The position numbers were made by a program, and so were the translations under genes. Below, one piece after another: positions 1 to 64,000 of a stretch of DNA of 64,000 nucleotides. The notes under the pieces are model-generated. The model was not told the origin of the DNA, did no database searches, and saw nothing but the letters and a program-made list of their open reading frames with translations. The stretch comes from Rubripirellula sp. (GTDB lineage Bacteria > Planctomycetota > Planctomycetia > Pirellulales > Pirellulaceae). Position 1 is the stretch's first letter. Each line of letters opens with the position of its first letter. Location of the stretch: the NCBI GenBank assembly GCA_965216875.1, contig OZ244207.1:192001-256000 (forward strand). Reading direction: 5' to 3'.

Positions 1-1
1 A

Positions 2-2158
2 CGACCACAGCTTGATGGTGTTGTCCGTGCTGGCGGTGAGCAGGCGTTTGGAATCGCGAGAGAACTGAATCTGGTTGACTTGATCGCGATGTTGTTCGAG
101 CGAAACGAGACGTTTTCCCTCGTTGGCATTCCAGATCACAACTTTTCCATCTGTATCGCCGCTCGCGAGATACATTCCATCGGGTGACCAGGCCATCGCC
201 CAAACCGCAGCCTGTGCGTGTTCCCATCGTTCATGTTGAAGCGTTCCAGATTTGACCGACCAAATGCGGACCGATGAATCCCAACTGCCCGATGCGAGTC
301 GCGAGCCATCCGGCGAAAAAACAAGGTCGCCGATAAAACTCGAGTGGGCATTCGAAAGGATGCGAGGTTCGGCGTCGAGACGGTCGAGGATTGCAATCGA
401 GGTGTCGGCCGTGCGATGGGCGACGCTCTTGCCATCGGCTGAAAAGGCGATCACGCGTGCGCCCTTTAGCTTCCGTATGAGTTTGCCAGTGGAGGAATCC
501 CACAGCGCCGACTCGTTGTCGATGCTTGCACTGGCGAGTGTGGATCCATCGGGCGAGAAGACAAGTTTGAACGTCCGATACGGGTGTGCCTGCCATTTGC
601 GTATAGCTTTGCCGCTGCTGGCTTCGACCAACGTGATGCCGCCATCAAAATCGCCGACGGCAAGGGTTTGTTGGTCGGGAGAGAGTGCAATCGATTCGAG
701 AAGGTCGTTGTGCAAGATTGGTTCGATCGTGCCCTGTTTCCAAAGCCGCCATAGATAGAACCATTCAAAGCCTCGCAGGTCTTCGCCGTCGGCGTTTGGC
801 AAATGACGCTTGAGCAATTCGCCGCACCGTTCAATGTTCGCGTCCTCCCAATCTTGCATCGCGAGATTCATGTCCGAGGTGTAGAGCACACGTCGGCTTT
901 CGGCGCGCGCCTGTTCCGCTTCGCGAACAAGTGTCGTTTGACGCATGGCCACGAGCGGGCCGGCGATCGCGAGGCTCAATAACAACAGCGCAAACGCGGC
1001 CGCGATGGGCCGTCGACGTCCCCATCGCAATAGACGAATCGCACGCGATGGCATCCGCGCGTGAACAGGCTGGTCATCAAGGAACCGGCCCAAGTCATCC
1101 GCCAGTTCGGCCGCGGTTTCGTAACGCGCACCTGCACTCTTTTGCAGACACTTCAAGCAGATGGTTGAAAGGTCGATGGGTACAGCAGGGTTCAACTCTC
1201 GCGGCGCGATCGGATCCAGGTCCATGACCATTCGCAAGGTTTCAATCGGACTGGATGCTTGAAATGGCGGTCGACCCGTGAGCATTGCATACAGCGTTGC
1301 ACCGATCGAATAGACGTCGCTCGCAGCGTCGACGTGCGCGATGTCACCGACCGCCTGCTCGGGAGACATGTAGCTTGGCGTGCCGAGTGTTTGGCCCGAG
1401 CGAGTCAGGTCGCTGTCACTATCAACACGACGGGCGAGGCCAAAGTCGGTCACGCGCGCTTGGTCGTTCGAATCCAACAAGACGTTGCTGGGTTTGAGAT
1501 CGCGGTGCACGACGCCGTTTGTATGAGCGTATTGGATTGCATCAGCGATCTGCCTTGCTAACCTCGCCGCTTCACGTGGTCGCAATGGGTTGGACGCGAT
1601 GCGCGTTGCAAGACTTTCGCCTTCGACGTAACCCATCGTAAAGAAAGGTTGCCCGTGATACTGACCCACCTCAAAGACTGGCACGATGCCCGGGTGATCG
1701 AGTCGCGCGGCCGCTTCGGCTTCACCGCGAAACCGTTCTCGCGTGTCATGATCGGCCAACGGACCGTCAATCAACATCTTCAATGCCACGACACGATTGA
1801 GCTCGAGGTCGCCAGCGCGAAACACGACTCCCATGCCTCCACTGGCGATCGTTTCATCGATTCGGTAGTGCCCAATCTGTTTTGGCAACAGTCCAGCTTG
1901 CTGGAGCGTATTGAGGTCAGCAATGGGTTCATCGTCCACGGCATCGCTGGACGCACCTCGTTGACGCTGCCCCGTTTGGTGCAACAGCTCAAGCAAGTCG
2001 CGCGTCGCGCCCGAAAGTTCTCCATCGATCGAGGCGTCCTTTCGCAGTTGAAGACGTAATTCCTCGAGATCGGCTTCGATCGCAGAATCGACCGCGGGAC
2101 GCTCTTCGGAGCCCGGCGTTTGAGAGGTGGATTCGGAAAGCGGTTCGTTGTCAGACAT
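2..2158 (-). CDS. Ser/Thr protein kinase with TM helix and C-terminal WD40 repeats (3'-truncated by window edge)
   Basis: Not in the ORF track. Manual translation from ATG at 2158 gives MSDNEPL..., IASGGMGVVFRA...VALKML, VVHRDLKPSNVLL, VTDFGLAR, GTPSYMSPEQ, TM segment RRRPIAAAFALLLLSLAIAGPLV, then WD40 units (VFSPDGSRLASGSWDSSVRIW; HRDQVNQIQFSRDSKRLLTASTDNTIKLW). Confidence 0.93.
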   Translation of the reverse strand, partial: MSDNEPLSESTSQTPGSEERPAVDSAIEADLEELRLQLRKDASIDGELSGATRDLLELLHQTGQRQRGASSDAVDDEPIADLNTLQQAGLLPKQIGHYRIDETIASGGMGVVFRAGDLELNRVVALKMLIDGPLADHDTRERFRGEAEAAARLDHPGIVPVFEVGQYHGQPFFTMGYVEGESLATRIASNPLRPREAARLARQIADAIQYAHTNGVVHRDLKPSNVLLDSNDQARVTDFGLARRVDSDSDLTRSGQTLGTPSYMSPEQAVGDIAHVDAASDVYSIGATLYAMLTGRPPFQASSPIETLRMVMDLDPIAPRELNPAVPIDLSTICLKCLQKSAGARYETAAELADDLGRFLDDQPVHARMPSRAIRLLRWGRRRPIAAAFALLLLSLAIAGPLVAMRQTTLVREAEQARAESRRVLYTSDMNLAMQDWEDANIERCGELLKRHLPNADGEDLRGFEWFYLWRLWKQGTIEPILHNDLLESIALSPDQQTLAVGDFDGGITLVEASSGKAIRKWQAHPYRTFKLVFSPDGSTLASASIDNESALWDSSTGKLIRKLKGARVIAFSADGKSVAHRTADTSIAILDRLDAEPRILSNAHSSFIGDLVFSPDGSRLASGSWDSSVRIWSVKSGTLQHERWEHAQAAVWAMAWSPDGMYLASGDTDGKVVIWNANEGKRLVSLEQHRDQVNQIQFSRDSKRLLTASTDNTIKLWS

Positions 2159-2398
2159 TTCTGCGATCAGACTGATATGAAATTGTGTGCCAATTCCCTA
2201 GGTGCAGCTCGCACCGAATCCGGACATTCAATCCGCAAATCGTCGTGCCATCTCCGGTCGAACGTAGTGCTTTCGATGGATGACCGGGAAATCCCTGGAT
2301 GAGTAATCTTCCTAGGAAAGATGGTCGCGACGAGGTCTTAAGGCATAATGATAATGTGCGGTCCAACGTCCGCAGCGAAAGAATGTGGCAAGAAAACG

Positions 2399-3148
2399 AT
2401 GCCGACGCCTGAACCGTCACGACCGTCCCCTTCCTCTCCAGAGGCTCTTAAGCCTTCGGATGATGCGCGGTGCGCGCCCGATCGAGCTAGCCCAACGTTG
2501 GACCCGGCCGGTCAAGCGTTGGACCCGGCCAGTCAAGCGTCGGACCCGGCCGGTCAAACGACCGACTTTGAACAGTTGATCCGCGATGCAAAGGGCGGGT
2601 GCCGTGTGTCGATGGAACGGCTCATCCGCGACTGCCAACCCTATCTACTGGCAATCGCCAACGGTGAATTGGACAGGCAGGTTGCCCAGAAGATCGGCGC
2701 ATCCGATATCGTCCAAAACTCGATGTTGTCGGCACAGCGATGCATCGCCGATTTTAAAGGTGATAACCGAACGGAGTTGCTCGCTTGGTTACGCGGCATC
2801 CTGATCAAGGACCTGCAACAGACTCATCGCCACTATCATGCAGAAAAACGCCGCGTCGATCGTGAGCGTCCACTCAAAGATGACAACAGTGCGCCGGGAG
2901 GTCCAATGTTGGTCGACCAAGTGGAGTCCCCTTCCACTGCAGCAGTCCATCGCGAACAAGAGGAACAGTTGATTCGTGCGATGGCGGATCTAAGCGAGGA
3001 TGAGCGTCAAGTGATCGAGCTTCGAAACTGGCAACGCCTCTCGTTTCCGGAAATTGGCGAACACATCGGGCGTTCTTCAGAAGCGACTCGAAAACTATGG
3101 TCGCGTGCGATCGTGCGTTTGCAAAAAAAGATGAAGCAGCCCGAGTAA
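2399..3148 (+). CDS. ECF-type RNA polymerase sigma-70 factor (planctomycete type)
   Basis: ORF 2348..3148, ATG 2399 preferred. Region 2 (KIGASDIVQ...ELLAWLRGIL) and region 4 (LSEDERQVIELRNWQRLSFPEIGEHIGRSSEATRKLWSRAI). Confidence 0.9.
   Translation: MPTPEPSRPSPSSPEALKPSDDARCAPDRASPTLDPAGQALDPASQASDPAGQTTDFEQLIRDAKGGCRVSMERLIRDCQPYLLAIANGELDRQVAQKIGASDIVQNSMLSAQRCIADFKGDNRTELLAWLRGILIKDLQQTHRHYHAEKRRVDRERPLKDDNSAPGGPMLVDQVESPSTAAVHREQEEQLIRAMADLSEDERQVIELRNWQRLSFPEIGEHIGRSSEATRKLWSRAIVRLQKKMKQPE
2498..2560 (+). repeat. 3 x 21-bp in-frame tandem repeat in the sigma N-terminus
   Basis: ttggacccggccggtcaagcg / ttggacccggccagtcaagcg / tcggacccggccggtcaaacg, encoding LDPAGQA LDPASQA SDPAGQT. Confidence 0.9.
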
Positions 3149-3182
3149 GTCGAAGCGACCGAACGGGTCATCTAAAAACCGC

Positions 3183-3211
3183 GAACCGATTCTTCTGTTT
3201 CAGGGTCTCTA
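3183..3211 (+). promoter_or_regulatory. Candidate ECF-type promoter upstream of tRNA
   Basis: GAACC (3183-3187), 17 nt, GTCT (3205-3208), 13 nt before the tRNA 5' end. Resembles generic ECF promoter geometry. Confidence 0.35.
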
Positions 3212-3221
3212 TAAAAGACAA

Positions 3222-3292
3222 AACGCTGGAGCCAGATGGCCAGGCAACCGGTTGCAACCCGGTCGAAATGGGTTCGATTCCCATCGGCGTTT
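3222..3292 (+). tRNA. tRNA-Cys (GCA), atypical
   Basis: Acceptor aacgctg/cggcgtt, D arm gcc-agatggcca-ggc, anticodon arm accgg-ttGCAac-ccggt, T arm atggg-ttcgatt-cccat, discriminator U, no encoded CCA. Confidence 0.8.
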
Positions 3293-3307
3293 CTTGGCTG
3301 GTAATCG

Positions 3308-4678
3308 CTACGGGGTGGCCGTTTGCTCGAGTTCTGCAGCGACGGACAGGTAATAGTTCCTCGCGGTCGCCGTCACCATGTCCGCGGCGAGCTTCTTGAG
3401 TGCCCGCGCTTTGAGCGTCTTGGGTGTCGGCGAATCGGGCATCAGAGCAATCAAGTGATCGCAAAGCTGTGCACACCATTGCGCATCACCCGCTTCGAGA
3501 GCCTTCTCTGCTGCGGCAACGAGTTCTTTTTGACCGCCCGCCAGTGATGCCATTCGCTCGGCTTCTTCCCGACGCGGTAGGCGGAACAGGTTCGATGGAT
3601 TCCCGTCGAACCAGCCCATGTAAAAGTTAAAGACGCTGCGCACGCCCCACTGCGGGTTTCCATAGAACGGTTGTAGGTACTCTTCCGAAGCCAGATGCTC
3701 GGGGAGTTGGACGTATTCGACCAACTGGTCGGGCGTCATTCCTTGATTCATTCCCTCGACGGTTTTGTCGTGAATGAATTTCACGGCGTCACGGTAGTTG
3801 GTCAGGACATCGCGAACTTGTTGCTCGCCAATCACCGGCAACGTGTGGCCACCGATCAACGCAACGGGCTCGCGCGCTAGCATCGTATCAAGACTCTCTG
3901 CCCAAAGTTTGACACTTCGATTGGGAGTCCCACGAATGGCATAAAGGTTGGGGAACGAGCGATAAAAGTTGTCTCCCGCCATCAACACCCGTTGCTTTGG
4001 CAGCCAGACGGAAAGCTGGTCATTGGTTTCGCCCAGCGAGGTGGTTAGTTCAATCGTGATACCGGCAATGGTCACCTGCTCGGATTCGGAAACATGGTGA
4101 GTGGGACGCGTGTCTTGTTTTGACGCAAAGATGCTACCACCTCGTTGAGGGTAGCGGGCCGGCGCGATTCCATTGTTGATCCGCTGTTCGGGCGGGAGTC
4201 GGAAACCGGCTTGCCGTGCGCCACGAAGACGCTGAATAGTGATGCCGGCGTCGGTAAGGGGACGGTCTTCGGATCCAAAATTGGCGTGCGCCCAGATTTG
4301 GGGGCGTTCCTTGCCAAAGAATGCTGCGGCACCACGCGTGTGGTCGCCATGGCTGTGAGTGAAGATGATTGCCTTGACGGGAAGGTCTGTGATTTCTCGG
4401 AATCGCTTGACGATCTTCTCTGCCGATGAAAGCTGCATGCCCGTGTCGACGACGACAACTCCGTCATTGCCAACAATCATCGTTACATTCGAAACACTCG
4501 TTCCCACCGAGGTGTAAACGCCCTCGGCAACCTTCACGACCTGTTCGTCAAATTGTGAAGATTGCCTGGCAAGCCGCTCGGCCGAGTCGTTCGTCTGGCC
4601 AAACACGGAAGCCGAAAAGGATGCCAGCAAGAGTACGGAAAGTGTTAGCCTTGATCGGTAGAATCGTTGGTGGAACAT
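3308..4678 (-). CDS. Alkyl/aryl sulfatase (SdsA1-like metallo-beta-lactamase fold), secreted
   Basis: THSHGDH motif, GETNDQ, FPNLYAIRGT, dimerisation region MGWFDGNPSNL. Signal peptide follows ATG 4678. Confidence 0.88.
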   Translation of the reverse strand: MFHQRFYRSRLTLSVLLLASFSASVFGQTNDSAERLARQSSQFDEQVVKVAEGVYTSVGTSVSNVTMIVGNDGVVVVDTGMQLSSAEKIVKRFREITDLPVKAIIFTHSHGDHTRGAAAFFGKERPQIWAHANFGSEDRPLTDAGITIQRLRGARQAGFRLPPEQRINNGIAPARYPQRGGSIFASKQDTRPTHHVSESEQVTIAGITIELTTSLGETNDQLSVWLPKQRVLMAGDNFYRSFPNLYAIRGTPNRSVKLWAESLDTMLAREPVALIGGHTLPVIGEQQVRDVLTNYRDAVKFIHDKTVEGMNQGMTPDQLVEYVQLPEHLASEEYLQPFYGNPQWGVRSVFNFYMGWFDGNPSNLFRLPRREEAERMASLAGGQKELVAAAEKALEAGDAQWCAQLCDHLIALMPDSPTPKTLKARALKKLAADMVTATARNYYLSVAAELEQTATP

Positions 4679-4784
4679 TCTTGCGCTCAACTGTTGGCGA
4701 GTGATCATGCCGCGCCGAAAACAGCGGCGGATACCATCAGGATACAGCGTTGGGCAAGCAACCAAAGACGCTTATGGCAGAGGC

Positions 4785-5774
4785 TTAATTGTTCTCAACG
4801 ACGACTTTGCCCATCGCTTTGCGGCTTTCCAGCCGCGCATAGGCCTGACCGACCTCATCAAGTGAATACTGGTTCTCGTCCAGAACGGGTTTTAGACCTC
4901 CCGCGTCCACGATCTTGGCGAGTTCCTCAAGAATCTTCGCGTGGTCTTCGCGGCGGAAGTTGTGCAGCATGGGGATCAGCATGAAGACGACATGCAGCGA
5001 TAGCCCCTTAAAGTGAGCGAGCGTTAAATCGAGCTCGACCATTGCGACGGTCGAGGCGATCTGGCCATTAAGCGCAGCAGCTTCAAACGAGTTGGCCATG
5101 TTGGCGCCACCAACGGAGTCAAAAACCAAATCGAATCCAGCGCCACCTGTGTGTTTTTCGACGTAGTCTTGGACTGATTCCGTCTTGTAGTTGATGGGTG
5201 TGGCGCCGAGTTGCTCGATCAAGGCAAGTTGCTTGTCCCCGCCACCGGTGGCATAGACGTCAGCACCAAAGTGCTTGGCCAATTGCAAGGCGACGTGCCC
5301 GACGCCACCGGAACCACCATGGACGAGGACTTTCTGCCCCGCCTCGATGCCGGCGCGAACCAAGCCCTCGTAAGCTGTGATGGCAACCAAGGGCAGCGCC
5401 GCCGCTTCACGCATCGAAAGTGTTTTCGGTTTGGCGGCGACAAGATTCGCGTCGGCAACGATGAACTCTGCCAAGGTGCCGGGAAGATCAGCCAACCCTC
5501 CGGCGCAACCATAAACCTCATCACCGACCGCAAAAGCATCGACGCCATCACCAACGGCTTCGACCGTTCCTGCGAAGTCCATCCCCAATATCGCAGGCGT
5601 GTCAGGAGAGAGTTCAAGATCCTTTCCCATGCTGCGAATCATCGTGTCGACGGTGTTGACGCTTGAGGCTGCGATTCTCACCGAGACATGTCCGTCCTTC
5701 AGTGGCGGCTGCTGGACATCCGCACTCTCAAACGGTGCGTTTTCGCCGTAGCTGTTGATCACCATCGCCTTCAT
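4785..5774 (-). CDS. MDR-family NAD(P)-dependent oxidoreductase (quinone reductase-like)
   Basis: ILGMDFAGTV, VLVHGGSGGVGHVALQLAK, GKVVV C-terminus. Confidence 0.9.
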   Translation of the reverse strand: MKAMVINSYGENAPFESADVQQPPLKDGHVSVRIAASSVNTVDTMIRSMGKDLELSPDTPAILGMDFAGTVEAVGDGVDAFAVGDEVYGCAGGLADLPGTLAEFIVADANLVAAKPKTLSMREAAALPLVAITAYEGLVRAGIEAGQKVLVHGGSGGVGHVALQLAKHFGADVYATGGGDKQLALIEQLGATPINYKTESVQDYVEKHTGGAGFDLVFDSVGGANMANSFEAAALNGQIASTVAMVELDLTLAHFKGLSLHVVFMLIPMLHNFRREDHAKILEELAKIVDAGGLKPVLDENQYSLDEVGQAYARLESRKAMGKVVVENN

Positions 5775-5876
5775 CTTGATTCTCCAATCGTTGTTGTTCT
5801 GTAGCAACCTTCGCCAGAAGGTGGTCTGTGTTGTGGCAGTCCCGCTACCAATCGACGCTCTGACGAGCGCACTTGG

Positions 5877-6725
5877 TTATTCGATATCCTGGACACCCAT
5901 CACCAAATCGTTCCAGTTGCGTTGATTCTCCATGTCGCGTTGCATGCCTTTCTCGTCGGCGATCGTAAACCGCTTGATCGCTGGCGTGTGACTTGTCGCT
6001 TGATAGAGCCAGTAGGCTTCGGCTTTCAAGGCATCGTTGATCGGTTTGTCGATCGATTCGTAGACCGTTTGTTTGCAAGCCTGGATCGAACCGGCAGGGA
6101 ATTTGGCGATGCGATTGGCAAGTTCGTCAACATACGGACCAATTTCGTCGGGGTCGAGCGCCTTGTTGATGGTGCCGTACGCTTCAGCTTCGTCGGCATC
6201 AAAATCACGTGCACTCAAGATGATCTCCAATGCTCGCCCCAATCCAACTTGGCGAGCCATCCGCGATGCGCCGCCGCCACACGGCAGGATCCCCATGGCA
6301 ACTTCCATTTGCATGAATTTGTATTTGCCGCGTGCTGCAAATCGCATGTCGCAAGCAAGCGCGAATTCGTGACCACCGCCGCGTGCAAACCCTTCCAGCT
6401 TAGCGATCGTCGCTTGAGGCAACTTGCTCACTCGCTCAAGAACGGTCTGCAAATCGAGAAGTGTCGCTTCCTCGCGCGTGACAGCTTCGGTCGACATTTC
6501 TTTCAGCAGTTCGGTGTCGTAGTGGCAAACCCAAATCTCTGGATGAGCCGATTGAAACACGACCACCTTCACACTTCGATCACGTTCGAGCCTGAGGCAG
6601 AGCGTGTTCAGATCTGCGAGCATCTCCTGGCCTTGAAGGTTCACGGGCGGGTAATCGATCGTGACGGTCAAAACCCCGTCGATTTGTACCGCTCGAAACG
6701 TTGTGTATCCATCGTGCTTACCCAT
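5877..6725 (-). CDS. Enoyl-CoA hydratase/isomerase (crotonase) family protein
   Basis: IAKLEGFARGGGHEFALACDMRFA, QMEVAMGILPCGGG. ATG 6725 preferred. Confidence 0.88.
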   Translation of the reverse strand: MGKHDGYTTFRAVQIDGVLTVTIDYPPVNLQGQEMLADLNTLCLRLERDRSVKVVVFQSAHPEIWVCHYDTELLKEMSTEAVTREEATLLDLQTVLERVSKLPQATIAKLEGFARGGGHEFALACDMRFAARGKYKFMQMEVAMGILPCGGGASRMARQVGLGRALEIILSARDFDADEAEAYGTINKALDPDEIGPYVDELANRIAKFPAGSIQACKQTVYESIDKPINDALKAEAYWLYQATSHTPAIKRFTIADEKGMQRDMENQRNWNDLVMGVQDIE

Positions 6726-6835
6726 TTTCGCCCTCGCGTGCGGGTCTCGTTTGTTGTTCAACTGCAAGCTCGTGGGCATACTAGGCGTAGTCCCCCAAAA
6801 GACAAGAACGCACATTTCGGGCAGTTAGGCACAGA

Positions 6836-7204
6836 ATGGATACCAAGAACGAAACACGGCATTCCAGTTACGCATTGCCTGCGTGTCCGGTGGAAGCGAC
6901 GCTGGAATTGATCGGCGGGAAATGGAAGGGCATTGTCCTCTTCTATCTCCTTGATGGACGGCTGCGGTTCGGCCAGCTCAAGAATAAGATCGGCTGTGTG
7001 ACGCAGCGGATGCTCACCAAACAGCTTCGCGAACTGGAAGAATCGGGACTCATCAACCGCATCGTCTATGCCGAAGTGCCGCCGCGGGTGGAGTATGAAC
7101 TGACCGAAAAGGGTCAGTCCCTGAGGCCAATCCTGTTCGCTCTCAAAGAGTGGGGCGAAACACACGCTTTGGAATTGCTTGAAAACAGAGAGGCGGACAA
7201 GTGA
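6836..7204 (+). CDS. HxlR-family winged-helix transcriptional regulator
   Basis: [15 protein letters not shown]...[11 protein letters not shown]...[10 protein letters not shown]. Divergent from the crotonase/MDR/sulfatase genes. Confidence 0.93.
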
Positions 7205-8841
7205 ACGACATCATCGCTCGGTTTTTCGGAAATGCATTGCAACCATTCGTTTTGATGAGGTTTGTAACGACTCTGCTTGTGATCTGCTTCTGCACCTCTG
7301 TGACTTGGGCTGCTGAGAGAGCCGGCGCCGCTTGGTGGCAATTCCGCGGTCCGACCGGGGATGGTTGGTCGAACGTCTCGGAATTGCCCACGCAGTGGGA
7401 CGAAGAAAAGAACATCGCATGGAAAACGAAGGTTCATGATCGTGGTTGGTCATCGCCGGTCGTTTGGGATGACCAAATCTGGGTGACGACGGCGACCGAA
7501 GCGGGACACAAACTCTTTGCCGTTTGCATCGACAAGAACTCGGGAAAGATCGTCCACGACTTGCATCTGTTCGATGTCGAAGATCCGATGCGCATCACCA
7601 ACGAAAACACGTACGCGACACCGACGCCGGTAATCGAGAAGGGGCGGGTTTTTGTCCATTTTGGGACCTACGGGACGGCTTGCATCGACACCAACACGGG
7701 CGAAAAACTCTGGACGCGTCGAGACCTGAATTGCGATCATGAAGCCAACGCGGGGCCAGCGAGTTCACCAACAATCATCGATGGCAATCTCGTTGTGCAT
7801 GTCGATGGGCGCGACGTGCAGTACATCGTCGCGCTCGATCGCAAGACGGGCGACACCGTTTGGAAGACTCTCCGCTCCATCGACTTTGCCGATATTCCCG
7901 TACATCATCGCAAGGCGTTTTGCATGCCAACGGCGATTGGTCAAGGTGACGCGATGCAGATCGTCAGTCCGGGCGGGCGAGCGATCTATTCCTACGACCG
8001 TCGTGGCAACGAGATTTGGCGAGTGCAACATCGAGGATTCTCGGTTGCTCCGCGTCCCGTTTTTGGACATGGGCTCGTCTTCGCGACAATCGATCGTGAC
8101 GATCCGGAACTGTGGGCAATTCGAGTCGACGGGAAAGGGGACGTGACCGATTCGCATGTCGCATGGAAAGAGACACGAGGCATGCCGCAGCGATGTTCGC
8201 CGTTGTTGATTGACGACTTACTTTACCTGGTGAGCCGAGACGGGATTGCGACTTGCCTGGAAGCCAAGACGGGCGAGCTTGTGTGGAAAAAGCGACTTGA
8301 GGGACGGTATTCTGCTTCACCCCTCTATGCCCAGGGACTGATCTATCTGTTCAACGAAGAGGCAAAAGCGACGCTGATTCGGCCCGGTCGCAAGTTCGAA
8401 GTCGTGCATCAAAATGCGTTGGCGCCCAATCAATTGCGCGCGACGCCCGCGATTGTCGACAACGCCTTGATCGTCCGAACCGAGAACTTTCTGTACCGAA
8501 TCGAAGCGGGTGCAAAACGAATCGCTCCCGAACCAATGGTGGACGTCGAGGTTGCAACCAACCCCTTTGTGGGACGCTGGGACATTGGAAGATCTTCTCC
8601 CGAGGCAAAGCCTGCCTTCGTCATGACGTTGAACGCCGACTTCACCGCTCGAAAGAGTCACGTCCCTTCGGCAACGGGGACGTGGAAGCTCGTCGACGGC
8701 GAAGCGCGGGTGGTTTGGAGCGATGGTTGGCGAGACGTCATTCGAGAGCAAGGCGACGGTTACAGAAAAATCGCGTTTGGGCCTGGCCGAGACTTTGACG
8801 ATTCACCGAGCAATCAGGATAACGCTCAACGAGCGAAGTAA
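7201..8841 (+). CDS. PQQ-like/BamB-type beta-propeller protein with extra C-terminal domain
   Basis: [35 protein letters not shown] repeats. Confidence 0.85.
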
Positions 8842-8883
8842 TCAGACTTGCGATGTAGGTCGAATCGGTGATGCGGCGTCTGT

Positions 8884-11800
8884 TTAGGTTGAACCGATGA
8901 GTTCGCTCAACTCGCGAGTTGCAACCGCAAAATCGAGCGAGTGAGCACGAGCGTAGATGTGACCCAAGTCTGCGATCACAGCATGGTCCTGCTCTTCGGC
9001 TGCAAGCTCGATCGCTTTCGAGAGTGCGTCTGGTGGCGGTAGCGAATCGATCGCGAGATCAAGCTGCTGACCAATTTCATCTGGCAAGACCCAATCCAGA
9101 TGTCGGCGACTGAGGTACCGTCCGTTCTGCTCGACCCAATCCTCCAATCCAGCAACGAGTGTCGCTCTGAGCTGTCCAACTGGGCGGAAGACGAAGAGGC
9201 ACATCTGAAAGAGCTCCGAGACGTCCTCGATCAGGAAGTCTGCTTTCGCACTACGAAATGGCTCATCGGCGGCTGCACGCTTCAGCGCGTCCCATTTCTC
9301 TTCCGCCGAAAGCCCCATCGCCGTGAGGTAGCTGCGCATCGAATCGTGAAAAAAGTCGACCTCGCCCAACGAACCGACGCGGCCGGCCCTCGCGCCAAGT
9401 TGCGGGACGGATTCGAGTTCAACCAGCACGCCTGCTTGCAAGAGTTGTTCAACGAGTGCTCGTTGATTGGGGGCCAGTGATGGCAATGGAATCGTTTGGT
9501 ATTCGTTTACCCAATAGTTTTGCAGACACAATTGCGATGTTTCTCGCAACAGATCACGTTCCCGTGCATCGGGGACGCTACGGACCACCAGGGCGTAAAA
9601 AGCTGCGTTGTAGATCTCGGGTATGGATTTGGCATTGCCACCAGCGAGAATCGCCAGGCGAATCAAAATCGGTAGGTAGGTTCCTTCGCGAGACCGACAT
9701 GCGAGTCGTACTTCATCCGTGAGCGATTGGCCGGGAGTCTGCTCGTCCTCAAAGTAAGCCTGTTCGAAGTTCTCGATCGTTTCATCGTCCAAGCAAAGCG
9801 GGTTGGCAAAAGCAGTCTGTTCAAAAGAATCAAACAGGAACTCGAACTCGTGTCGAGGGCGTTGGGACACCAGCAGTTTTGCTGCCGTTCCAAAACGCCC
9901 TCTTAGAAACTCGGAAAAGGCTTCCGGAGATGGGCCCGTTTCGCTGATGCCATCGAAAACCAAAACGAAATCGCCGGCAAGCAGTTGGGCCTCGAGAGCT
10001 TCGTCAGAAACATAGTGGCGTCCTAGACTCATGCGCACCGACTCTTCCACCGAGTCCCCTAGTCGGTCGCACAGGATCGGGAGAGGGCACGAAGCATTGT
10101 TGTTCCATCTTTCGAGCAGTTCGCAGATGACTTGACGCAAGAGTGCCGTCTTTCCACGTCCCCCCGGCGACACGATGACGACGTTGCTCGCGGCCGGTGC
10201 GGAAAGCAACTCCACGATTCGCGCGGCGGGTTGAGTGCAGACCTCGGCAGCCAGTTCTTGTTTCTTGACAACGGCAGGTACAGCGACGTAGCGTTCACGG
10301 TTGGCGGCACGTCGTGAATGGTCCACCTTCGCTTTGAGTTCAATGCCATAGGCTCGAAAAAGACGGGCTCGGATCGGCCGCAGCGTGAGTGCCGCTGCAC
10401 AGAGCCAATGAAAGGGGGCAACCTGCGCCAACGCTCGAAAGAATCGCGGGGACATCATTCCGACGGGCAAACATACCAAGGCGGTTGCGATCAACATCCA
10501 CATCAGCAAGGTGCCATCCAGGTTTGCCCATTCGATGAAAGACGAATACGAACTGGCTGCAACACCGACCAGCCAGTAAAGGCTTGGCATCCAGAGGGTC
10601 GTGAATCGCACACCACTGCCCAACTTGACGGTGACGACGATGGCGGACGCGATGACCAAGAACGCGATGATCGTTCGAAACCATGTGCGGTTAATCAGCG
10701 GGGCGACGAACTCAACATTGCTCCATTGATACACGCGTCGTCCCGAATACTCATCTGAGTACTCGAGCGAAATCCTGTGATTCGAATTGAGTTCCGGGGT
10801 GCTTTCCCAAGTGATACGGACCTCATCCTCGCTTATGCCTTGCCGAGCGTAGCCAATTCGGTTGCCATCGGCGTCGACAACCTCGATACGAACTCGCCCC
10901 AGTCGGTGCGCGTCTTCGTCGCTGTAGGGGACGTCGACATGGTATTTCCAGGGTGCATTCAGAAAACGCCTGTCGACGGTGATCGAGTTGCCTTTCTCGC
11001 TGTAACGATCGAGTGACACGCCAGCAACATTAAGGAATGTTTCATCGTTTGTTCGCGCCTCGTCCTTCACCTCTTCAACGGGCTCAGCTTCTGCGTCAAA
11101 GAAGCGCACGATGTAGGATTCAGTCATTCCATTAAGAATCAACTCGTCAGGTTGGTTGCCCGTTTGCATTTCATAGATTTCGACCATACGCAGCGAAGTG
11201 GGCACCGTCTCGCCGGGTAGGTTGGCATCCACAACAAAGACTCCCGATCCTTCTGCAGCAAGGACAGCGCGGCTCGCATCACCGACCGTTTTCATCCTTG
11301 CGATTCGGGCCTTCAAAGAGAGGCGGTTGATAACTTGATAGGAATCGAGATGAATGCAAAAGACCTCCGCGCGGCGGCGAATCGACGAGTTGACGCAAAC
11401 CCAGAAATACTCTGCAACTTTGTTGGGCTGTTGAACAAAATGCGAATGGGGACCTGTGTCACCTAAACTCGAATGTGCGCTGTCGCAGACGAGTGACGAG
11501 ATGCCCTCGTGCAAGCTGATCGGCTCGTCCGACTTGACCTGCTCGATCTTTCCACTGGCAAGGTCAAACACCTGGATGCCGTCTTCAAGCACGATGCCGA
11601 ACCGCTCGCTACTGAGTGGTGCGATTGCGAGTACTCCCTCAGAGGAATGTGGTTTGGTCGCGACCAGTTCCTGTTCCGAAAGCGTTCGGTCGAACACGTA
11701 AAGTTCGCCCGCTTTCCCACACAACGCGGCGATGTGCTTTCCGTCGAAAGCTGGGAAGATTGCATAGTGAGAATTCAGGGCCGGGTGTTCGATCTTCTTG

Positions 11801-12672
11801 TGTGTTCCGTCTGCGCCCAAAAACAAGATTGATTTCGCAGCCGTCCAATCGGAGATCCATGCCGAGCCATCGTCCTCGGCAATTGAAAACTGGGGAAAGA
11901 CTCCATCGAAGACGGGGGCTCCGACCGAGATTTTCTCTTCCTCGAATTGGGTTTGGTAAAAAGCCACCTTCATCTGCGGCGCGTTGGTGATGCCTTCGCG
12001 AAAGCTGTCCACCAAGCCGCCCAGTAAGTTCGTGCTTTCACCAGACGTCCAGAGCTTTCCCTGAAGGTTCGAGGTGAGCGGGCTGCCGAAATAGGGGTTG
12101 GCGATCGTTGCCAGCTCGCGTCCCGATTCATCAACAACGTCGACAGAGGTTCGGTAAGGACCGATTTCGGAAAAGACGTACGCCTTGGTTCCATGATCAA
12201 ACGGGATGACTCCGTAGATGAGCCGGTCGCGGTAAAAGTCTCTAGCGCTCACCGACTGGTTGTCTTCGTTTGCAACGAATACTCCCTTGCGTCGAAAACT
12301 ATAGAACCAAATGCGGCTACCTTGGGAAACAAAAGTCCAGCTAATGCCCGGCCCCGGAACGAACGGGTCATGCATCAGTTGTGCCCACAGTCCCGTTGGA
12401 AGAACGGTCACCTCTGTTTCCAGATCCAGTTCGTCACCGACCTGCTCGCCCCGCTTATTGAGCAGACGCACCTGCATGCGCGTTCCACCCTGGTCGTCGC
12501 ATGCCCAGTAATGCTGCCCATCGTCTTGCGGAACGATTCGTGACGTCTGGGGAATTCGGTGAACATCAATTCCATGGAATCGAAGTTCTTGTTGCCCAAA
12601 TGCTTGGTGCGTAGGAAACACCATGCTGATGACATACATCGAATGCAATAGAATCCACGTACTGGATCGCAT
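8884..12672 (-). CDS. Membrane protein: exported beta-rich domain + TM helices + NACHT/STAND-type NTPase
   Basis: Signal-like N-terminus, about 650 aa beta-rich region, hydrophobic helices (TWFRTIIAFLVIASAIVV...), Walker A SPGGRGKT, Walker B FVLVFDGISE, LPILIRL, FFHDSMRSYLTA. Confidence 0.72.
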   Translation of the reverse strand: MRSSTWILLHSMYVISMVFPTHQAFGQQELRFHGIDVHRIPQTSRIVPQDDGQHYWACDDQGGTRMQVRLLNKRGEQVGDELDLETEVTVLPTGLWAQLMHDPFVPGPGISWTFVSQGSRIWFYSFRRKGVFVANEDNQSVSARDFYRDRLIYGVIPFDHGTKAYVFSEIGPYRTSVDVVDESGRELATIANPYFGSPLTSNLQGKLWTSGESTNLLGGLVDSFREGITNAPQMKVAFYQTQFEEEKISVGAPVFDGVFPQFSIAEDDGSAWISDWTAAKSILFLGADGTHKKIEHPALNSHYAIFPAFDGKHIAALCGKAGELYVFDRTLSEQELVATKPHSSEGVLAIAPLSSERFGIVLEDGIQVFDLASGKIEQVKSDEPISLHEGISSLVCDSAHSSLGDTGPHSHFVQQPNKVAEYFWVCVNSSIRRRAEVFCIHLDSYQVINRLSLKARIARMKTVGDASRAVLAAEGSGVFVVDANLPGETVPTSLRMVEIYEMQTGNQPDELILNGMTESYIVRFFDAEAEPVEEVKDEARTNDETFLNVAGVSLDRYSEKGNSITVDRRFLNAPWKYHVDVPYSDEDAHRLGRVRIEVVDADGNRIGYARQGISEDEVRITWESTPELNSNHRISLEYSDEYSGRRVYQWSNVEFVAPLINRTWFRTIIAFLVIASAIVVTVKLGSGVRFTTLWMPSLYWLVGVAASSYSSFIEWANLDGTLLMWMLIATALVCLPVGMMSPRFFRALAQVAPFHWLCAAALTLRPIRARLFRAYGIELKAKVDHSRRAANRERYVAVPAVVKKQELAAEVCTQPAARIVELLSAPAASNVVIVSPGGRGKTALLRQVICELLERWNNNASCPLPILCDRLGDSVEESVRMSLGRHYVSDEALEAQLLAGDFVLVFDGISETGPSPEAFSEFLRGRFGTAAKLLVSQRPRHEFEFLFDSFEQTAFANPLCLDDETIENFEQAYFEDEQTPGQSLTDEVRLACRSREGTYLPILIRLAILAGGNAKSIPEIYNAAFYALVVRSVPDARERDLLRETSQLCLQNYWVNEYQTIPLPSLAPNQRALVEQLLQAGVLVELESVPQLGARAGRVGSLGEVDFFHDSMRSYLTAMGLSAEEKWDALKRAAADEPFRSAKADFLIEDVSELFQMCLFVFRPVGQLRATLVAGLEDWVEQNGRYLSRRHLDWVLPDEIGQQLDLAIDSLPPPDALSKAIELAAEEQDHAVIADLGHIYARAHSLDFAVATRELSELIGST

Positions 12673-12925
12673 GGTCTTGTGCCCTGGAAGTTGCCGTCTG
12701 CTCGCCACTGAAATGTAGCAGAAACACTTTGGGATGCGCCGGCATCTCTGCTGTTGCGATTCTCCCGTACAAACGAGAGGGTCTCGATTGGTTGAGAGAG
12801 GTGATCGTGAGGAATCATAGGTTCCTCGTGGTAGCTTGATCAGCGAAACCTTTGTTCAGTTGATTGGTTCCATCAAGTACGAGAATCTTTCTCCCACACG
12901 ACTAGGTATTGGACGAGGAGCAGTC

Positions 12926-13645
12926 TTGAATCACCAAACGCTCAAAATCGACAGGCGTCAGCTACTTTGCAATGGGATAACAGCCGGGGCTGCCGCCTTG
13001 GTAACGCCCGGCCTTTACGCTGATTTGATTCAGACGCCCACCCAAACCGAGGGGCCGTTCTATCCCAACAAGATGCCGCTCGATACCGACAATGACTTGC
13101 TTGTGATCAACGATTCGATCACTCCTGCTGTTGGCGAAATCACGCACTTGAGTGGTCGCGTCCTCGATTCAAAAGGGAATCCTGTCCGAAACGCGTTTGT
13201 CGAGATCTGGCAAGTCGACAACAACGCGGTCTACATCCATACCGGCGACAAAACGAATCGCGCCAACCAAGACACGAATTTTCAAGGCTATGGGCGGCAT
13301 CTCACCGACTCGAAAGGAAACTACTACTTTCGCACCATCAAGCCTGTTCCTTACCCAGGTCGCACACCACATATCCATTTCGGAATCAGCTTGCACGGTC
13401 GCCGCGTGCTGACGACCCAGCTCTATGTGGCCGGTCATCCAGCCAACAAGCGAGATGGACCGTTGAATCAGATTGCTCCTGAGCTTCGCAAGTCTTTGCT
13501 TGGCGATTTCAAGCCCGTCAAGGACTCAAAGATTGGCGAACTCGCCGTCAATTTCGACATCATCCTCGGCGTCACTCCCGAGGAAGACGAAGATGGCACG
13601 ATCAAGGGGCTCGGCAAGTCCCAGTGGAGAACGCGTCGCGGGTAA
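12926..13645 (+). CDS. Intradiol ring-cleavage dioxygenase family protein (protocatechuate 3,4-dioxygenase-like), Tat-type signal
   Basis: RBS GAGGAG before TTG 12926. DRRQLL, TEGPFYP, VEIWQVD...Y, YPGRTPHIHF. Confidence 0.85.
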   Translation: MNHQTLKIDRRQLLCNGITAGAAALVTPGLYADLIQTPTQTEGPFYPNKMPLDTDNDLLVINDSITPAVGEITHLSGRVLDSKGNPVRNAFVEIWQVDNNAVYIHTGDKTNRANQDTNFQGYGRHLTDSKGNYYFRTIKPVPYPGRTPHIHFGISLHGRRVLTTQLYVAGHPANKRDGPLNQIAPELRKSLLGDFKPVKDSKIGELAVNFDIILGVTPEEDEDGTIKGLGKSQWRTRRG

Positions 13646-13755
13646 TTGGGAAGCAGATTAGAAAGTTGGCTGTTCGCGAATTAGCATTCGTGTCGGTAAA
13701 TTGATAGTCGCTCGTTTTCCAGTCCGCTCGCTTCCCGCTTCAGCGATTCCGTTGC

Positions 13756-15978
13756 ATGTTGAAACTTCTTTGTGGATGGGCGTCGCAAGCGTTCGTCATC
13801 CTGCTTGTCTTTGCGTGGCCAACACACGTTTGGTCCGAGATTCGAATTGACGATACCGTTGGTGCTCCGCAAACCGCGTTCGGAGTACGCCAGATCCACA
13901 ACGCTCTGGAGGCGTCTGTTCCGCCGTCGAAATCTGACGCGTCACCAGAACGCGTTGTGAGAATCGTTGTCGACGACCAACGCGTCACCAATGGCTATTT
14001 GCTTGAGTGTACGGATTCGAGTTGCACCATTACCGGTGCGAATGAAAACGAGGCGATGTACGGCGCGCTCGATGTTGCCGAACGAGTTTCGTTAGGCACC
14101 CAATTGTGGACGCAGCAAACCGTTCGGCGCAATCCCTATTTGAAACGTCGCGGGATCAAGTTCAACATTCCTCTCGACGCCCGGACACCCAGTTATGACG
14201 ACTCGGGCGACGCGGCTCAGCGAAACATTGCCGAAATGTGGCGCATGGAGTTTTGGACTCGCATGTTCGATCAGATGGCGATCCATCGTTACAACGTGTT
14301 GACGTTTTGGAACCCGCATCCGTTTCCGTCCATGATCAAAATGGACGCCTATCCCAATGTTGCTTTGGATGACATTTGCGTCACGACTTTGAAACCGACG
14401 GGGCACGAAAACGAATGGGGCGAGCCACAACTCGTTTCCGAGAACGTGATGGAGAATCTTGCAGTCGTTCGTGAGATGACGATCGACGAAAAAATCTCCT
14501 TTTGGCAGGAGGTGATGCAGTACGCGCACGATCGCGGTATCGACATCTATTTCATTACCTGGAACGTGTGCCCCAATAGTGTTGCCCGGCCGGTCAAAGA
14601 GAATTATCGCACCTACGGCATCAACACCGAGACCGAAGAGCCGGGCAAGTACGGTGTGACACATCAGCTTGATAACCCCGCGACGATCAAGTACTTGCGA
14701 GAATCAGTCAAACAATTCTTGTTGACTTACCCGCACGTCAAAGGGATCGGCGTGACCGCGGGCGAGCATATGCCCAAGAAATGGACGGGGCAGAATCGTG
14801 AAGAATGGTTGTGGAACACGTATGGGCGAGGCATTCTCGACGCCAAGGCTGCTGAGACGAATCGCAAAGTTGACTTCATCCATCGGGTTTGGTTCACCGA
14901 CTTGACGCAAGTGATGAAGTTTTGGGGGGACTATCCCGATTCGTTTGAGTTGAGTTTCAAATACGCGAAAGCACGACTCTATTCGTCGCCGAACATTCCG
15001 TTCGCTCGAAAGCAGATTGAACAGATGAAGCCGTATGGATTGCGGTCGTGGTGGAATCTGAGGAACGACGACATCTATGTCCACCGTTGGGGCGATCCGG
15101 ACTATGTTCGCAGTTTCCTCAAGAACTTCGAACTCGATCACACAGCTGGCTTCCACATGGGATCGGATGGCTATGTCTGGGGACGCGAGTTTGCTAGTCG
15201 CCATCCAAAATCACCACGTGAGCTCGAAGTCGACAAACATTGGTACCGCTTTATGCTTTGGGGACGCCTCGGGTACACGCCTGAGTTGGGGCGTGAGTTT
15301 TTTCAACGCAAACTCGAGGAGCGGTTTCCGGGCGTCGATGCTGGCTTGTTGTACGACGCTTGGCAGACGGCATCAAAAATCATCCCGCAAGTGAATCGCG
15401 GCTACTGGCAAGACTGGGATCACATGTGGTCGGTGGAGTGTTGTCGCGGTCACGTCGAGGGTTTTCATGAAGTGACAACCTTTGCCAAAAACAAGACAAT
15501 GCAGGGGAGCGGGATTGTTCCGATTCGCAAATACGTTGCATCGAAGTTGGCAAACCAAACGAACGAAGGCATTTCGCCACGCGAAGTGGCAGACAATCTC
15601 GATCAACTCGCCACGCGTACGATTCAGATGGCCGATCGGCTTGTCAGTTCAGTTTCGGAAGACACCGGCAATCGCCGCGATCTTCTAGCAACCGTCGAAG
15701 ACCTTCGGTCGATGGCGTACCTCGGCCAATACTACGCCGACAAGTTTCGCGCAGCTGTGGACCTTGCCACGTTTCAGGCAACGGACGATTCGGTCCACCT
15801 TGAGGCTTCGTTGAAATCCATAAGCGACGCACTTGAGCACTGCCAAGCCTACGCGAGTCTCGGTAAATCGCGATACCATTCCCAAATGCTCGCTCGCCCA
15901 GGAAATTTCGATTGGGACGAGTTCGTGGCATCGGCCGAACAGGATGTCGAATTGATCAAGGAAATGAAGGTGAAGTAG
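13756..15978 (+). CDS. Secreted putative glycoside hydrolase (GH20/GH67-like N-domain + TIM barrel)
   Basis: Signal peptide, ITGANENEAMYGALDV, RRGIKFNIPLD, GIGVTAGE. Family uncertain. Confidence 0.6.
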   Translation: MLKLLCGWASQAFVILLVFAWPTHVWSEIRIDDTVGAPQTAFGVRQIHNALEASVPPSKSDASPERVVRIVVDDQRVTNGYLLECTDSSCTITGANENEAMYGALDVAERVSLGTQLWTQQTVRRNPYLKRRGIKFNIPLDARTPSYDDSGDAAQRNIAEMWRMEFWTRMFDQMAIHRYNVLTFWNPHPFPSMIKMDAYPNVALDDICVTTLKPTGHENEWGEPQLVSENVMENLAVVREMTIDEKISFWQEVMQYAHDRGIDIYFITWNVCPNSVARPVKENYRTYGINTETEEPGKYGVTHQLDNPATIKYLRESVKQFLLTYPHVKGIGVTAGEHMPKKWTGQNREEWLWNTYGRGILDAKAAETNRKVDFIHRVWFTDLTQVMKFWGDYPDSFELSFKYAKARLYSSPNIPFARKQIEQMKPYGLRSWWNLRNDDIYVHRWGDPDYVRSFLKNFELDHTAGFHMGSDGYVWGREFASRHPKSPRELEVDKHWYRFMLWGRLGYTPELGREFFQRKLEERFPGVDAGLLYDAWQTASKIIPQVNRGYWQDWDHMWSVECCRGHVEGFHEVTTFAKNKTMQGSGIVPIRKYVASKLANQTNEGISPREVADNLDQLATRTIQMADRLVSSVSEDTGNRRDLLATVEDLRSMAYLGQYYADKFRAAVDLATFQATDDSVHLEASLKSISDALEHCQAYASLGKSRYHSQMLARPGNFDWDEFVASAEQDVELIKEMKVK

Positions 15979-16061
15979 GCCGTCAACGGCTTGTTTTTGC
16001 AAGCTGATCGGATCGGTCGCCAAATCAGACCGGTCGAGCCAGCAATCCCTCGAGGACAAAC

Positions 16062-17231
16062 GTGATCGAAGCAACTCGCAGAGCTTTCTTGAAGCAAGCC
16101 TCCGCCACCATGGCCGCCCTTTCGGTCGCGGGACGCAACCGTTCCGCGATGGCTGATTCCGTCAGAACAACACAGGTCGCGGCACAAGGATTTTTCACGC
16201 TTGGAAAGCGCAAGGGGCGCTGGTGCCTGATCACGCCGGAAGGAAAGCCGTTTTTTACCATCGGCCTGAACCACATCGATCCGGCGACGATGCGGTATCC
16301 CGAGAACATTCACCTCTGGCGTGAAAAGTACGGTGGCAGCACACTGCGTTGGATCAAAGAATCGGTCGCTCCAAACCTTCAGCAATGGGGCTTCAACAGC
16401 GTTGGTTGGGTGCAAGAGGTTTCGGTCCGCAAGTGGCGACATTCGCGCGCGTTCACCGTTGATGAATATCGGGCTTTGGAAATGCCCTACTGCCATTTGC
16501 TTCCTTTCATGGAATCGCATCAGTGGGAAAAGCACACCGTCCACTACGATTTTCGTAGTGATGACTGGAAAGAATGGTGCGACTACGCCGCGCGATCGCA
16601 TTGCGCCGAATTGAGCGAAGACCCGAACTTGATTGGGTATTTCTACAGCGACTGCCCGACCTGGACACACGCCCGTCCTGACAATGCATGGCGGGGCCCG
16701 ATCTTTGACCCAGAACGGCTGAAGTCGGAAGCGGGACGCAGGGAGCTTTCTGAGCTGGCCCGGGTTTATTACCAGACGACGCACGACGCCATCCGTCGAC
16801 ACGACAAACACCACCTGATCTTTGGCGATCGCTATGAAGCAAACGCTCCGATCGCTATGGAGGTTGTCAATGCGGCTTTGCCATTTGTTGATGTCTTGTC
16901 CTTTCAAGATTTTCGCGACCCGGTCAACCATTTAAAGGATTGGCATACAAAGACTGACAAGCCTGTTCTGCTGGCCGACGCGGCGCGGATGCGTTGGAAC
17001 ACGGCACCTGGGGAATCGACCAACAACGAAGGCGAGTGGTATGCCGACACGCTAGCGGAACTTTTCGAGACGAAGGGTTGTGTCGGATTTCATCTCTGTG
17101 GTGCCTATCAACGCAACCGAGCCCGCAGGTACGGATTGATTGACGAACAAGAACGTCCAGATGAAAAAAACGTCGCCCTCATCCAGGCGGCAAACCATCG
17201 AATCACAATGCGGATCGATGCCGAAAGGTAG
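16062..17231 (+). CDS. Tat-exported agarase-like glycoside hydrolase
   Basis: TRRAFLK signal, GRWCLITPEGKPFF, WGFNSVGW, DPNLIGYFYSD, IRRHDKHHLIFGDRY (GH50-like). Confidence 0.7.
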   Translation: MIEATRRAFLKQASATMAALSVAGRNRSAMADSVRTTQVAAQGFFTLGKRKGRWCLITPEGKPFFTIGLNHIDPATMRYPENIHLWREKYGGSTLRWIKESVAPNLQQWGFNSVGWVQEVSVRKWRHSRAFTVDEYRALEMPYCHLLPFMESHQWEKHTVHYDFRSDDWKEWCDYAARSHCAELSEDPNLIGYFYSDCPTWTHARPDNAWRGPIFDPERLKSEAGRRELSELARVYYQTTHDAIRRHDKHHLIFGDRYEANAPIAMEVVNAALPFVDVLSFQDFRDPVNHLKDWHTKTDKPVLLADAARMRWNTAPGESTNNEGEWYADTLAELFETKGCVGFHLCGAYQRNRARRYGLIDEQERPDEKNVALIQAANHRITMRIDAER

Positions 17232-17304
17232 CCGCTCATACAACCCAAGCCGTTGTCCCACCTTTGACGGTTCACCAGATCATGCACGATCACAACTCCC
17301 GCCC

Positions 17305-19821
17305 ATGTCCCACCTCATGAAAACCGCCTCGCCACTATTGTTGTTCGGTCTGTTCGTCGGTCTTGTCGGCGATGCTTTTGCCCAAGAGGATCGCTCTTGG
17401 GCGTCGAAGGAAAAAACGAGTTTCGCGCCGACGATTCATCATCCCAACATCAAAGCCGTCACGCTCTTTTCGCAGAACCCCGATATCGTGACTCCGGTCG
17501 GTGTTGCGGTTGCACCGGATGGTCGCGTCTTTGTTCAAGAGAACCACACGCATAAGCGGACGTCAAAGTACAAAGGCCCCGAGACCGATCGAATCCTCGT
17601 TTTCGAAGACTCCGATGGTGACGGTGTCGCCGACCGACGGAGTGTTTTTTACGAGGGGCACACCTTTAGCACCGATCTACTGTTCGGTCCTGATGGCCAT
17701 CTCTATGTCAGCACACGTTGGTTCATCGGTCGATTTCGCGATGCAGCAACGAAATCGAAAGCCGAAGGCGAACCGGAAAAGCTTGTACGGTGTGAAACCG
17801 ATGGAGATTACCCGCACAATGGCGTCGGCGGTTTGGCAATCGATCCGGCGCATCCCGACTGGCTTGCCTTTGGCTTCGGTGAAAACTTAGGTGTTGACTA
17901 CACGTTCGTTGGTTCGGATGGAACCAAACTCTCTGGTGGTGCGGAAGGCGGGTCGACCTACCGATGTCGAACGGATGGGAGTCGGTTGGTGCGTCAGTCC
18001 ACGGGGCATTGGAACGCGTTTGGGATGGCTTACGACTTGGCGGGGAATCTGTTTTCGACGGACAACGATCCGAATGCGACGCCGCCAAACCGTTTATTGC
18101 ACGTCGTTGCTGGAGCCGACTTTGGTTACGAATACCGCTACGGTCGCTCCGGAAGGCATCCGCTTGTTTGTTGGTATGGCGAGAATCCAGGAACGCTTGG
18201 GATGATCGGCGCGCTCGGTGAAGCAGCCTGTGGCGTGATCGCTCATGGACCCGGCCGCCTGCTTTCGGCATCGTGGACCGACAATCGCGTCGACTTGCAC
18301 ACGCTCGAGCCCAAGGGTGCGTCGTTCGTCGCCAGTCGCGAACCTTTCCTGAGCGGCCCCGATGACTTTCGTCCGGTTCATTTTTCCTATTCAGCCGATG
18401 GCAAGTACTTGTACTTCACCGATTGGGTCAAGATTTCGTACCCCGTCCACGGCAGTGGACGTATCTGGCGAATTGAATTCAAAGAACCTGTCGATTTGCG
18501 TCCCTTGCCGCGAACCGAGGCGGCGAAGCCACTCACGGTCGCCGCCGCTCTTGAGCATTTGGGCAATGACGACCCCTACATGCGGACGCGCGCGATTGAC
18601 GTATTGAGCAAGAAAGCGAATGCGAAAGCACTTAGGGCATTCGATTGGCAATCCAAACCACCGATCGTCCGCGCTCACTATGCCGTGGCGCTCAAGCGAA
18701 TTGCCGGCACACAGCCGGACGGAGATTCGCCCATCATCAACGCGTTGCTCGAGGACGACGACCAACGTGTTCGCTTCGTCGGCATCAAGTGGATCGCAGA
18801 CAACCAACTTGCGAATCACCGTAAAACACTCGAGCAGGTCTTGGATCGTAACGATGTAAGCCGCCGAGACCTGCGAAGCGTCGTTGCAGCGCTAGCGCGG
18901 ATTGCGGGCGCCGCCACCAAGGAGTTTTCCCCAGACGACACGTTGCTTGGAATCGCACTCGACTCAACTCGTCCGGCGGGACTGCGCGCAATGGCTCTTC
19001 AGAGCCTGAACGTCGATCACCCACGCCTGACGCTCAAAACGCTTGGTCCACTGACGGCAAGTGAAGACGAAGCGATCCGTCGAGAGGCCATACGCATGTT
19101 GTCACTCCACGCCGACCCGGCCAAATCAACGCTGCTCGCGAGGATTGCATGCGCTCCAGCGATTGACGCAAATTTGCGAGCCGATGCGATTGCTGGACTG
19201 GCATCGGTGGCAAACGATCAAATCGAAACGCTCAAGACGCTTGCGGGTGACTCGGATCCCGTCATCGCTCAAGAGGCCTCGCGCACCCTTGCTGCGACAG
19301 GGCATGTGAAACGCGTGGTAGCCGGCAAGCCTTCCGAAAAGGACCTGTCGGCTTGGAAAAGATTCGTTGATGGCGCATCGGGCAAGGCGAACCTAGCGGT
19401 GGGGCGGCGCCTCTTCTTTCATGCAAAGTTAGGCGGTTGCTACAAGTGCCATGCCATGAATGGCCGCGGGAAACAGATCGGCCCCGATTTGACGACGATT
19501 CATAACCAAAGCGATATCACACCTGATTGGCTGCTCGAACACATCGTCAATCCAAGTGCTGAGATGGCGCCCTACTACCGGCCTCAACAATTACTGACGT
19601 TTGATGGCGAGATCTTTACCGGATTGGTTGTTGGGATCGAAGGCGGAAGACAAGCCTATGTTGGTGCCGACGGTGCTATCTTTCATCTCGACAGAGATGA
19701 TGTCCAACAGCGTCGTGAACAAACCGAATCGATCATGCCAACGGGATTGCTTGATGCGATGACAGCCAACGAGATTCGCGATCTGGTTGCCTACCTGCTT
19801 CACGATGGAAACGCAAAATGA
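17305..19821 (+). CDS. PVC-type membrane-bound dehydrogenase-like propeller + HEAT repeats + cytochrome c (CxxCH)
   Basis: DSDGDGVADRRSVF propeller, HEAT-like helices, GGCYKCH...IGPDLT, SIMPTGL. Start 17305 or 17317. Confidence 0.88.
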   Translation: MSHLMKTASPLLLFGLFVGLVGDAFAQEDRSWASKEKTSFAPTIHHPNIKAVTLFSQNPDIVTPVGVAVAPDGRVFVQENHTHKRTSKYKGPETDRILVFEDSDGDGVADRRSVFYEGHTFSTDLLFGPDGHLYVSTRWFIGRFRDAATKSKAEGEPEKLVRCETDGDYPHNGVGGLAIDPAHPDWLAFGFGENLGVDYTFVGSDGTKLSGGAEGGSTYRCRTDGSRLVRQSTGHWNAFGMAYDLAGNLFSTDNDPNATPPNRLLHVVAGADFGYEYRYGRSGRHPLVCWYGENPGTLGMIGALGEAACGVIAHGPGRLLSASWTDNRVDLHTLEPKGASFVASREPFLSGPDDFRPVHFSYSADGKYLYFTDWVKISYPVHGSGRIWRIEFKEPVDLRPLPRTEAAKPLTVAAALEHLGNDDPYMRTRAIDVLSKKANAKALRAFDWQSKPPIVRAHYAVALKRIAGTQPDGDSPIINALLEDDDQRVRFVGIKWIADNQLANHRKTLEQVLDRNDVSRRDLRSVVAALARIAGAATKEFSPDDTLLGIALDSTRPAGLRAMALQSLNVDHPRLTLKTLGPLTASEDEAIRREAIRMLSLHADPAKSTLLARIACAPAIDANLRADAIAGLASVANDQIETLKTLAGDSDPVIAQEASRTLAATGHVKRVVAGKPSEKDLSAWKRFVDGASGKANLAVGRRLFFHAKLGGCYKCHAMNGRGKQIGPDLTTIHNQSDITPDWLLEHIVNPSAEMAPYYRPQQLLTFDGEIFTGLVVGIEGGRQAYVGADGAIFHLDRDDVQQRREQTESIMPTGLLDAMTANEIRDLVAYLLHDGNAK

Positions 19822-20375
19822 GTGCCGGTGTTGTCGATGTTCGATCATCAACCGAGGTTGATCGTGACGCCATTTGGGAAGTCCATCTCAATGCATTCGG
19901 TGCCGAGGAAGGACCGGTCATCGTTGAGCTCGTCCGTGAATTATTGCAGGACGAAACCGCATCGCCATTACATTCACTTGTCGCCGAGTCGGACACGGGG
20001 ATCGTCGGTCATGTCCTCTTCACTGCGGTCACGCTCGATCGTGATCAAGGCGTTGCCGCGAGTATCCTAGCGCCGTTGGCTGTCACGCCACCGATGCATG
20101 GGCAAGGGGTGGGCCGCACGCTGGTCGAGAAAGGATTGCGACAACTCGAGGCGGCAGGTGTGGAACTGGTTTTTGTACTCGGCTATCCCGGCTACTACAC
20201 GCGGTTCGGATTTCAGCCCGCAGGTGCACAAGGATTCGATGCGCCTTACCCGATCGCGGATCAGAATGCGGATGCTTGGATGGTCAAAGGACTCACCGAT
20301 AAGGCAATGGAATCACACGCTGGAACCGTGCGGTGCGCAAAGAGCCTGGATGACGAAAAGTTGTGGGTCGAGTGA
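19818..20375 (+). CDS. GNAT N-acetyltransferase (YhbS-like)
   Basis: LAPLAVTPPMHGQGVGRTLV, VLGYPGYYTRFGF. Confidence 0.9.
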   Translation: MSAGVVDVRSSTEVDRDAIWEVHLNAFGAEEGPVIVELVRELLQDETASPLHSLVAESDTGIVGHVLFTAVTLDRDQGVAASILAPLAVTPPMHGQGVGRTLVEKGLRQLEAAGVELVFVLGYPGYYTRFGFQPAGAQGFDAPYPIADQNADAWMVKGLTDKAMESHAGTVRCAKSLDDEKLWVE

Positions 20376-20411
20376 ACGCGGTTGCCCGACCGCTTTATCG
20401 CTGACGCTTCG

Positions 20412-21368
20412 TCAAGCGTTGTGATCGAGCAGGAACTCCGCCGCCACGATCGAAGCGGCGACGAGGTCATCGATCACCGAATACCAATGGGCGGGTAGAT
20501 CACTCGATTGACTTGACTCGATCAGCGTGCTGGTTGGTCCGTCCCAACCGTACCTTTCGGCTGACAACGCAGGATCGCTTGATGATTGCCACGCCAATTC
20601 AAATAGGGCGCTAATCCACATGCCCTTGTCGCCAATGGTCGGGAACCCGTCGATCCAATCACGCCACACGACTTGGTTCACGTCGGCAGGTAAGCCGTAG
20701 AGCGTCTGGCCGGCGCGGCCAGCCAACGAGAAGAACGAGGTGACGCTTGTGATACGTCGATGGGGTGGTCCGCCTGCGTAGACAAAGTAGCTGCGTTCGA
20801 CTCCGTGCCGCATGGCGACAGGTTGGCCGTCCGAGAAAAGGACAGGTTTGCCGGTAACGTTTTGGATGGGCGTCTCGCCGACGATCGGAGAATAGGTCGC
20901 ATCGCCAAGTTCAAGTTGGCTCGCAACGTCAAGAAACTTGAGGCGATAACTCTTGTCGGACTCGGGAGCCAGATCGGATACGACCGTTTCGGTTTCGCCC
21001 TCTCTGCGAAGGAATTGCTGTTGTGGCCAGCTGCATGGTCCGCCCCCCATTGCGATCGGTTCCATCCCATCGACCGCCGACGGATAGGGCCCGTCAGGAC
21101 GCGCGGGCCATTGCGGAACGATCGAGTGAGTGATGACGCACTTGAGCGTTTCGTGTTCGTCCGAGCATTGAACAAAGGATTGGCGAATGTCGTCGAGTGT
21201 CGAACGCCACGATGACGAAACGGACGAATGCAGCGGACGAAATCGTTCGATTGCCTCGATCATGATTTCCGGCGGGATTTCGTCGCGTGTTTCGCTATTC
21301 TGTTTCGACGAGTCCGGGTTCATGTGTGGTTTTTCCGAGGCTGCAACGCGAGTGTTAAGAACCATCAA
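20412..21368 (-). CDS. Hypothetical protein
   Basis: 318-aa ORF filling the gap between neighbours. No motif recognised and start uncertain. Confidence 0.55.
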   Translation of the reverse strand: MMVLNTRVAASEKPHMNPDSSKQNSETRDEIPPEIMIEAIERFRPLHSSVSSSWRSTLDDIRQSFVQCSDEHETLKCVITHSIVPQWPARPDGPYPSAVDGMEPIAMGGGPCSWPQQQFLRREGETETVVSDLAPESDKSYRLKFLDVASQLELGDATYSPIVGETPIQNVTGKPVLFSDGQPVAMRHGVERSYFVYAGGPPHRRITSVTSFFSLAGRAGQTLYGLPADVNQVVWRDWIDGFPTIGDKGMWISALFELAWQSSSDPALSAERYGWDGPTSTLIESSQSSDLPAHWYSVIDDLVAASIVAAEFLLDHNA

Positions 21369-21491
21369 CCGGCATTCTCAACGAACCGGCATTTTTGCAC
21401 CACCGGCACTAATATGGAAACGCGATGGCGAAGCGGGGCAAGCCGCTGAAGCGAGTGCGATGGGGCTTGCCAGCCGGGACGGCCGGGATTT

Positions 21492-22205
21492 CTATTCACT
21501 GACCGGTTCGAGTCCAACACCGAGTTCTTGGGCCGTCACGGTGACGAGTTCTTGATACATCGCGCGGACTTTACCGCGGTCAACGGCTTCCTCTTCCCCC
21601 GTGAAATACTCGTCCCATTCAGCTAGCCACTTACCGTCGTCGTCCTCGTCGCCAACGAAGGCGTCGCGGTAGTGATGTGACTCGGTTTTCAGCTGCGCGT
21701 CTTTGCCGTCGCCGCGGTACATTGCAAAGCAGGTGCCCATGAATTCGTTGTACTTGTCCAAGAAGTTGGGCGAAAAAAGAGGCGCATAGACGTGAGCGAT
21801 TTTGTCGAGGTCGCGTTTCATGTCGACGATCTCGGTGGGGTTGTGGTCCTTCCACGACCCAATGCGCATGAAGTAGCACATCATTTCGTTCAAGTCTGGA
21901 GTGAGTTTCTCGTAGACCTCCAGTCGTTTTTCAATCACCTTTTGGTTGGACCATTGGCGATGTTCGAACTCCTTGATGCGCCGGTCCATCCAAACACCGA
22001 CGAACAAGAGTGCCGCAGGGATCAAAAGTCCAACCGCAAGCTTGACCGCCTCAAGGCTATTCCAATCATCTGAAACGATCTTGATCGTGTGGTCCACTTC
22101 GGTTGCAGCATGAGCGACGTTGGGAGTCGCGGTGACAACCAGGATCGTGATCAAAGCAAGCGATAAGCGTTTGGTCGTCGCGTTGATGAAGGTGTTCAAT
22201 GCCAT
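21492..22205 (-). CDS. Hypothetical membrane protein
   Basis: Signal-like N-terminus, TM LAVGLLIPAALLFVGVWM, helical soluble domain. Confidence 0.7.
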   Translation of the reverse strand: MALNTFINATTKRLSLALITILVVTATPNVAHAATEVDHTIKIVSDDWNSLEAVKLAVGLLIPAALLFVGVWMDRRIKEFEHRQWSNQKVIEKRLEVYEKLTPDLNEMMCYFMRIGSWKDHNPTEIVDMKRDLDKIAHVYAPLFSPNFLDKYNEFMGTCFAMYRGDGKDAQLKTESHHYRDAFVGDEDDDGKWLAEWDEYFTGEEEAVDRGKVRAMYQELVTVTAQELGVGLEPVSE

Positions 22206-22260
22206 TGTCGATTAGTCTGGACAGAGGATTCGTTCGTTTGCGGTCGAGATGACGATAGCG

Positions 22261-23988
22261 TCACGCGGTTTCAAATTCAATCAAATAACGAAGTCGACTT
22301 TGATCAGGGCGGTAGACGATGAATTCATTGTCATCGACGCCGGAATGGTCCGCTTTACCGAAGACACTGTGATGCCCCCGTGGTGGTTTGGCGAATCCTT
22401 TGACTCGGTCAGGGACGTGCGATGTCCCAAGGACAACGTCGGCGGCAAACATAAACGCTTTGCGCCCGCGCACCGCTCCCACTCGACCGGCTTCGGTGGA
22501 TCCCTTGGCGTTGCTGTAGTTGGCAGCCTTTTTCCAGTCGTCGGCAAAGTAGATGCCCGGACCGAACTTTGCGCCAGTCAGGGTGACCGCGACGAGCGTC
22601 TCCGGCATGCGAAGCGATTCACGCAGGATGGCGTTGACATTGACACTGCGTGTTCCGTGAAGCAGGAGAGCTGTATTTGATTGTTTGTAGTCGTTTCGCT
22701 GTTTCGTCGGGACGTCCAAGCGGCGTTTCATTTGATGCGACGGACCATGACTAAGGTCGACGTCGCTTTTGAGGATCCGCTTTTGCGTTTTCGGTATGAA
22801 GTTCTCGGAAGCCTTGCGGTCAACTGCCCAAAGGTTGCGAATCGTCATCCCTTTCATCCTCTTGTGTCGATTGGCCGTTGCGTTGGGCCACCACTGATAG
22901 AGCGATTTGCCGACCTTCGATTCGGGGTCGATCCAGCACATGTCGAGTTCCATCTCTGCGAGCATGTCGGCGTCGTCGTGGACATCGGCATCGATCGTGC
23001 GCAGCGCGTTTTCGAATGCATCGAGGTCGTCAATCCAGTTCTGGATGTTGTCTTGGGACAAGACCCAAGTTGACGGATCGGCGTTGACCTTTTTCTTGCG
23101 CGGGATACGGCTGAACATCAATCCGGTCAACTGCATCAGTTTCTTGTCGTTGATCTGAGTTTCAAGATCGTTGTCAATCGATGCGATTCGCGTGCTCGCT
23201 TCGCCGAGGATGCTGCGAGCTTCATCGACAGCAACTTGGGTCGGAATACTACTGTCGGCCATGTTTCGCCGGGTGTATTCGACGGTCGCTTTGCGTAAAT
23301 CGCGAAGCAGTTTAAGCGTTTTGGGGTCGCCACGTTTTTCGCCCGCACCGTTGTGGCAGGCGACCGTTTTGGGCTGGTCTGTGCGTGGGGCGACTATGTT
23401 ACGAGCATCGGGAAGGCCTGTTGAACGCGTGGCCATGGGGCGAACGAGGTAGCAATCCTTCCCTTTTTTGGCCCGCAGGGTTCGAATGCCAGCGACCGTG
23501 ACCCACTCACCGCGCTTGTCGTTCTTGGCATGAAGCTGTTTCGCAAACACGCCGCGCGCGTCCACCTCGGACTGGCAAGCAATGAATTGAAAGCTGCATG
23601 TCGCGCCGCCGGTTCGTCCCCATTCAAAGTACGTGTACCAGTTCTTTGACTTGCGATGCTGAACCACTGCACCGTGATAGTATTTGTTGCTGTCCTTTCC
23701 GTCTTGTTGGAAGCAACCCAGGTCACAGATGCGAACGTTATCGAGTTCGCCGTCTTTGGTTGCAGGCGGGCCGAAGCAGACAAAGTCTTTCGCTGTTGCG
23801 TCTTCCGGATACGTTTCGCGAGGGAGCTTTTTGGGCAGGCCGCTAAAGTCTGGCGACTCAAGCACTTTAGGAAGCCGAACGCCTTTCGCGGATCGCTTCG
23901 CTTTGGGTTGGGCCGCCGACTTGGTTTTGCGATTCTTGCGAGTGGACTTCGTTGCCACCTTCTTTTTCGCCGCTCGTTTCTTCGCCAT
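22261..23988 (-). CDS. Poly(ADP-ribose) polymerase-like protein: Lys-rich tail, WGR, helical and PARP catalytic domains
   Basis: NKYY...FEWGRTG (WGR); LMQLTGLMFSRIPR (regulatory-like); LLLHGTR, GAKFGPGIYFADDWKKAANYS, DNEFIVYRPDQSRLRYLIEF (H-Y-E triad). Confidence 0.88.
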   Translation of the reverse strand: MAKKRAAKKKVATKSTRKNRKTKSAAQPKAKRSAKGVRLPKVLESPDFSGLPKKLPRETYPEDATAKDFVCFGPPATKDGELDNVRICDLGCFQQDGKDSNKYYHGAVVQHRKSKNWYTYFEWGRTGGATCSFQFIACQSEVDARGVFAKQLHAKNDKRGEWVTVAGIRTLRAKKGKDCYLVRPMATRSTGLPDARNIVAPRTDQPKTVACHNGAGEKRGDPKTLKLLRDLRKATVEYTRRNMADSSIPTQVAVDEARSILGEASTRIASIDNDLETQINDKKLMQLTGLMFSRIPRKKKVNADPSTWVLSQDNIQNWIDDLDAFENALRTIDADVHDDADMLAEMELDMCWIDPESKVGKSLYQWWPNATANRHKRMKGMTIRNLWAVDRKASENFIPKTQKRILKSDVDLSHGPSHQMKRRLDVPTKQRNDYKQSNTALLLHGTRSVNVNAILRESLRMPETLVAVTLTGAKFGPGIYFADDWKKAANYSNAKGSTEAGRVGAVRGRKAFMFAADVVLGTSHVPDRVKGFAKPPRGHHSVFGKADHSGVDDNEFIVYRPDQSRLRYLIEFETA

Positions 23989-24050
23989 TGTCAATCAACG
24001 CTGTAAGTTTGCTTTAGATACGTTTGTTGGGGCGTCCCGACCGTTTACGA

Positions 24051-24524
24051 CTATGCGAAATCGTAAACGTAGGTGTCGGTTGAAGGGCAAGTCTTGATGA
24101 TGATTGGTTCGATCAATTCCCACTTACCGCCAGCGAGTCCACAACCGATGCGAGGCATGTGGATCGAGCTGTTTTCTTTGACCGCGAACTGCGCGACCTT
24201 CTCCAAACAAGATTCGACCGCGTCATAGCGGATCGGTGGACGACCGGTTGAAGAACGCCGAATGCCTCGCTGTCCGATCATGTTGGCAATCCACAACTCC
24301 GATTCGACCGACACCAGCTGGACGGCTCCCAGTGCGAAATCGTTGTGGTCGCGATCGGCGTACCATTGCCGATAAGCTGCTTCTGGTTCCTTCCAGCGTT
24401 TGGAAATCGCCAACACGAACCCCGCGCCCCAACCACCAATGTCATTGCAAATGTGGACGATGATTTTGGGACCCGCGATTTGAGGTGCCGTTGCGTCACC
24501 GGTTAGATAGGTAATACGGTTCAT
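24051..24524 (-). CDS. Macrodomain ADP-ribose hydrolase (Appr-1''-p / TARG1-Poa1-like)
   Basis: ATG 24524: ITYLTGDAT, IIVHICNDIGGWGAGFV, IHMPRIGCGLAGGKW. Confidence 0.9.
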   Translation of the reverse strand: MNRITYLTGDATAPQIAGPKIIVHICNDIGGWGAGFVLAISKRWKEPEAAYRQWYADRDHNDFALGAVQLVSVESELWIANMIGQRGIRRSSTGRPPIRYDAVESCLEKVAQFAVKENSSIHMPRIGCGLAGGKWELIEPIIIKTCPSTDTYVYDFA

Positions 24525-24693
24525 CGTTTGAATATTGCGTTGCCTTTGATGCACGTTTGCCCGCCAAGATTGTATCGGCAAAACGGTGGCTGCTGGGCAA
24601 GAGCGTGGATTCTTGGTGATCCCGTCATGTCCCGCAAAAACGTTCGGTACGGCGGAAGCCGCTCTGACCAATCGGTGCAAGCAACCGCGGGGG

Positions 24694-25743
24694 CTACAGC
24701 CGCTCAGCAAACTGGGGATGCCAGGGCTGTTTAAGGTCGGCGCAGATGTTTCGCAGCTTTTCGGTCCAGTTTGCGGCGGCTTGTTGGTCGCCGGTCGCTT
24801 CAAACAGCTCGATCAAGTCGAGTGCCCCGCACGCCTGCTCCCAGCACCTGCCTTTTCCCGCACAGGCTTCTTGTTGAGCCTCACGAACCTTGATCGCCTC
24901 GGTTTGGTTGCCTTGTGCAAGCCAGTATTCTGCGAGGCCGTCATAACACTCGCGAATCAATTCAAGATCGGTGAACTTCATCACCGATCGGTAGGCCACG
25001 CCCGCCGTCGTCTCGTCACCCAAGTGTACGAGCGCTGCAGCTCGCAGGGCCAGAAGTGCAGTGCGCGTGGGCGATTCTTCCACATTTCCCGACAGTGCAG
25101 CATCCGCATTGCTTAGAACGTTGTCCCATTGGCATTGCCGGTAGGCCAAGTGGGCTTCGGCAAGGTGATACCCCGCCATGTAGAACCAACCCGATTCAAA
25201 GAGTTGCGCCTCGGCCGCGAGTCGCCGCTGTGCCATCAACGCCTGGGCTTGCTCATACTCACCCAGACTCGCATGACACCGAATCATGGTCGAAAGAAAG
25301 ACGCAGGCGTGGTCGGATCGTGGCTGACAACTCTCTCGCAAGTGGGCACATGCGGCTTCAATTTCTTTGCGCATCCCATACGGATCTTTCTCGGCCAAAC
25401 GCGACGCAAGGAGATTGTTGGACATGATGCCCATCGGCGTGAACGAGTATTTGGATTCACGCGATTCCAATGCAACGTGAACGAGCAGGTCGTAACTCTT
25501 GTCCAACTCGCCGATATCCGAAAGTGTCTTTTGGATCCAGAGGTCGGCCCAGAGTGACATCACCTCGTCGCCAAGTTTTTCGGCAAGAGCCTTGGCAGTC
25601 TCGAGATAGCGGCGAGTGGCGCGAGGGTCATCTTCAGCCCAACTCATCGCAAACTGCTCGAACATCATTTCCACTTCCGGTGGGCAATTCGGTTCGCTCA
25701 TCATTTCCGTTTCGCGAACTTCGTACCAATCGAAAATATTCAT
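24694..25743 (-). CDS. All-helical TPR-like hypothetical protein
   Basis: Helical repeats such as ASLGEYEQAQALM, VHLGDETTAG, LAQGNQTEAI, EATGDQQAAANW. Confidence 0.6.
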   Translation of the reverse strand: MNIFDWYEVRETEMMSEPNCPPEVEMMFEQFAMSWAEDDPRATRRYLETAKALAEKLGDEVMSLWADLWIQKTLSDIGELDKSYDLLVHVALESRESKYSFTPMGIMSNNLLASRLAEKDPYGMRKEIEAACAHLRESCQPRSDHACVFLSTMIRCHASLGEYEQAQALMAQRRLAAEAQLFESGWFYMAGYHLAEAHLAYRQCQWDNVLSNADAALSGNVEESPTRTALLALRAAALVHLGDETTAGVAYRSVMKFTDLELIRECYDGLAEYWLAQGNQTEAIKVREAQQEACAGKGRCWEQACGALDLIELFEATGDQQAAANWTEKLRNICADLKQPWHPQFAERL

Positions 25744-26059
25744 CGCAACCTGTCTCCGGAAGTGGCCCAATAAGCTGCCTTGATGGTGGCGTCCCGCGAG
25801 GCGGATGAAAAGGTGGGGCTCCTATTTTGTCGTCGTGGACGTCCGGATCTTCGCGAACCCGCGCGAATCTCAGCACCTCTTTCATTGCGGGGATCGGTTC
25901 GCCGCCGCAGAGGTGCCCGACCGGCAAAGAAGATAGAGGTGCGCGACCGGCAAAAAGAAGATGACGACCAGAAGGATCAAGAGAATGGGATAGCTGACGA
26001 TAGAAAAGAGAGCCAAGAAGAACAGCGAAGCGGAATGCTGCAAACAAAGCAACTCAGCA

Positions 26060-26311
26060 ATGGCGACCGCTTCGCCGCCTCGCCGAGCGGCAAAGCACAA
26101 ACCGCTCGCGATTGGCATTGTTTCGACCGCCGCGCTGGTGCTGCTACCGAAGTGCCCCGCCTGCTTTGCGGGCTATTTTGCAATTGCGGTCGGCGTGACC
26201 CTCTCGACGACCATGGCAACGATGCTGCAAACAGGCTGCGTCGTTGCACTTTCGGTTGCGATCGGGTTGTCGGTCCGGTCGATCGTCCGTCGTCTCCGAG
26301 CTGACCGATAA
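26060..26311 (+). CDS. Small membrane protein with PKCPAC motif
   Basis: Hydrophobic helices around LLPKCPACF. Confidence 0.55.
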   Translation: MATASPPRRAAKHKPLAIGIVSTAALVLLPKCPACFAGYFAIAVGVTLSTTMATMLQTGCVVALSVAIGLSVRSIVRRLRADR

Positions 26312-26338
26312 GCGATACCCACTCAGAACCAGCTACAA

Positions 26339-26953
26339 CTATTCGCTCTCGCCGTCCGATTTCAAGCGGATCAAAACTTCGTTTCTTCGAAGTGCCGCGG
26401 GAGTGAATGGGGGATCGTAACCAGCGGCTTCGACGGATGGTTCGCCAGAAAGTCCGCGTGACGCCAACCACTTTCTCAATTTTGCTTCCTGCTGTTTCGC
26501 GAGCTTGGTGTCGAGACGTCCCGGAAATCGGATCACCGCGAAGCGGCCGCCGGAGCGTTTGCGGATCTTGACGGCTTCCCCATTCGGTTCAGGGACGCCC
26601 GCAACAGCGACTTCCTTAGGCATCACAAACCCCATCGAGACATCCCGGGCGCCGATCTCGCCCTCCATGAAGACAGGCGTTGTCATTGCAATCTTCTGGT
26701 TGCCTTCATTTTCGCCGCTGATGTAGCGGAACAGACGCATAAAACTACCGTCGCGGCCTTGGGAATCCATTTTCGAGTCGGTCGAAACCAGCATCAAATC
26801 GGGATACTCACGTATTTCGATTTCGCCATCCGATTCGACCACGGAATAGGCTGCTGATTCGTAACCCGCTCGGACGGTCATCGTCCAGGTCGCAGCAGCG
26901 ACTCCGAAAAAGGCGAAGGTAGCTGCTAAATAGAACATACGTCGCTTCATCAC
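26339..26953 (-). CDS. SOUL heme-binding family protein
   Basis: EIREYP, FMRLFRYISGEN...KIAMTTPV, YDPPFTP...RRNEV. Confidence 0.9.
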   Translation of the reverse strand: MMKRRMFYLAATFAFFGVAAATWTMTVRAGYESAAYSVVESDGEIEIREYPDLMLVSTDSKMDSQGRDGSFMRLFRYISGENEGNQKIAMTTPVFMEGEIGARDVSMGFVMPKEVAVAGVPEPNGEAVKIRKRSGGRFAVIRFPGRLDTKLAKQQEAKLRKWLASRGLSGEPSVEAAGYDPPFTPAALRRNEVLIRLKSDGESE

Positions 26954-27080
26954 TCAGACTCCGGCTCAAGGAACTTCTTGTAGAGTGTAGGCGAATGGCT
27001 AGTGCCGCAAGATTTCAGCCGCCACGCTCGACTCAACACATCATTCCGGCCCTACCCGCAAGAGCGTGACTGTGAAGAAC

Positions 27081-28109
27081 TCACGTTTCCGGAGGGAGTG
27101 AGATCGTCCCATTCGTGTTGATCGTTCCAAGCGGCAATCCGTGGAGCGATGGATCGGTGACATGCAAATTGAAAGTGCATCCGGTCGGCTTGAGTTCCAG
27201 TAGCCCTACCGGCTCCCACTCACCCTTTTCTTCACAGTACACCATCCCCTTCGTCGACACTTCTAGTCCTTCAATCGTGACGTTTCGGGTCGACCCTTGG
27301 CCATGTTCCCAGGTCAACGGTGCCATGTTGTAGCGATCGTCTGGGTCGACGCCCTTGATGTGGAGACCCTTGATGCTTGCGTTGACGGTTTTCGAACCTC
27401 CACCCCAGCCGAACTGTAGCGGAGCGCCGTTGCGGTGATGCTCAATCGTGACATTTTCAATGGAGATGTCATGGTAGATCTTGATGCCGTCGTCGCGCGT
27501 GCTGATCAAAGAGTTTCGAATCGACGAGCCAGCGGCGCCAGCGAAACCATCACTGTTATTGTTGTCACCTTCTCTGGTATCCCGAAGCGTGCACGAGTCA
27601 ACGTGGATCACAGCCTTGTTTGCATAACCCGAGATGATGTAGCCGCGTGGATTACACGCCGTCAGGTTAGAGATGTGGACCGTCGCGTCTGCGAGTACGC
27701 TGATACTGCTGTACTTCCATTTTTCGTTTTCGGGTACACCGTGTTGATCGGTCCACGCCAATTCATCAGTCCCGTAGATCACCGACGTCGTTCGATTCTC
27801 GCCCGTGATTCGTAGCGGGTTCGACTCCTTTCGAAAACCAACGCGAAACCCACCCGTCACTTGAACGTTCGATGCAATCACGACCTGCTTCACTGACGAG
27901 GGAACTTCCCAGAAGAACCCCTCTTTGGACGACGCCATCGCACCGCTTGATCGAAACGTGATCGTTGCGGAGGCGTCGTCCCACTCAACGTGCCCGGAAT
28001 AATCGATGCTGGGTTGCGCCGTCGCCAGAGTACCCGTCGAAAACCATGCGAGGGTTAGCAGAATCAAGCGTTTCATTGCCATCGTCTCACCAATGAGCGT
28101 CGGATTCAT
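27081..28109 (-). CDS. Secreted parallel beta-helix (pectin lyase-like fold) putative glycosidase
   Basis: Signal peptide, NNSDGF...ISTRDDGIKI (GH28-like motifs), NVTIE repeats. Confidence 0.6.
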   Translation of the reverse strand: MNPTLIGETMAMKRLILLTLAWFSTGTLATAQPSIDYSGHVEWDDASATITFRSSGAMASSKEGFFWEVPSSVKQVVIASNVQVTGGFRVGFRKESNPLRITGENRTTSVIYGTDELAWTDQHGVPENEKWKYSSISVLADATVHISNLTACNPRGYIISGYANKAVIHVDSCTLRDTREGDNNNSDGFAGAAGSSIRNSLISTRDDGIKIYHDISIENVTIEHHRNGAPLQFGWGGGSKTVNASIKGLHIKGVDPDDRYNMAPLTWEHGQGSTRNVTIEGLEVSTKGMVYCEEKGEWEPVGLLELKPTGCTFNLHVTDPSLHGLPLGTINTNGTISLPPET

Positions 28110-28413
28110 TCAACGGTGTACAGTCGTGTGTGCTAAGGCGACCTGAGTTGGGGCAGGACATTAAAAACGAAAGTGTTGCACTCGTGTCAGAATCAGTGCG
28201 CAATGGGCGCCGATTTCATCGGTTTTGACAAAGTTCCTTACTGCCGAGAATGGCATTCTCAATGAGTGGCCCAAGTTTCCGGCGACGAGGCTGATATGAT
28301 CGGAGCTTCGCACGGTGCCGACTTCACCAAAACGAGGCGCGACCAAAGGCATGGTGACCACCAAGGATGTTTCCATTGATCGCGAAACGGACCACTCACG
28401 GAGAAGCTTGCTG

Positions 28414-29556
28414 ATGCCACCACGAAGACTGACGTTATTGCTGGCTGTTGTTCTGTGCCAACTCCTCGCTGGTGTTGCGTTTGCCCAAAAGGTCTCGTTG
28501 AAAGACAAGCTTGATGGTCTCGTCGAGGACGGCACGTTGATCGCTGCCCAGGTCGTGACCGGACAGGGCAATCAAATCGGCCTTGATTACGCCGTGGGTG
28601 TCACGAGCCCAAGCGGCAACAAGCAAGTCGACAACGATACCCTGTTTTGCATCGGTTCATGTTCCAAGCCGTTTGCCTCTGCCATCGTGATGTCGCTTGT
28701 CGACGAAGGCCTGATCGACTTGGAACAACCAATTGACAAACAGCTTTCGAAGTTCGGGGCGTTGAAACTTGCCGATGGAACACCGAGTGCCCGTGCGCCA
28801 AACATGCGCGAACTGCTGGCGCATCGCGCGGGTATCTATTCTCAAAAACGGGGTATGAACAAACGGCAAGCTAGATGGATACGAGATTTCAATCAAACGC
28901 TTAATGAATCGGTGGATGGCATCGCGGGCGAAGGGCTTATCTACGAGCCGGGTGCCGAGTACGCCTATAGTGGCGCTGGATATTGTGTCGCCGGACGTGT
29001 GGGCGAGGTGGCCAGTGGCAAGACGTTTGAAGATCTATTGCAAAGCCGAATCGCAAAGCCGCTCGGACTCCAACGTACGACGTATTTCCCTGCCGCAAAC
29101 GACAAGAACGTTGCCGCAGGCGGTCGCAATGGCAAACCCAATCCTGCGACGCCACATTTGGCGAAGCCAAAGCTGCGTTTCACACTCGTCGGTGGCTCTC
29201 TCTATTCGACCGCGCGCGAAAGCTCTCGTTTTTTGAGAATGACGGCCCAACGCGGTGAGTACGACAACAATACTGTCATCAAGAAAAAGACGTGGGGCGA
29301 ATGGATTTCACGCCCGTACGATGGGAATTATGGTTACGGTTGGATCTCGCTTGGCCAAGAGATACCACCAACAGATCGCGTTCTCACCCATTCGGGAAGC
29401 CTCGCGTCGTCACGAAGTTGTATGATCGTTTCGCTCAAGCTCGGGGTCTACGGTGCCGTTCACTACACGGTCGGCGAGGGGGCGAAAAACCTTGATCCCG
29501 AAATACGCAGAGCTTTGAGTGACGAGTTATTTCGACTCGCCAAAGTGGATCAATGA
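28414..29556 (+). CDS. Serine hydrolase, beta-lactamase class C-like
   Basis: FCIGSCSK (SxxK), LLAHRAG, PGAEYAYSG, HSGS. Confidence 0.88.
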   Translation: MPPRRLTLLLAVVLCQLLAGVAFAQKVSLKDKLDGLVEDGTLIAAQVVTGQGNQIGLDYAVGVTSPSGNKQVDNDTLFCIGSCSKPFASAIVMSLVDEGLIDLEQPIDKQLSKFGALKLADGTPSARAPNMRELLAHRAGIYSQKRGMNKRQARWIRDFNQTLNESVDGIAGEGLIYEPGAEYAYSGAGYCVAGRVGEVASGKTFEDLLQSRIAKPLGLQRTTYFPAANDKNVAAGGRNGKPNPATPHLAKPKLRFTLVGGSLYSTARESSRFLRMTAQRGEYDNNTVIKKKTWGEWISRPYDGNYGYGWISLGQEIPPTDRVLTHSGSLASSRSCMIVSLKLGVYGAVHYTVGEGAKNLDPEIRRALSDELFRLAKVDQ

Positions 29557-29583
29557 ACCAAGTCGAATCAATAGGATGATCAC

Positions 29584-31629
29584 GTGAACATGTGGTTTCG
29601 TTGTTGCGTTGCATTTTTTGCATCGACGGTGTGTTTTTTCGGCATAGCGTCGGCCGCCGACACGGTCTTGTCGCAGGACGGCGACTTTGTTGACTTCGAT
29701 AACGTTCCGGCTGGTCGCTTCGACGAATTGAAGACCACCATTGGAACGCTGCGTCCGGCCGTGGGGCGTTCACTGATTGATGACAAGCATGCCCGAAGTG
29801 GCACTCAATGCTTGCAGCTGACCGGCGGAGAGGAATCGGCGATCACGATCGATCTGGCCGCAGACGCCGATACCAGCGGCGACCTGGTGTTTTGGGCCGA
29901 GCGGTGGACGCGGAGGAATCCCTTCTCGTTTCGGATTTCGAAGCAAACGCCCAGCGGCTGGAAAGAGATCTTCAATGGCGACCAAGAAGTTCGGGTCGGA
30001 CGCGCATTCTTGTCACACATCAAAGTGCCTCTGGGCGACGACGAGATTGAGAAACTAAGAATCACGGTGACGAGTCCTCCCAACACAGGCGTCCTGATTG
30101 ATGATTTTCGCTTGTCACCTCGTCGGCCACAAAAGATTGTCAAGGTTGAGGTTGTGCCGGTCACATTACCGGCCCTCGTTGGGAGCGATTTCAGTCCACT
30201 TCTGAAGGTTCATGTGGAAACGAATGGAAGTTTGGAACCGATCTCGCTGACCGAGCTTGAAGGAAGCGTTACGGGGATCGCGCAATTGGATTCTCTTCGA
30301 CTGAATCATAGCGAGACGGACGCCTCGATCTCTCTATCGAAGCCCGCTGCGGATGGCACATCAAGTGTGTGGAACATTTCGCCCCAACCACTCGGCGACG
30401 GAGCCAACACGTTTTGGTTCGGTTGTCGACTGAAACGAAACGCGGATATCGACCAGCGTGTGGGGGCAAGCATCAAGCAGGTCACGTTCTCAAATGGAGA
30501 AACAATTCGCCTCGACACATCGATGCTCACGCAACGCATGGGCGTGGCTTTGCGAAACGGTGGAGACGACTCAGTCAACACCTATCGCATTCCAGGACTC
30601 GCCACCACCAATCGTGGGACGCTCGTCGGTGTCTACGATGTGCGGCATCGAAGCAGCCGCGATTTGCCTGGCGACATCGACGTCGGAATGTCGCGATCGA
30701 CTGACGGTGGACGAACATGGGAACCGATGAAGGTCATCATGGACATGGGAGACGATCCCGAGTGGCGCTACGACGGCATCGGAGATCCGGCAATCCTTGT
30801 TGACAAAACCAAAGGCACCATTTGGGTAGCCGCAACATGGAGTCACGGTAATCGCTCTTGGGTTGGTTCCGGCCCCGGGCTCGCTCCGGAAGAAACGGGC
30901 CAGTTGATGCTCGTGCGAAGTGATGACGATGGCGTGAGTTGGTCCGAACCGATCAACATCACAAAACAGGTCAAGAACCCTGAGTGGTCCTTCTTGCTGC
31001 AAGGCCCGGGCAAGGGAATCACGATGCGCGACGGCACGCTCGTCTTTGCGGCCCAATACCAAGATCCTCCCGACGCAAACGACAAGCGAGCGAACCGGCT
31101 TCCCCATTCGACGATCATCTATTCGAAAGACCACGGCGAAACTTGGCTCGTCGGATCGGGCGCCTTCGATGATACGACCGAAGCGCAGGTGGTCGAGATT
31201 GAACCGGGCGTGCTGATGCTTAACTGTCGCTACAACCGCAAGGCAGCTCGCGTCGTGATGACCTCTCGCGATTTGGGCAAGAGCTGGCAGCAGCACCCCA
31301 CTTCCCAACAGTCACTGATCGAACCAGGTGCTTGCATGGCGAGCCTGATCGATGTTGACCGCGAAGTTGGAACCAACGTGGGCAACTGGCTCCTGTTCTC
31401 AAATCCCAACAGCACTCGCGGCCGTCATCACATCACGATCAAAGCCTCGTCCGATCGAGGACTCAACTGGCCAGAGCAACACCACTTGCTGTTGGATGAA
31501 GGGGGCGGCCGTGGCTATTCGTGTCTGTCGATGATCGATGCGGAAACGATTGGCATCTTGTATGAAGGCAGTCAAGCTGACATGACCTTCCAGCGAATTT
31601 CACTTGGCGACGTGGTGGACGCACCGTAA
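29584..31629 (+). CDS. Exo-alpha-sialidase (GH33)
   Basis: YRIPG motif and Asp boxes SRSTDGGRTW, SDDDGVSW, SKDHGETW, SRDLGKSW, SSDRGLNW. Confidence 0.92.
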   Translation: MNMWFRCCVAFFASTVCFFGIASAADTVLSQDGDFVDFDNVPAGRFDELKTTIGTLRPAVGRSLIDDKHARSGTQCLQLTGGEESAITIDLAADADTSGDLVFWAERWTRRNPFSFRISKQTPSGWKEIFNGDQEVRVGRAFLSHIKVPLGDDEIEKLRITVTSPPNTGVLIDDFRLSPRRPQKIVKVEVVPVTLPALVGSDFSPLLKVHVETNGSLEPISLTELEGSVTGIAQLDSLRLNHSETDASISLSKPAADGTSSVWNISPQPLGDGANTFWFGCRLKRNADIDQRVGASIKQVTFSNGETIRLDTSMLTQRMGVALRNGGDDSVNTYRIPGLATTNRGTLVGVYDVRHRSSRDLPGDIDVGMSRSTDGGRTWEPMKVIMDMGDDPEWRYDGIGDPAILVDKTKGTIWVAATWSHGNRSWVGSGPGLAPEETGQLMLVRSDDDGVSWSEPINITKQVKNPEWSFLLQGPGKGITMRDGTLVFAAQYQDPPDANDKRANRLPHSTIIYSKDHGETWLVGSGAFDDTTEAQVVEIEPGVLMLNCRYNRKAARVVMTSRDLGKSWQQHPTSQQSLIEPGACMASLIDVDREVGTNVGNWLLFSNPNSTRGRHHITIKASSDRGLNWPEQHHLLLDEGGGRGYSCLSMIDAETIGILYEGSQADMTFQRISLGDVVDAP

Positions 31630-31630
31630 A

Positions 31631-33178
31631 TCACTTTGTTTTCACGTGATGCTGTTTCGCCCACTGCAACCATAGCGATTTGAGTGACTCGAGCTTGGCG
31701 GTTTCGTTCCGTGCAAAATCTATCTGTTCCGTCCGGTCGGTACGAAGGTTGTAGAGTTCCCAGTTTTGGGTTTTGTCGCGATTGACCAGCTTCCAATCAC
31801 CCTTGCGAACGGCACGGCTTTTTTGATGTTCGTAAAAGACCGGGGCGTTTTCTTGACGCGTCGTTGCTAGAAGATCGATCCCGGCAAAACGAACATCCTG
31901 GTCCGTCCCGCTGGCCGATCCCACGATCGTTGGCGCGATGTCGATGATGTGAGCAACGTCGCGACGAAGTGACGGCGCGGTTCCCAAACGAGCCGGCCAG
32001 TGCAGGATGAGGGGCGACATCACACCTCCCTCGTGCGTGTTCGCTTTGTGCATGCGAAACGGAGTGTTCGAGAGTGTCGCCCAGCCTTTGCCGTACGTTG
32101 TCTTCACGGGAGCGTCGGGAGTGCCAACGGTTGCGGTCTCACCAACGCCGAAGGGGCCGCCCGAAGACGCGCCGCCGTTATCGGACAAGAAGACGACGAG
32201 CGTTCGATTCAGACGGCCTGATTCACGCAGTGCCTTGACGATGCGACCAACCCCGCGGTCTAGCATTTCGACCTGCGCCGCGTAAGTTGCCATTCGCAAA
32301 TCAAGGGCATCGCGTTGTCGCTGGGGCAGTGTCTTCCACGCCGGAATATCTTTCGCACGCGGTGACAGCGAGGTTTGTTCGGGAACAATTCCCAACGCCT
32401 TTTGTTTTTCGAGTCTTCGTGAGCGGAGTTTGTCCCAACCGACCAAGTAGTGTCCGCGGTGCTTTTCAATGACGTCGCGCGGAGCCTGGAGAGGAAAGTG
32501 GGGGGCATAGAAAGCCGTGTACAGAAACAGCGGCTTGTCTTTGTTTTGGGAAGTGATCCAATCGGCCGCACGGCTTGAAATGGCATCGGTGTAGAAGAAG
32601 CCGTCATCGAATGTCTTGATTTCCTTGGACCCGTCGAACAACCAAGTCGGTCGAAAGTAGTTCTTTGCACCCTCCATCGTGCCAAAGAATCGGTCGAAGC
32701 CTCGCTGTCGGGGCCAGCTGCCGTTGGGGCCGTCGTCAATCGTTTCGCTACGCGTCAGATGCCATTTGCCAACCATCCCGGTCGCATAGCCGCGTTGCTT
32801 GAGAATCTCTGGCAGTGTTGGGAAGTTCGCCGACAGCTGGCCGCGGTAACCTGGCCCCTGATTGCCGTAGGTCATGTCGCCAAGCCCAACGCGATGCGAG
32901 TATTGCCCGGTCAACAAACTGGCCCGAGAGGGACAACAACGAGACGTGTTGGAGAAGTTGGAAAAGCGGATGCCGCTGGCCGCCAACGCATCGAGGTGGG
33001 GCGTCGGAATCTCGCTGCCGTAGCAACCAATGTCGCTGAAGCCGAGATCATCGGCCATCATCAGTACGATGTCGGGAAGCTGGTCATCGGCGTGCGCGTT
33101 CCGATTGGCAACACCGGCAAGGGTGACCGCCACGAGCGTCAATAGGAGCCTGCTTATCACTGGTTGTTCAAACCTCAC
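31631..33178 (-). CDS. Arylsulfatase (formylglycine-dependent S1)
   Basis: ADDLG, CCPSRASLLTG, GKWHL, SDNG. Confidence 0.93.
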   Translation of the reverse strand: MRFEQPVISRLLLTLVAVTLAGVANRNAHADDQLPDIVLMMADDLGFSDIGCYGSEIPTPHLDALAASGIRFSNFSNTSRCCPSRASLLTGQYSHRVGLGDMTYGNQGPGYRGQLSANFPTLPEILKQRGYATGMVGKWHLTRSETIDDGPNGSWPRQRGFDRFFGTMEGAKNYFRPTWLFDGSKEIKTFDDGFFYTDAISSRAADWITSQNKDKPLFLYTAFYAPHFPLQAPRDVIEKHRGHYLVGWDKLRSRRLEKQKALGIVPEQTSLSPRAKDIPAWKTLPQRQRDALDLRMATYAAQVEMLDRGVGRIVKALRESGRLNRTLVVFLSDNGGASSGGPFGVGETATVGTPDAPVKTTYGKGWATLSNTPFRMHKANTHEGGVMSPLILHWPARLGTAPSLRRDVAHIIDIAPTIVGSASGTDQDVRFAGIDLLATTRQENAPVFYEHQKSRAVRKGDWKLVNRDKTQNWELYNLRTDRTEQIDFARNETAKLESLKSLWLQWAKQHHVKTK

Positions 33179-33202
33179 TTGTATCGCGTTGCCGCCTTTC
33201 GA

Positions 33203-36200
33203 TCACCGGTACTCAAAGTCGACGGTCGCAACGGTATCGGATTCGCTGACCGCGCGCACCCAACAAGCCGAGTACCCAGCGGGGAACGTGTGCGTGATTG
33301 GTTTGCCCGCTGGAACGCGGAAGCGTTCGTATTGGATCCACCTTCCGTTCCCGTCAACGTCGACCTCGAGGGTCAGCGAGACGGGGGCGGCCGAGTCATG
33401 AGTCAGGGCAACCGTTTTCTGATCATAGCCCCTCATCAGATAGGGATCCGATGGAACGTTTGCACGAACCGGCGAGTCCTTCCAAGGGCCGCCATTACCA
33501 ATCGGCTTGCCGAGTTTCCAAAGGTCATCGACGCCACCGAACCAGAGTCCGACTCCATTCTTGGAATCGCGGAAAACGTGACCATCTTCGATGGCATCCG
33601 CTTTGACACCGCAGAGTACGAGCAGCCCATTCCATGAACAGAAGTCGCTGATCTGTTTCCGATGGCTCGAGACAGGGCGGATCAAATTCCAGGCCGGCGG
33701 TGCACCGTTTGTGATCAATGGTAACTCGTAAAACGTACCGTGAATGTTGGCGAGGTGGCGTTCTGATTCAACTTCGCGAACGGCGCGGGGCCAGCCGCTT
33801 GTAAACGGCTTGTCGTAAGCGGCGTCACCTTTGGGAAGCCGATATCGCTTGCCGAGTGATTCAACCACAACCGAGGCCGCGTCGACACTGAATTCGGGCT
33901 CAACCTCAAGCAATGATTTCAATGATTCATCGTGCCCATCGGCCCGGAAGTGAAACGAGTTTTTGTCGAACTCATAAAACCGATCATCATCGGTGATCAT
34001 GCGCAAGTTTCGGTTTCGCTTCGCGGCATACACAAGTCCTCGCGTCACATCTGAGTCGTGGACATCGGCCAAGCCTTCAAACAACGTTTTGCCACCGTCA
34101 TTGTGGTTTGGATAGCTCGACGTCTGATGAAGGAACGCCGTTGCCACACAATCCTTGTCGACTTTGAATCGCATCCAAACGGCATCAAGCGATTGCGGAA
34201 GCAGGACAGACTTTCCTTTTCCATCCGCGACCACAAACTCGTCGAAGTCGGTCCATTGGTTCGTTCCATCGACATCGATCTGAACTGCAAAACGCACTTC
34301 ACTTTCTTTCCCAGTTGGTTTGCCTTTCACGTTCGTGACGGTTGCTGAATCGGACGGCGTGATTCGTAGCTCCGCTGCGGCAGCCGAGACGAACGCGGTG
34401 TGTGGCATCCCGAACGCTCCCTTCGTGTGTTCAACGTCGTTTGCGGGAATCTGCACCGCACCGGCGGAGAAGTCGCGTTTGTAGATGCGATCTCGATGGT
34501 TCTTTCCCCATCGCAACTCCATGTCGGTTGGGACCCATCGCCGATCGAGTTCGGGGGCGCCTCGCTGGTCCACCGCCAAGAAGACGGTCGCCGGTTGATT
34601 GATTTCGAACGAATAGCCAGCAGCTGGCTTGTGCCAATCGCCTCGCTTGATCGTCACCATTGGCAACGCGGCCAAAGATTCGGGAATCGAAGAGATCCGT
34701 TGTTGGTCGGTTGCGCGTAACAGATTCTCACGACTCGCATGCTTTCGTCCAACGCCAAGATGCAGTGTGCGTTGTTCGAAGCCAGCGACTAAGAAGGGTT
34801 CGGACCAAGTCTCCTTCGAAACTTCATCGTCCACCCATGGTCCACCATATCCATTTGCAGGCCCCCATTCTTTCAAGTCTCCATAGGTTCCGAACCACAG
34901 ATTGCTTTGGGGCTGGCCGGCAAGCGGATTGCCTTGAATGCTTGTTTCATCAGTGGCGAGAACCAGACGCCCGTTCCAATTGCAAAAATCGGGGACGTAG
35001 CGTAGGTGACTACCGATCGGGACGAGTCCGCGCGAGTTGTTGACCGAAAATGATTTGGGGAAATCGAAGAACATGCCGTGCATGTCCATCATCCAGCGAC
35101 CGTCCGTGATTTCACGAATGCGTGGCCATTCGGTATACCAACCGTGGCTGGCGTCGTTGCAATAGGATGCCTTGGGAAGCAGGTAGGTGTGCCAGTTGCC
35201 AGCCTCGAGCAATTTCAGACGCACGCTGCGGCGATCCCAACCCATCGACCAGATCGGGTCATCTCCGTTACTGCCGCCTGTGATTCCGTGGGGGCCAGTG
35301 ACTTCGGTGAACTGCCGACGTTCCACAATCTGCCATCCGTTGCCGTCCCACTGTGCAAGCACACCGCGTTCTTCGTCGTTCTCCGCTTTGCCCCCGACAA
35401 GCACATCGGCATAGTCGCCTACGTGAAGCTCGCCATTGTTCGAAACGACGAGTTTTCCTTGCGAAGTGTACCCACCTTTGGAATGCCAACCGGGAACCGG
35501 CTTCTTAAACAGCCGTTTGACGGCAAGCGTATGCACGTTGGCTTCCCAAATGGATCCTTCCATGTCGATGTAGTAAACCATGTTCGCAGGATCTTTCAGG
35601 TGCCGTGCGATCGCGGTCACACGCATCGGCATGTCGGCAGGTTGGATCGTTCGCACGTTGCCGTGCGCATCAACCAAGTGGTGGCCAATCAACAACTGTT
35701 TCGATTCAGCATGAATCATCCGGCCCGCGGGAGTGCCGCCCACACTTTCCGGGTGCACGGTCATTGGCTGGGAAAGATCTTCGTCAACCGAGAACAGCTT
35801 GTGCTCACTGCCGCGAGGCATGTGTGGGGCGTAATTGACCATCCAAAGTTTGCCAGCCCAGGGAACGATCGCACCAATCCCGCACTCGTTGTGGCCACCT
35901 TTAAAGTGCGCTCCATCTTGGCTGTAGACGCCGTAGGTCGTCAGGTGCGGGTACACACCGCTGATTTGAATGTCGGTGCGAGCATCCTCGGCCGTCTTGG
36001 CAGAAACCAATGATTGGGGCTCGGGGGCTCGAAGCGTCTTTCGATGGTGACGCAACTCCGCAGCCAAGCGTTCGACGATTTGCCGATGCTCAGAACGTGC
36101 TGCGAGGTTCCTTAACTCGTCAGCGTCATCATCGAGATCATAAAGTTCCTTAGCGGTGCCTTCAGATTCTCGTGTTTCTGTTTCGATGTATTTCCATCGT

Positions 36201-37474
36201 TTGTTGCGTACGGCCCAAAGCGGTTGGCTGCCGAGTTGAGGCGTTGGCGCCTCATAAAGAAAGCTCTGCCGCCAGTCCTTCGGTTCGTTGCCCGCGATGA
36301 TCGGCAAGAGGCTTCGACCATGAAGGTCCGCAGGGATGCTCAATCCCGCAAGCTCGTAGATGGTTGCTGTTACATCGATGTTCAGTACAAGTGCGTCTGA
36401 AAGTTGCGCTTTGGTTGACGGGCCGGCAATCGCCATCGGAACGCGCATCGATTCTTCATAGGGCAGGACTTTGCTGGTCATGCCATGTTCACCGAGGAAC
36501 CAGCCATTGTCGCCCATGAAGATCACCCATGTGTTGTCATCAATCCCCTGTTGATGAATCTCATCCAGGACGCGTCCAACGGCAGCATCCATTTGCTCGA
36601 CACTTGCGCGATAGTCGCGGATGTGGCTTCGAATGGCAGACGGATCGTCGTAGCCGTACTCTTGTCCACGCGTTCGATTGCGCGCGGACGCCAAGTATTC
36701 GGGTTTACCCTCAAGCGAATCGTCCCAAGACTTTGGCAGCGGCATTTCATCAGCGGGATAACGCTCAAGGTATTCCTGCTTCGCCGGCCACGTGTGTCGA
36801 TGGTCCATGTGAGGCACTTGTGTGCACATCCATAGCACGAATGGTTTCTCTTTTCCGACTGACTCGTCAATGAAACGAATCGATTCGTCGGCGGTCACAT
36901 CATCAACAAACCCGGGCATGGTCTTCGTCTCGCCATCGATTGTGAATCGACGGTCGTACCAAGTGCCGTTGGACCAGCAGGTCGACGCAAAATCAAATCC
37001 ACAGTCCTCGGGTGTTGTCTTGAGGTGCCATTTACCGGCAACGCCCGTCGTGTAGCCAGCCTTTCGCAGTGCGTGGGCAAAGGTGGTTTCACTTTCGTTG
37101 AGAGCAACCTTTCCAAACGAGGTCACTCCATTCGCGCTACCATAGCGTCCGGTCAGGCATGCGGCCCGGCTGGGCGAACAGATCGCCAAGGTGACAAACG
37201 CGTTTTGAAACCGAGTCCCGCGGTCCGCGATACGGTCGAGATTTGGCGTTTGGATCGCTTGCAGACCCGCCATGCCGTAGCTGTCCCAGCGATGGTCGTC
37301 TGTGAGGACAAACACGACGTTTGGCAAAACGCTGCGCGTATCCTCGGGCTCGGCTCCGGTGACCGTTCCCATGCAGCCGAGAACCGATGCCAGGCAATAC
37401 AAGAATCGCAAGATGGCGATTCGATTTACAAAAGAGAGTCGCACCGATCTTGTTTGCTTTTTAGCGTCGTCCAT
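33203..37474 (-). CDS. S1 sulfatase fused to a large uncharacterised C-terminal module
   Basis: TDDHR, CSPSRAACLTG, GKWHL, GDNG in the first ~490 aa, then ~930 aa starting ISGVYPHL. Confidence 0.85.
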   Translation of the reverse strand: MDDAKKQTRSVRLSFVNRIAILRFLYCLASVLGCMGTVTGAEPEDTRSVLPNVVFVLTDDHRWDSYGMAGLQAIQTPNLDRIADRGTRFQNAFVTLAICSPSRAACLTGRYGSANGVTSFGKVALNESETTFAHALRKAGYTTGVAGKWHLKTTPEDCGFDFASTCWSNGTWYDRRFTIDGETKTMPGFVDDVTADESIRFIDESVGKEKPFVLWMCTQVPHMDHRHTWPAKQEYLERYPADEMPLPKSWDDSLEGKPEYLASARNRTRGQEYGYDDPSAIRSHIRDYRASVEQMDAAVGRVLDEIHQQGIDDNTWVIFMGDNGWFLGEHGMTSKVLPYEESMRVPMAIAGPSTKAQLSDALVLNIDVTATIYELAGLSIPADLHGRSLLPIIAGNEPKDWRQSFLYEAPTPQLGSQPLWAVRNKRWKYIETETRESEGTAKELYDLDDDADELRNLAARSEHRQIVERLAAELRHHRKTLRAPEPQSLVSAKTAEDARTDIQISGVYPHLTTYGVYSQDGAHFKGGHNECGIGAIVPWAGKLWMVNYAPHMPRGSEHKLFSVDEDLSQPMTVHPESVGGTPAGRMIHAESKQLLIGHHLVDAHGNVRTIQPADMPMRVTAIARHLKDPANMVYYIDMEGSIWEANVHTLAVKRLFKKPVPGWHSKGGYTSQGKLVVSNNGELHVGDYADVLVGGKAENDEERGVLAQWDGNGWQIVERRQFTEVTGPHGITGGSNGDDPIWSMGWDRRSVRLKLLEAGNWHTYLLPKASYCNDASHGWYTEWPRIREITDGRWMMDMHGMFFDFPKSFSVNNSRGLVPIGSHLRYVPDFCNWNGRLVLATDETSIQGNPLAGQPQSNLWFGTYGDLKEWGPANGYGGPWVDDEVSKETWSEPFLVAGFEQRTLHLGVGRKHASRENLLRATDQQRISSIPESLAALPMVTIKRGDWHKPAAGYSFEINQPATVFLAVDQRGAPELDRRWVPTDMELRWGKNHRDRIYKRDFSAGAVQIPANDVEHTKGAFGMPHTAFVSAAAAELRITPSDSATVTNVKGKPTGKESEVRFAVQIDVDGTNQWTDFDEFVVADGKGKSVLLPQSLDAVWMRFKVDKDCVATAFLHQTSSYPNHNDGGKTLFEGLADVHDSDVTRGLVYAAKRNRNLRMITDDDRFYEFDKNSFHFRADGHDESLKSLLEVEPEFSVDAASVVVESLGKRYRLPKGDAAYDKPFTSGWPRAVREVESERHLANIHGTFYELPLITNGAPPAWNLIRPVSSHRKQISDFCSWNGLLVLCGVKADAIEDGHVFRDSKNGVGLWFGGVDDLWKLGKPIGNGGPWKDSPVRANVPSDPYLMRGYDQKTVALTHDSAAPVSLTLEVDVDGNGRWIQYERFRVPAGKPITHTFPAGYSACWVRAVSESDTVATVDFEYR

Positions 37475-37764
37475 CGTGAATCCAGTGAGGGTGAGCCGTG
37501 CTCGTGAAAACAGCTACAGAGAAAATGACCTTCACCACCGGTTTTGGACGTCAAAACTCGAGATTTATCGCAGATTCGAATCGTTATGCGATCGAAGGAC
37601 AAAACCCAATCGCTTGGTGAGCACGAAAACTCGCTCCGCCAATGGCGAGCTGCTACCATGTGTGCTCTTCCCCCTCCCCCTCCTTCCTGATTGCTTTCCC
37701 ACCACGTTCTCGTTGCGTCCACCATTTTGTTGAAGGGCGTGCGACGCTGGGACCTACCGTAGCC

Positions 37765-39219
37765 ATGGCGGAACTCTTCTCGATCGATGCGCGTCTCGTA
37801 AATCCGCTGCAGTGGCGGGCGACACGATTTGGTGTGTGTTGGTTTGCCGCGATCCTGCTGGCGATACCTGCGTTTGGTGAGGACGTTCGCGTTTTGGTGG
37901 TTGCTGGTCAAAACAACCACGACTGGAAACGCTCGACGCCCTACTTGCACTGGATCGTTAACTCGCACCCAGACATCACAGCAACGATCAACAATGCCCC
38001 TTCCTCGAACGATGACAAAGCGTGGCAAGAATGGAATCCCGATTTCGCGGCCTACGACGTTGTGATTCTCAATTACAACGGCCAGATGTGGCCCGGCTAC
38101 CTCAAAGAGAGGTTTGACCGGTACATCCGTGGCGGCGGAACCGCCATGTTGATTCACGCCGCAAACAACTCGTTTACCGGATGGTCCGAATACGAACAAT
38201 TGGTCGGATTGTTGTGGCGTGGTCGCGACTATGGTTCGAGCATTTACTTGGATGAATCTGGGCACCAAGTTCGCGTTCGACCCGGCGAAGGCCGTAACAT
38301 GGGACACGGTGGCATCTTTGATTGGATCATGACGACGCGCGCAGCGGACCATCCAATTGCTCAAGGCATGCCAACCACTTGGATGCACGCTCGCGACGAA
38401 CTGTATCACGGGCAGCGTGGGCCGGCCGAAAACATCAACGTCCTGTTCAGTGCCTACTCAGACCCCAAGCAAGGCGGCACGGGAAAACACGAACCGATCG
38501 TCTGGTGGGTGCCGCACGGCAACGGCAAAGTGCTTACCAACGTCATGGGACATGTTGGCGACATCCAATGTTTACAATGCGTTGGATTCCAAACCATCAC
38601 GCGGCGCGCATGCCTTTGGTTGTCGGGCCGAACGATTGAACCATCGCTGCCCGCAAACTTTCCAACGGCACAAGCGACCAGTATCGCCGAGATTTCGGAA
38701 GCGTTCACACGTCAACTCGAAGAAGCCCGGCTGAACGTTGTCGACCAGCCCGTTCGTCCGCGCACAGGCGGGAATCAAGGCCTCGATGGCGGGCTTCGCT
38801 ATGAAATTTACAACGGAACCTGGGATCGGCTGCCCGACTTCCGCAAGCTCACGCCCGTTGCCAATGGGATCACGCATACGATTACGGCAAAACCGATCGA
38901 TGGTTTGAGCGATCACTATGCAGTCGTCTATTCCGGTTTCATCGAAATCAGTCAGCGGGGCAGGTACACGTTTCACACCCGGTCCGATGACGGGTCGGCA
39001 TTGCTGATCGATGGCGTCGTCGTAGTCAACAACGACGGCGTGCACGGCGGGCATGCCGAAGGAGGCCGCGTGCATCTTGGTCCGGGTGTTTACCCGATCG
39101 AAATACGATTCTTCGAAAAGGATGGCGGCGAAGAGTTGTCGGTGACCTATTCGGGGCCCGCTCTGCAGACACAGAACCTTCCAGCAACGATCCTCTATCA
39201 CAAGCCGCTTGGGCGTTAA
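37765..39219 (+). CDS. ThuA-like domain + PA14 domain protein
   Basis: GQNNHDW, DELYH, GKVLTNVMGH; C-terminal GLRYEIY...YTFHTRSDDGSALLIDG (PA14). Confidence 0.8.
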   Translation: MAELFSIDARLVNPLQWRATRFGVCWFAAILLAIPAFGEDVRVLVVAGQNNHDWKRSTPYLHWIVNSHPDITATINNAPSSNDDKAWQEWNPDFAAYDVVILNYNGQMWPGYLKERFDRYIRGGGTAMLIHAANNSFTGWSEYEQLVGLLWRGRDYGSSIYLDESGHQVRVRPGEGRNMGHGGIFDWIMTTRAADHPIAQGMPTTWMHARDELYHGQRGPAENINVLFSAYSDPKQGGTGKHEPIVWWVPHGNGKVLTNVMGHVGDIQCLQCVGFQTITRRACLWLSGRTIEPSLPANFPTAQATSIAEISEAFTRQLEEARLNVVDQPVRPRTGGNQGLDGGLRYEIYNGTWDRLPDFRKLTPVANGITHTITAKPIDGLSDHYAVVYSGFIEISQRGRYTFHTRSDDGSALLIDGVVVVNNDGVHGGHAEGGRVHLGPGVYPIEIRFFEKDGGEELSVTYSGPALQTQNLPATILYHKPLGR

Positions 39220-39251
39220 AAGCCACACTGCAAACCGACGGATGACTAACC

Positions 39252-40490
39252 ATGAAGCGAAACCCTTCTTCTCGACGTGCGTTTCTAAAAACATCGTCCG
39301 CAGCCGCGGCCGCTATGGCTGCGCCGACGATTATTCCGTCCAGCGCATTAGGACGCGACGGCGCTGTCGCACCGAGTGAGCGAATCAATCTCGCGGGCAT
39401 CGGAATGGGGGGCCAGGGACGCGGCGACTTGAACGGTTTTATTGGCTTCCCCCAGGTGCAAGGCGTTGCCGTGTGTGACGTGGTCGGCCGACACTGCCAG
39501 ATGGCAAAGGACCTTGTCGATCGCAAGTACGGCAACAAAGACTGTGCGATGTACAGCGATTTTCGCGAAGTTCTTGCGAGGCCCGACGTTGATGCCGTCC
39601 TGATTGGAACACCGGACCATTGGCATGTGCCTATTGCCATCGAAGCGATGAAGCACGGCAAAGACGTGTACTCCGAAAAACCGGAAACACTCACGATCAA
39701 TCAAGGCAAAGAACTTCGCAAGGTTGTCTATCAAACCGGACGCGTCTACTCGGGCGGTAGCCAACGTGTTTGGGGTGATTACAACTGGTTCCACAAGATG
39801 GTTCGGGGCGGAAAACTCGGCGAAGTGACCGACGCATGGGCGAACGTCGGCGGACCATCCGGGCCTTGCTACCTTCCGGCCGAAAAGACACCTGACGACG
39901 TTGATTGGAATCTTTGGCTTGGTCCAGCACCGTGGCGTCCCTTTCATCAACAACTGATTCGAGGCGGGTTCAGGCCGTTTCGTGATTACTCCGGCGGCAG
40001 CACAACGGATTGGGGATGTCACACGTTTGGTGGATGTCTGTTTGCGTTGAACCTCCATCTGACTGGCCCGACCGAAATCATTCCTCCCAACGACGAACAC
40101 AAGAACCTCGTCTTCAAGTTCTCGACTGGGCAAAAGATCCATCACGGTGGCGGATGGGGAGGCATCATTAACTTCCGCGGCACCGAAGGTGAATTGTCCG
40201 AAGAGGATCGCAAGGCGGGCAAGCTAAAGGCTCCGGAAATCTACATTCCAAATTACAAGGGATCGGGTGGGATCTTTGGCGACTTCCTGCACTGTGTGAA
40301 GTCGCGCGAACAACCTTTCCGACACGTCGAAGCGGCGCACCGAACTGCGACCTGCGCCCACTTGGCCAACATCGCTTATTGGCTCAATCGACCTTTGAAG
40401 TGGGATCCCGACAACGAGGAAATCCTCGATGACCCCGAGGCCAGTCGCTGGATGGACCGTCCCGCTCGGGATGCGTGGCAGCACAGTTGA
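39252..40490 (+). CDS. Gfo/Idh/MocA oxidoreductase, Tat signal
   Basis: SRRAFLK, GIGMGGQG, TPDHWH, DVYSEKP, DWGCH. Confidence 0.92.
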   Translation: MKRNPSSRRAFLKTSSAAAAAMAAPTIIPSSALGRDGAVAPSERINLAGIGMGGQGRGDLNGFIGFPQVQGVAVCDVVGRHCQMAKDLVDRKYGNKDCAMYSDFREVLARPDVDAVLIGTPDHWHVPIAIEAMKHGKDVYSEKPETLTINQGKELRKVVYQTGRVYSGGSQRVWGDYNWFHKMVRGGKLGEVTDAWANVGGPSGPCYLPAEKTPDDVDWNLWLGPAPWRPFHQQLIRGGFRPFRDYSGGSTTDWGCHTFGGCLFALNLHLTGPTEIIPPNDEHKNLVFKFSTGQKIHHGGGWGGIINFRGTEGELSEEDRKAGKLKAPEIYIPNYKGSGGIFGDFLHCVKSREQPFRHVEAAHRTATCAHLANIAYWLNRPLKWDPDNEEILDDPEASRWMDRPARDAWQHS

Positions 40491-40550
40491 CGAGACGTCG
40501 ACATTGATTTCTGAACATTCGACATCTGTGATTCACTGGAATTGGAAACC

Positions 40551-43058
40551 ATGAACAACCGAATCGTTTTGACAGCCCTCTTTGCTTGGGTTTTCAGCGG
40601 ATGGGTGCATGCAGACGATGCCCAAACGCTGGCCAAGATCGACCAGCAACTGAAGCAAGTGCAGTCTTTTGAATTCGGTCAAAGCGGCAACCCCGCGCAA
40701 GACCTCGAGCGCACGCTTTTTCAATTGCCGGCCGATTCAGCACTGCGTGCAGAGGTCGAACAGAAACTGATCGATGCATTGGACGGAGCCAACAACGTCG
40801 GACGCGGTGTCATTTGTCGCCAGCTTCGAGTGGTGGGGACCGACCGTTGCGTGCCAGCGGTTGCGAAGTTGCTTTCCGACGAAGACGCTTCAGCCTTCGC
40901 GCGGTACACGCTTCAAGGACTCGGAAGCGAAACCGCATTGGGTGCAATGCACGAAGCACTTCATGACGTGCCCGATAACCTCAAACTCGGCATCTTAAAC
41001 TCGTTGTCCGCGCGCGGCTACGAACCGATGCTCAAAGATTGTGTCGACTTGATTGAATCCAAAGACGACAACGTCGCGACCGCAGCGGCCCGCGCCCTCG
41101 GGCGGCTCGGAGGCCCGAGGGCAATATCGACGCTGGCCGATCGACGCGCAAATGCCAGTGCAACACTCGCGGCCGAAATCGACCTCGCTCTATTGGGATG
41201 CGCTGAACAGTTGCTAGCCGGCGGCAAAACCGATTCGGCCGCGAAGATCTATCAACAACTGTATGGCCGCGATGGCTTTCAGCTGGCCGGGTTGAAAGGC
41301 CTCGTTGCTGCACGGCCCGATGACGCCGCGAGCCTGTTGGTCGGTGCGATGCGCAAAGAGGATGCCAGGCTTGCCGCGTTCGCAGCCAACTCAACGCGGT
41401 TAGTTCCTGGGAACGAGGCGACAGCAGCCTTTGTTTCGACGCTCGACATGCTGCCCGAAGGAACCGCGGTTGTACTGATCAAGGCGTTAGGCGAGCGAGG
41501 TGATGCGGCGGCTGCACCCGCGATCGCGGCTGCTTCGAAGAGCCCCAGCCGCGAGGTTCGGTTTGCTGCCTTGGCGGCACTCGGTGGTCTCGAAGGTAAC
41601 GACGCTGCCGACGCGTTGCTCGGGTCGGCAATGGATGATGATCCAACGGTTCGCAGCTTGGCCCGTGCAAGTTTGGCCAAGATTCGAGGCGTCAATTCTT
41701 ATCTCGCAACGATGGCTCAAGGTGGCAATGAAGACCGCGCTGTCGAGGCGATCGCAGCATTCGCGTCACGCGGCGCCACGGACCAAAACAAACTGTTGTT
41801 TGCGTTGGCACGATCCGAAAACGCCAAAAAGCGTGTGGCTGCCATCAACGCGCTCGGTGTGATCGGCGATTCGACGACAGTCGGTCAGTTGGTTGAGTTG
41901 CTACTCGCCTCAGGCAATGCAGAAGACTTAGCGTCCATCGAAGCCTCCTTGGGACGCGTGCTAGGCCGCATCAGCGATGCGGACGAACGAGCAGAGGTTT
42001 TGTTGACCGCCATGCCTCGAGCTTCGGGTGCCGCGAAACCTGCGCTGGTCCGTCTGCTTGCTCGCGCCGGAACGACGGACGCATTGGACGCCGCGCGTCG
42101 GTCGCTGAAAGATGCTGATGCAGCCGTTCGCGTAGGTGCCGTCGAGTCACTTGCGAGTTGGCCCAATTCCGATGCGGCCGACGATCTGGTGCCGTTGATC
42201 GAAAATGCCGCCTCGGCCGAGTTGAAGAGAGTTGCCCTCGATGGATACGTCCGCATCGCTTCCGAATCCGAAGATCCTGCAAGCATGTTCTTGGGGCTGC
42301 TCGATCGCATACGAAGCGTCGACAGCAAAAAGGTTGTGCTCAATGAGATCGGTTTGAATTGTGAATCATTCGAAGCGCTCGACGCGACCATGTCATTGTT
42401 TGGCAACCCGCAACTCAAAGCGGTTGCTGGAATCGCCGCGATTCGAATCGCGTACAAGCTGCGTCGTCAGCATCGAGATCGAATCCGAGAGGTGCTGCAC
42501 GAGATTCTGGCTCGCGTCGATCATCCCGATGTGCAACGACGCGGACAAGACGTAATTAACGACCTCGACAAGTACGAAGATCACATTCTTCGTTGGGTCG
42601 CTATCGGTCCATTTGTGGACAATGAAATCACCAGCGGCGAAGTCAGTTACAAGACGGTCTTTGCACCTGAGCGATCCGACACGTCTGACTTGAAATGGAA
42701 GCCGCTCACTTTGGGCATTGGCAGCTGGGACATCAACCTTGAATCGACCTACGGCGCAAAGGACCATTGCTCGGCATTTGTCCGCACGATGATTTGGTCG
42801 CCCGTTGATCAATCCGTTCAAGTTGAAGGGGGTGCCGACGATGCGCTCAAGATTTGGGTCAACGGCAAACTCGTGCACGAGGGCTGGCGCACCGGTGGTT
42901 GTGAGCCGCGTCAGATCAAAGTGCCCACGAAACTCACTAAGGGCTGGAACGAACTAAAGCTCAAGGTCACCGACCACGAAGGAGGGTGGCAGTTTGGTTG
43001 CCGCGTTCGTAAGCCAAACGGCACCAAAGTCGACGACCTCAAATACGAAGCACGCTAA
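40551..43058 (+). CDS. Secreted HEAT-repeat protein with C-terminal beta domain
   Basis: Many Ala/Leu HEAT units (AARALGRLGG, VRFAALAALG), ADDALKIWVNG. Confidence 0.8.
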   Translation: MNNRIVLTALFAWVFSGWVHADDAQTLAKIDQQLKQVQSFEFGQSGNPAQDLERTLFQLPADSALRAEVEQKLIDALDGANNVGRGVICRQLRVVGTDRCVPAVAKLLSDEDASAFARYTLQGLGSETALGAMHEALHDVPDNLKLGILNSLSARGYEPMLKDCVDLIESKDDNVATAAARALGRLGGPRAISTLADRRANASATLAAEIDLALLGCAEQLLAGGKTDSAAKIYQQLYGRDGFQLAGLKGLVAARPDDAASLLVGAMRKEDARLAAFAANSTRLVPGNEATAAFVSTLDMLPEGTAVVLIKALGERGDAAAAPAIAAASKSPSREVRFAALAALGGLEGNDAADALLGSAMDDDPTVRSLARASLAKIRGVNSYLATMAQGGNEDRAVEAIAAFASRGATDQNKLLFALARSENAKKRVAAINALGVIGDSTTVGQLVELLLASGNAEDLASIEASLGRVLGRISDADERAEVLLTAMPRASGAAKPALVRLLARAGTTDALDAARRSLKDADAAVRVGAVESLASWPNSDAADDLVPLIENAASAELKRVALDGYVRIASESEDPASMFLGLLDRIRSVDSKKVVLNEIGLNCESFEALDATMSLFGNPQLKAVAGIAAIRIAYKLRRQHRDRIREVLHEILARVDHPDVQRRGQDVINDLDKYEDHILRWVAIGPFVDNEITSGEVSYKTVFAPERSDTSDLKWKPLTLGIGSWDINLESTYGAKDHCSAFVRTMIWSPVDQSVQVEGGADDALKIWVNGKLVHEGWRTGGCEPRQIKVPTKLTKGWNELKLKVTDHEGGWQFGCRVRKPNGTKVDDLKYEAR

Positions 43059-43130
43059 GCAAGCTGAGCTTAGCCGCATTCCGCCCACTCCAACTACGTT
43101 TTCGCAAACCTCCATCGCAAGAGCCACAAG

Positions 43131-44126
43131 ATGCACCGTGTTTTTCTCTTTGCCGTAACGTTCATCAGTTTGATCCCTTTCGTCGATGCTGCGGGGCCGG
43201 CGATTACTGACCCCGCAAAGACTGGAATCGATTTTCAGATCCAGGGGGAATACTCCGGCGAGCTGCAATCGGATGAGGGCAAGGGTAACTTTGGCGTGCA
43301 GGTGATCGCTCAGGGAAACGGCAAGTTCAAAGCGGTCGCCTATCGTGGTGGACTTCCCGGCGACGGTTGGGATGGCAAAGACCCGCTGCGCATTGACGGA
43401 GAGTTTGCACTGCAAGAGGACGGCACGCTCGTGATTCAAGGCGAGCACGGGACGGGAACGATCGACAGCGGAGTTCTGTCGATCGATCTCGGGGACGACG
43501 GCACAGTCAACGGCAAGCTCAAGCGAGTCGTTCGCAAGAGTCCGACGCTAGGCAAGGCGCCGCCCGAAGGGGCTGTAGTGCTCTATGCGGACAAAGCGGA
43601 CGCGGCGAAGTGGAAGGGTGGCAAAGCCGATGAGGACGGGCACCTAATGCAAGGCGTCACCAGTAAAGAGACGTTCGGCAGTCACCAGTTGCACGTTGAA
43701 TTCCGCTTGCCGTACATGCCCGAAGCGCGCGGACAAGGTCGCGGCAACAGTGGCTGCTACGTGCAAGGAAAGTACGAAGTGCAGATGCTCGACTCGTTCG
43801 GACTCGAAGGCAAGATGAACGAGTGCGGCGGAATCTATTCGGTCAGCGGCGTCGCAACCAACATGTGTTTTCCGCCACTGTCATGGCAAACCTACGACAT
43901 TGACTACACTGCAGCGAAATACGACGGTGACAAGCGGGTTGCCAATCCTCGTATCACGGTGCGGCACAACGGCATCGTGATTCATGATGACATCGAACTT
44001 CCAGGCGAACGAAACACAACAGCAGCGCCGCAGCCAGCTGGCCCTGAACCAGGCCCCGTGTACTTGCAGAATCATGGCAACCCCGTCCGCTACCGCAACA
44101 TCTGGGTCGTCAAAAAAGACGAGTGA
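43131..44126 (+). CDS. DUF1080 (3-keto-disaccharide hydrolase-like) protein
   Basis: LHVEF, GNSGCYVQGKYEVQMLDS, WQTYDI, LQNHGNPVRYRNIW. Confidence 0.88.
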   Translation: MHRVFLFAVTFISLIPFVDAAGPAITDPAKTGIDFQIQGEYSGELQSDEGKGNFGVQVIAQGNGKFKAVAYRGGLPGDGWDGKDPLRIDGEFALQEDGTLVIQGEHGTGTIDSGVLSIDLGDDGTVNGKLKRVVRKSPTLGKAPPEGAVVLYADKADAAKWKGGKADEDGHLMQGVTSKETFGSHQLHVEFRLPYMPEARGQGRGNSGCYVQGKYEVQMLDSFGLEGKMNECGGIYSVSGVATNMCFPPLSWQTYDIDYTAAKYDGDKRVANPRITVRHNGIVIHDDIELPGERNTTAAPQPAGPEPGPVYLQNHGNPVRYRNIWVVKKDE

Positions 44127-44133
44127 CGTAGAC

Positions 44134-44982
44134 GTAGGCCGGATCAAGGAGCGACAGCGACACAGATCCGGCACGCTGAGCAGACGGCGCTAGCCGAGGG
44201 CCCAACGCTCAATCTTCCGCAATCGTTGTAGGCCGGATCAAGGAGCGACAGCGACACAGATCCGGCACGCTCCACCGAAGACTAAGCCAGAAGGTGGACG
44301 AGTGCCAATGAGCCGCGACCGCGTAAGCGGCCGGGCCCTGTCCACTCTTTCGTGGCCAATCTCTTTTCCCAACGTTCGCCACACTCCTGAGCCGACGGCG
44401 CTAGCCGCGGGCCCTACGCTCAATCTTCCGCAATCGTTGTAGGCCGGATCAAGGAGCGACAGCGACACAGATCCGGCACGCTCCACCGAAGACTAAACCA
44501 GAAGGTGGACGAGTGCCAATGAGCCGCGAACGCGTAAGCGGCCAGGCCCTGTCCACTCTTTCGTGGCCAATCTCTTTTCCTAACGTTCGCCACACTCCTG
44601 AGCCGACGGCGCTAGCCGCGGGCCCTGCCCTCAATCTTCCGCAATCGTTGTAGGCCGGATCAAGGAGCGACAGCGACACAGATCCGGCACGCTCCACCGA
44701 AGACTAAACCAGAAGGTGGACGAGTGCCAATGAGCCGCGACCGCGTAAGCGGCCGGGCCCTGTCCACTCTTTCGTGGCCAATCTCTTTTCCTAACGTTCG
44801 CCACACTCCTGAGCCGACGGCGCTAGCCGCGGGCCCTACGCTCAATCTTCCGCAATCGTTGTAGGCCGGATTAAGGAGCGACAGCGACACAGATCCGGCA
44901 CGCTCCACCGAAGACTAAACCAGAAGTTGGACGAGTGCCAATGAGCCGCGAATGCGTAAGCGGCCGGGCCCCATCCACTCTT
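44134..44982 (+). repeat. Tandem 211-bp mosaic of REP-like palindromes (BIME-like)
   Basis: GTAGGCCGGATC-N19-GATCCGGC at 44134, 44228, 44439, 44650 and 44861 (period 211 after the first; last copy has GGATT). Each unit also carries TGAGCCGCGACCGCGTAAGCGGCCGGGCCC and TGAGCCGACGGCGCTAGCCGCGGGCCC. Confidence 0.95.
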
Positions 44983-45094
44983 TGTGTCTTCTCGTGTTTT
45001 TCGTGGCCCATCTTCCCACAAGAACCTCAGCACCATTCGTCCAATTCGATCGATTCGTGGTTCGTCATTGTCAAAAAGCACAACAAGTTCAGCG
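44958..45094 (+). repeat. Dispersed repeat, copy 1 (homologous to 51250-51437)
   Basis: Shared blocks AAGCGGCCGGGCCC, TTTGTGTCTTCT, TTTTTCGTGGC, GTCCAATTCGATCGATTCGTGGTTCGTC, GCACAACAAGTTCAGCG. Confidence 0.85.
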
Positions 45095-45175
45095 CGAAAA
45101 TCCTTAAACATTTCTTGTTGTGTTGTTCGTGCCCAATCATTCAACAAGAAGAGTGATCCCTGCGCGATCCAAAAT

Positions 45176-45204
45176 TTGACAACCCAAATGTCAACGGCGA
45201 GAAT
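45176..45204 (+). promoter_or_regulatory. Candidate sigma70 promoter for the cassette array (Pc-like)
   Basis: TTGACA (45176-45181), 17 nt, GAGAAT (45199-45204), pointing into the array. Confidence 0.5.
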
Positions 45205-45231
45205 GCCCCCGAAGTGGTTGCCACCTAACCG

Positions 45232-45368
45232 GTGAGAATGCTGGGGCGACCAGTGAGAATACGAGGATCAACGCGCGCGTCACCAACCGTACCGAAGGTC
45301 CACTCAGTGAGAATAACCAGCACGACGTATTCTCACCTGTCCAACAGCTGATAAATAAGTTATTTGGA
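45232..45368 (+). other. Putative attI-like primary recombination site
   Basis: GTTATTTGGA (45359-45368) is the exact reverse complement of TCCAAATAAC opening attC1 but is not preceded by an attC hairpin. GTGAGAAT at 45232, 45253 and 45307, inverted at 45329. Confidence 0.7.
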
Positions 45369-45377
45369 CTAACCTCC

Positions 45378-45990
45378 TTGCGAGTGCGCTTCTCAATCAC
45401 TGCTTTGCTCGTGTTGCCTATCGCGGCAGCATTCACGTACGCGTTGTGGTTACGCCTTGCTAATTGGGGACCGCCTGAGAGGAAGACATGCATTGCACAC
45501 GAACACTCCGTCGGACTGGTGCGGGGTTTTGATACTCAAGATTGGGGCCACCACGACGTTGAGCCGGGACAGGGCACTTATCTCACAGGGCACTTATCTC
45601 TATGTTCGAATCTACGGATTGCTGAGCACGACAACGGACAGCACTTCCTATTTGGATTTGGGACTCCAACTTCCCGCGAACGTTGAAGCCGGACAAACGT
45701 TTACCTGTACGCCAGCTAAACGCGCACGCGCAGTATCCGAAGTCGATGTTAACGGCGACTCACTATCGAAACTCACGGAAGGGGAATTCGCTATATTCGG
45801 GTATGCGTACCCGCGTACCGGTTGGTTAGTTTCAGGTTCGAAGGTGACGGCCAGAGTCGCGATCGAACGCATTTCGCGAAAACGGATGTATGCCCAAATC
45901 CAACTTGCTGGTCAATTTGCCCCCGATCTCGGTCCACTTAATATTGATCGGACATTGGTTTTTGATCGCGACCTGGCGAATTCCAAATAA
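45378..45990 (+). pseudogene. Cassette 1: exported hypothetical protein frameshifted by a 16-bp duplication
   Basis: ACAGGGCACTTATCTC at 45569-45584 and 45585-45600. Removing one copy joins ORFs 45378..45686 and 45457..45990 (...EPGQGTYLYVRIYG...). Confidence 0.8.
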
Positions 45991-46073
45991 CCAAGCCATG
46001 AACCGGAGATCGCCATAGCGCGATTGCTGATGGCAACCACATTGGGCGATCCCGGTTATGGCCAACGTTCGCC
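45985..46073 (+). other. attC-like site 1
   Basis: AAATAAC caa GCCATGAACCGG...CCGGTTATGGC caac GTTCGCC. Confidence 0.85.
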
Positions 46074-46098
46074 AACACAAAGCCTCAAACTGCGATTG

Positions 46099-46548
46099 AT
46101 GACCGAACATCGATTGTCGACACAAGATGTGCTCGATTTCTTCCGCGAGTTGCCTCAACACCGTGGTTGTTCGGTAGACGAACTTGACGCCGTTGAGAAT
46201 CAGCTAGCGGTATCACTACCGCAGTTATATCGCGACATGATGCTGCTTGACGCATATCGCCTCTACAACACTGAAATCTTCGTCCCTGTTTCCGAATTGC
46301 ACGAGTGGACACGGACTGCACCCGACGACTTCCATCGCGGTACGATCTGGACACTCTCTCCGAGTGACGTGATCTTTGCGGTTGCCCCCGGTGCAGAGGA
46401 CAACTACTACTTTTCCGCAGACGGGACTGACGACCCGCCGGTGTACGGCTTGTCCCTGAATACAAGCAATCCTTCGACGCCGAATGTTGTCGCTGATACA
46501 CTATCCTTCTTCACTGCTGAGATTCTCAGGTCGTCCCTGAGACTCTAG
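46099..46548 (+). CDS. Cassette 2: SMI1/KNR4 (SUKH) family immunity-like protein
   Basis: GCSVDELDAVENQLAVSLPQLYRDMM...YYF...DDPPVY. First ATG after attC1. Confidence 0.75.
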   Translation: MTEHRLSTQDVLDFFRELPQHRGCSVDELDAVENQLAVSLPQLYRDMMLLDAYRLYNTEIFVPVSELHEWTRTAPDDFHRGTIWTLSPSDVIFAVAPGAEDNYYFSADGTDDPPVYGLSLNTSNPSTPNVVADTLSFFTAEILRSSLRL

Positions 46549-46560
46549 CGTTACTGAACT

Positions 46561-46653
46561 GGCGAACCATGAAATGCACGGGAGGACGGGAGTCGCGTTT
46601 TTTAGTCTGCTTGCAAGCCTTTCGCCCGTCCCCCGTGATTTCTTTCGTTCGCC
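46561..46653 (+). other. attC-like site 2
   Basis: GGCGAAC cat GAAATGCACGGG...CCCGTGATTTC tttc GTTCGCC. Confidence 0.88.
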
Positions 46654-46659
46654 GATGCA

Positions 46660-47196
46660 ATGAACAACTCCTTTTCATTTGTCGTCGTGTTCGGATTACT
46701 CGCATTTGTGTCCGGCTGCAGCGACGCGTCGAGAACCGACGAGCAATACCTTGCTGACTGGCGGAACGCCGAATCTAAAAGCAACGTTTTGCATGAGGGT
46801 GGCACCTGGCATTTCGAATTTGTGTCTGTTCGCCTGTACCGCCACAACTGGGATAACCAATATATCGAATTTCCAATCCTATCGGCGGGGAAGCTAAGTG
46901 AAACCCGTGAACCGAAGGAAGGGATCTTGCTGAGTCCTAGTCAGGTCGACCGCCTAGAAGCAGCAGTAACCGGATCCCACGCAGACACTGGAATCGCATT
47001 GTGCCATTTTCCACATCACGGATTTGTCTTTTTCGACGCTGATGGCGTTCCTGTCGGTAGCGTGGATGTCTGTTTTCTTTGCGGAAACGTTAGGACCATG
47101 CCCGAAGGGTATGCAGAGAGTTGTGATCTGCTCTCTCTTGCTGAGTTGATACATGAAGCCGGTGTTCCACTTCGCAACCCAGAGTGGAAGCACTAG
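46660..47196 (+). CDS. Cassette 3: hypothetical lipoprotein
   Basis: Lipobox FVSGC; C-terminal CHFPHHG...VCFLC. Confidence 0.7.
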   Translation: MNNSFSFVVVFGLLAFVSGCSDASRTDEQYLADWRNAESKSNVLHEGGTWHFEFVSVRLYRHNWDNQYIEFPILSAGKLSETREPKEGILLSPSQVDRLEAAVTGSHADTGIALCHFPHHGFVFFDADGVPVGSVDVCFLCGNVRTMPEGYAESCDLLSLAELIHEAGVPLRNPEWKH

Positions 47197-47197
47197 C

Positions 47198-47287
47198 GGC
47201 GAACCATGGCGTGCACACGAAGCACGGCATAAGATGTTTACAAATGGAAACCGCATGGGCCGTCCCCGGTGACGGCTAACGTTCTGC
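47198..47287 (+). other. attC-like site 3
   Basis: GGCGAAC catgg CGTGCAC...GTGACG gctaac GTTCTGC. Confidence 0.8.
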
Positions 47288-47297
47288 CAATGGAGAT

Positions 47298-47744
47298 TTG
47301 CGTTTGACGCTGAGCCCTGAATCGAAGCGCGACCTTGCAATTGCCGCTGGGGGGATCCTCGCAACGACTTTCTTCGTTTCGTCAAACGGTAACGGACAGA
47401 ATCCGTTCACGGTTCTCCTTGGGATGCTGATTGTCTCCGCGATCGTCTCTGCCATATCTATTCTGCTGTCAAGGCTCGTGCCCACATTAACATTGGCTAT
47501 CGTTGCGAGTATTGTCATTTCGGAACTGGTTTTCCTGCTCTATTTCATGTACAGCGTAGCATCGCGTGGGCATTCAGACCCTCATCTGGCAGAAGCGTTT
47601 TTGCTCCTTCCGATCGTTTTTGCGATCGTGACTTCACCGCTCATCGCGTTGACCGCGTATGGTATAGGACGGATCGCCAATCGCTACTTTTATTCGCATG
47701 ACACAACTTCTGATCTTTCCGATCAGAAAACACCGGCGATGTGA
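47298..47744 (+). CDS. Cassette 4: multi-pass membrane protein
   Basis: GGAG RBS before TTG and about 4 hydrophobic helices. Confidence 0.7.
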   Translation: MRLTLSPESKRDLAIAAGGILATTFFVSSNGNGQNPFTVLLGMLIVSAIVSAISILLSRLVPTLTLAIVASIVISELVFLLYFMYSVASRGHSDPHLAEAFLLLPIVFAIVTSPLIALTAYGIGRIANRYFYSHDTTSDLSDQKTPAM

Positions 47745-47746
47745 AG

Positions 47747-47837
47747 GCAGAACAATGACATGCCCCGAAGGACGCGAGCCAAGCGGTTTGGCAATGGTGA
47801 ATCTTTCTCGCGTCCTCGGTGATGTCCGCCGTTCTGC
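47747..47837 (+). other. attC-like site 4
   Basis: GCAGAAC aat GACATGCCCCGAAGGACGCGAG...CTCGCGTCCTCGGTGATGTC cgcc GTTCTGC. Confidence 0.88.
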
Positions 47838-47844
47838 GACAAGA

Positions 47845-48330
47845 ATGAATCTCACTGTTGCTGCCTTCTTCCTTGCTGCAGTTGGATGCAGCAATCGTAC
47901 AACAACGACGCCCCAAGAGAACGCCTTTGATCCGGCTGCCTATAGACCCGAGATTAGACCGTTTCTACTCCAACTCGACTCATTGGTCGGAAAGTACAAC
48001 TCAGAGGCGCGCGGAATCGAACTCAGTGAGCACGGAGTCGATGGACACCTGAATGATGCTGAAGCCCGTAGATTAGCCGATTTCGCAAATGCGATTATCG
48101 ACGACTTGAACAACCGTTTTGATAGGCCTGTCGCCCGCACGATCGGTGATACTTGGTATCAAGTTCCTTCGCGATTCAACATCACGGAAGCCGAACCACA
48201 TGACGGCATTTCAAGAACGTTCACTGTTTCTCACCTCAATTGCGGCCTTCATGAGTACGATTTCGTCGTTGACGAGGGCCTGGGCATCGTTGTTGCAGAT
48301 CGCTACGACAGCCTGGGCATCAACTGGTAA
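47845..48330 (+). CDS. Cassette 5: hypothetical lipoprotein
   Basis: MNLTVAAFFLAAVGC lipobox at the first ATG after attC4. Confidence 0.7.
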   Translation: MNLTVAAFFLAAVGCSNRTTTTPQENAFDPAAYRPEIRPFLLQLDSLVGKYNSEARGIELSEHGVDGHLNDAEARRLADFANAIIDDLNNRFDRPVARTIGDTWYQVPSRFNITEAEPHDGISRTFTVSHLNCGLHEYDFVVDEGLGIVVADRYDSLGINW

Positions 48331-48335
48331 GGTGC

Positions 48336-48426
48336 GCAGAACGATGCGAAAATACGGAGCGGCGGTGGAGCGATTGTTTCCAATGGTTGGTCAACTCCCG
48401 CCGACCGCACATCGCTACCGTTATGC
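48336..48426 (+). other. attC-like site 5
   Basis: GCAGAAC gat GCGA...CGGCGG...CCGCCG...TCGC tacc GTTATGC. Confidence 0.8.
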
Positions 48427-48435
48427 ATCAAGACA

Positions 48436-48934
48436 ATGGAACTTCGTCCCCAACTTGAGCCTCCGAAGATCGACGAGCAGCTTGCTGCCCGACTCGCAGA
48501 GCTTGCTGCGGACATTGACGGTGCGCGACCCGGCGAATGGGACGAATGGCTGGCTGAATTCAATCAGCTCGCGAATACTTCGATTCCGTTTGAGCACTTC
48601 CAAGGAATCTACGGTGGCGAAGAACATATCGAATGGGTGCGCCGAATATTGCACGATCAACACTCAAAACCTGTTGATGACGTCACGCGTGACGAACTAA
48701 TCGAAATTGTCCGACGTGCCATGCCTCAGAACGGATATTTGGAAGCCGAGGCATACATGGCGGTACTCGACAAAAAATGTCCCGCGATCTGGGGCGTCAA
48801 ACTTGATCTTTTATCCGCCTGACTACGACGACGCCACGAACACTTGGGACGGTGGCCGCATGATGGGTGAATACGATCCCACACCAGAGCAAATCGTGGA
48901 TTGGGCGTTGCAAACTGATTCAAATGATGCATAA
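48436..48934 (+). pseudogene. Cassette 6: bacteriocin (colicin-type) immunity-like protein, frameshifted in an A6 run
   Basis: TRDELIEIVRR in ORF 48436..48822 and NVPRSGASNLIFYP...PTPEQIVDWAL in frame 48707..48934. A5 instead of A6 at 48772-48777 joins them. The stop falls in the attC6 core. Confidence 0.7.
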
Positions 48935-49019
48935 CAAAAAAATGCACCCGAGTCGCGAAGTCGGGCGTATTGACAATTGAGAATCTCTCGTCGCGACCGG
49001 GTGATCTTAGACGTTCTGT
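48929..49019 (+). other. attC-like site 6
   Basis: GCATAAC...ATGCACCCGAGTCGCGA...TCGCGACCGGGTGAT...GTTCTGT. Confidence 0.88.
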
Positions 49020-49022
49020 GAA

Positions 49023-49652
49023 ATGGAGTCTTCGCCCAACGTGACTGCAGGCAAAATCACAATCGCCGTTGTCGTGCTCGGCTTCGCAGTGCTTTATTGC
49101 GAATGGCTAGCGACGATTGTTCCTCCCGAGCATTGGGCATACGGCTTCTGCGTCAATTTTGTATTCCTGGCAGCGTTCACGGCCGTACTCACAACGCTTG
49201 AACTTCCAATCCTCCCAAGCTCGTACTTCACACCTAAATCATTTGAGCGCGAGGGCCGGATCTATCGCTGGACGGGCATCCAGCCATTTCTAGCTTTCTT
49301 GCGGCTTATCGGTTGGGAGCGATTTTGGCGAAAAGCAATTCCGGTCAGGACTGACGTTGCCTCGCTTCGCAAGTACTCTCAATCTACGCGCGGCTCCGAA
49401 GCAGTGCACCTGGTCGCTGCGATCTTTACAGCATTGTTTACGATGACGGTCGCAGTTCGACACTCGTTCGTAGGTACAGGATGGCTGTGGGGATTCAACG
49501 TTCTGGCGAACGCCTACCCAGTGATGCTTCAACGCTATAATCGTCCGCGGGTTGATCGACTACTTCGCCGCCTCGAACGAAAATGCGGTCAGGACAGCAC
49601 AGAACAAAGCGATCGACACGGAGCCGCCGACGGCGCTTTTACAAAAGGATGA
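49023..49652 (+). CDS. Cassette 7: CrtO-like (glycosyl-diaponeurosporenoate acyltransferase-like) membrane protein
   Basis: [39 protein letters not shown] ends inside attC7. Confidence 0.65.
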
Positions 49653-49688
49653 TCGATTGCGGCGGCCCGGTCATCGCAAGCGTTCTGT
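49599..49688 (+). other. attC-like site 7
   Basis: ACAGAAC aaa GCGATCGAC...GCCGCCG...CGGCGGC...GTCATCGC aagc GTTCTGT. Confidence 0.85.
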
Positions 49689-49701
49689 GGCTAAGACGAA
49701 C

Positions 49702-50298
49702 ATGCCGAAACAACTCCCGTCTTGGGTCATCGAACAATCTCTCAACTGGCAGCTCTTCGAATGTTGCGGTGACCAAGACCTGTTTCCGTTTCGCTGTCAC
49801 CAATGCCAACACATTTACGTGCTCTGCTACGAGTGCGACACCCTATACACCGATTTGACGGATCTCTCGCAGCGCCACGCTCCTTTGTGGGACAACTATT
49901 CCTGCACAAATTGCCCCGCCAACTTCGACGACGACTTCATGCGTTCGCCACGGCATCGCATTCCATACACCGACTGGAACAACGCAAACCTGCATCAATT
50001 GCTGGTGGATTGCCCGTTTGAAGACTTGATGCGAATGCTCACAACCTTGAGCGACCAGATTGCGGATCACCTGCGCCGCGGCATGCGCAGCACGGCTGGA
50101 CGTGCGATGACCGAATACCGAAATTTGGCCGAATCAATTATGGTTCACGTGGCGGACGCGGACGATGCCCGTGCAGATGGTTACGATTTGACGGATCCCA
50201 AGGCACTTGCAAACGCGATGGCCTGGCACGACGAACTCCCCAACAAACCAAGCCGCAACTACGCGTTGCTGGGAATCACTGACAGGCTCTTCGCGTAA
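49702..50298 (+). CDS. Cassette 8: Cys-rich putative zinc-binding protein
   Basis: ECC, CHQC, CYEC and CTNC motifs. First ATG after attC7. Confidence 0.65.
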   Translation: MPKQLPSWVIEQSLNWQLFECCGDQDLFPFRCHQCQHIYVLCYECDTLYTDLTDLSQRHAPLWDNYSCTNCPANFDDDFMRSPRHRIPYTDWNNANLHQLLVDCPFEDLMRMLTTLSDQIADHLRRGMRSTAGRAMTEYRNLAESIMVHVADADDARADGYDLTDPKALANAMAWHDELPNKPSRNYALLGITDRLFA

Positions 50299-50308
50299 AA
50301 AAGACGCC

Positions 50309-50399
50309 ACAGAACCATGCGATGAACGGAAGTCGCGGAGTCGTCGTTTTTGACCAATGAAAATCGATCGCCGCGACTCGGTTCTCGCGTCCGTTCCGC
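50309..50399 (+). other. attC-like site 8
   Basis: ACAGAAC cat GCGATGAACGGAAGTCGCGG...CCGCGACTCGGTTCTCGC gtcc GTTCCGC. Confidence 0.88.
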
Positions 50400-50426
50400 T
50401 TGTTATTAGACGATCCAACTCTGCCA

Positions 50427-50711
50427 ATGTCGATGAAAGCAGCATCCACACATCTGACCGCTGGAGTTTTTCTGACTCTGCTGACGGGTTGCGCGTTGTT
50501 CAGCGAACCTAAAATGGAATTCCCGCGTGGAAGCCCCATTTCGCACGATCAGATCCCTGAGGCGTTACGACTGAAGCTTGACCTTCCACTTAATGCATCG
50601 GTGGAACGATTCGGCGATGACCCGGATACGGCGTCGTATAGGATTGAGCAGCCTAATGGCAGTGTCCGATACATCGGATCAAATGGAGAGCCTCAAGGCG
50701 GTATCATGTAG
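50427..50711 (+). CDS. Cassette 9: small lipoprotein
   Basis: Lipobox LLTGC. Start 50427 or 50433. Confidence 0.65.
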   Translation: MSMKAASTHLTAGVFLTLLTGCALFSEPKMEFPRGSPISHDQIPEALRLKLDLPLNASVERFGDDPDTASYRIEQPNGSVRYIGSNGEPQGGIM

Positions 50712-50718
50712 AGGGAAG

Positions 50719-50809
50719 GCGGAACCATGCGATGAACCGAAGTCGCGGGGTCACCGTTTTGGACAATGGAAAATCAATCGCCGCGACTCGGTTATCGCGA
50801 CCGTTCTGT
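50719..50809 (+). other. attC-like site 9
   Basis: GCGGAAC cat GCGATgAACCGAaGTCGCGG...CCGCGACTCGGTTATCGC gacc GTTCTGT, with two unpaired extra bases in the left arm. Confidence 0.9.
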
Positions 50810-50836
50810 TGCAAGAGCTAATGAAACCAAACTGAC

Positions 50837-51187
50837 ATGATTCGACCCGATGACTTTGAGATTGAAATTGGCCACAACGATCGAGGCACATTCGTTCGCG
50901 TAAAACACAAGCCAACCAACAACGAACGTCTTCAGGAATCTGTACCGGAAAATGAGATTGGGCGTCGTCGCGAATCAATGATCACCGAACTCCGCGGGCT
51001 ATTGTTCGGACCCAAGGATGTCGTTTTCGACACGGGAAGATCTGTAGGCGGTGACTTCATTCGTGTTCGCCACTTGCCGACGGGAATGGAGCGTTCCGCT
51101 ATGCGTCGCGAAAGCACGCACGAAAATCTGCTGGATGCTGTGCTCGAGGACGTGTATTCGGATAGGCTCCGAGAGGATGCAACCTAA
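50837..51187 (+). CDS. Cassette 10: small protein with two release-factor-like VRxxHxPT repeats
   Basis: FVRVKHKPT and FIRVRHLPTG, no GGQ. Confidence 0.6.
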   Translation: MIRPDDFEIEIGHNDRGTFVRVKHKPTNNERLQESVPENEIGRRRESMITELRGLLFGPKDVVFDTGRSVGGDFIRVRHLPTGMERSAMRRESTHENLLDAVLEDVYSDRLREDAT

Positions 51188-51228
51188 CTGGCGTTGCCCT
51201 TTAGCCGGCCACCGCCAACGAAGAAGCA

Positions 51229-51255
51229 ACAGAATCATGACATGAACCGAAGCGG
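51229..51255 (+). other. attC-like site 10 (left half only, disrupted)
   Basis: GCAACAGAAT catgacATGAACCGAAGCGG runs straight into the dispersed repeat. Its core matches the GTTCTGTTGC ending attC9. Confidence 0.7.
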
Positions 51256-51437
51256 CCGGGCCCTATCCACTTTTTGTGTCTTCTTGCGTTTTTCGTGGCT
51301 CATCATCCCAAAAGAATCTCAGCACGAGTGCTCGCGCAACAGTTCGCCATTTGTCCAATTCGATCGATTCGTGGTTCGTCTTTGTCGCCTGGATGAGGCA
51401 GCCACAAGAAACACGAAAAGGCACAACAAGTTCAGCG
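51250..51437 (+). repeat. Dispersed repeat, copy 2, with imperfect inverted repeats (MITE/REP-like)
   Basis: Homologous to 44958-45094; TTGTGTCTTCTTGCGTTTTTCGTGGCT ... AGCCACAAGAAACACGAAAAGGCACAA. Confidence 0.8.
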
Positions 51438-51469
51438 ATTGCCGATTGCTGCCCAAGGGAGTTCCCCCG

Positions 51470-51560
51470 CGACAACCATGTGATGTTGACGGAGCGGCGG
51501 TGGTCGCCGCTCACAAATGGAAAACAAATCACCGCCGCACGCACATCGCTACCGTTCGCC
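51470..51560 (+). other. attC-like site 11
   Basis: CGACAAC cat GTGATGT...GCGGCGGTG...CACCGCCGC...ACATCGC tacc GTTCGCC. Confidence 0.85.
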
Positions 51561-51578
51561 GAAGATGCAAATAGCACT

Positions 51579-52028
51579 ATGACGGATCACGAAATCGATA
51601 AACTTATCACTGAATTTCAGACGAAGCATCCCTCGATCATGGATGGGGCTCACGTCCGACGAGATCCCGTACATACCATTGAGCGTCTTGCCGAAATCGA
51701 GCGGGAGCACGGGGTCGTACTTCCAGCGCAATACAAACGCCATCTGTGCAAGCACGGCGCCGGAGATTTCGGGCACACGTGGATCTACGCTCCCGAAGGC
51801 AAAGAGGGGGCGGGGTTGTGGGAGGATTACTACTACATGCCTCAGCACAAGGGACGCTTCCTACCAATTTCCGATAACGGCTGCGGCGATCACTACGGAT
51901 TTCGCATTGTCGATAATGTCTGCGCGGACTTCATCTGCTTTGCCGACCACGAACAGGATTACGAGTTGTCCGATGCTGTCTATCCAGACTTCAATACGTT
52001 TATCGCAGAGGTTGGGCTATCCAGCTGA
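51579..52028 (+). CDS. Cassette 12: SMI1/KNR4 (SUKH) family immunity-like protein
   Basis: IERLAEIEREHGVVLPAQYKRHL...G, FLPISDNGCGDHYGF, DHE, DFNTFI. Confidence 0.82.
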   Translation: MTDHEIDKLITEFQTKHPSIMDGAHVRRDPVHTIERLAEIEREHGVVLPAQYKRHLCKHGAGDFGHTWIYAPEGKEGAGLWEDYYYMPQHKGRFLPISDNGCGDHYGFRIVDNVCADFICFADHEQDYELSDAVYPDFNTFIAEVGLSS

Positions 52029-52045
52029 TTTGCGATTCACACAAC

Positions 52046-52140
52046 GGACAACAACGCGTTGCACCAGAGTAAGGGCGTCTGACATAATCGAGATTCCGGT
52101 CGCAATGAACTCCCTTGCCCGGTGAACGCCATCGTTATCC
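52046..52140 (+). other. attC-like site 12
   Basis: GGACAAC aac GCGTTGCACC...AAGGG...CCCTT...GGTGAACGC catc GTTATCC. Confidence 0.82.
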
Positions 52141-52170
52141 GAACTCGCAACCAGGCCGACTGATCCGTAC

Positions 52171-52584
52171 ATGTTTGAATTTCACGGCTGGGCGTCAATT
52201 CACTATCACGTCTACGAGATTGATGAGCGGAAGCAGGATTCGCTTTGGCGTGATTTGACCGACTACGTCGCTTCAAACTGCTCACGTTTCGCGACACTCA
52301 CGCGCTACAACGGATGCGATTCGTGTCACACCGCTGGTCAGCGCAACCATCGCACCTCCCACCCCTTTGAGCTGTTTGAGTGGATTGCACTTCACGCACC
52401 CGGTTCATACGGACTGCTCTATGTTCGCGACGATGAGGATGACATGCGTGGCTCGGACTTCACCAATTGCTTTCGGGCGTGGCGACTCTGCAGAGGGATA
52501 TTTGCTGAACTCGACGATCCCTTTCTCTCACCTGCGATACCCGTCGTGGAAGACCCCACCGATCTCGATCGTGACGATTTTTGA
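52171..52584 (+). CDS. Cassette 13: Imm7-like polymorphic-toxin immunity protein
   Basis: MFEFHGWASI...G.RNH...APGSYGLLYVRDDED...DPFLSPAIPVVED. Confidence 0.78.
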   Translation: MFEFHGWASIHYHVYEIDERKQDSLWRDLTDYVASNCSRFATLTRYNGCDSCHTAGQRNHRTSHPFELFEWIALHAPGSYGLLYVRDDEDDMRGSDFTNCFRAWRLCRGIFAELDDPFLSPAIPVVEDPTDLDRDDF

Positions 52585-52587
52585 TTC

Positions 52588-52678
52588 GGATCACCATCCA
52601 ATGCACCCGAGCGGCGAAGTCGGGCATTTTGACAATGGACATTGACTCGTCGCCGCCGGGTGATTGTTGCCGTTCGCC
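52588..52678 (+). other. attC-like site 13
   Basis: GGATCAC catc CAATGCACCCGAGCGGCGA...TCGCCGCCGGGTGATTG ttgcc GTTCGCC. Confidence 0.85.
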
Positions 52679-52731
52679 GACTTACCGAGTGATGGCAACC
52701 TCTCGATTCAACTGCAACTCCTTCTGAACCA

Positions 52732-53094
52732 ATGCCGGACGATGTGATTGCGACCATCAAGCGTTTCATCACTGACTACCGCCGCGGTAGCCATACGAGC
52801 TTGGAACTTGTTGATGTCACCTTCCAAACGCTCGTCGACAACGATGCATCCGACGAGCTCGTCAATGAGGTTCTGTTTCTGATGCCTGATAGCGTGATTT
52901 CCGCGTTCGAACAACGGATGGGCGAGATGGTGGAAACTGCGTTCTTTATTCCAAACAAACGCCTCGGTGACCACCGATCGGACGACGAAGTCCGTCGTGA
53001 TGCTTTCGCGCGTCAACCGATACTCCGGCGAATTCATCACGCATTCTTACGTCCGTTACTGCTACGTCGTTATCGTCTCGAACATGGATGGTGA
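52732..53094 (+). CDS. Cassette 14: hypothetical protein
   Basis: 120-aa ORF between attC13 and attC14. Confidence 0.55.
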   Translation: MPDDVIATIKRFITDYRRGSHTSLELVDVTFQTLVDNDASDELVNEVLFLMPDSVISAFEQRMGEMVETAFFIPNKRLGDHRSDDEVRRDAFARQPILRRIHHAFLRPLLLRRYRLEHGW

Positions 53095-53174
53095 CCTGGC
53101 AACATTTGCCGTGGCTGTGGCACACCGATACGATGGAAAGTGTTGAGCAATGGAAGACCAACCCCGCTGCAGGC

Positions 53175-53263
53175 GGCGAATCATCGCGTGCACACGAAGG
53201 CCTGTTGGTTCGTTTGCTCAAATGGAAAGTCAACTCACGAGCCTCGGTGACGGGGCGTTCATC
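53175..53263 (+). other. attC-like site 14
   Basis: GGCGAAT catcg CGTGCAC.CGAAGGC...GCCTCGGTGACG gggc GTTCATC. Confidence 0.8.
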
Positions 53264-53278
53264 GAATGAGAACAGGCC

Positions 53279-53857
53279 TTGGCAGATGCAATAGAAAATC
53301 GATTCAGGCCGCGTTACAGCTTGCTTCTGTTTTGCCTTGTCTGTTTACTGATCTCAATGCTTGTCGCCTACACTGGAGTCTTGAGGCAGATCACTCCTCC
53401 GGCACATGAATTTGTTGGCTTTCCAGCCGATGCGCCACGCCAAGACGGTTTCATCGCTCCGGGACAGCTAACGCATGTTGTCAAGCAAGATGTTTTCGCT
53501 CCAAATGGATTTGATGTGCGTCTGACAGTTCGCATTCAGCTGAACCATGATCGCGTTTTTTCACATTCCATCGACGGATGCCTAATGGAAATCGAGCATG
53601 TCAGCTATAGCCTTTACGACAGCCTGTCGGTCGGTGATCCGACGTTCGTGGAGGAGTTTGTCGCGGGTGAGCTCACGCGATTCAATGGCACGTCGGCTGT
53701 CCGATCCGTTGAGCTGTTAGACTTTAAGACACTTCCAGCACCGGGAACGAACTCCGGTGGCTCGGCAAACTCCATGGTCATCGATGAACCATCCGATGCA
53801 CCGAAGGACCGAACGTCGCGTTCTGAAGATGGAAAATCAATCGCCGGTCCTCGGTGA
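53279..53857 (+). CDS. Cassette 15: membrane-anchored hypothetical protein
   Basis: RFRPRYSLLLFCLVCLLISMLVAY N-terminal anchor. ORF reads through most of attC15. Confidence 0.6.
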   Translation: MADAIENRFRPRYSLLLFCLVCLLISMLVAYTGVLRQITPPAHEFVGFPADAPRQDGFIAPGQLTHVVKQDVFAPNGFDVRLTVRIQLNHDRVFSHSIDGCLMEIEHVSYSLYDSLSVGDPTFVEEFVAGELTRFNGTSAVRSVELLDFKTLPAPGTNSGGSANSMVIDEPSDAPKDRTSRSEDGKSIAGPR

Positions 53858-53872
53858 TCGCGTGCGTTACCC
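53783..53872 (+). other. attC-like site 15
   Basis: GATGAAC catc CGATGCACCGAAGGACCG...CGGTCCTCGGTGATCG cgtgc GTTACCC. Confidence 0.88.
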
Positions 53873-53883
53873 ATGGTGAGATT

Positions 53884-54207
53884 TTGTTGAGACTCTTGAT
53901 TCTTCTTGCAGTTCCGCTTTGTGTGTTGGGGTGTACGACGGTCAGATCCCCCAAATTCAAGGTTGATACTCGCGACGAGATGCATCATGCAATCGTTGAT
54001 GCGATACCTACGGGGACCTCAGTCAAGCATGCGACGGAAATCATGGAATCCGCTGGTTTTGACTGCGTTTTCATCGAGTCAGGAAGTTTTTCTGAGGACG
54101 CAGGGATCATTGGCGATGAACGCGACTACCCATTCGTAAAAGACGCACGATTTCTTAAGTGCACGCGCATAGACAGCACAGGAATGTTGACGTCAAATAG
54201 TTGGTGA
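53884..54207 (+). CDS. Cassette 16: lipoprotein, probably 3'-truncated (no attC follows)
   Basis: LLRLLILLAVPLCVLGC lipobox. Ends 46 bp before the convergent gene with no attC. Confidence 0.55.
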   Translation: MLRLLILLAVPLCVLGCTTVRSPKFKVDTRDEMHHAIVDAIPTGTSVKHATEIMESAGFDCVFIESGSFSEDAGIIGDERDYPFVKDARFLKCTRIDSTGMLTSNSW

Positions 54208-54253
54208 GCGTAGCTGGCTACGGGAGGAGGTTTGGTGCGTGCAAGCACACACC

Positions 54254-55234
54254 CTACTTTCTGATGACGGGGGCCAGGTAGATATCTCGGTACTTCACGT
54301 TCGTGTGATCACCTTGCAGATGAATGGGCCCTGGTTGGGTTGGGTCGGTGAAGACGGCACCACCGGTTGGCCCAGGAACCGGTTGATTGTCGATCACTTT
54401 TTCGCCGTTTAAGACAACGGTGACGTGGCGATCAACCAGCGTCAAATCGTAGGTCTGCCACTGCCCGCCTGCGCGGCCTGCATTTTTCGACGGTGGGATG
54501 CTGCCGAAAATCGCGCCGACCCCTTGGATGCCCTGCATCCGACTGTCGCGATCAACCACTTGCGCTTCATACATGCCGCGTAGGTAGACGCCACTGTTGC
54601 GATCTTTTTCGACCAGGAATTCGATGTGCAACCAGAAGTCTTCAAAGACCGCTTCGGTGCGAAGATTCGCGTACGCGCCGGTCGCGCTGAAGTCGGTCTT
54701 GGGTGTCGTGTTCACAAGCTGGCCGTCTTTCACGCTCCAGCCGTTGATCTTATCGGACTCGTGCGGCCGCCAGCCTGTCAGGTCTTTGCCGTTGAAAAGC
54801 GAAATGGGATGCCCGAACCGAACCTTCGATAGATCGGGAGGTGTTGACGGCATCGGTGGGATCTTTTTTCCCTTCAGCCGATCCCGTTTCACCGTTCCAT
54901 CTGGCGAAACCGCTTTGATTTCTCCGACGAGTGCTCCATCGACAAGCATCACTTGTACTGTTTTGGTGTCTTTCTGCTTTCGGTTTTGGCGAAGCGTGAA
55001 GGACAACTGTCCTTGCGAATGCTTGACGTCTTGATGAGGTCCGTCGGGCCCGACGTGCAATCGCATTTTGACAACCGGGGCGCCATCGGATTCCGTGATG
55101 CTTAACCATGCTGGCGTGCCCGATTCCAAAGTGATAGACCAATCGCCAATCAGGTCGTCTGCCGATGCGGACAGTCCGAACGAACAAGCAAGCAGGACGC
55201 AACCAAGGACGTTTCGAATGGGCAAGTGATTCAT
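54254..55234 (-). CDS. DUF1080 (3-keto-disaccharide hydrolase-like) protein
   Basis: SLFNGKDLTGW, NSGVYLRGMYEAQV, WQTYDL, LQGDH. Confidence 0.9.
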   Translation of the reverse strand: MNHLPIRNVLGCVLLACSFGLSASADDLIGDWSITLESGTPAWLSITESDGAPVVKMRLHVGPDGPHQDVKHSQGQLSFTLRQNRKQKDTKTVQVMLVDGALVGEIKAVSPDGTVKRDRLKGKKIPPMPSTPPDLSKVRFGHPISLFNGKDLTGWRPHESDKINGWSVKDGQLVNTTPKTDFSATGAYANLRTEAVFEDFWLHIEFLVEKDRNSGVYLRGMYEAQVVDRDSRMQGIQGVGAIFGSIPPSKNAGRAGGQWQTYDLTLVDRHVTVVLNGEKVIDNQPVPGPTGGAVFTDPTQPGPIHLQGDHTNVKYRDIYLAPVIRK

Positions 55235-55339
55235 GGTGTGGTGGCTTTTTGAGAAACGCAAACTCGATGACGACCAAACCCCGGCTACATCATCATGGCT
55301 CGCACGAGGGCAAGCAAGCTGTTACTGAGATCAAGGCCA

Positions 55340-56128
55340 TCATTTCCCACGCAGCGCGAGCGTCACCAAAATGGGACGATGGTCTGATGCAACTTTTTCT
55401 TCGAGCACTTGTACGTTCTTGACCATCCAACGATTCGCGGGTCGGAAGAGTACAAAGTCGATTTGAAGGTTCGGCTGCTGTGACGGGTAGGTCGGCATTT
55501 CTTCGTCACCGGCAATCGACCACTGCTTTGAAAGCTCCAAGAGGGTGTCGCTTGACCGAGTGTCGTTCAAGTCGCCAGCCAGGATTGCGAGCGACGAATC
55601 GCTGTTGATCCATTGGTTGATCTCGACTGCCGAAGCAATCCGCTCGCGATCGTTGCTGCGGTGATCAAAGTGTGTCGCCATGAATTGGAGTGGTTCGCTA
55701 CCAACCAAACCATTGATCGTTGCATCAATCACTCCTCGCTGCTCGCCATTGTCGAAGCTTGGAAGCATGCGGTTCTCGGATGCAGTGATTGGCAATCGCG
55801 ACAGCAAGGCGTTGCCGTAGTGGCCGCCTTGGAGCGGGATGTTTGCACCATAGACCGACGACATGCCAGTCAACTCGGCAAGCATGCGTGGCTGGTCCAC
55901 GTTGCCACTGCGTTTGACTTTGTTGTCGACTTCCTGCAAGGCGACCAAGTCGGGCTTGGCCGCACGAATCACCTTTGCCAACCGCTCGAGATCGAGCTTG
56001 CCATCGACGCCACGTCCGTGATGCAAGTTGTAGGAAAGCACTCGGATCTCAAACGCGTGATGGCCGAATGTGAGCGAACCCAGGCAACAACACAGAAGAA
56101 AAACACTGATTCGAATCACCTTCATCAT
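55340..56128 (-). CDS. Endonuclease/exonuclease/phosphatase family protein
   Basis: SYNLHHG, DLVALQEVD, GNALLSR, AGDLN, IDFV, SDHRP. Confidence 0.92.
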   Translation of the reverse strand: MMKVIRISVFLLCCCLGSLTFGHHAFEIRVLSYNLHHGRGVDGKLDLERLAKVIRAAKPDLVALQEVDNKVKRSGNVDQPRMLAELTGMSSVYGANIPLQGGHYGNALLSRLPITASENRMLPSFDNGEQRGVIDATINGLVGSEPLQFMATHFDHRSNDRERIASAVEINQWINSDSSLAILAGDLNDTRSSDTLLELSKQWSIAGDEEMPTYPSQQPNLQIDFVLFRPANRWMVKNVQVLEEKVASDHRPILVTLALRGK

Positions 56129-56137
56129 GTCACTCCA

Positions 56138-57670
56138 CTAGTATTTCCCATTGGTCCCGAACATCTCTTCCTTTGATTTCCGCGGGCGAACACGCACCGA
56201 GTGGTCGGGTTCGCCGGTCACGCGATCAAATTCATCCGGAGTGCGGCGACTCGGCAAATAATCACCCGTCTCTTCAGTCCATTGAGCCAAAGCCGCCTTC
56301 AAGCGTTCGGCAACCGATGCGTAGGCGGGATCGTCAATGAGGTTGGTCAATTCGCCGGGATCGCGATTGAGATCAAACAGTTCCCACTGGGCACGTGGCG
56401 CGATGAAGCAGGTTTGTTGTTGCGCGGGGAGTTCGCCGGCATCGTAGAGCTTTAGCATTTTCTGCCAACTGAGCCCACGTCCCGCATCGGCCGACGGCGT
56501 TGGCGGTAGATCGACATAATCATTGCGGATCAGTTTGTATTGCTGAGTGACGACGGCTCGCGCATGGTCCTCGTAGTCGTGCCAATGATCTTCGCCAAAG
56601 GCGAACTCGCGGTGTGAACGTCGTGAATCGCCCAGCACGCTGGCGAAACTCTTCCCTTCGGTGGCAAGACTAAGCGTGCCTCGAGAGGCGACGTCAAGAA
56701 ACGTTGCTGCAAGGTCGACGGAGCTGACGAGTGCATCGGTTGTCTGTCCTGCGTCAACGTGGTCGGGCCAGCGGACGATCCAGGGTGTGCGGATGCCACC
56801 GTCGTAAAGTGATGTCTTGTCTCGCGGGAAAGGACGCCCATTGTCGCTGATGAACAGGACGAGCGTGTTCTTATCGACGCCCTGTTTTTTGAGGACGTTG
56901 ATCACTTTGCCCACGTATTGGTCGAGCCGTCCAATTTCGTCGTAATAAAGACGCAGGTCTTCGCGCACTTCAGGAGTGTCGGGAAGGTGCGCCGGAACGA
57001 TCACGTCGTCGTGGGTGTGAGGCGGATCGAGTGCGCCTTCACTGTACTCGCGGTGCGGATCGAGCGCTGCGAGCCACATGAAGAACGGTTTGTCCATTGG
57101 CCGCTGCTCGAGTGCTCGTTCCCAGTCTTCGCAGCCGCTCGGTTGGGTCGCGATCATCTTGGCCGGTTGTCCATCCTTGCCTGATGGCAACACGAAACCG
57201 GCTGTCGACGCTTCGTAGATCTTGTCGAAGTGATCGCGGACATGATTGCCGAGATGCCATTTGCCAGCCGCAGCGGTGTAGTAGCCCGCTTGCTGCAATG
57301 CTTTGGCAAAGGTTGGGCTTCCCGCGGGCAACGGCCAGTGCAATTGTTCGGCGCCCGTATTGTGCGGGTACTTTCCTGTCAGGATGCTCGACCGCGAGGG
57401 ACTGCATGAGTTGGTCGTCAGGTATGCGTGGCGAAACAGCATTCCGTCGGCCGCGAGCTGGTCGATGTTCGGCGTTCGGATCGCAGGATGACCATAGGCA
57501 CCACAGTCATCCCAATTCATGTCGTCCGCGATCATCAACACAATGTTTGGCGGTTCGTCGGCAACCGTTTGGTTACCGAGGAGGACCATCGAACAGAGGA
57601 AACCGAAGACGCAAAAAGCTCTTGTCATCACTTGCCAACCCATCGCGGACGTATTCTCGTTACTTGTCAT
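56138..57670 (-). CDS. S1 sulfatase (N-sulfoglucosamine sulfohydrolase-like)
   Basis: ADDM, CSPSRSSILTG, GKWHL, DPHR, SDNG. Start 57670 or 57628. Confidence 0.92.
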   Translation of the reverse strand: MTSNENTSAMGWQVMTRAFCVFGFLCSMVLLGNQTVADEPPNIVLMIADDMNWDDCGAYGHPAIRTPNIDQLAADGMLFRHAYLTTNSCSPSRSSILTGKYPHNTGAEQLHWPLPAGSPTFAKALQQAGYYTAAAGKWHLGNHVRDHFDKIYEASTAGFVLPSGKDGQPAKMIATQPSGCEDWERALEQRPMDKPFFMWLAALDPHREYSEGALDPPHTHDDVIVPAHLPDTPEVREDLRLYYDEIGRLDQYVGKVINVLKKQGVDKNTLVLFISDNGRPFPRDKTSLYDGGIRTPWIVRWPDHVDAGQTTDALVSSVDLAATFLDVASRGTLSLATEGKSFASVLGDSRRSHREFAFGEDHWHDYEDHARAVVTQQYKLIRNDYVDLPPTPSADAGRGLSWQKMLKLYDAGELPAQQQTCFIAPRAQWELFDLNRDPGELTNLIDDPAYASVAERLKAALAQWTEETGDYLPSRRTPDEFDRVTGEPDHSVRVRPRKSKEEMFGTNGKY

Positions 57671-57825
57671 CAAAGAGTGATTCACCTGTCGCGGCTGGAA
57701 CACTGACGAGCTGCAACACATCTTATTTGCCGACTGTGTTCAACCTGCCTCGATTTCAGCCGCACTGGGTAATGTCTGGCGTCAACGCCGGGCTATGTCT
57801 GGCGTCAACGGCAATGCCTTGGCCG

Positions 57826-58722
57826 CTACTTGCGAAGCGAGACGATTTGCTCGATTCCTTTGAGGTTCTCGACCGGGGCTTTGCCCTGTCGATTTCCTTC
57901 GTAGACCAGCCACTTGTCATAGCCGGCATCGTCGAGTGCTCGAGCGAGTTTCGCTAGGTCCGTCTTGTCTTGACCGACCACGGCGCCTCCGGCGGGTTTG
58001 ATGTGGATCTCGCAAAAATGATCTTTGGCGTATTTGCGAATGGTCTCGTAGACGTCTTCCTTTTCGAACAGGTTGCCGGTGTCGTAATAGATCTTGAGGT
58101 TTTCGGGAAACTCCAGCCTCTCCATCAATTCAAGCACGCGCACGGTGGTGACGGGTGCTTCGATCCCGACGACGACATTGTTTGCCGCAGCGTAGGGAAC
58201 GAACTCCTTCATGAATTCGGCCACGCCCTCGATCGCCTCGTCACTCTCTTGGAACTTTGACGGCCCGAAAAATGGGAACAACATCACTTCGACATCGAGC
58301 TGAACACAGGCGTCGACGGTTTGCTTGGCGACTCGCATCGCGACCTCGCGGTCTTTGCCCCAGATTTCGCAACGGTTCAAACAGCCGGTGCACAGCGAAA
58401 TGATCTCGACATCCTCGGCTTGGGATGCTTTTTGCCAAGCGGGTAGCAGGGCGGCATCCTCGGCAACGGGCAGGCTGCTTTTGGCGTCGATGGGCTTCTT
58501 GCGAATTCCATCTGGCATCCCGGTGTGCATTTGGATGGCGCGGTAACCTGCTTGACGCGCTGCTTTGAAACTCTTGGGATCGGCTTGGTTTCCCAACGCC
58601 GTTTCCATCACTGCGATGCGTGGTGCGCTCGATTGCGCCAACGCTGACGATGAGTCATTGAGCGAAACGATCGCCATCGCGATCACTGTTGAGAGCAGCA
58701 GTTTTGTTTTGTTCATGAACAT
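57826..58722 (-). CDS. Sugar phosphate isomerase/epimerase (xylose isomerase-like TIM barrel), secreted
   Basis: VVGIE, YYDTGN, EIHIK, GYDKWLVYE. Confidence 0.85.
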   Translation of the reverse strand: MFMNKTKLLLSTVIAMAIVSLNDSSSALAQSSAPRIAVMETALGNQADPKSFKAARQAGYRAIQMHTGMPDGIRKKPIDAKSSLPVAEDAALLPAWQKASQAEDVEIISLCTGCLNRCEIWGKDREVAMRVAKQTVDACVQLDVEVMLFPFFGPSKFQESDEAIEGVAEFMKEFVPYAAANNVVVGIEAPVTTVRVLELMERLEFPENLKIYYDTGNLFEKEDVYETIRKYAKDHFCEIHIKPAGGAVVGQDKTDLAKLARALDDAGYDKWLVYEGNRQGKAPVENLKGIEQIVSLRK

Positions 58723-58737
58723 GGATGTACCCGTTAC

Positions 58738-59376
58738 CTATTCCCCAGTGACCAAACGGACATTGCGAACGGAGAGTTCACCCGACGCAAAGCTGATGGT
58801 GAACTCCCCTTTCTTGCGCCCGATCGATGGGTGCGTGAGCTCCTCGTTGTAGTCACCATAGGTGATCGTCGCGGTGTCGCCTTTGAACTGCAGTTTGGCT
58901 TTGATCCATTTGCCGTTGATTTGATCGATCGACGGAACGCCTTCTTTGGCGACTGTCTTTGGTTTGTTGGTCTTGGAGGATTTCCCAATCCAGCCAAAGA
59001 AACGCGATCGATCGGGCTCATGGAAAAGCATTCGAAAGACATGCCCCTGTTCATTCAGCGTGATGATCACTCGTTGGCAGTCTTTGGGTTGAAACTCAAA
59101 TTCAATCGTGCCGTCGGTGAACTCGGCGGGCCAACGCAAGATGGGGCCGTGGTTGGCGAACTTTTTGTAGAGTTCAGGATCCGAGACACAGTGGGCGACG
59201 CCATCGTTGAAGGTCCATGCACCGCGAAGTGCTTGGCGCGTCTTGAGTTTGGGGTTGCTGAAGTCATCAACAAACCCATCCGCGCCAGCGGGCGTCGAGA
59301 GCATCAACGCGCAAACAAGCATGCCGAGTGCGCGTTGTAGAGTGGTCGTCTTGCGACGGGAGGGGCGATCGTTCAT
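58738..59376 (-). CDS. Secreted hypothetical beta-sandwich protein
   Basis: Signal peptide, FVDDFS, FTDGTIEFEF, VRNVRL. Confidence 0.65.
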   Translation of the reverse strand: MNDRPSRRKTTTLQRALGMLVCALMLSTPAGADGFVDDFSNPKLKTRQALRGAWTFNDGVAHCVSDPELYKKFANHGPILRWPAEFTDGTIEFEFQPKDCQRVIITLNEQGHVFRMLFHEPDRSRFFGWIGKSSKTNKPKTVAKEGVPSIDQINGKWIKAKLQFKGDTATITYGDYNEELTHPSIGRKKGEFTISFASGELSVRNVRLVTGE

Positions 59377-59394
59377 TGCAGAAGTCCAATCGTG

Positions 59395-59425
59395 TGGTGG
59401 TGGCTGTCTTGACGCGCCACCACCA
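59395..59425. terminator. Hairpin downstream of PEPCK gene
   Basis: TGGTGGTGGC-N11-GCCACCACCA, no clear U tract. Confidence 0.35.
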
Positions 59426-59441
59426 ACGAATGGCCTGCGGA

Positions 59442-62400
59442 TTAGACGCCAGCCAAGCGGTTTGCGAGTGTCGCGTCGTTCATTGACGGTTGCATCGGGT
59501 CGGCGCCCAAGGTGCCAATGAGTTTTTGCTCGTAGTCGGCCGCTTCGGCGATAGCCCGTTGCTCGCGGGCGTATTGTAGTCGCTCGTGGAGGTCCAATTC
59601 ATCCGCCATGCCCGGCTTGGAAGCGATGTAGTTTGACAAACGCTCCTCAAAGTCGGCCCAGTGCTGGATGTCCTTGTGTTTTTTGGCAGCCAAGCGACGT
59701 TGGTACCATTCGCTTTCGAGCAACGATTCGCGTGTGAATAGCTTGCGAACTTCCGGATCGTAGACCGTTTTGCCTTCATATTGGCCGGTCGCCATGATGC
59801 TCAGTGCGGCTCGCAGCGGTGGGCATGCCAATTCGTAGCCACCATCGTCAAAGTAGCGTTGGGCAACACGTTGCTGTGCCTCGGCGATGTGCAAAATGCC
59901 ATCGGCGAACGATTCGAAATCTTGCTTTTCAGGCTGCAAGATCTCGTCGGTGAACACCTTGTCCGGGTTGTCAAAGACGCGAGCCAAGTAGGTTCGAACG
60001 AACTTGCGTGTGATGCGGTAGCCGAGACGGCTGCCCGGAATCTGGTTGCCGTTATGCTCGAAGTCTTTCACTGGCTCGAGCATGCCTTCGGCGATGAGCT
60101 TATCGGGGTCGCGTTCGTTAGGGCCCATGCGACACCAAACTTCTGGGATCAGCAGCGAGATGTCGTGGCCAACTTCAAAGCGTGGGCCGATGTGTCCCGC
60201 CGCAGTGCTGAAACCACCAAGGCCGGTCAGGATCATCGAAGCGACCATCGAGTTCAAATCGACCGCGGGCATCAACGCGTTGAAGGGACCTTTGGTCAAT
60301 GCACCTTCGCTACCGGCTCCCGTTGTGCTTGGGCTTTTGCCGGTCAACGAACAGACATAGTCCATGATCAGCTCAGGCAGTTCCTGGTAATGCAGCGGTG
60401 AAAAAACCGCAAGCGATCGGAAACCGGCGACAGGGTCTGGTGGGTTGTTGCGGCGTCCGCTCAGTACCGCGCCGACGGGCATGTGGGTCGGCGCATCGGC
60501 CGGGAGGCTGCGTTGTAATTGAGCACCACGCATTGCAACGTAGCTGTCGCGTTGATTGACGAGGTCGGGGCGGTCTTGCAAGTACCGTGGGTTCTTGGTC
60601 GGTTTGCCATCGACAATCCGAGGCTCGGAGGTGCAAACGACATAACCACTGTCATTCTTCGCAGCTTTGCTCAAGAAGTCCTTCATGCGATCGGTGAACT
60701 TATCGAACTCCATCGCTTCGTCGACAATGTTCGCAGTTTGCTCAAGCGTCATCGGTTCGAAGTTGCTGACGAAGCTTCCCGGACGCGACAGGTCCCATTC
60801 GGTTTGCTTGTCCAATCCGCGATGAATTGCATCGTCAGGTCGTTGGAACAAACGGTATTCGCAGTTCTCGACAAACTTGTAGCTGAAGGCAGGTTGGAGT
60901 GCGGGACCGGGCTGAGTGACCGAGTCCGAAGGAACCACCACACTGCAGCTGATGTCGTCTTCGCGTTGGACCTTGGCCGCTGCGATAAAGTCTTGACGCA
61001 ACTTGAAGGTGCGCCAGCGTGCTTCATCCAAACCGACTCGCAGGTAGGTACCGACCAGACGGCGTTCGCCAAGTTTCAATTCGTGACCGGGCGAACCGTT
61101 GACGATGTCGACACCAAAGTGCTTGCGCCAATCGGTTTCCATTCCAGGACGCGTGAATCGTTTGATGATCAACGCCATCGAGTAGACGTGCTCGGGGATT
61201 TCGGCGAGCCAAGCGTTGTAGCTTTCGTTGTAGTCGGGTGAAGGCGTGAGCAGTTTGATCACGCTTCCCAAGCTGCGGCTCGGGTCGAGCACGGTACGGC
61301 TCGGACGCTCGCTGTAGTCGGTGCGGCCGGTGTAGGCTTCGGACCAACGGTCGTGGTAATCGCGGTTGAAGATTTCGTCGAGCTTGGCGAAGTCCTCTTC
61401 GCGATCACCGATAAAGATCGGTCCGTAAAGCATGTAGTCGCGAAGGCTCTTGCTGATTTCGCTCTTGCCGCCACCACTGACGGTGCATGGCTTGTGGCAG
61501 AAGATGCCTTCGCCGACCGTTCCAACCAATCGCCACGAGGGGGCATTGGGGTGTTTTTCGAGGCGGATCTTGTAACCGCTCGGGGCGATGTAGATCTGTT
61601 TCGGCGAGAGCGGGATGCTCTTCTTTTCGCCGTTCTTTTCCCACTCGACGCAGCTGTCGGCAAGCGTCACGCGGGCGTTTTCGGGAATGTAGTAGACCGT
61701 GTCGTCGTACTTGTCGATGCCGTAGCCTTCGGGTTTGACATCGATGAACGATTCGTAGTCGCGTGCAACGTCTTCGAAGGTGCGACCGTTGTAGCGACGA
61801 CTATCGACTTGGAATTCTTCACCCAACGAGTAGGAAGCGAATGCCAACGCACCGCCCGCGTGCTCCTCTTCGACGCCGCCCATCAAGTTGGCTGCGTAAC
61901 TGATCTGGGTTTTGACTTCCTTCTTGCAATAGCCGTAGTAGTTATCGGCAATCAGCGTGACGACCACGCCCGATGCGTCGCGGCAAGTCAGCTTGAACGC
62001 GCCGCCATCGTTGTACTTTTCGTTCTCGTCCTTCCAGCACATCGAATCGCGACGTTGTCGTTCGGTCGCGTCGTCCCAATGCGGCAGGCCAAGTTCTTTC
62101 TTGGTCATTTGCGTCAGATGCGTCGCAAGAATCACGCATCCGGTGTGGCCGCTCCAGGATTTTGCGTCGAGGCCGGCGTCGTTGGCACCGATCAACGGGT
62201 CGCCAGCGTTACCGAAGATCGATTCGACAAAGTCGAGGTTGCTCACCAACGAACCGGGGGCAAAGAAGCGAACTTCAAGTGACTTGGCACCGCAGTAGCC
62301 GGGGACTTCGGGACACACTTGGGGTCGCAGCAAGAGCGAAACCCAGGTGTGAGCCGGGTTGGCTGTTTCCGACATGTACGGCAGGTTCATCAAATCCTCG

Positions 62401-62966
62401 GGAGGATTCATTGCCGAGCGGAAGAGATTGACAAAGACTTCCTTGGGGACCGCACGTTTGTCGCCCGGGATTGGCAAGCCACCTTCGACAACGTGGAACG
62501 TACCGGCGGTGGTTCGTCGGTCCGCTTTCGGATTGTTCAGGACGCCGTTGGCACATCGGTACGACGAAACCAATTCGGTTTGGAATTTGTCGCCACCAAC
62601 CGGAAGACTCAACTCGCGCGCCATGCCATGTCGGTCGAGCGTGATCGAACGGCCAGGAAGACGAACAGGCGTCTCGCCAACTTCCGAGGCGAAGTATTCA
62701 TTCAGGAAGGATTCGATTCGCAAATCAACCGGCGCGCGATAATCGGCCAAGAATGCGTTGCGTTCGCGCAGGCTGCCCAAGATGCCACGAGAAAAGTCGG
62801 CCATCTCGCCCTCGGCGTCGCCTTCGTTGGGAGGCGTCAGGCCGGCGGAGGCGAATTGCAGAGCGATGTAACTGCGCAACAATCGGCGTTCTGCCGGATC
62901 GTTGGCGATTTCTCGATTCCAGCCAACCGCTCGCTGTAGCGATGCATCATCACGAAAAAGAGCCAT
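59442..62966 (-). CDS. Pyrophosphate-dependent (PPi-type) phosphoenolpyruvate carboxykinase
   Basis: 1174 aa with NPKADRRTT.GTFH, ADNYYGYCKKEVKTQIS, EEEHAGGA, CHKPCTVSGGGKSEISK, GKSPSTTGAGSEGALTK. Confidence 0.88.
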   Translation of the reverse strand: MALFRDDASLQRAVGWNREIANDPAERRLLRSYIALQFASAGLTPPNEGDAEGEMADFSRGILGSLRERNAFLADYRAPVDLRIESFLNEYFASEVGETPVRLPGRSITLDRHGMARELSLPVGGDKFQTELVSSYRCANGVLNNPKADRRTTAGTFHVVEGGLPIPGDKRAVPKEVFVNLFRSAMNPPEDLMNLPYMSETANPAHTWVSLLLRPQVCPEVPGYCGAKSLEVRFFAPGSLVSNLDFVESIFGNAGDPLIGANDAGLDAKSWSGHTGCVILATHLTQMTKKELGLPHWDDATERQRRDSMCWKDENEKYNDGGAFKLTCRDASGVVVTLIADNYYGYCKKEVKTQISYAANLMGGVEEEHAGGALAFASYSLGEEFQVDSRRYNGRTFEDVARDYESFIDVKPEGYGIDKYDDTVYYIPENARVTLADSCVEWEKNGEKKSIPLSPKQIYIAPSGYKIRLEKHPNAPSWRLVGTVGEGIFCHKPCTVSGGGKSEISKSLRDYMLYGPIFIGDREEDFAKLDEIFNRDYHDRWSEAYTGRTDYSERPSRTVLDPSRSLGSVIKLLTPSPDYNESYNAWLAEIPEHVYSMALIIKRFTRPGMETDWRKHFGVDIVNGSPGHELKLGERRLVGTYLRVGLDEARWRTFKLRQDFIAAAKVQREDDISCSVVVPSDSVTQPGPALQPAFSYKFVENCEYRLFQRPDDAIHRGLDKQTEWDLSRPGSFVSNFEPMTLEQTANIVDEAMEFDKFTDRMKDFLSKAAKNDSGYVVCTSEPRIVDGKPTKNPRYLQDRPDLVNQRDSYVAMRGAQLQRSLPADAPTHMPVGAVLSGRRNNPPDPVAGFRSLAVFSPLHYQELPELIMDYVCSLTGKSPSTTGAGSEGALTKGPFNALMPAVDLNSMVASMILTGLGGFSTAAGHIGPRFEVGHDISLLIPEVWCRMGPNERDPDKLIAEGMLEPVKDFEHNGNQIPGSRLGYRITRKFVRTYLARVFDNPDKVFTDEILQPEKQDFESFADGILHIAEAQQRVAQRYFDDGGYELACPPLRAALSIMATGQYEGKTVYDPEVRKLFTRESLLESEWYQRRLAAKKHKDIQHWADFEERLSNYIASKPGMADELDLHERLQYAREQRAIAEAADYEQKLIGTLGADPMQPSMNDATLANRLAGV

Positions 62967-63305
62967 GGCGATATTCCCAAAAGACTGTGCGGGGCGTGAA
63001 ATGAGTTGAGTCTTGAGGGCATTGCTGGCCTCAAAACGACCGCCCAGAATACCAAATCAGCGTCGTTTTTCGGCCTCCCCCCACGTCTGATTCGCACTGA
63101 AAACCCCGTGTGTTGGAGCAACTGCCGTTGTCGTCCTGACAGTGGCGTGCTCGCTAACACAAAAGACATGGTGTTCGCGGAGCATGGGCTTGGGCGCCGA
63201 TCGCTTCGGCGGACTATGTAGCGACTGCGGTGACTTCACTACCTCGCCCGCGACTTGCCGCACCCCCTAGGTGATGGTTTTCCCGAAAGCGCGCGCTCCA
63301 ACAAT

Positions 63306-63481
63306 CACCCTCCCGCTTGCGGGAGGGTCGGACGCAAAGTCCGGGGAGGGAATGAACGACCCTCTCCGGGCCTTAGAGCCCGACTCTCCCAAGGGAGATT
63401 GTTAACGTGCGCTTTTTCGAAGCCTGGAGCACTCGATGCGCGAGGGGCAAGGGCCCGTGGCCTCACGGCCAGCGGCTCACG
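63306..63481. repeat. Cluster of REP-like palindromes
   Basis: CCCTCCCGCTTGCGGGAGGG, TCTCCCAAGGGAGA, and minus-strand GTGAGCCGCTGGCCGTGAGGCCACGGGCCC related to the TGAGCCG...GGGCCC units at 44 kb. Confidence 0.75.
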
Positions 63482-63574
63482 GACCACCTTCTGGCGAAGG
63501 TAGCTACGGGCGAAGGTAGTTAGGGGGTGGGCGGCTGATATAGTTGCCGTGGGACAGCTCGACTCGGACTCGCG

Positions 63575-64000
63575 ATGACTGACAAAGCATCCATTCAATC
63601 GGCAATCGACCAGCTCACTGACTTCGATGTTCGCGTCGACGGTGTTGGGCCGGTCGGCGGTGGCTGCATCAGTGAAGCCTTTCGCGTTGATGTGATCCAG
63701 CGCGACGGTGGCCGAAGTACGCTGTTTGTGAAATGTAACGACGTCTCGTTTGAAGACAATTTTCGTTGCGAGGCAGCGGGACTGACGGCAATCGCGGCAA
63801 GCGAAGCGATTGCCACGACCGACGTCATTGGGGTGGGGCAATGTGATGGCCGCGTTTGGCTGGTCGCGCGATGGATCGATTGGGGAGAGCAGGCCGACCA
63901 ACGCCAGTTCTTTTCGTCGTTCGCCCACGACCTGGCGAATTTGCACCGCGTGACGACGACCGACTGGATCGGCTGGGACACCGACAACTACCTCGGGGCG
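63575..64000 (+). CDS. Fructosamine kinase family protein (3'-truncated by window edge)
   Basis: Not in the ORF track. MTDKASIQ...VGGGCISEAF...LFVKCN...FRCEAAGLTAI...LANLH...IGWDTDNYLGA. Confidence 0.88.
   Translation, partial: MTDKASIQSAIDQLTDFDVRVDGVGPVGGGCISEAFRVDVIQRDGGRSTLFVKCNDVSFEDNFRCEAAGLTAIAASEAIATTDVIGVGQCDGRVWLVARWIDWGEQADQRQFFSSFAHDLANLHRVTTTDWIGWDTDNYLGA

Follow-up and report, generated by a model that had tools for sequence, protein, structure and literature searches.

How can an integron cassette array retain a promoter and a docking site for incoming cassettes when no integrase gene stands beside them? The question is raised by a stretch of 64,000 nucleotides from Rubripirellula sp., here called the window, in which a preliminary description had noticed an attI-like entry site and a Pc-like promoter and had proposed either a capture platform served by an integrase in trans or an integron that had lost intI. 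The two alternatives are compatible and both are favoured, with intI probably lost at the locus and the remaining IntI of the genome probably serving it in trans. By definition the locus is a CALIN; in function it is most likely, with a probability of about three in four, a satellite integron platform served in trans. CALINs are common, and this array, though without intI, still has a recognisable promoter and a docking site, together with sequence signs of recent cassette traffic, so that such arrays may be working satellites and not relics.

The Pc and attI block and its four copies

The conserved block covers positions 45164 to 45361 of the window on the forward strand (about 195 bp by blastn, alignment and profile). 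The motifs lie where they had been reported, with GTGAGAAT at 45232, 45253 and 45307 and inverted at 45329, the variant GCGAGAAT at 45197, and TTGACA at 45176, 17 nt before GAGAAT at 45199. The octamer is present 135 times in the 8.26-Mb single-contig genome and forms clusters (at least two within 150 bp) at only four places, which are the four copies of the block; the clustering is therefore beyond chance, and a Poisson estimate for a cluster of four comes to about 1e-7 per genome. A cross-species profile run against the genome likewise returns exactly four copies (E ≤ 2e-42; next match E = 1), namely copy A in the window, B (C1:1147839-), C (C1:1814725-, adjoining intI) and D (C1:3542181-), with a 187-nt core that aligns without gaps at 88.2-92.5% identity. 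One copy thus lies upstream of the only intI (C1:1815045-1816538), while three, the window's included, head arrays without intI.

Each of the four arrays begins directly behind a block. An iterated profile search of the genome gave 88 attC-like hits at E ≤ 1 (78 at E < 1e-3), and 88 of 88 fall in the four arrays (A 15, B 7, C 39, D 27), whose limits were set once the hits were known; the reversed genome gave one. The profile was seeded with 12 sites of the window, whose own scores are thus fixed by construction, and median scores are 35 bits in B and 39 in D against 53 and 51 in the other arrays. Array A (45359..53872, forward strand) holds 15 of the hits, 14 of them at E < 1e-3, and each of its first nine cassettes starts with the exact complement of its own R''. 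With 15 attC-like hits by our own profile, as opposed to IntegronFinder, and no nearby IntI, array A is classed as a CALIN; no intI adjoins it, as would be needed for a complete integron. Cassette 1 (45359..46066, forward strand, attC at 45985-46073) carries a gene (45378-45990) whose reading frame is broken in two by a 16-bp tandem duplication at 45569, and its protein has a 32% identical relative in array C. Cassette 2 (46067..46646, forward strand) encodes an SMI1/KNR4 family protein (PF09346, E = 3e-7). The cassettes within 46067-52671 include several for immunity-type proteins, namely two SMI1/KNR4 and one Imm7, and another matches CrtO acyltransferase. Two internal cassette duplications, 95% and 97% identical, are found in array C (C1:1790500-1814725).

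The attI simple site is placed at 45347..45365 on the forward strand, with a degenerate L box (45347-45353), a 5-nt spacer and an R box that starts at the crossover G at 45359. Homology among the four copies stops at this G|TT crossover, both in blastn and in the alignment, and a joint in a related strain, discussed below, falls at the same base; the R box thus carries G|TT where the first cassette begins. The 10-bp match to the core of cassette 1 claimed earlier holds in the sense that the bases from 45359 are the reverse complement of those ending at the first attC R''. The window's L box, GCTGATA, is a poor L match, and clearer L boxes occur in related loci (G025, G001, L094); copy D carries A instead of the crossover G. 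An attI should also adjoin its cognate intI, which is not the case at the window locus but is the case for the 88% identical copy C, and it should be free of an attC-type bottom-strand hairpin, as the block is. Homology to the copy beside intI, together with conservation across genera, thus supports the attI and Pc readings, and the block is probably a real integron docking site with a promoter.

That the region is instead a decayed attC or a chance cluster of motifs is refuted by the alignment of the copies and the attC profile scan, and its probability is practically negligible. The block does fold modestly (MFE z = -1.9, with 9 of 200 shuffles as good), which would suit a decayed attC, but no single R-L hairpin results and the genome scan gave no attC profile match in the block itself; moreover, there are four ungapped copies, one beside intI, with homologues beside intI in other genera. 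Two of the findings named beforehand as fatal to the attI reading, an attC-like fold and a lack of homologues at the head of other arrays, failed to appear, homologues heading all other arrays of the genome. Rfam gave no match within 43000-55000.

The putative Pc (45176..45204, forward strand) consists of sigma-70-type hexamers directed into the array, a -35 TTGACA (45176-45181) and, after a 17-nt spacer, a -10 GAGAAT (45199-45204) that doubles as the first repeat and matches only four of six -10 positions. A promoter scan of 44100-45500 found this single site (10 of 12 positions matching), a result that is weak when taken alone since shuffles average 0.5 sites and one match is within chance. 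Among 16 blocks from eight genomes and one metagenome contig, picked by a downstream pattern, 15 have a -10-like hexamer preceded at 17-18 nt by a TTGAC-like one, by a regular expression composed after the blocks had been viewed, while the spacers vary freely; the same arrangement is found at only 34 of 2783 GAGAAT sites genome-wide. The -10 reads CATAAT in G282 and TATAAT in G019 with unchanged spacing. The Pc of the block is presumably transcribed.

The integrase gene and its probable loss in this and related genomes

The preliminary description had recognised no tyrosine recombinase, and the window indeed holds no PF00589 match, all six in the genome lying elsewhere. A search of the genome for IntI shows one integron integrase gene, that of locus C (C1:1815045-1816538; TIGR02249 414 bits against a cut-off of 265), about 1.58 Mb from the window array. 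Its open frame of 497 aa contains PF00589, an IntI-type insertion and motifs that we take to be the catalytic ones, and residues 117-215 match VchIntIA (2a3v; Z 15.4, rmsd 1.5 over 96). By title, the closest relatives of this IntI are from Stieleria, Roseiconus and Rubripirellula. The layout of locus C is divergent, with the crossover about 320 bp upstream of the intI start codon.

At the three other loci the place of intI is taken by a REP-like repeat tract. In the window the tract spans 44134..45163 (unstranded, its start set by eye) and is colinear with its counterpart at locus C, which lies just 3' of intI and begins about 50 bp past the intI stop. Neither locus A (tblastn, blastn) nor locus B yielded an intI remnant; in copy D, codons 1-34 of intI survive (76% protein identity) and run into the tract that lies 3' of intI, and the fusion point is a near-repeat of about 8 bp that in C occurs twice, once at each end of a 1449-bp span. 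From the tract upstream of the orphans and the 34 codons at D it follows that the orphans are duplicated integrons minus intI; the simplest history would be duplication of the whole integron followed by deletion of intI, and this order of events is what we infer. A and B carry the tract right up to the block, with retained homology starting just before the -35 hexamer and with upstream junctions that are similar but by now diverged to about 72% identity in the alignment. They lie 910 kb apart in inverted orientation and possibly descend from one deleted copy. By eye, D is without the segment that in C holds a candidate intI promoter (TTGACT-N17-CATAAA). Composite REP-like units at 44134-44990 and 54220-54262 flank the ends of array A, and their GTAG-type motif has about 129 exact copies genome-wide. 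A copy of the tract like that upstream of attI is also fused to an attC left arm at 51229..51437 (forward strand), and this makes a gene-less stretch inside array A (51229-51470) that is partly present in metagenome run X6 as well.

Orphan or decaying block copies recur in other genomes of the family. The blocks of relatives were found through IntI neighbourhoods and a pattern, a blastn-type search of 60 relatives being too insensitive (three weak 30-nt matches in two genomes). The 24-nt pattern matches 8 of 401 family genomes, its own included, and one short contig in a metagenome scan; the related genomes are not independent by kinship and several are fragmented. Homologous blocks abut intI in L087, L088, L089, L091, G231, G250 C2 and G282. 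G282, assembled as one contig, has six blocks, all with arrays, beside three intact intI genes, one truncated, one internally deleted and one reduced to codons 6-50. Blocks without an IntI match in the 6.7-8 kb upstream are present in G061 (C131, four attC), G250 (C1, two to three attC) and G194 (C122, where the contig ends at the crossover, in a genome that is 89% complete and has no IntI); another G061 contig, C67, is short. G001 (84% complete) gives ten matches to its own block, probably nine loci as two contigs overlap, of which three have large broken intI pieces, one a remnant and five no intI, and its intI frameshifts may be assembly errors. Some relatives speak against a general pattern, since G025, G016 and G231 each show a single block, and it adjoins intI.

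Another account would make the intI-less Pc and attI module a mobile non-autonomous unit, spread for instance via the REP tract and seeding new arrays. The deletion junction region common to A and B despite their distance and inversion would suit it, as would about 85 nt upstream of the block shared (by eye) by two G061 orphans and the three Y1_Tnp genes of the genome, and for A and B it is compatible with the best explanation. However, no Y1_Tnp gene lies near any block, and the graded intI remnants in D, G282 and G001 argue for duplication of whole integrons and subsequent decay; there is thus little probability that such a unit is at work. Duplication followed by intI loss is the reading kept here.

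Some further features of these genomes were seen in passing. In G250 no attC hit is seen in 12.7 kb at the intI-linked attI (L193, C2), and it is the orphan (L192, C1) that heads the two to three mentioned above. Four arrays of G001 (L073, L074, L080, L081) contain repeated elements with tyrosine-recombinase genes 26-31% like IntI, and at L076 an attI copy sits between two attC runs. Four copies in G025 considered as attI turned out to be an insertion sequence, leaving G025 with one attI; the element (L032 / L054-L057) is 1.7 kb long, its four copies are 99% identical and lie in REP-like repeats, and one is just downstream of intI. In G001 and G002 the 1.5 kb that follow the best match to the upstream flank gene are free of attC hits, and synteny therefore does not date the insertion.

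Probable cassette exchange at an array without its own integrase

The explanation given the three-in-four probability above supposes that an integron with the order repeat tract, intI, Pc and attI, array existed in several copies, of which three would have lost intI by deletion while retaining Pc and attI. The IntI of the intact locus C would then recombine cassettes at all attI copies in trans, and the genome would have up to four promoter-proximal first positions fed from one cassette pool. According to PMC2095811 (in its available part), an attI is recognised only by its cognate integrase.

Two observations point to such traffic. Cassette 2 of array A and cassette 2 of array C, the intI-linked one, are identical in an unbroken run of 590 bases bounded by recombination points, while the two blocks have 22 mismatches in 187 positions and neither cassette 1 nor cassette 3 is the same in both arrays. 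No other cassette is shared in near-identical form among the four arrays. In run X1, which is probably the source of the genome and so not independent of it, cassette 2 forms its own unitig with a depth of 1988 against 670 and 815 for its neighbours. Because the shared cassette is in position 2, its identity can also be explained by attC x attC insertion without attI.

The second observation touches the first position itself. A contig of metagenome run X6 joins 45255-45358 to 47281, where cassette 4 begins, and its attI part has three differences from A in 104 nt, while B, C and D each differ at 11. The different first cassette is either a gain in this genome or a loss in X6. A change of first cassette requires attI x attC recombination, and attI-A has therefore recombined since the strains split, if the X6 contigs represent one locus; another of them covers the intI-less flank, and none of the X6 contigs listed bridges this flank and the 45358/47281 joint. 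A skip of 52160-52636 in X6 was rejected as a cassette loss since it lies off the cassette boundaries (52134-52671), and loose ends at 45361 in run X5 were left uncounted as they fit the starts of arrays B and C. Orphan array A thus appears to be still gaining or losing cassettes, and the IntI of locus C presumably did the recombining. Some copies of the block may be dead, given the crossover of D and the low attC scores of B and D.

An array whose attI became inert after a recent deletion of intI, with differences that are older or arose at attC only, would be a dead relic. The shared cassette not being first, the frameshift in the gene of cassette 1 and the mutated crossover in D all fit this, and Xanthomonas strains with a common intI lesion usually had identical arrays in the available part of 10.1101/2025.06.18.660453. 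Against it stands X6, where the flank is likewise without intI but another first cassette joins at the exact crossover. The A/B junction, at about 72%, makes the deletion look much older than the 100% identical cassette, and the R'/R'' pairing of the first nine cassettes is perfect. A dead relic is accordingly improbable, and a platform served in trans is the reading carried forward.

Several known systems come close to it. Cury et al. 2016 (PMC4889954) list intI loss as one origin of CALINs, place half of the CALINs in genomes encoding IntI and propose cassette exchange between elements; in the available text, the search for attI and Pc was limited to exact matches of classes 1-3, and expression and recombination of CALINs are left open. 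Like these elements, the window locus is an attC cluster without a neighbouring intI. CALINs are defined there by attC only, whereas all four arrays here have retained attI and Pc, and the orphan attI itself appears to recombine. That CALINs can be mobilised in trans, and that intI decays in Xanthomonas, is described in the same partial source as above (10.1101/2025.06.18.660453). A further parallel is Acinetobacter baumannii AYE, in which a fourth attI1 lies beside a deleted intI1 and capture is attributed to IntI1 in trans (PMC7093585, available part). Both loci combine an attI with a deleted intI and proposed trans capture. The AYE case, so far as described there, concerns one cassette at a partly deleted attI of a class 1 mobile integron in a resistance island, whereas full Pc and attI blocks head separate chromosomal arrays across several genera here. 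Multiple intI per genome, with a functional gene and a decayed duplicate, were described by Nemergut et al. 2008 (PMC2426708), which in its available part deals with intI only and not with attI. Our literature search met no report of multiple attI with one intI in planctomycetes and nothing under 'orphan attI'; supplementary IntegronFinder tables, outside the search, may list these arrays. The available parts of PMC8876359, PMC3607928, 10.1101/2022.02.06.479319 and PMC12901181 contain no direct precedent.

The upstream repeats and the N-terminal extension of IntI

The four direct G[CT]GAGAA[TC] repeats (45197, 45232, 45253 and 45307) and the inverted one (45329), spanning 45197..45336 on the forward strand, are putative accessory IntI-binding boxes. 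Their layout is kept across relatives, down to the pair of one direct and one inverted copy about 52 and 30 nt ahead of the crossover, and their motif changes in concert (GAGAA, GATAA or GGTAA) and follows the IntI clade. In G282 the GAGAA type stands beside one IntI clade and the GATAA type beside another (SH-aLRT 99 and 97), a contrast drawn from 19 rows, a quick tree and labels assigned by eye. The repeats resemble the R'' boxes of the same genome, and in several relatives they resemble or equal the local L box. A contrast of variable columns (0/42 versus 32/145) was set aside since the motifs had been chosen with the alignment already in view.

The integrase of locus C has about 119 additional N-terminal residues, modelled as four helices (pLDDT 84). 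The four best structural matches of this extension are N-terminal/core-binding domains of recombinases at Z 6.6-7.8, all below 8 (Cre: Z 7.8, rmsd 4.5 over 98; VchIntIA: Z 6.9, rmsd 3.9 over 88), so that the modelled fold can be described as resembling a core-binding domain at a Z below the decisive level. Pfam SAM_1 matched the extension below its cut-off (E = 0.0046), Foldseek with the two-domain model gave no match at E ≤ 0.001, and BLASTP of the extension against the next IntI domain found nothing. An IntI group about 120 aa longer, in a deltaproteobacterial clade, is mentioned in the available part of PMC2426708; these long IntIs are likened to ours by length alone.

The repeats could instead be operators of a host transcription factor that controls Pc, with the block kept for expression only. 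The first repeat is the -10 element, the spacing of 21-35 nt would suit a cooperative regulator, and CRP acts at the Pc of V. cholerae according to a partly available source. Against this reading, each repeat type of G282 stands beside a different IntI clade and the L box equals the local repeat in several relatives, but G282 is a single within-genome contrast to which plain linkage to intI contributes too. A host regulator is the less likely reading, with perhaps a minor share of the probability. Integrase sites are plausible from sequence and are favoured over it, and we lean slightly towards IntI binding the repeats, perhaps via its extension domain.

In attI1, DR1 and DR2 are IntI1-binding enhancers, and most of 30 environmental attI families are without repeats (PMC3146285, available part). 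Like attI1, the window block combines a simple site with additional box-like repeats upstream; unlike it, the block spreads five repeats over 140 bp, four of them oriented like L and one like R, and the first of the five overlaps the -10. Locus C is itself a sedentary chromosomal integron, with its divergent intI, attI simple site and 39 attC hits. The window locus departs from that type in having no intI, an attI region of about 190 bp with five repeats, and an IntI, encoded at C, with the N-terminal addition.

More tentatively, and with the odds against it, these features could belong to a distributed integron, in which one IntI with a second DNA-binding domain and a repeat-coded attI would serve several platforms around the chromosome, may switch Pc off while recombining through its hold on the repeat at the -10 element, and would make loss of intI with attI and Pc kept a selected trait. 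If so, several expressed first positions would be had at the cost of one integrase, and many planctomycete CALINs would be live satellites. The four natural attI variants and one integrase form a ready test set, and the repeat-rich attI together with the extra IntI domain suggests a testable way in which an integrase could tell its own attI from others. The repeat region contains one further conserved motif, ACCGAAGGT, at 45291-45299.

Follow-up and report, generated by a model that had tools for sequence, protein, structure and literature searches.

Gene cassettes and sites of the array

The stretch of DNA analysed here (the window) comprises 64,000 nucleotides of a Rubripirellula sp. contig, and its positions 45359..54207 are a genuine integron gene-cassette array. 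Upstream lie a palindromic repeat and a cluster of repeats which, from their resemblance, we take to be REP-like (44134..45100; four 211-bp units and five 44-nt copies), and related repeats flank the three other platforms of this kind in the genome. The 211-bp repeats were considered as empty cassettes and rejected, as the attC model gives no match to them. All cassettes and attC sites lie on the plus strand. Cassette 1 (45360..46067; attC1, 45985..46073) has a distant paralogue in the complete integron of the same genome, and its ORF is interrupted where 16 bp are duplicated in tandem (45569-45600); cassette 2 (46068..46647; attC2, 46561..46653) encodes an SMI1/KNR4 protein. The next two sites, attC3 (47198..47287) and attC4 (47747..47837), follow ORFs at 46660-47196 and 47298-47744, and attC5 (48336..48426) stands behind an ORF ending at 48330. 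The ORF of cassette 6 is apparently split between two frames (48436-48822 and 48707-48934; attC6, 48929..49019). An ORF for a CrtO-family acyltransferase, starting at 49023, precedes attC7 (49599..49688), which is followed by attC8 (50309..50399) and attC9 (50719..50809).

Site 10 is a left arm only (51229..51256, with AAT at 51233), joined through a common AAGCGGCC to a copy of a repeat-plus-palindrome element (51250..51437) that also occurs upstream of attI heads. Where the remainder of attC10 and the bulk of the following cassette would lie, this element stands instead. Beyond it are attC11 (51470..51560), attC12 (52046..52140) behind a second SMI1/KNR4 ORF, attC13 (52588..52678) behind an Imm7 ORF (52171-52584), attC14 (53175..53263) and attC15 (53783..53872), and the last cassette (53867..54207), which has no attC, ends at a REP-like repeat near 54230-54257. 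The array thus holds 14 complete attC sites and one half-site; a sequence-only reading had counted 15 attC-like sites. The first GTT, at 45359, belongs to the attI crossover and not to an attC. The broken ORFs of cassettes 1 and 6 and the destruction of site 10 show that decay is under way.

Each cassette carries one short co-oriented ORF, covering at least 80% of the unit in 11 of 14 cases. Pfam named 4 of the 15 cassette proteins above its cut-off, and PADLOC and NCBIfam gave no match for any of the 15. Two of the proteins were searched for in 200 relatives: one had no match and the other a single one (52%, in G091), with no attC match within 1.5 kb of that homologue. An Rfam scan of the window returned a single tRNA and no match on the array.

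Core chaining and the attC family

The palindromes are 89-95 bp long and co-oriented with the short plus-strand ORFs, and all 13 core pairs listed in the sequence-only reading are present in the window. The cassette-to-cassette chaining described there was scored over the five positions after GTT at 14 junctions, where 67 of 70 positions match. In 200,000 permutations the mean score was 34.9 and the maximum 57, so that none reached 67/70, whereas comparison of the two cores of the same site gave only about 33/70. The junction from attC11 to attC12 is, as claimed, weaker (3/5), and the chain is broken once, at site 11, whose left core lacks an upstream partner (1/5). Core variants besides the half-site are CAC at attC13 and AAT at attC14.

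The sites have the long imperfect hairpin, L box, extrahelical bases and unpaired central spacer of attC. In their alignment 89.9% of cells are paired and 16 of 20 pairs have double-sided changes, a result matched by 0 of 500 shuffles; slid control alignments were 28-45% paired. Chaining and covariation together bear out the proposed G/TT crossover scar of integrating cassettes, and cassettes indeed move as units bounded at G/TT, cassette 2 being identical at two loci with different neighbours. The expected folding of bottom strands was seen in part: as linear sites, 8 of 14 gave z-scores of -2 or below and 6 were weaker. After circularization in silico, 11 of 13 folded as a single long hairpin with the R box closing it; in one further site the R box closed with the inside misfolded, and one was run from a wrong start. 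A blind folding scan for AAC..GTT as a way of defining sites was dropped as too noisy.

The second unpaired base is an invariant A on the top strand (T on the bottom; 14/14), and the first is mostly G on the top strand (59/68 sites). In the textbook attC the first unpaired base on the top strand is C. The cores also deviate from GTTRRRY, as had been noticed: none of the 15 R' cores fits it and 11 begin GTTC, the form in the array being GTT(C/A)(T/G/C)(C/G)(C/T). Genome-wide, 1 of 81 sites fits and only GTT is retained. The deviation marks the lineage, not non-membership among attC sites, because the same departure is seen in the sites of the complete integron. Such cores add to the variety of natural substrates known for IntI.

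The window sites form a lineage attC family, and a model built from them matches all 14 related genomes scored. The family suggested by the sequence-only reading is therefore real; it is not new, as the accessible text of Ghaly et al. (2021, PMC8352920) describes taxon-specific attC families and includes a Planctomycetes model, with attC sequence and structure conserved in the phylum. Standard models may under-call such sites, as the sequence-only reading proposed. IntegronFinder had already found integrons in Planctomycetes, as the available part of PMC4889954 records. Within the present genome, 81 of the 83 model matches fall inside four arrays headed by attI.

The attI-containing head and the distant integrase

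The array is preceded by an attI-containing head (45170..45361, plus strand), whose identity to the genome's three further heads, including the one that adjoins intI, is 88-91%. It contains four copies of G(T/C)GAGAAT and one inverted ATTCTCAC, has its crossover G/TT at 45359/45360, and shares 88% identity with the site that, in the complete integron, separates intI from the first cassette. The first cassette chains to it at 10/10. By this homology, the head is a putative attI, a copy of the one beside the genome's only integrase. A candidate cassette promoter, Pc (45176..45204, plus strand; TTGACA-17-GAGAAT), matches the consensus at 10 of 12 positions; 0.5 such matches are expected by chance, and it is retained in all four heads. 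No match to the head DNA was found in the 30 relatives searched, and the attI sequences are therefore lineage-specific. IntegronFinder recognizes attI only for class 1, and such array heads therefore go unseen; here attI could be read by comparing array heads within one genome. The head, the distant integrase and a cassette shared with the complete integron had been missed in the sequence-only reading, and are the more interesting part of the locus.

The genome encodes one intact IntI, 1.57 Mb from the array (TIGR02249, 414 bits against a cut-off of 265; no stops), in the complete integron (G000:C1, 1.79-1.82 Mb). Its closest relatives are from Stieleria, Roseiconus and Rubripirellula (57-66%), and the next tblastn matches in the genome are partial recombinases at 32-34% and a 47-codon remnant. 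The arrays behind the four heads hold 14, 7, 37 and 23 attC sites, head A being that of the window; arrays A, B and D comprise 14, 7 and 23 cassettes. Heads A and B share an intI-less junction and differ at 17 of 197 positions, no intI DNA is present at either, and their arrays have no cassette in common. Three of four informative sites group A with B; the grouping rests on these four sites, and gene conversion could also give it. Head D retains 143 bp of the 5' end of intI and is plausibly an intermediate of intI deletion; it has an ATT core, and the D sites are decayed. In A all 63 core positions of the first nine junctions match, and 6 of 7 do so at the tenth. By rough estimate, about six core mismatches would be expected had A been frozen since the split from B. 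Intact proximal sites would also make better donors. Synteny with an empty site was sought through the two flanking genes; in each of the two genus relatives their matches (52-56%) are on separate contigs.

With no fewer than two attC sites, and with no intI nearby, the array falls among CALINs and outside complete integrons, which have an adjacent intI. In their accessible text, PMC4889954 and Neron et al. (2022, PMC9024848) describe CALINs as having many attC sites, no intI nearby and IntI elsewhere in the genome; the former places IntI elsewhere in half of them and already suggests excision from a CALIN followed by reinsertion at the integron's attI. The window array differs from a CALIN in retaining attI and a candidate Pc and in showing signs of receiving cassettes. 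It resembles sedentary chromosomal integrons (the genome's own and those of Vibrio type) in its homogeneous attC family, the same attI, decay away from attI and co-oriented cassettes mostly of unknown function, but lacks an adjacent intI and is one of four platforms, not a single one. Arrays without an integrase are more numerous than complete integrons. They are commonly taken for relics or donors, in part because attI outside class 1 escapes detection.

Cassette twins and the movement of cassettes

Cassette 2 starts at the crossover and is identical to cassette 2 of the complete integron at 580 of 580 positions, with different neighbours. The heads of the two arrays differ at 25 of 198 positions (12.6%), a rate at which 73 differences would be expected in the cassette. 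It is the sole twin among the 14 cassettes of A; B has 0/7 and D 0/23. In short-read contigs it has about twice the depth, the public sequencing data, low-share runs excluded, having been compared as contigs only, which drop rare variants. Two joints (45361-46066 and 47837-50310) were considered as excision products and rejected: they stand at full depth, enclose unknown letters and are consistent with other arrays of the genome.

Relatives in the same, Pirellulaceae-like family have the same layout, including duplicated cassettes within an integrase-less array. G073, with one IntI, has an intI-less array of 46 attC sites whose 115-bp head is 94.8% identical to that of its integron. Cassettes 3 and 20, and 10 and 17, of that array are identical and 9 and 21 are 99.8% so, and insertion into the array is therefore needed. 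In G037, integron cassettes 130 and 131 recur as satellite cassettes 4 and 3, a circular permutation. Across ten cross-array twin events, the twins lie near the satellite attI (mean relative position 0.14, reached in 2 of 200,000 draws under a uniform null) and at 0.39 in integrons. The satellite of G068 shares no cassette at 99%.

These data suggest that the array is probably a satellite attI array served in trans by the distant IntI, and likely a recipient as well as a donor. It is established for integrons that IntI acts on attC bottom strands in their folded form and joins them, at G/TT, to an attI that is double-stranded. The single enzyme would excise cassettes of the array and insert new ones at its attI. 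Copies of the platform (repeats, intI and attI) may have arisen at new repeat clusters by duplication and then lost their extra intI by deletion, with attI and Pc retained and cassettes still being taken up by the satellites. Three Y1_Tnp genes occur in the genome, none near an array, and repeat-driven spread of the platform is therefore unsupported.

A rather less likely explanation, still to be taken seriously, is that the array is a relic that acts as donor only. After its duplication such an integron would have lost intI and ceased to take up cassettes; the distant IntI would merely excise, and cassette 2 would have been copied from this array into the complete integron. The copy may indeed run either way, as donor-only transfer also explains the identity. 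This is the published view of CALINs in the accessible text of PMC4889954 and PMC9024848, and it is consistent with the intI remnant, ATT core and decayed sites of D, the broken ORFs of cassettes 1 and 6 and the one twin in A. In G012 six attI-headed arrays persist with no IntI and in G037 and G117 a stop lies inside intI, so attI heads do also outlive any integrase. Against it, A and B share their junction and no cassette, the proximal cores of A are undecayed, and duplicates lie within the intI-less array of G073; moreover, GC skew, read with the available part of PMC11023631, would put the complete integron, not A, in the excision-prone orientation.

It is improbable that every array came with, or long retained, an integrase that was lost only very recently (whole integrons acquired from close relatives would be one case) and that the sharing is older than this loss, or that homologous recombination between similar attC sites copied the cassettes. 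Several family members do have 2-6 IntI matches, and in G059 and G002 arrays are adjoined by incomplete intI genes, but no intI DNA is found at A or B. In addition, each twin is one cassette, delimited at G/TT and set among differing neighbours, and one pair is circularly permuted, which fits site-specific circles, not gene conversion. It is hardly credible that the array originated in the insertion of a cassette at a secondary genomic site (attG), a route to integrase-less cassettes in which IntI acts away from its own locus according to the accessible text of Loot et al. (bioRxiv 10.1101/2022.09.11.507474), or that the palindromes are ordinary REP/MITE repeats like those flanking and interrupting it. 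Head homology has largely refuted this: attG sites, being short GWT motifs, do not resemble attI, and the head is a full attI copy, repeating over 190 bp the one that adjoins intI. Chaining and covariation are specific to attC, and attC model matches are confined to the four arrays.

Taking the satellite reading more broadly, the balance tips slightly towards an integron network in Pirellulaceae-type planctomycetes, in which one integrase and several dispersed platforms of attI and promoter, kept as active recipients, would allow cassette sets to be expressed and reshuffled in parallel, and many CALIN 'relics' would be working satellite integrons. A literature search of main texts, in which few subscription papers were covered, gave no paper on attI-bearing integrase-less arrays as recipients and none on Pirellulaceae integrons; supplements may list the arrays of this genome. 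If satellites are active, a cell would have several expressed first positions per integrase, and the origin of CALINs gains a testable route through platform duplication, intI deletion and service in trans. Cassette twins offer a computable test for which arrays receive cassettes. In G037's own integron identical twins lie far apart; cassette turnover there outruns mutation, and identity dates such events poorly.

Cassette sites of the window array

A search with an attC model located 14 complete attC sites in the window, each 89-95 bp long and all on the + strand, between 45985 and 53872. This model was built from the window's own sites, so the window scores are those of training sequences and no proof in themselves; proof of the array therefore rests on core chaining and hairpin covariation. 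When the core that opens each next site is reverse-complemented, it agrees with the letters 3' of the preceding GTT at 67 of 70 positions (permutation mean 34.9; 0/200,000 permutations reached the observed value), which bears out the chaining from cassette to cassette described in the sequence-only reading. In the attC hairpin, 16 of 20 pairs displayed double-sided changes and 89.9% of cells were paired, compared with 28-45% in slid-partner controls. Folding of single sequences was more mixed: 11 of 13 sites circularised in silico gave one long hairpin, whereas 8 of the 14 linear sites reached z <= -2.

A chain of 15 sites had been proposed. The array is real, but the fifteenth site is the left arm only of an attC (51229-51256), joined to a repeat element that is also present upstream of the array, and the core chain is interrupted there. 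The array's distal portion could be what remains of another platform, fused to this one. The final cassette has no attC. A repeat-plus-palindrome element (51250-51437) meets attC10 via 8 shared bases. As had been noticed, the R' cores (those at one end of attC) deviate from the canonical form; 0/15 fit GTTRRRY and 11/15 start with GTTC. The suggested lineage-specific attC family is also seen in relatives, with 14/14 of those scored (picked mainly for completeness) matched by the model among the matches listed, but PMC8352920 already presents a Planctomycetes attC model. Overall, the earlier observation was largely right and its kind already known. The window array qualifies as an attC array and by definition as a CALIN (an attC cluster without nearby intI), but not as a complete integron.

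The ORF of the first cassette is broken by a 16-bp tandem duplication (45569-45600), and short-read contigs agree with the assembly. Three cassettes encode toxin-immunity-type families, two SMI1/KNR4 and one Imm7 (46102-46548, 51579-52028 and 52171-52584), with no partner toxin found within the array. Upstream, a 211-bp unit composed of REP-like parts occurs four times (44134-45108); parts of it match 299 clusters genome-wide, and the three Y1_Tnp genes lie elsewhere in the genome.

Four attI heads and one integrase

The stretch at 45170-45361 is 88% identical to that between intI and the first cassette of the genome's complete integron, and has two further copies in the genome. Since it heads the array, the first GTT of the proposed chain is the attI crossover. 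Each of the four heads leads into an array, namely A (the window array, 14 attC), B (7), C (the complete integron, intI at its head, 37) and D (23), which together account for 81 of the 83 attC model matches in the genome. All four retain a candidate cassette promoter, TTGACA-17-GAGAAT (0.5 such matches expected by chance). The head also carries repeated G(T/C)GAGAAT motifs, likely to be accessory IntI sites.

Six tyrosine recombinase matches were found in the 8.26 Mb, single-contig genome, and one is an integron integrase (414 bits against a cut-off of 265, gene intact). This sole IntI gene is located 1.57 Mb from the window (L012:9968-11539; about 1,814,967-1,816,538 of the contig). Its nearest named relatives, from Stieleria, Roseiconus and Rubripirellula (57-66%), would place the genome among Pirellulaceae-like planctomycetes. 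The protein has ~120 extra N-terminal residues ahead of the integrase model start, with a weak SAM-like match at 50-97; this extension is common to the Stieleria and Roseiconus relatives and could bind the motifs that recur in the long attI.

In head D, where the core is ATT, 143 bp from the 5' end of intI remain; heads A and B share a common junction without intI DNA. The series C, D, A/B suggests that the platform was duplicated and intI then deleted; the platform would have been copied to new positions, with intI lost afterwards and the attI heads kept.

Cassette traffic within the genome

Cassette 2 of A is identical to cassette 2 of C over 580/580 bases, beginning at the crossover, and the neighbours differ. 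This is not an assembly artefact, because the cassette stands at about twice the depth in short-read contigs. The heads of A and C differ at 25/198 positions, which makes the copy far more recent than the divergence of the two heads; it is compatible with either direction of transfer. It is the sole twin (near-identical cassette at two places) among the 14, 7 and 23 cassettes of A, B and D.

Two indirect signs point to A as a recipient. Heads A and B differ at 17/197 positions and 3/4 informative sites support a single intI-less ancestral head, yet no cassette common to A's 14 and B's 7 was found. The first ten junctions of A contain one core mismatch, against roughly six expected had A been frozen since the A/B split. 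We consider it fairly probable that the window array takes up cassettes. By GC skew, C and B would belong to the excision-prone and A and D to the stable orientation class, as these are described in PMC11023631.

PMC4889954 holds that CALINs may remain linked as donors and are hard to distinguish from intI loss, and PMC9024848 states that attI is not detected outside class 1 and describes CALINs as integrons that have degraded. Mobilisation in trans is treated in PMC9668308 and bioRxiv 2025.06.18.660453 and bioRxiv 2022.09.11.507474 attG (compare also bioRxiv 2025.06.06.657839 and PMC2426708). Among the literature searched, no paper was found on attI-bearing satellites (attI-headed arrays without their own integrase gene) acting as recipients. 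What is added here is the architecture of one integrase and several attI platforms, with genomic signs of cassette uptake by satellites.

Also present in arrays C, B and D are short cassettes (291, 250 and 237 bp) lacking any clear ORF and two attC sites only 103 bp apart, and one 457-bp cassette of C is duplicated at positions 3 and 23.

Satellites in related genomes

Of 151 family genomes, the present one counted, 79 have an IntI that scores above the cut-off. Arrays were fetched from nine relatives and intI-less arrays from eight of these (G117: integron only). BLAST identified shared heads in 5/8 (G073, G012, G135, G059, G002), and in G037 and G068 they were recognised by eye only; no head could be placed in G033, for 2/6 G135 satellites or for several G002 clusters. 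The clearest case is G073, where one IntI is accompanied 0.55 Mb away by a 46-attC array whose 115-bp head is 94.8% identical; four of its cassettes have twins in the integron, and the satellite itself holds three pairs of duplicates. In G037, integron cassettes 130,131 reappear as satellite cassettes 4,3. Across ten cross-array twin events (>=99%), the mean relative position was 0.14 in satellites versus 0.39 in integrons, in a count of kin genomes that took adjacent pairs as one event, used the nearer copy for G073 10/17 and left out one 98.7% twin at 8/14.

Against the recipient reading, G012 has six attI heads and no IntI match, the intI of G037 and of G117 contains a stop, no twin occurs in the G068 satellite, and a distant recombinase gene (28%) lies in one satellite of G135.

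The G012 genome is complete, and its six heads (L038-L043) resemble the attI of G117's integron. The G037 integron, with the stop within its intI, has ~147 attC (L050-L054) and a large 570-bp cassette family whose diverged members are 86-100% alike; G073 has a similar 534-bp family. At two G002 loci (L033 and L036), single cassettes follow a common palindromic sequence ending GCAATTC/GTT, unlike attI heads and possibly a recurrent secondary site. A 1.5-kb cassette beginning GTTGCACTGGCC is first in several arrays (G135 L057/L064, G012 L039/L040), and in one array is present as two tandem copies.
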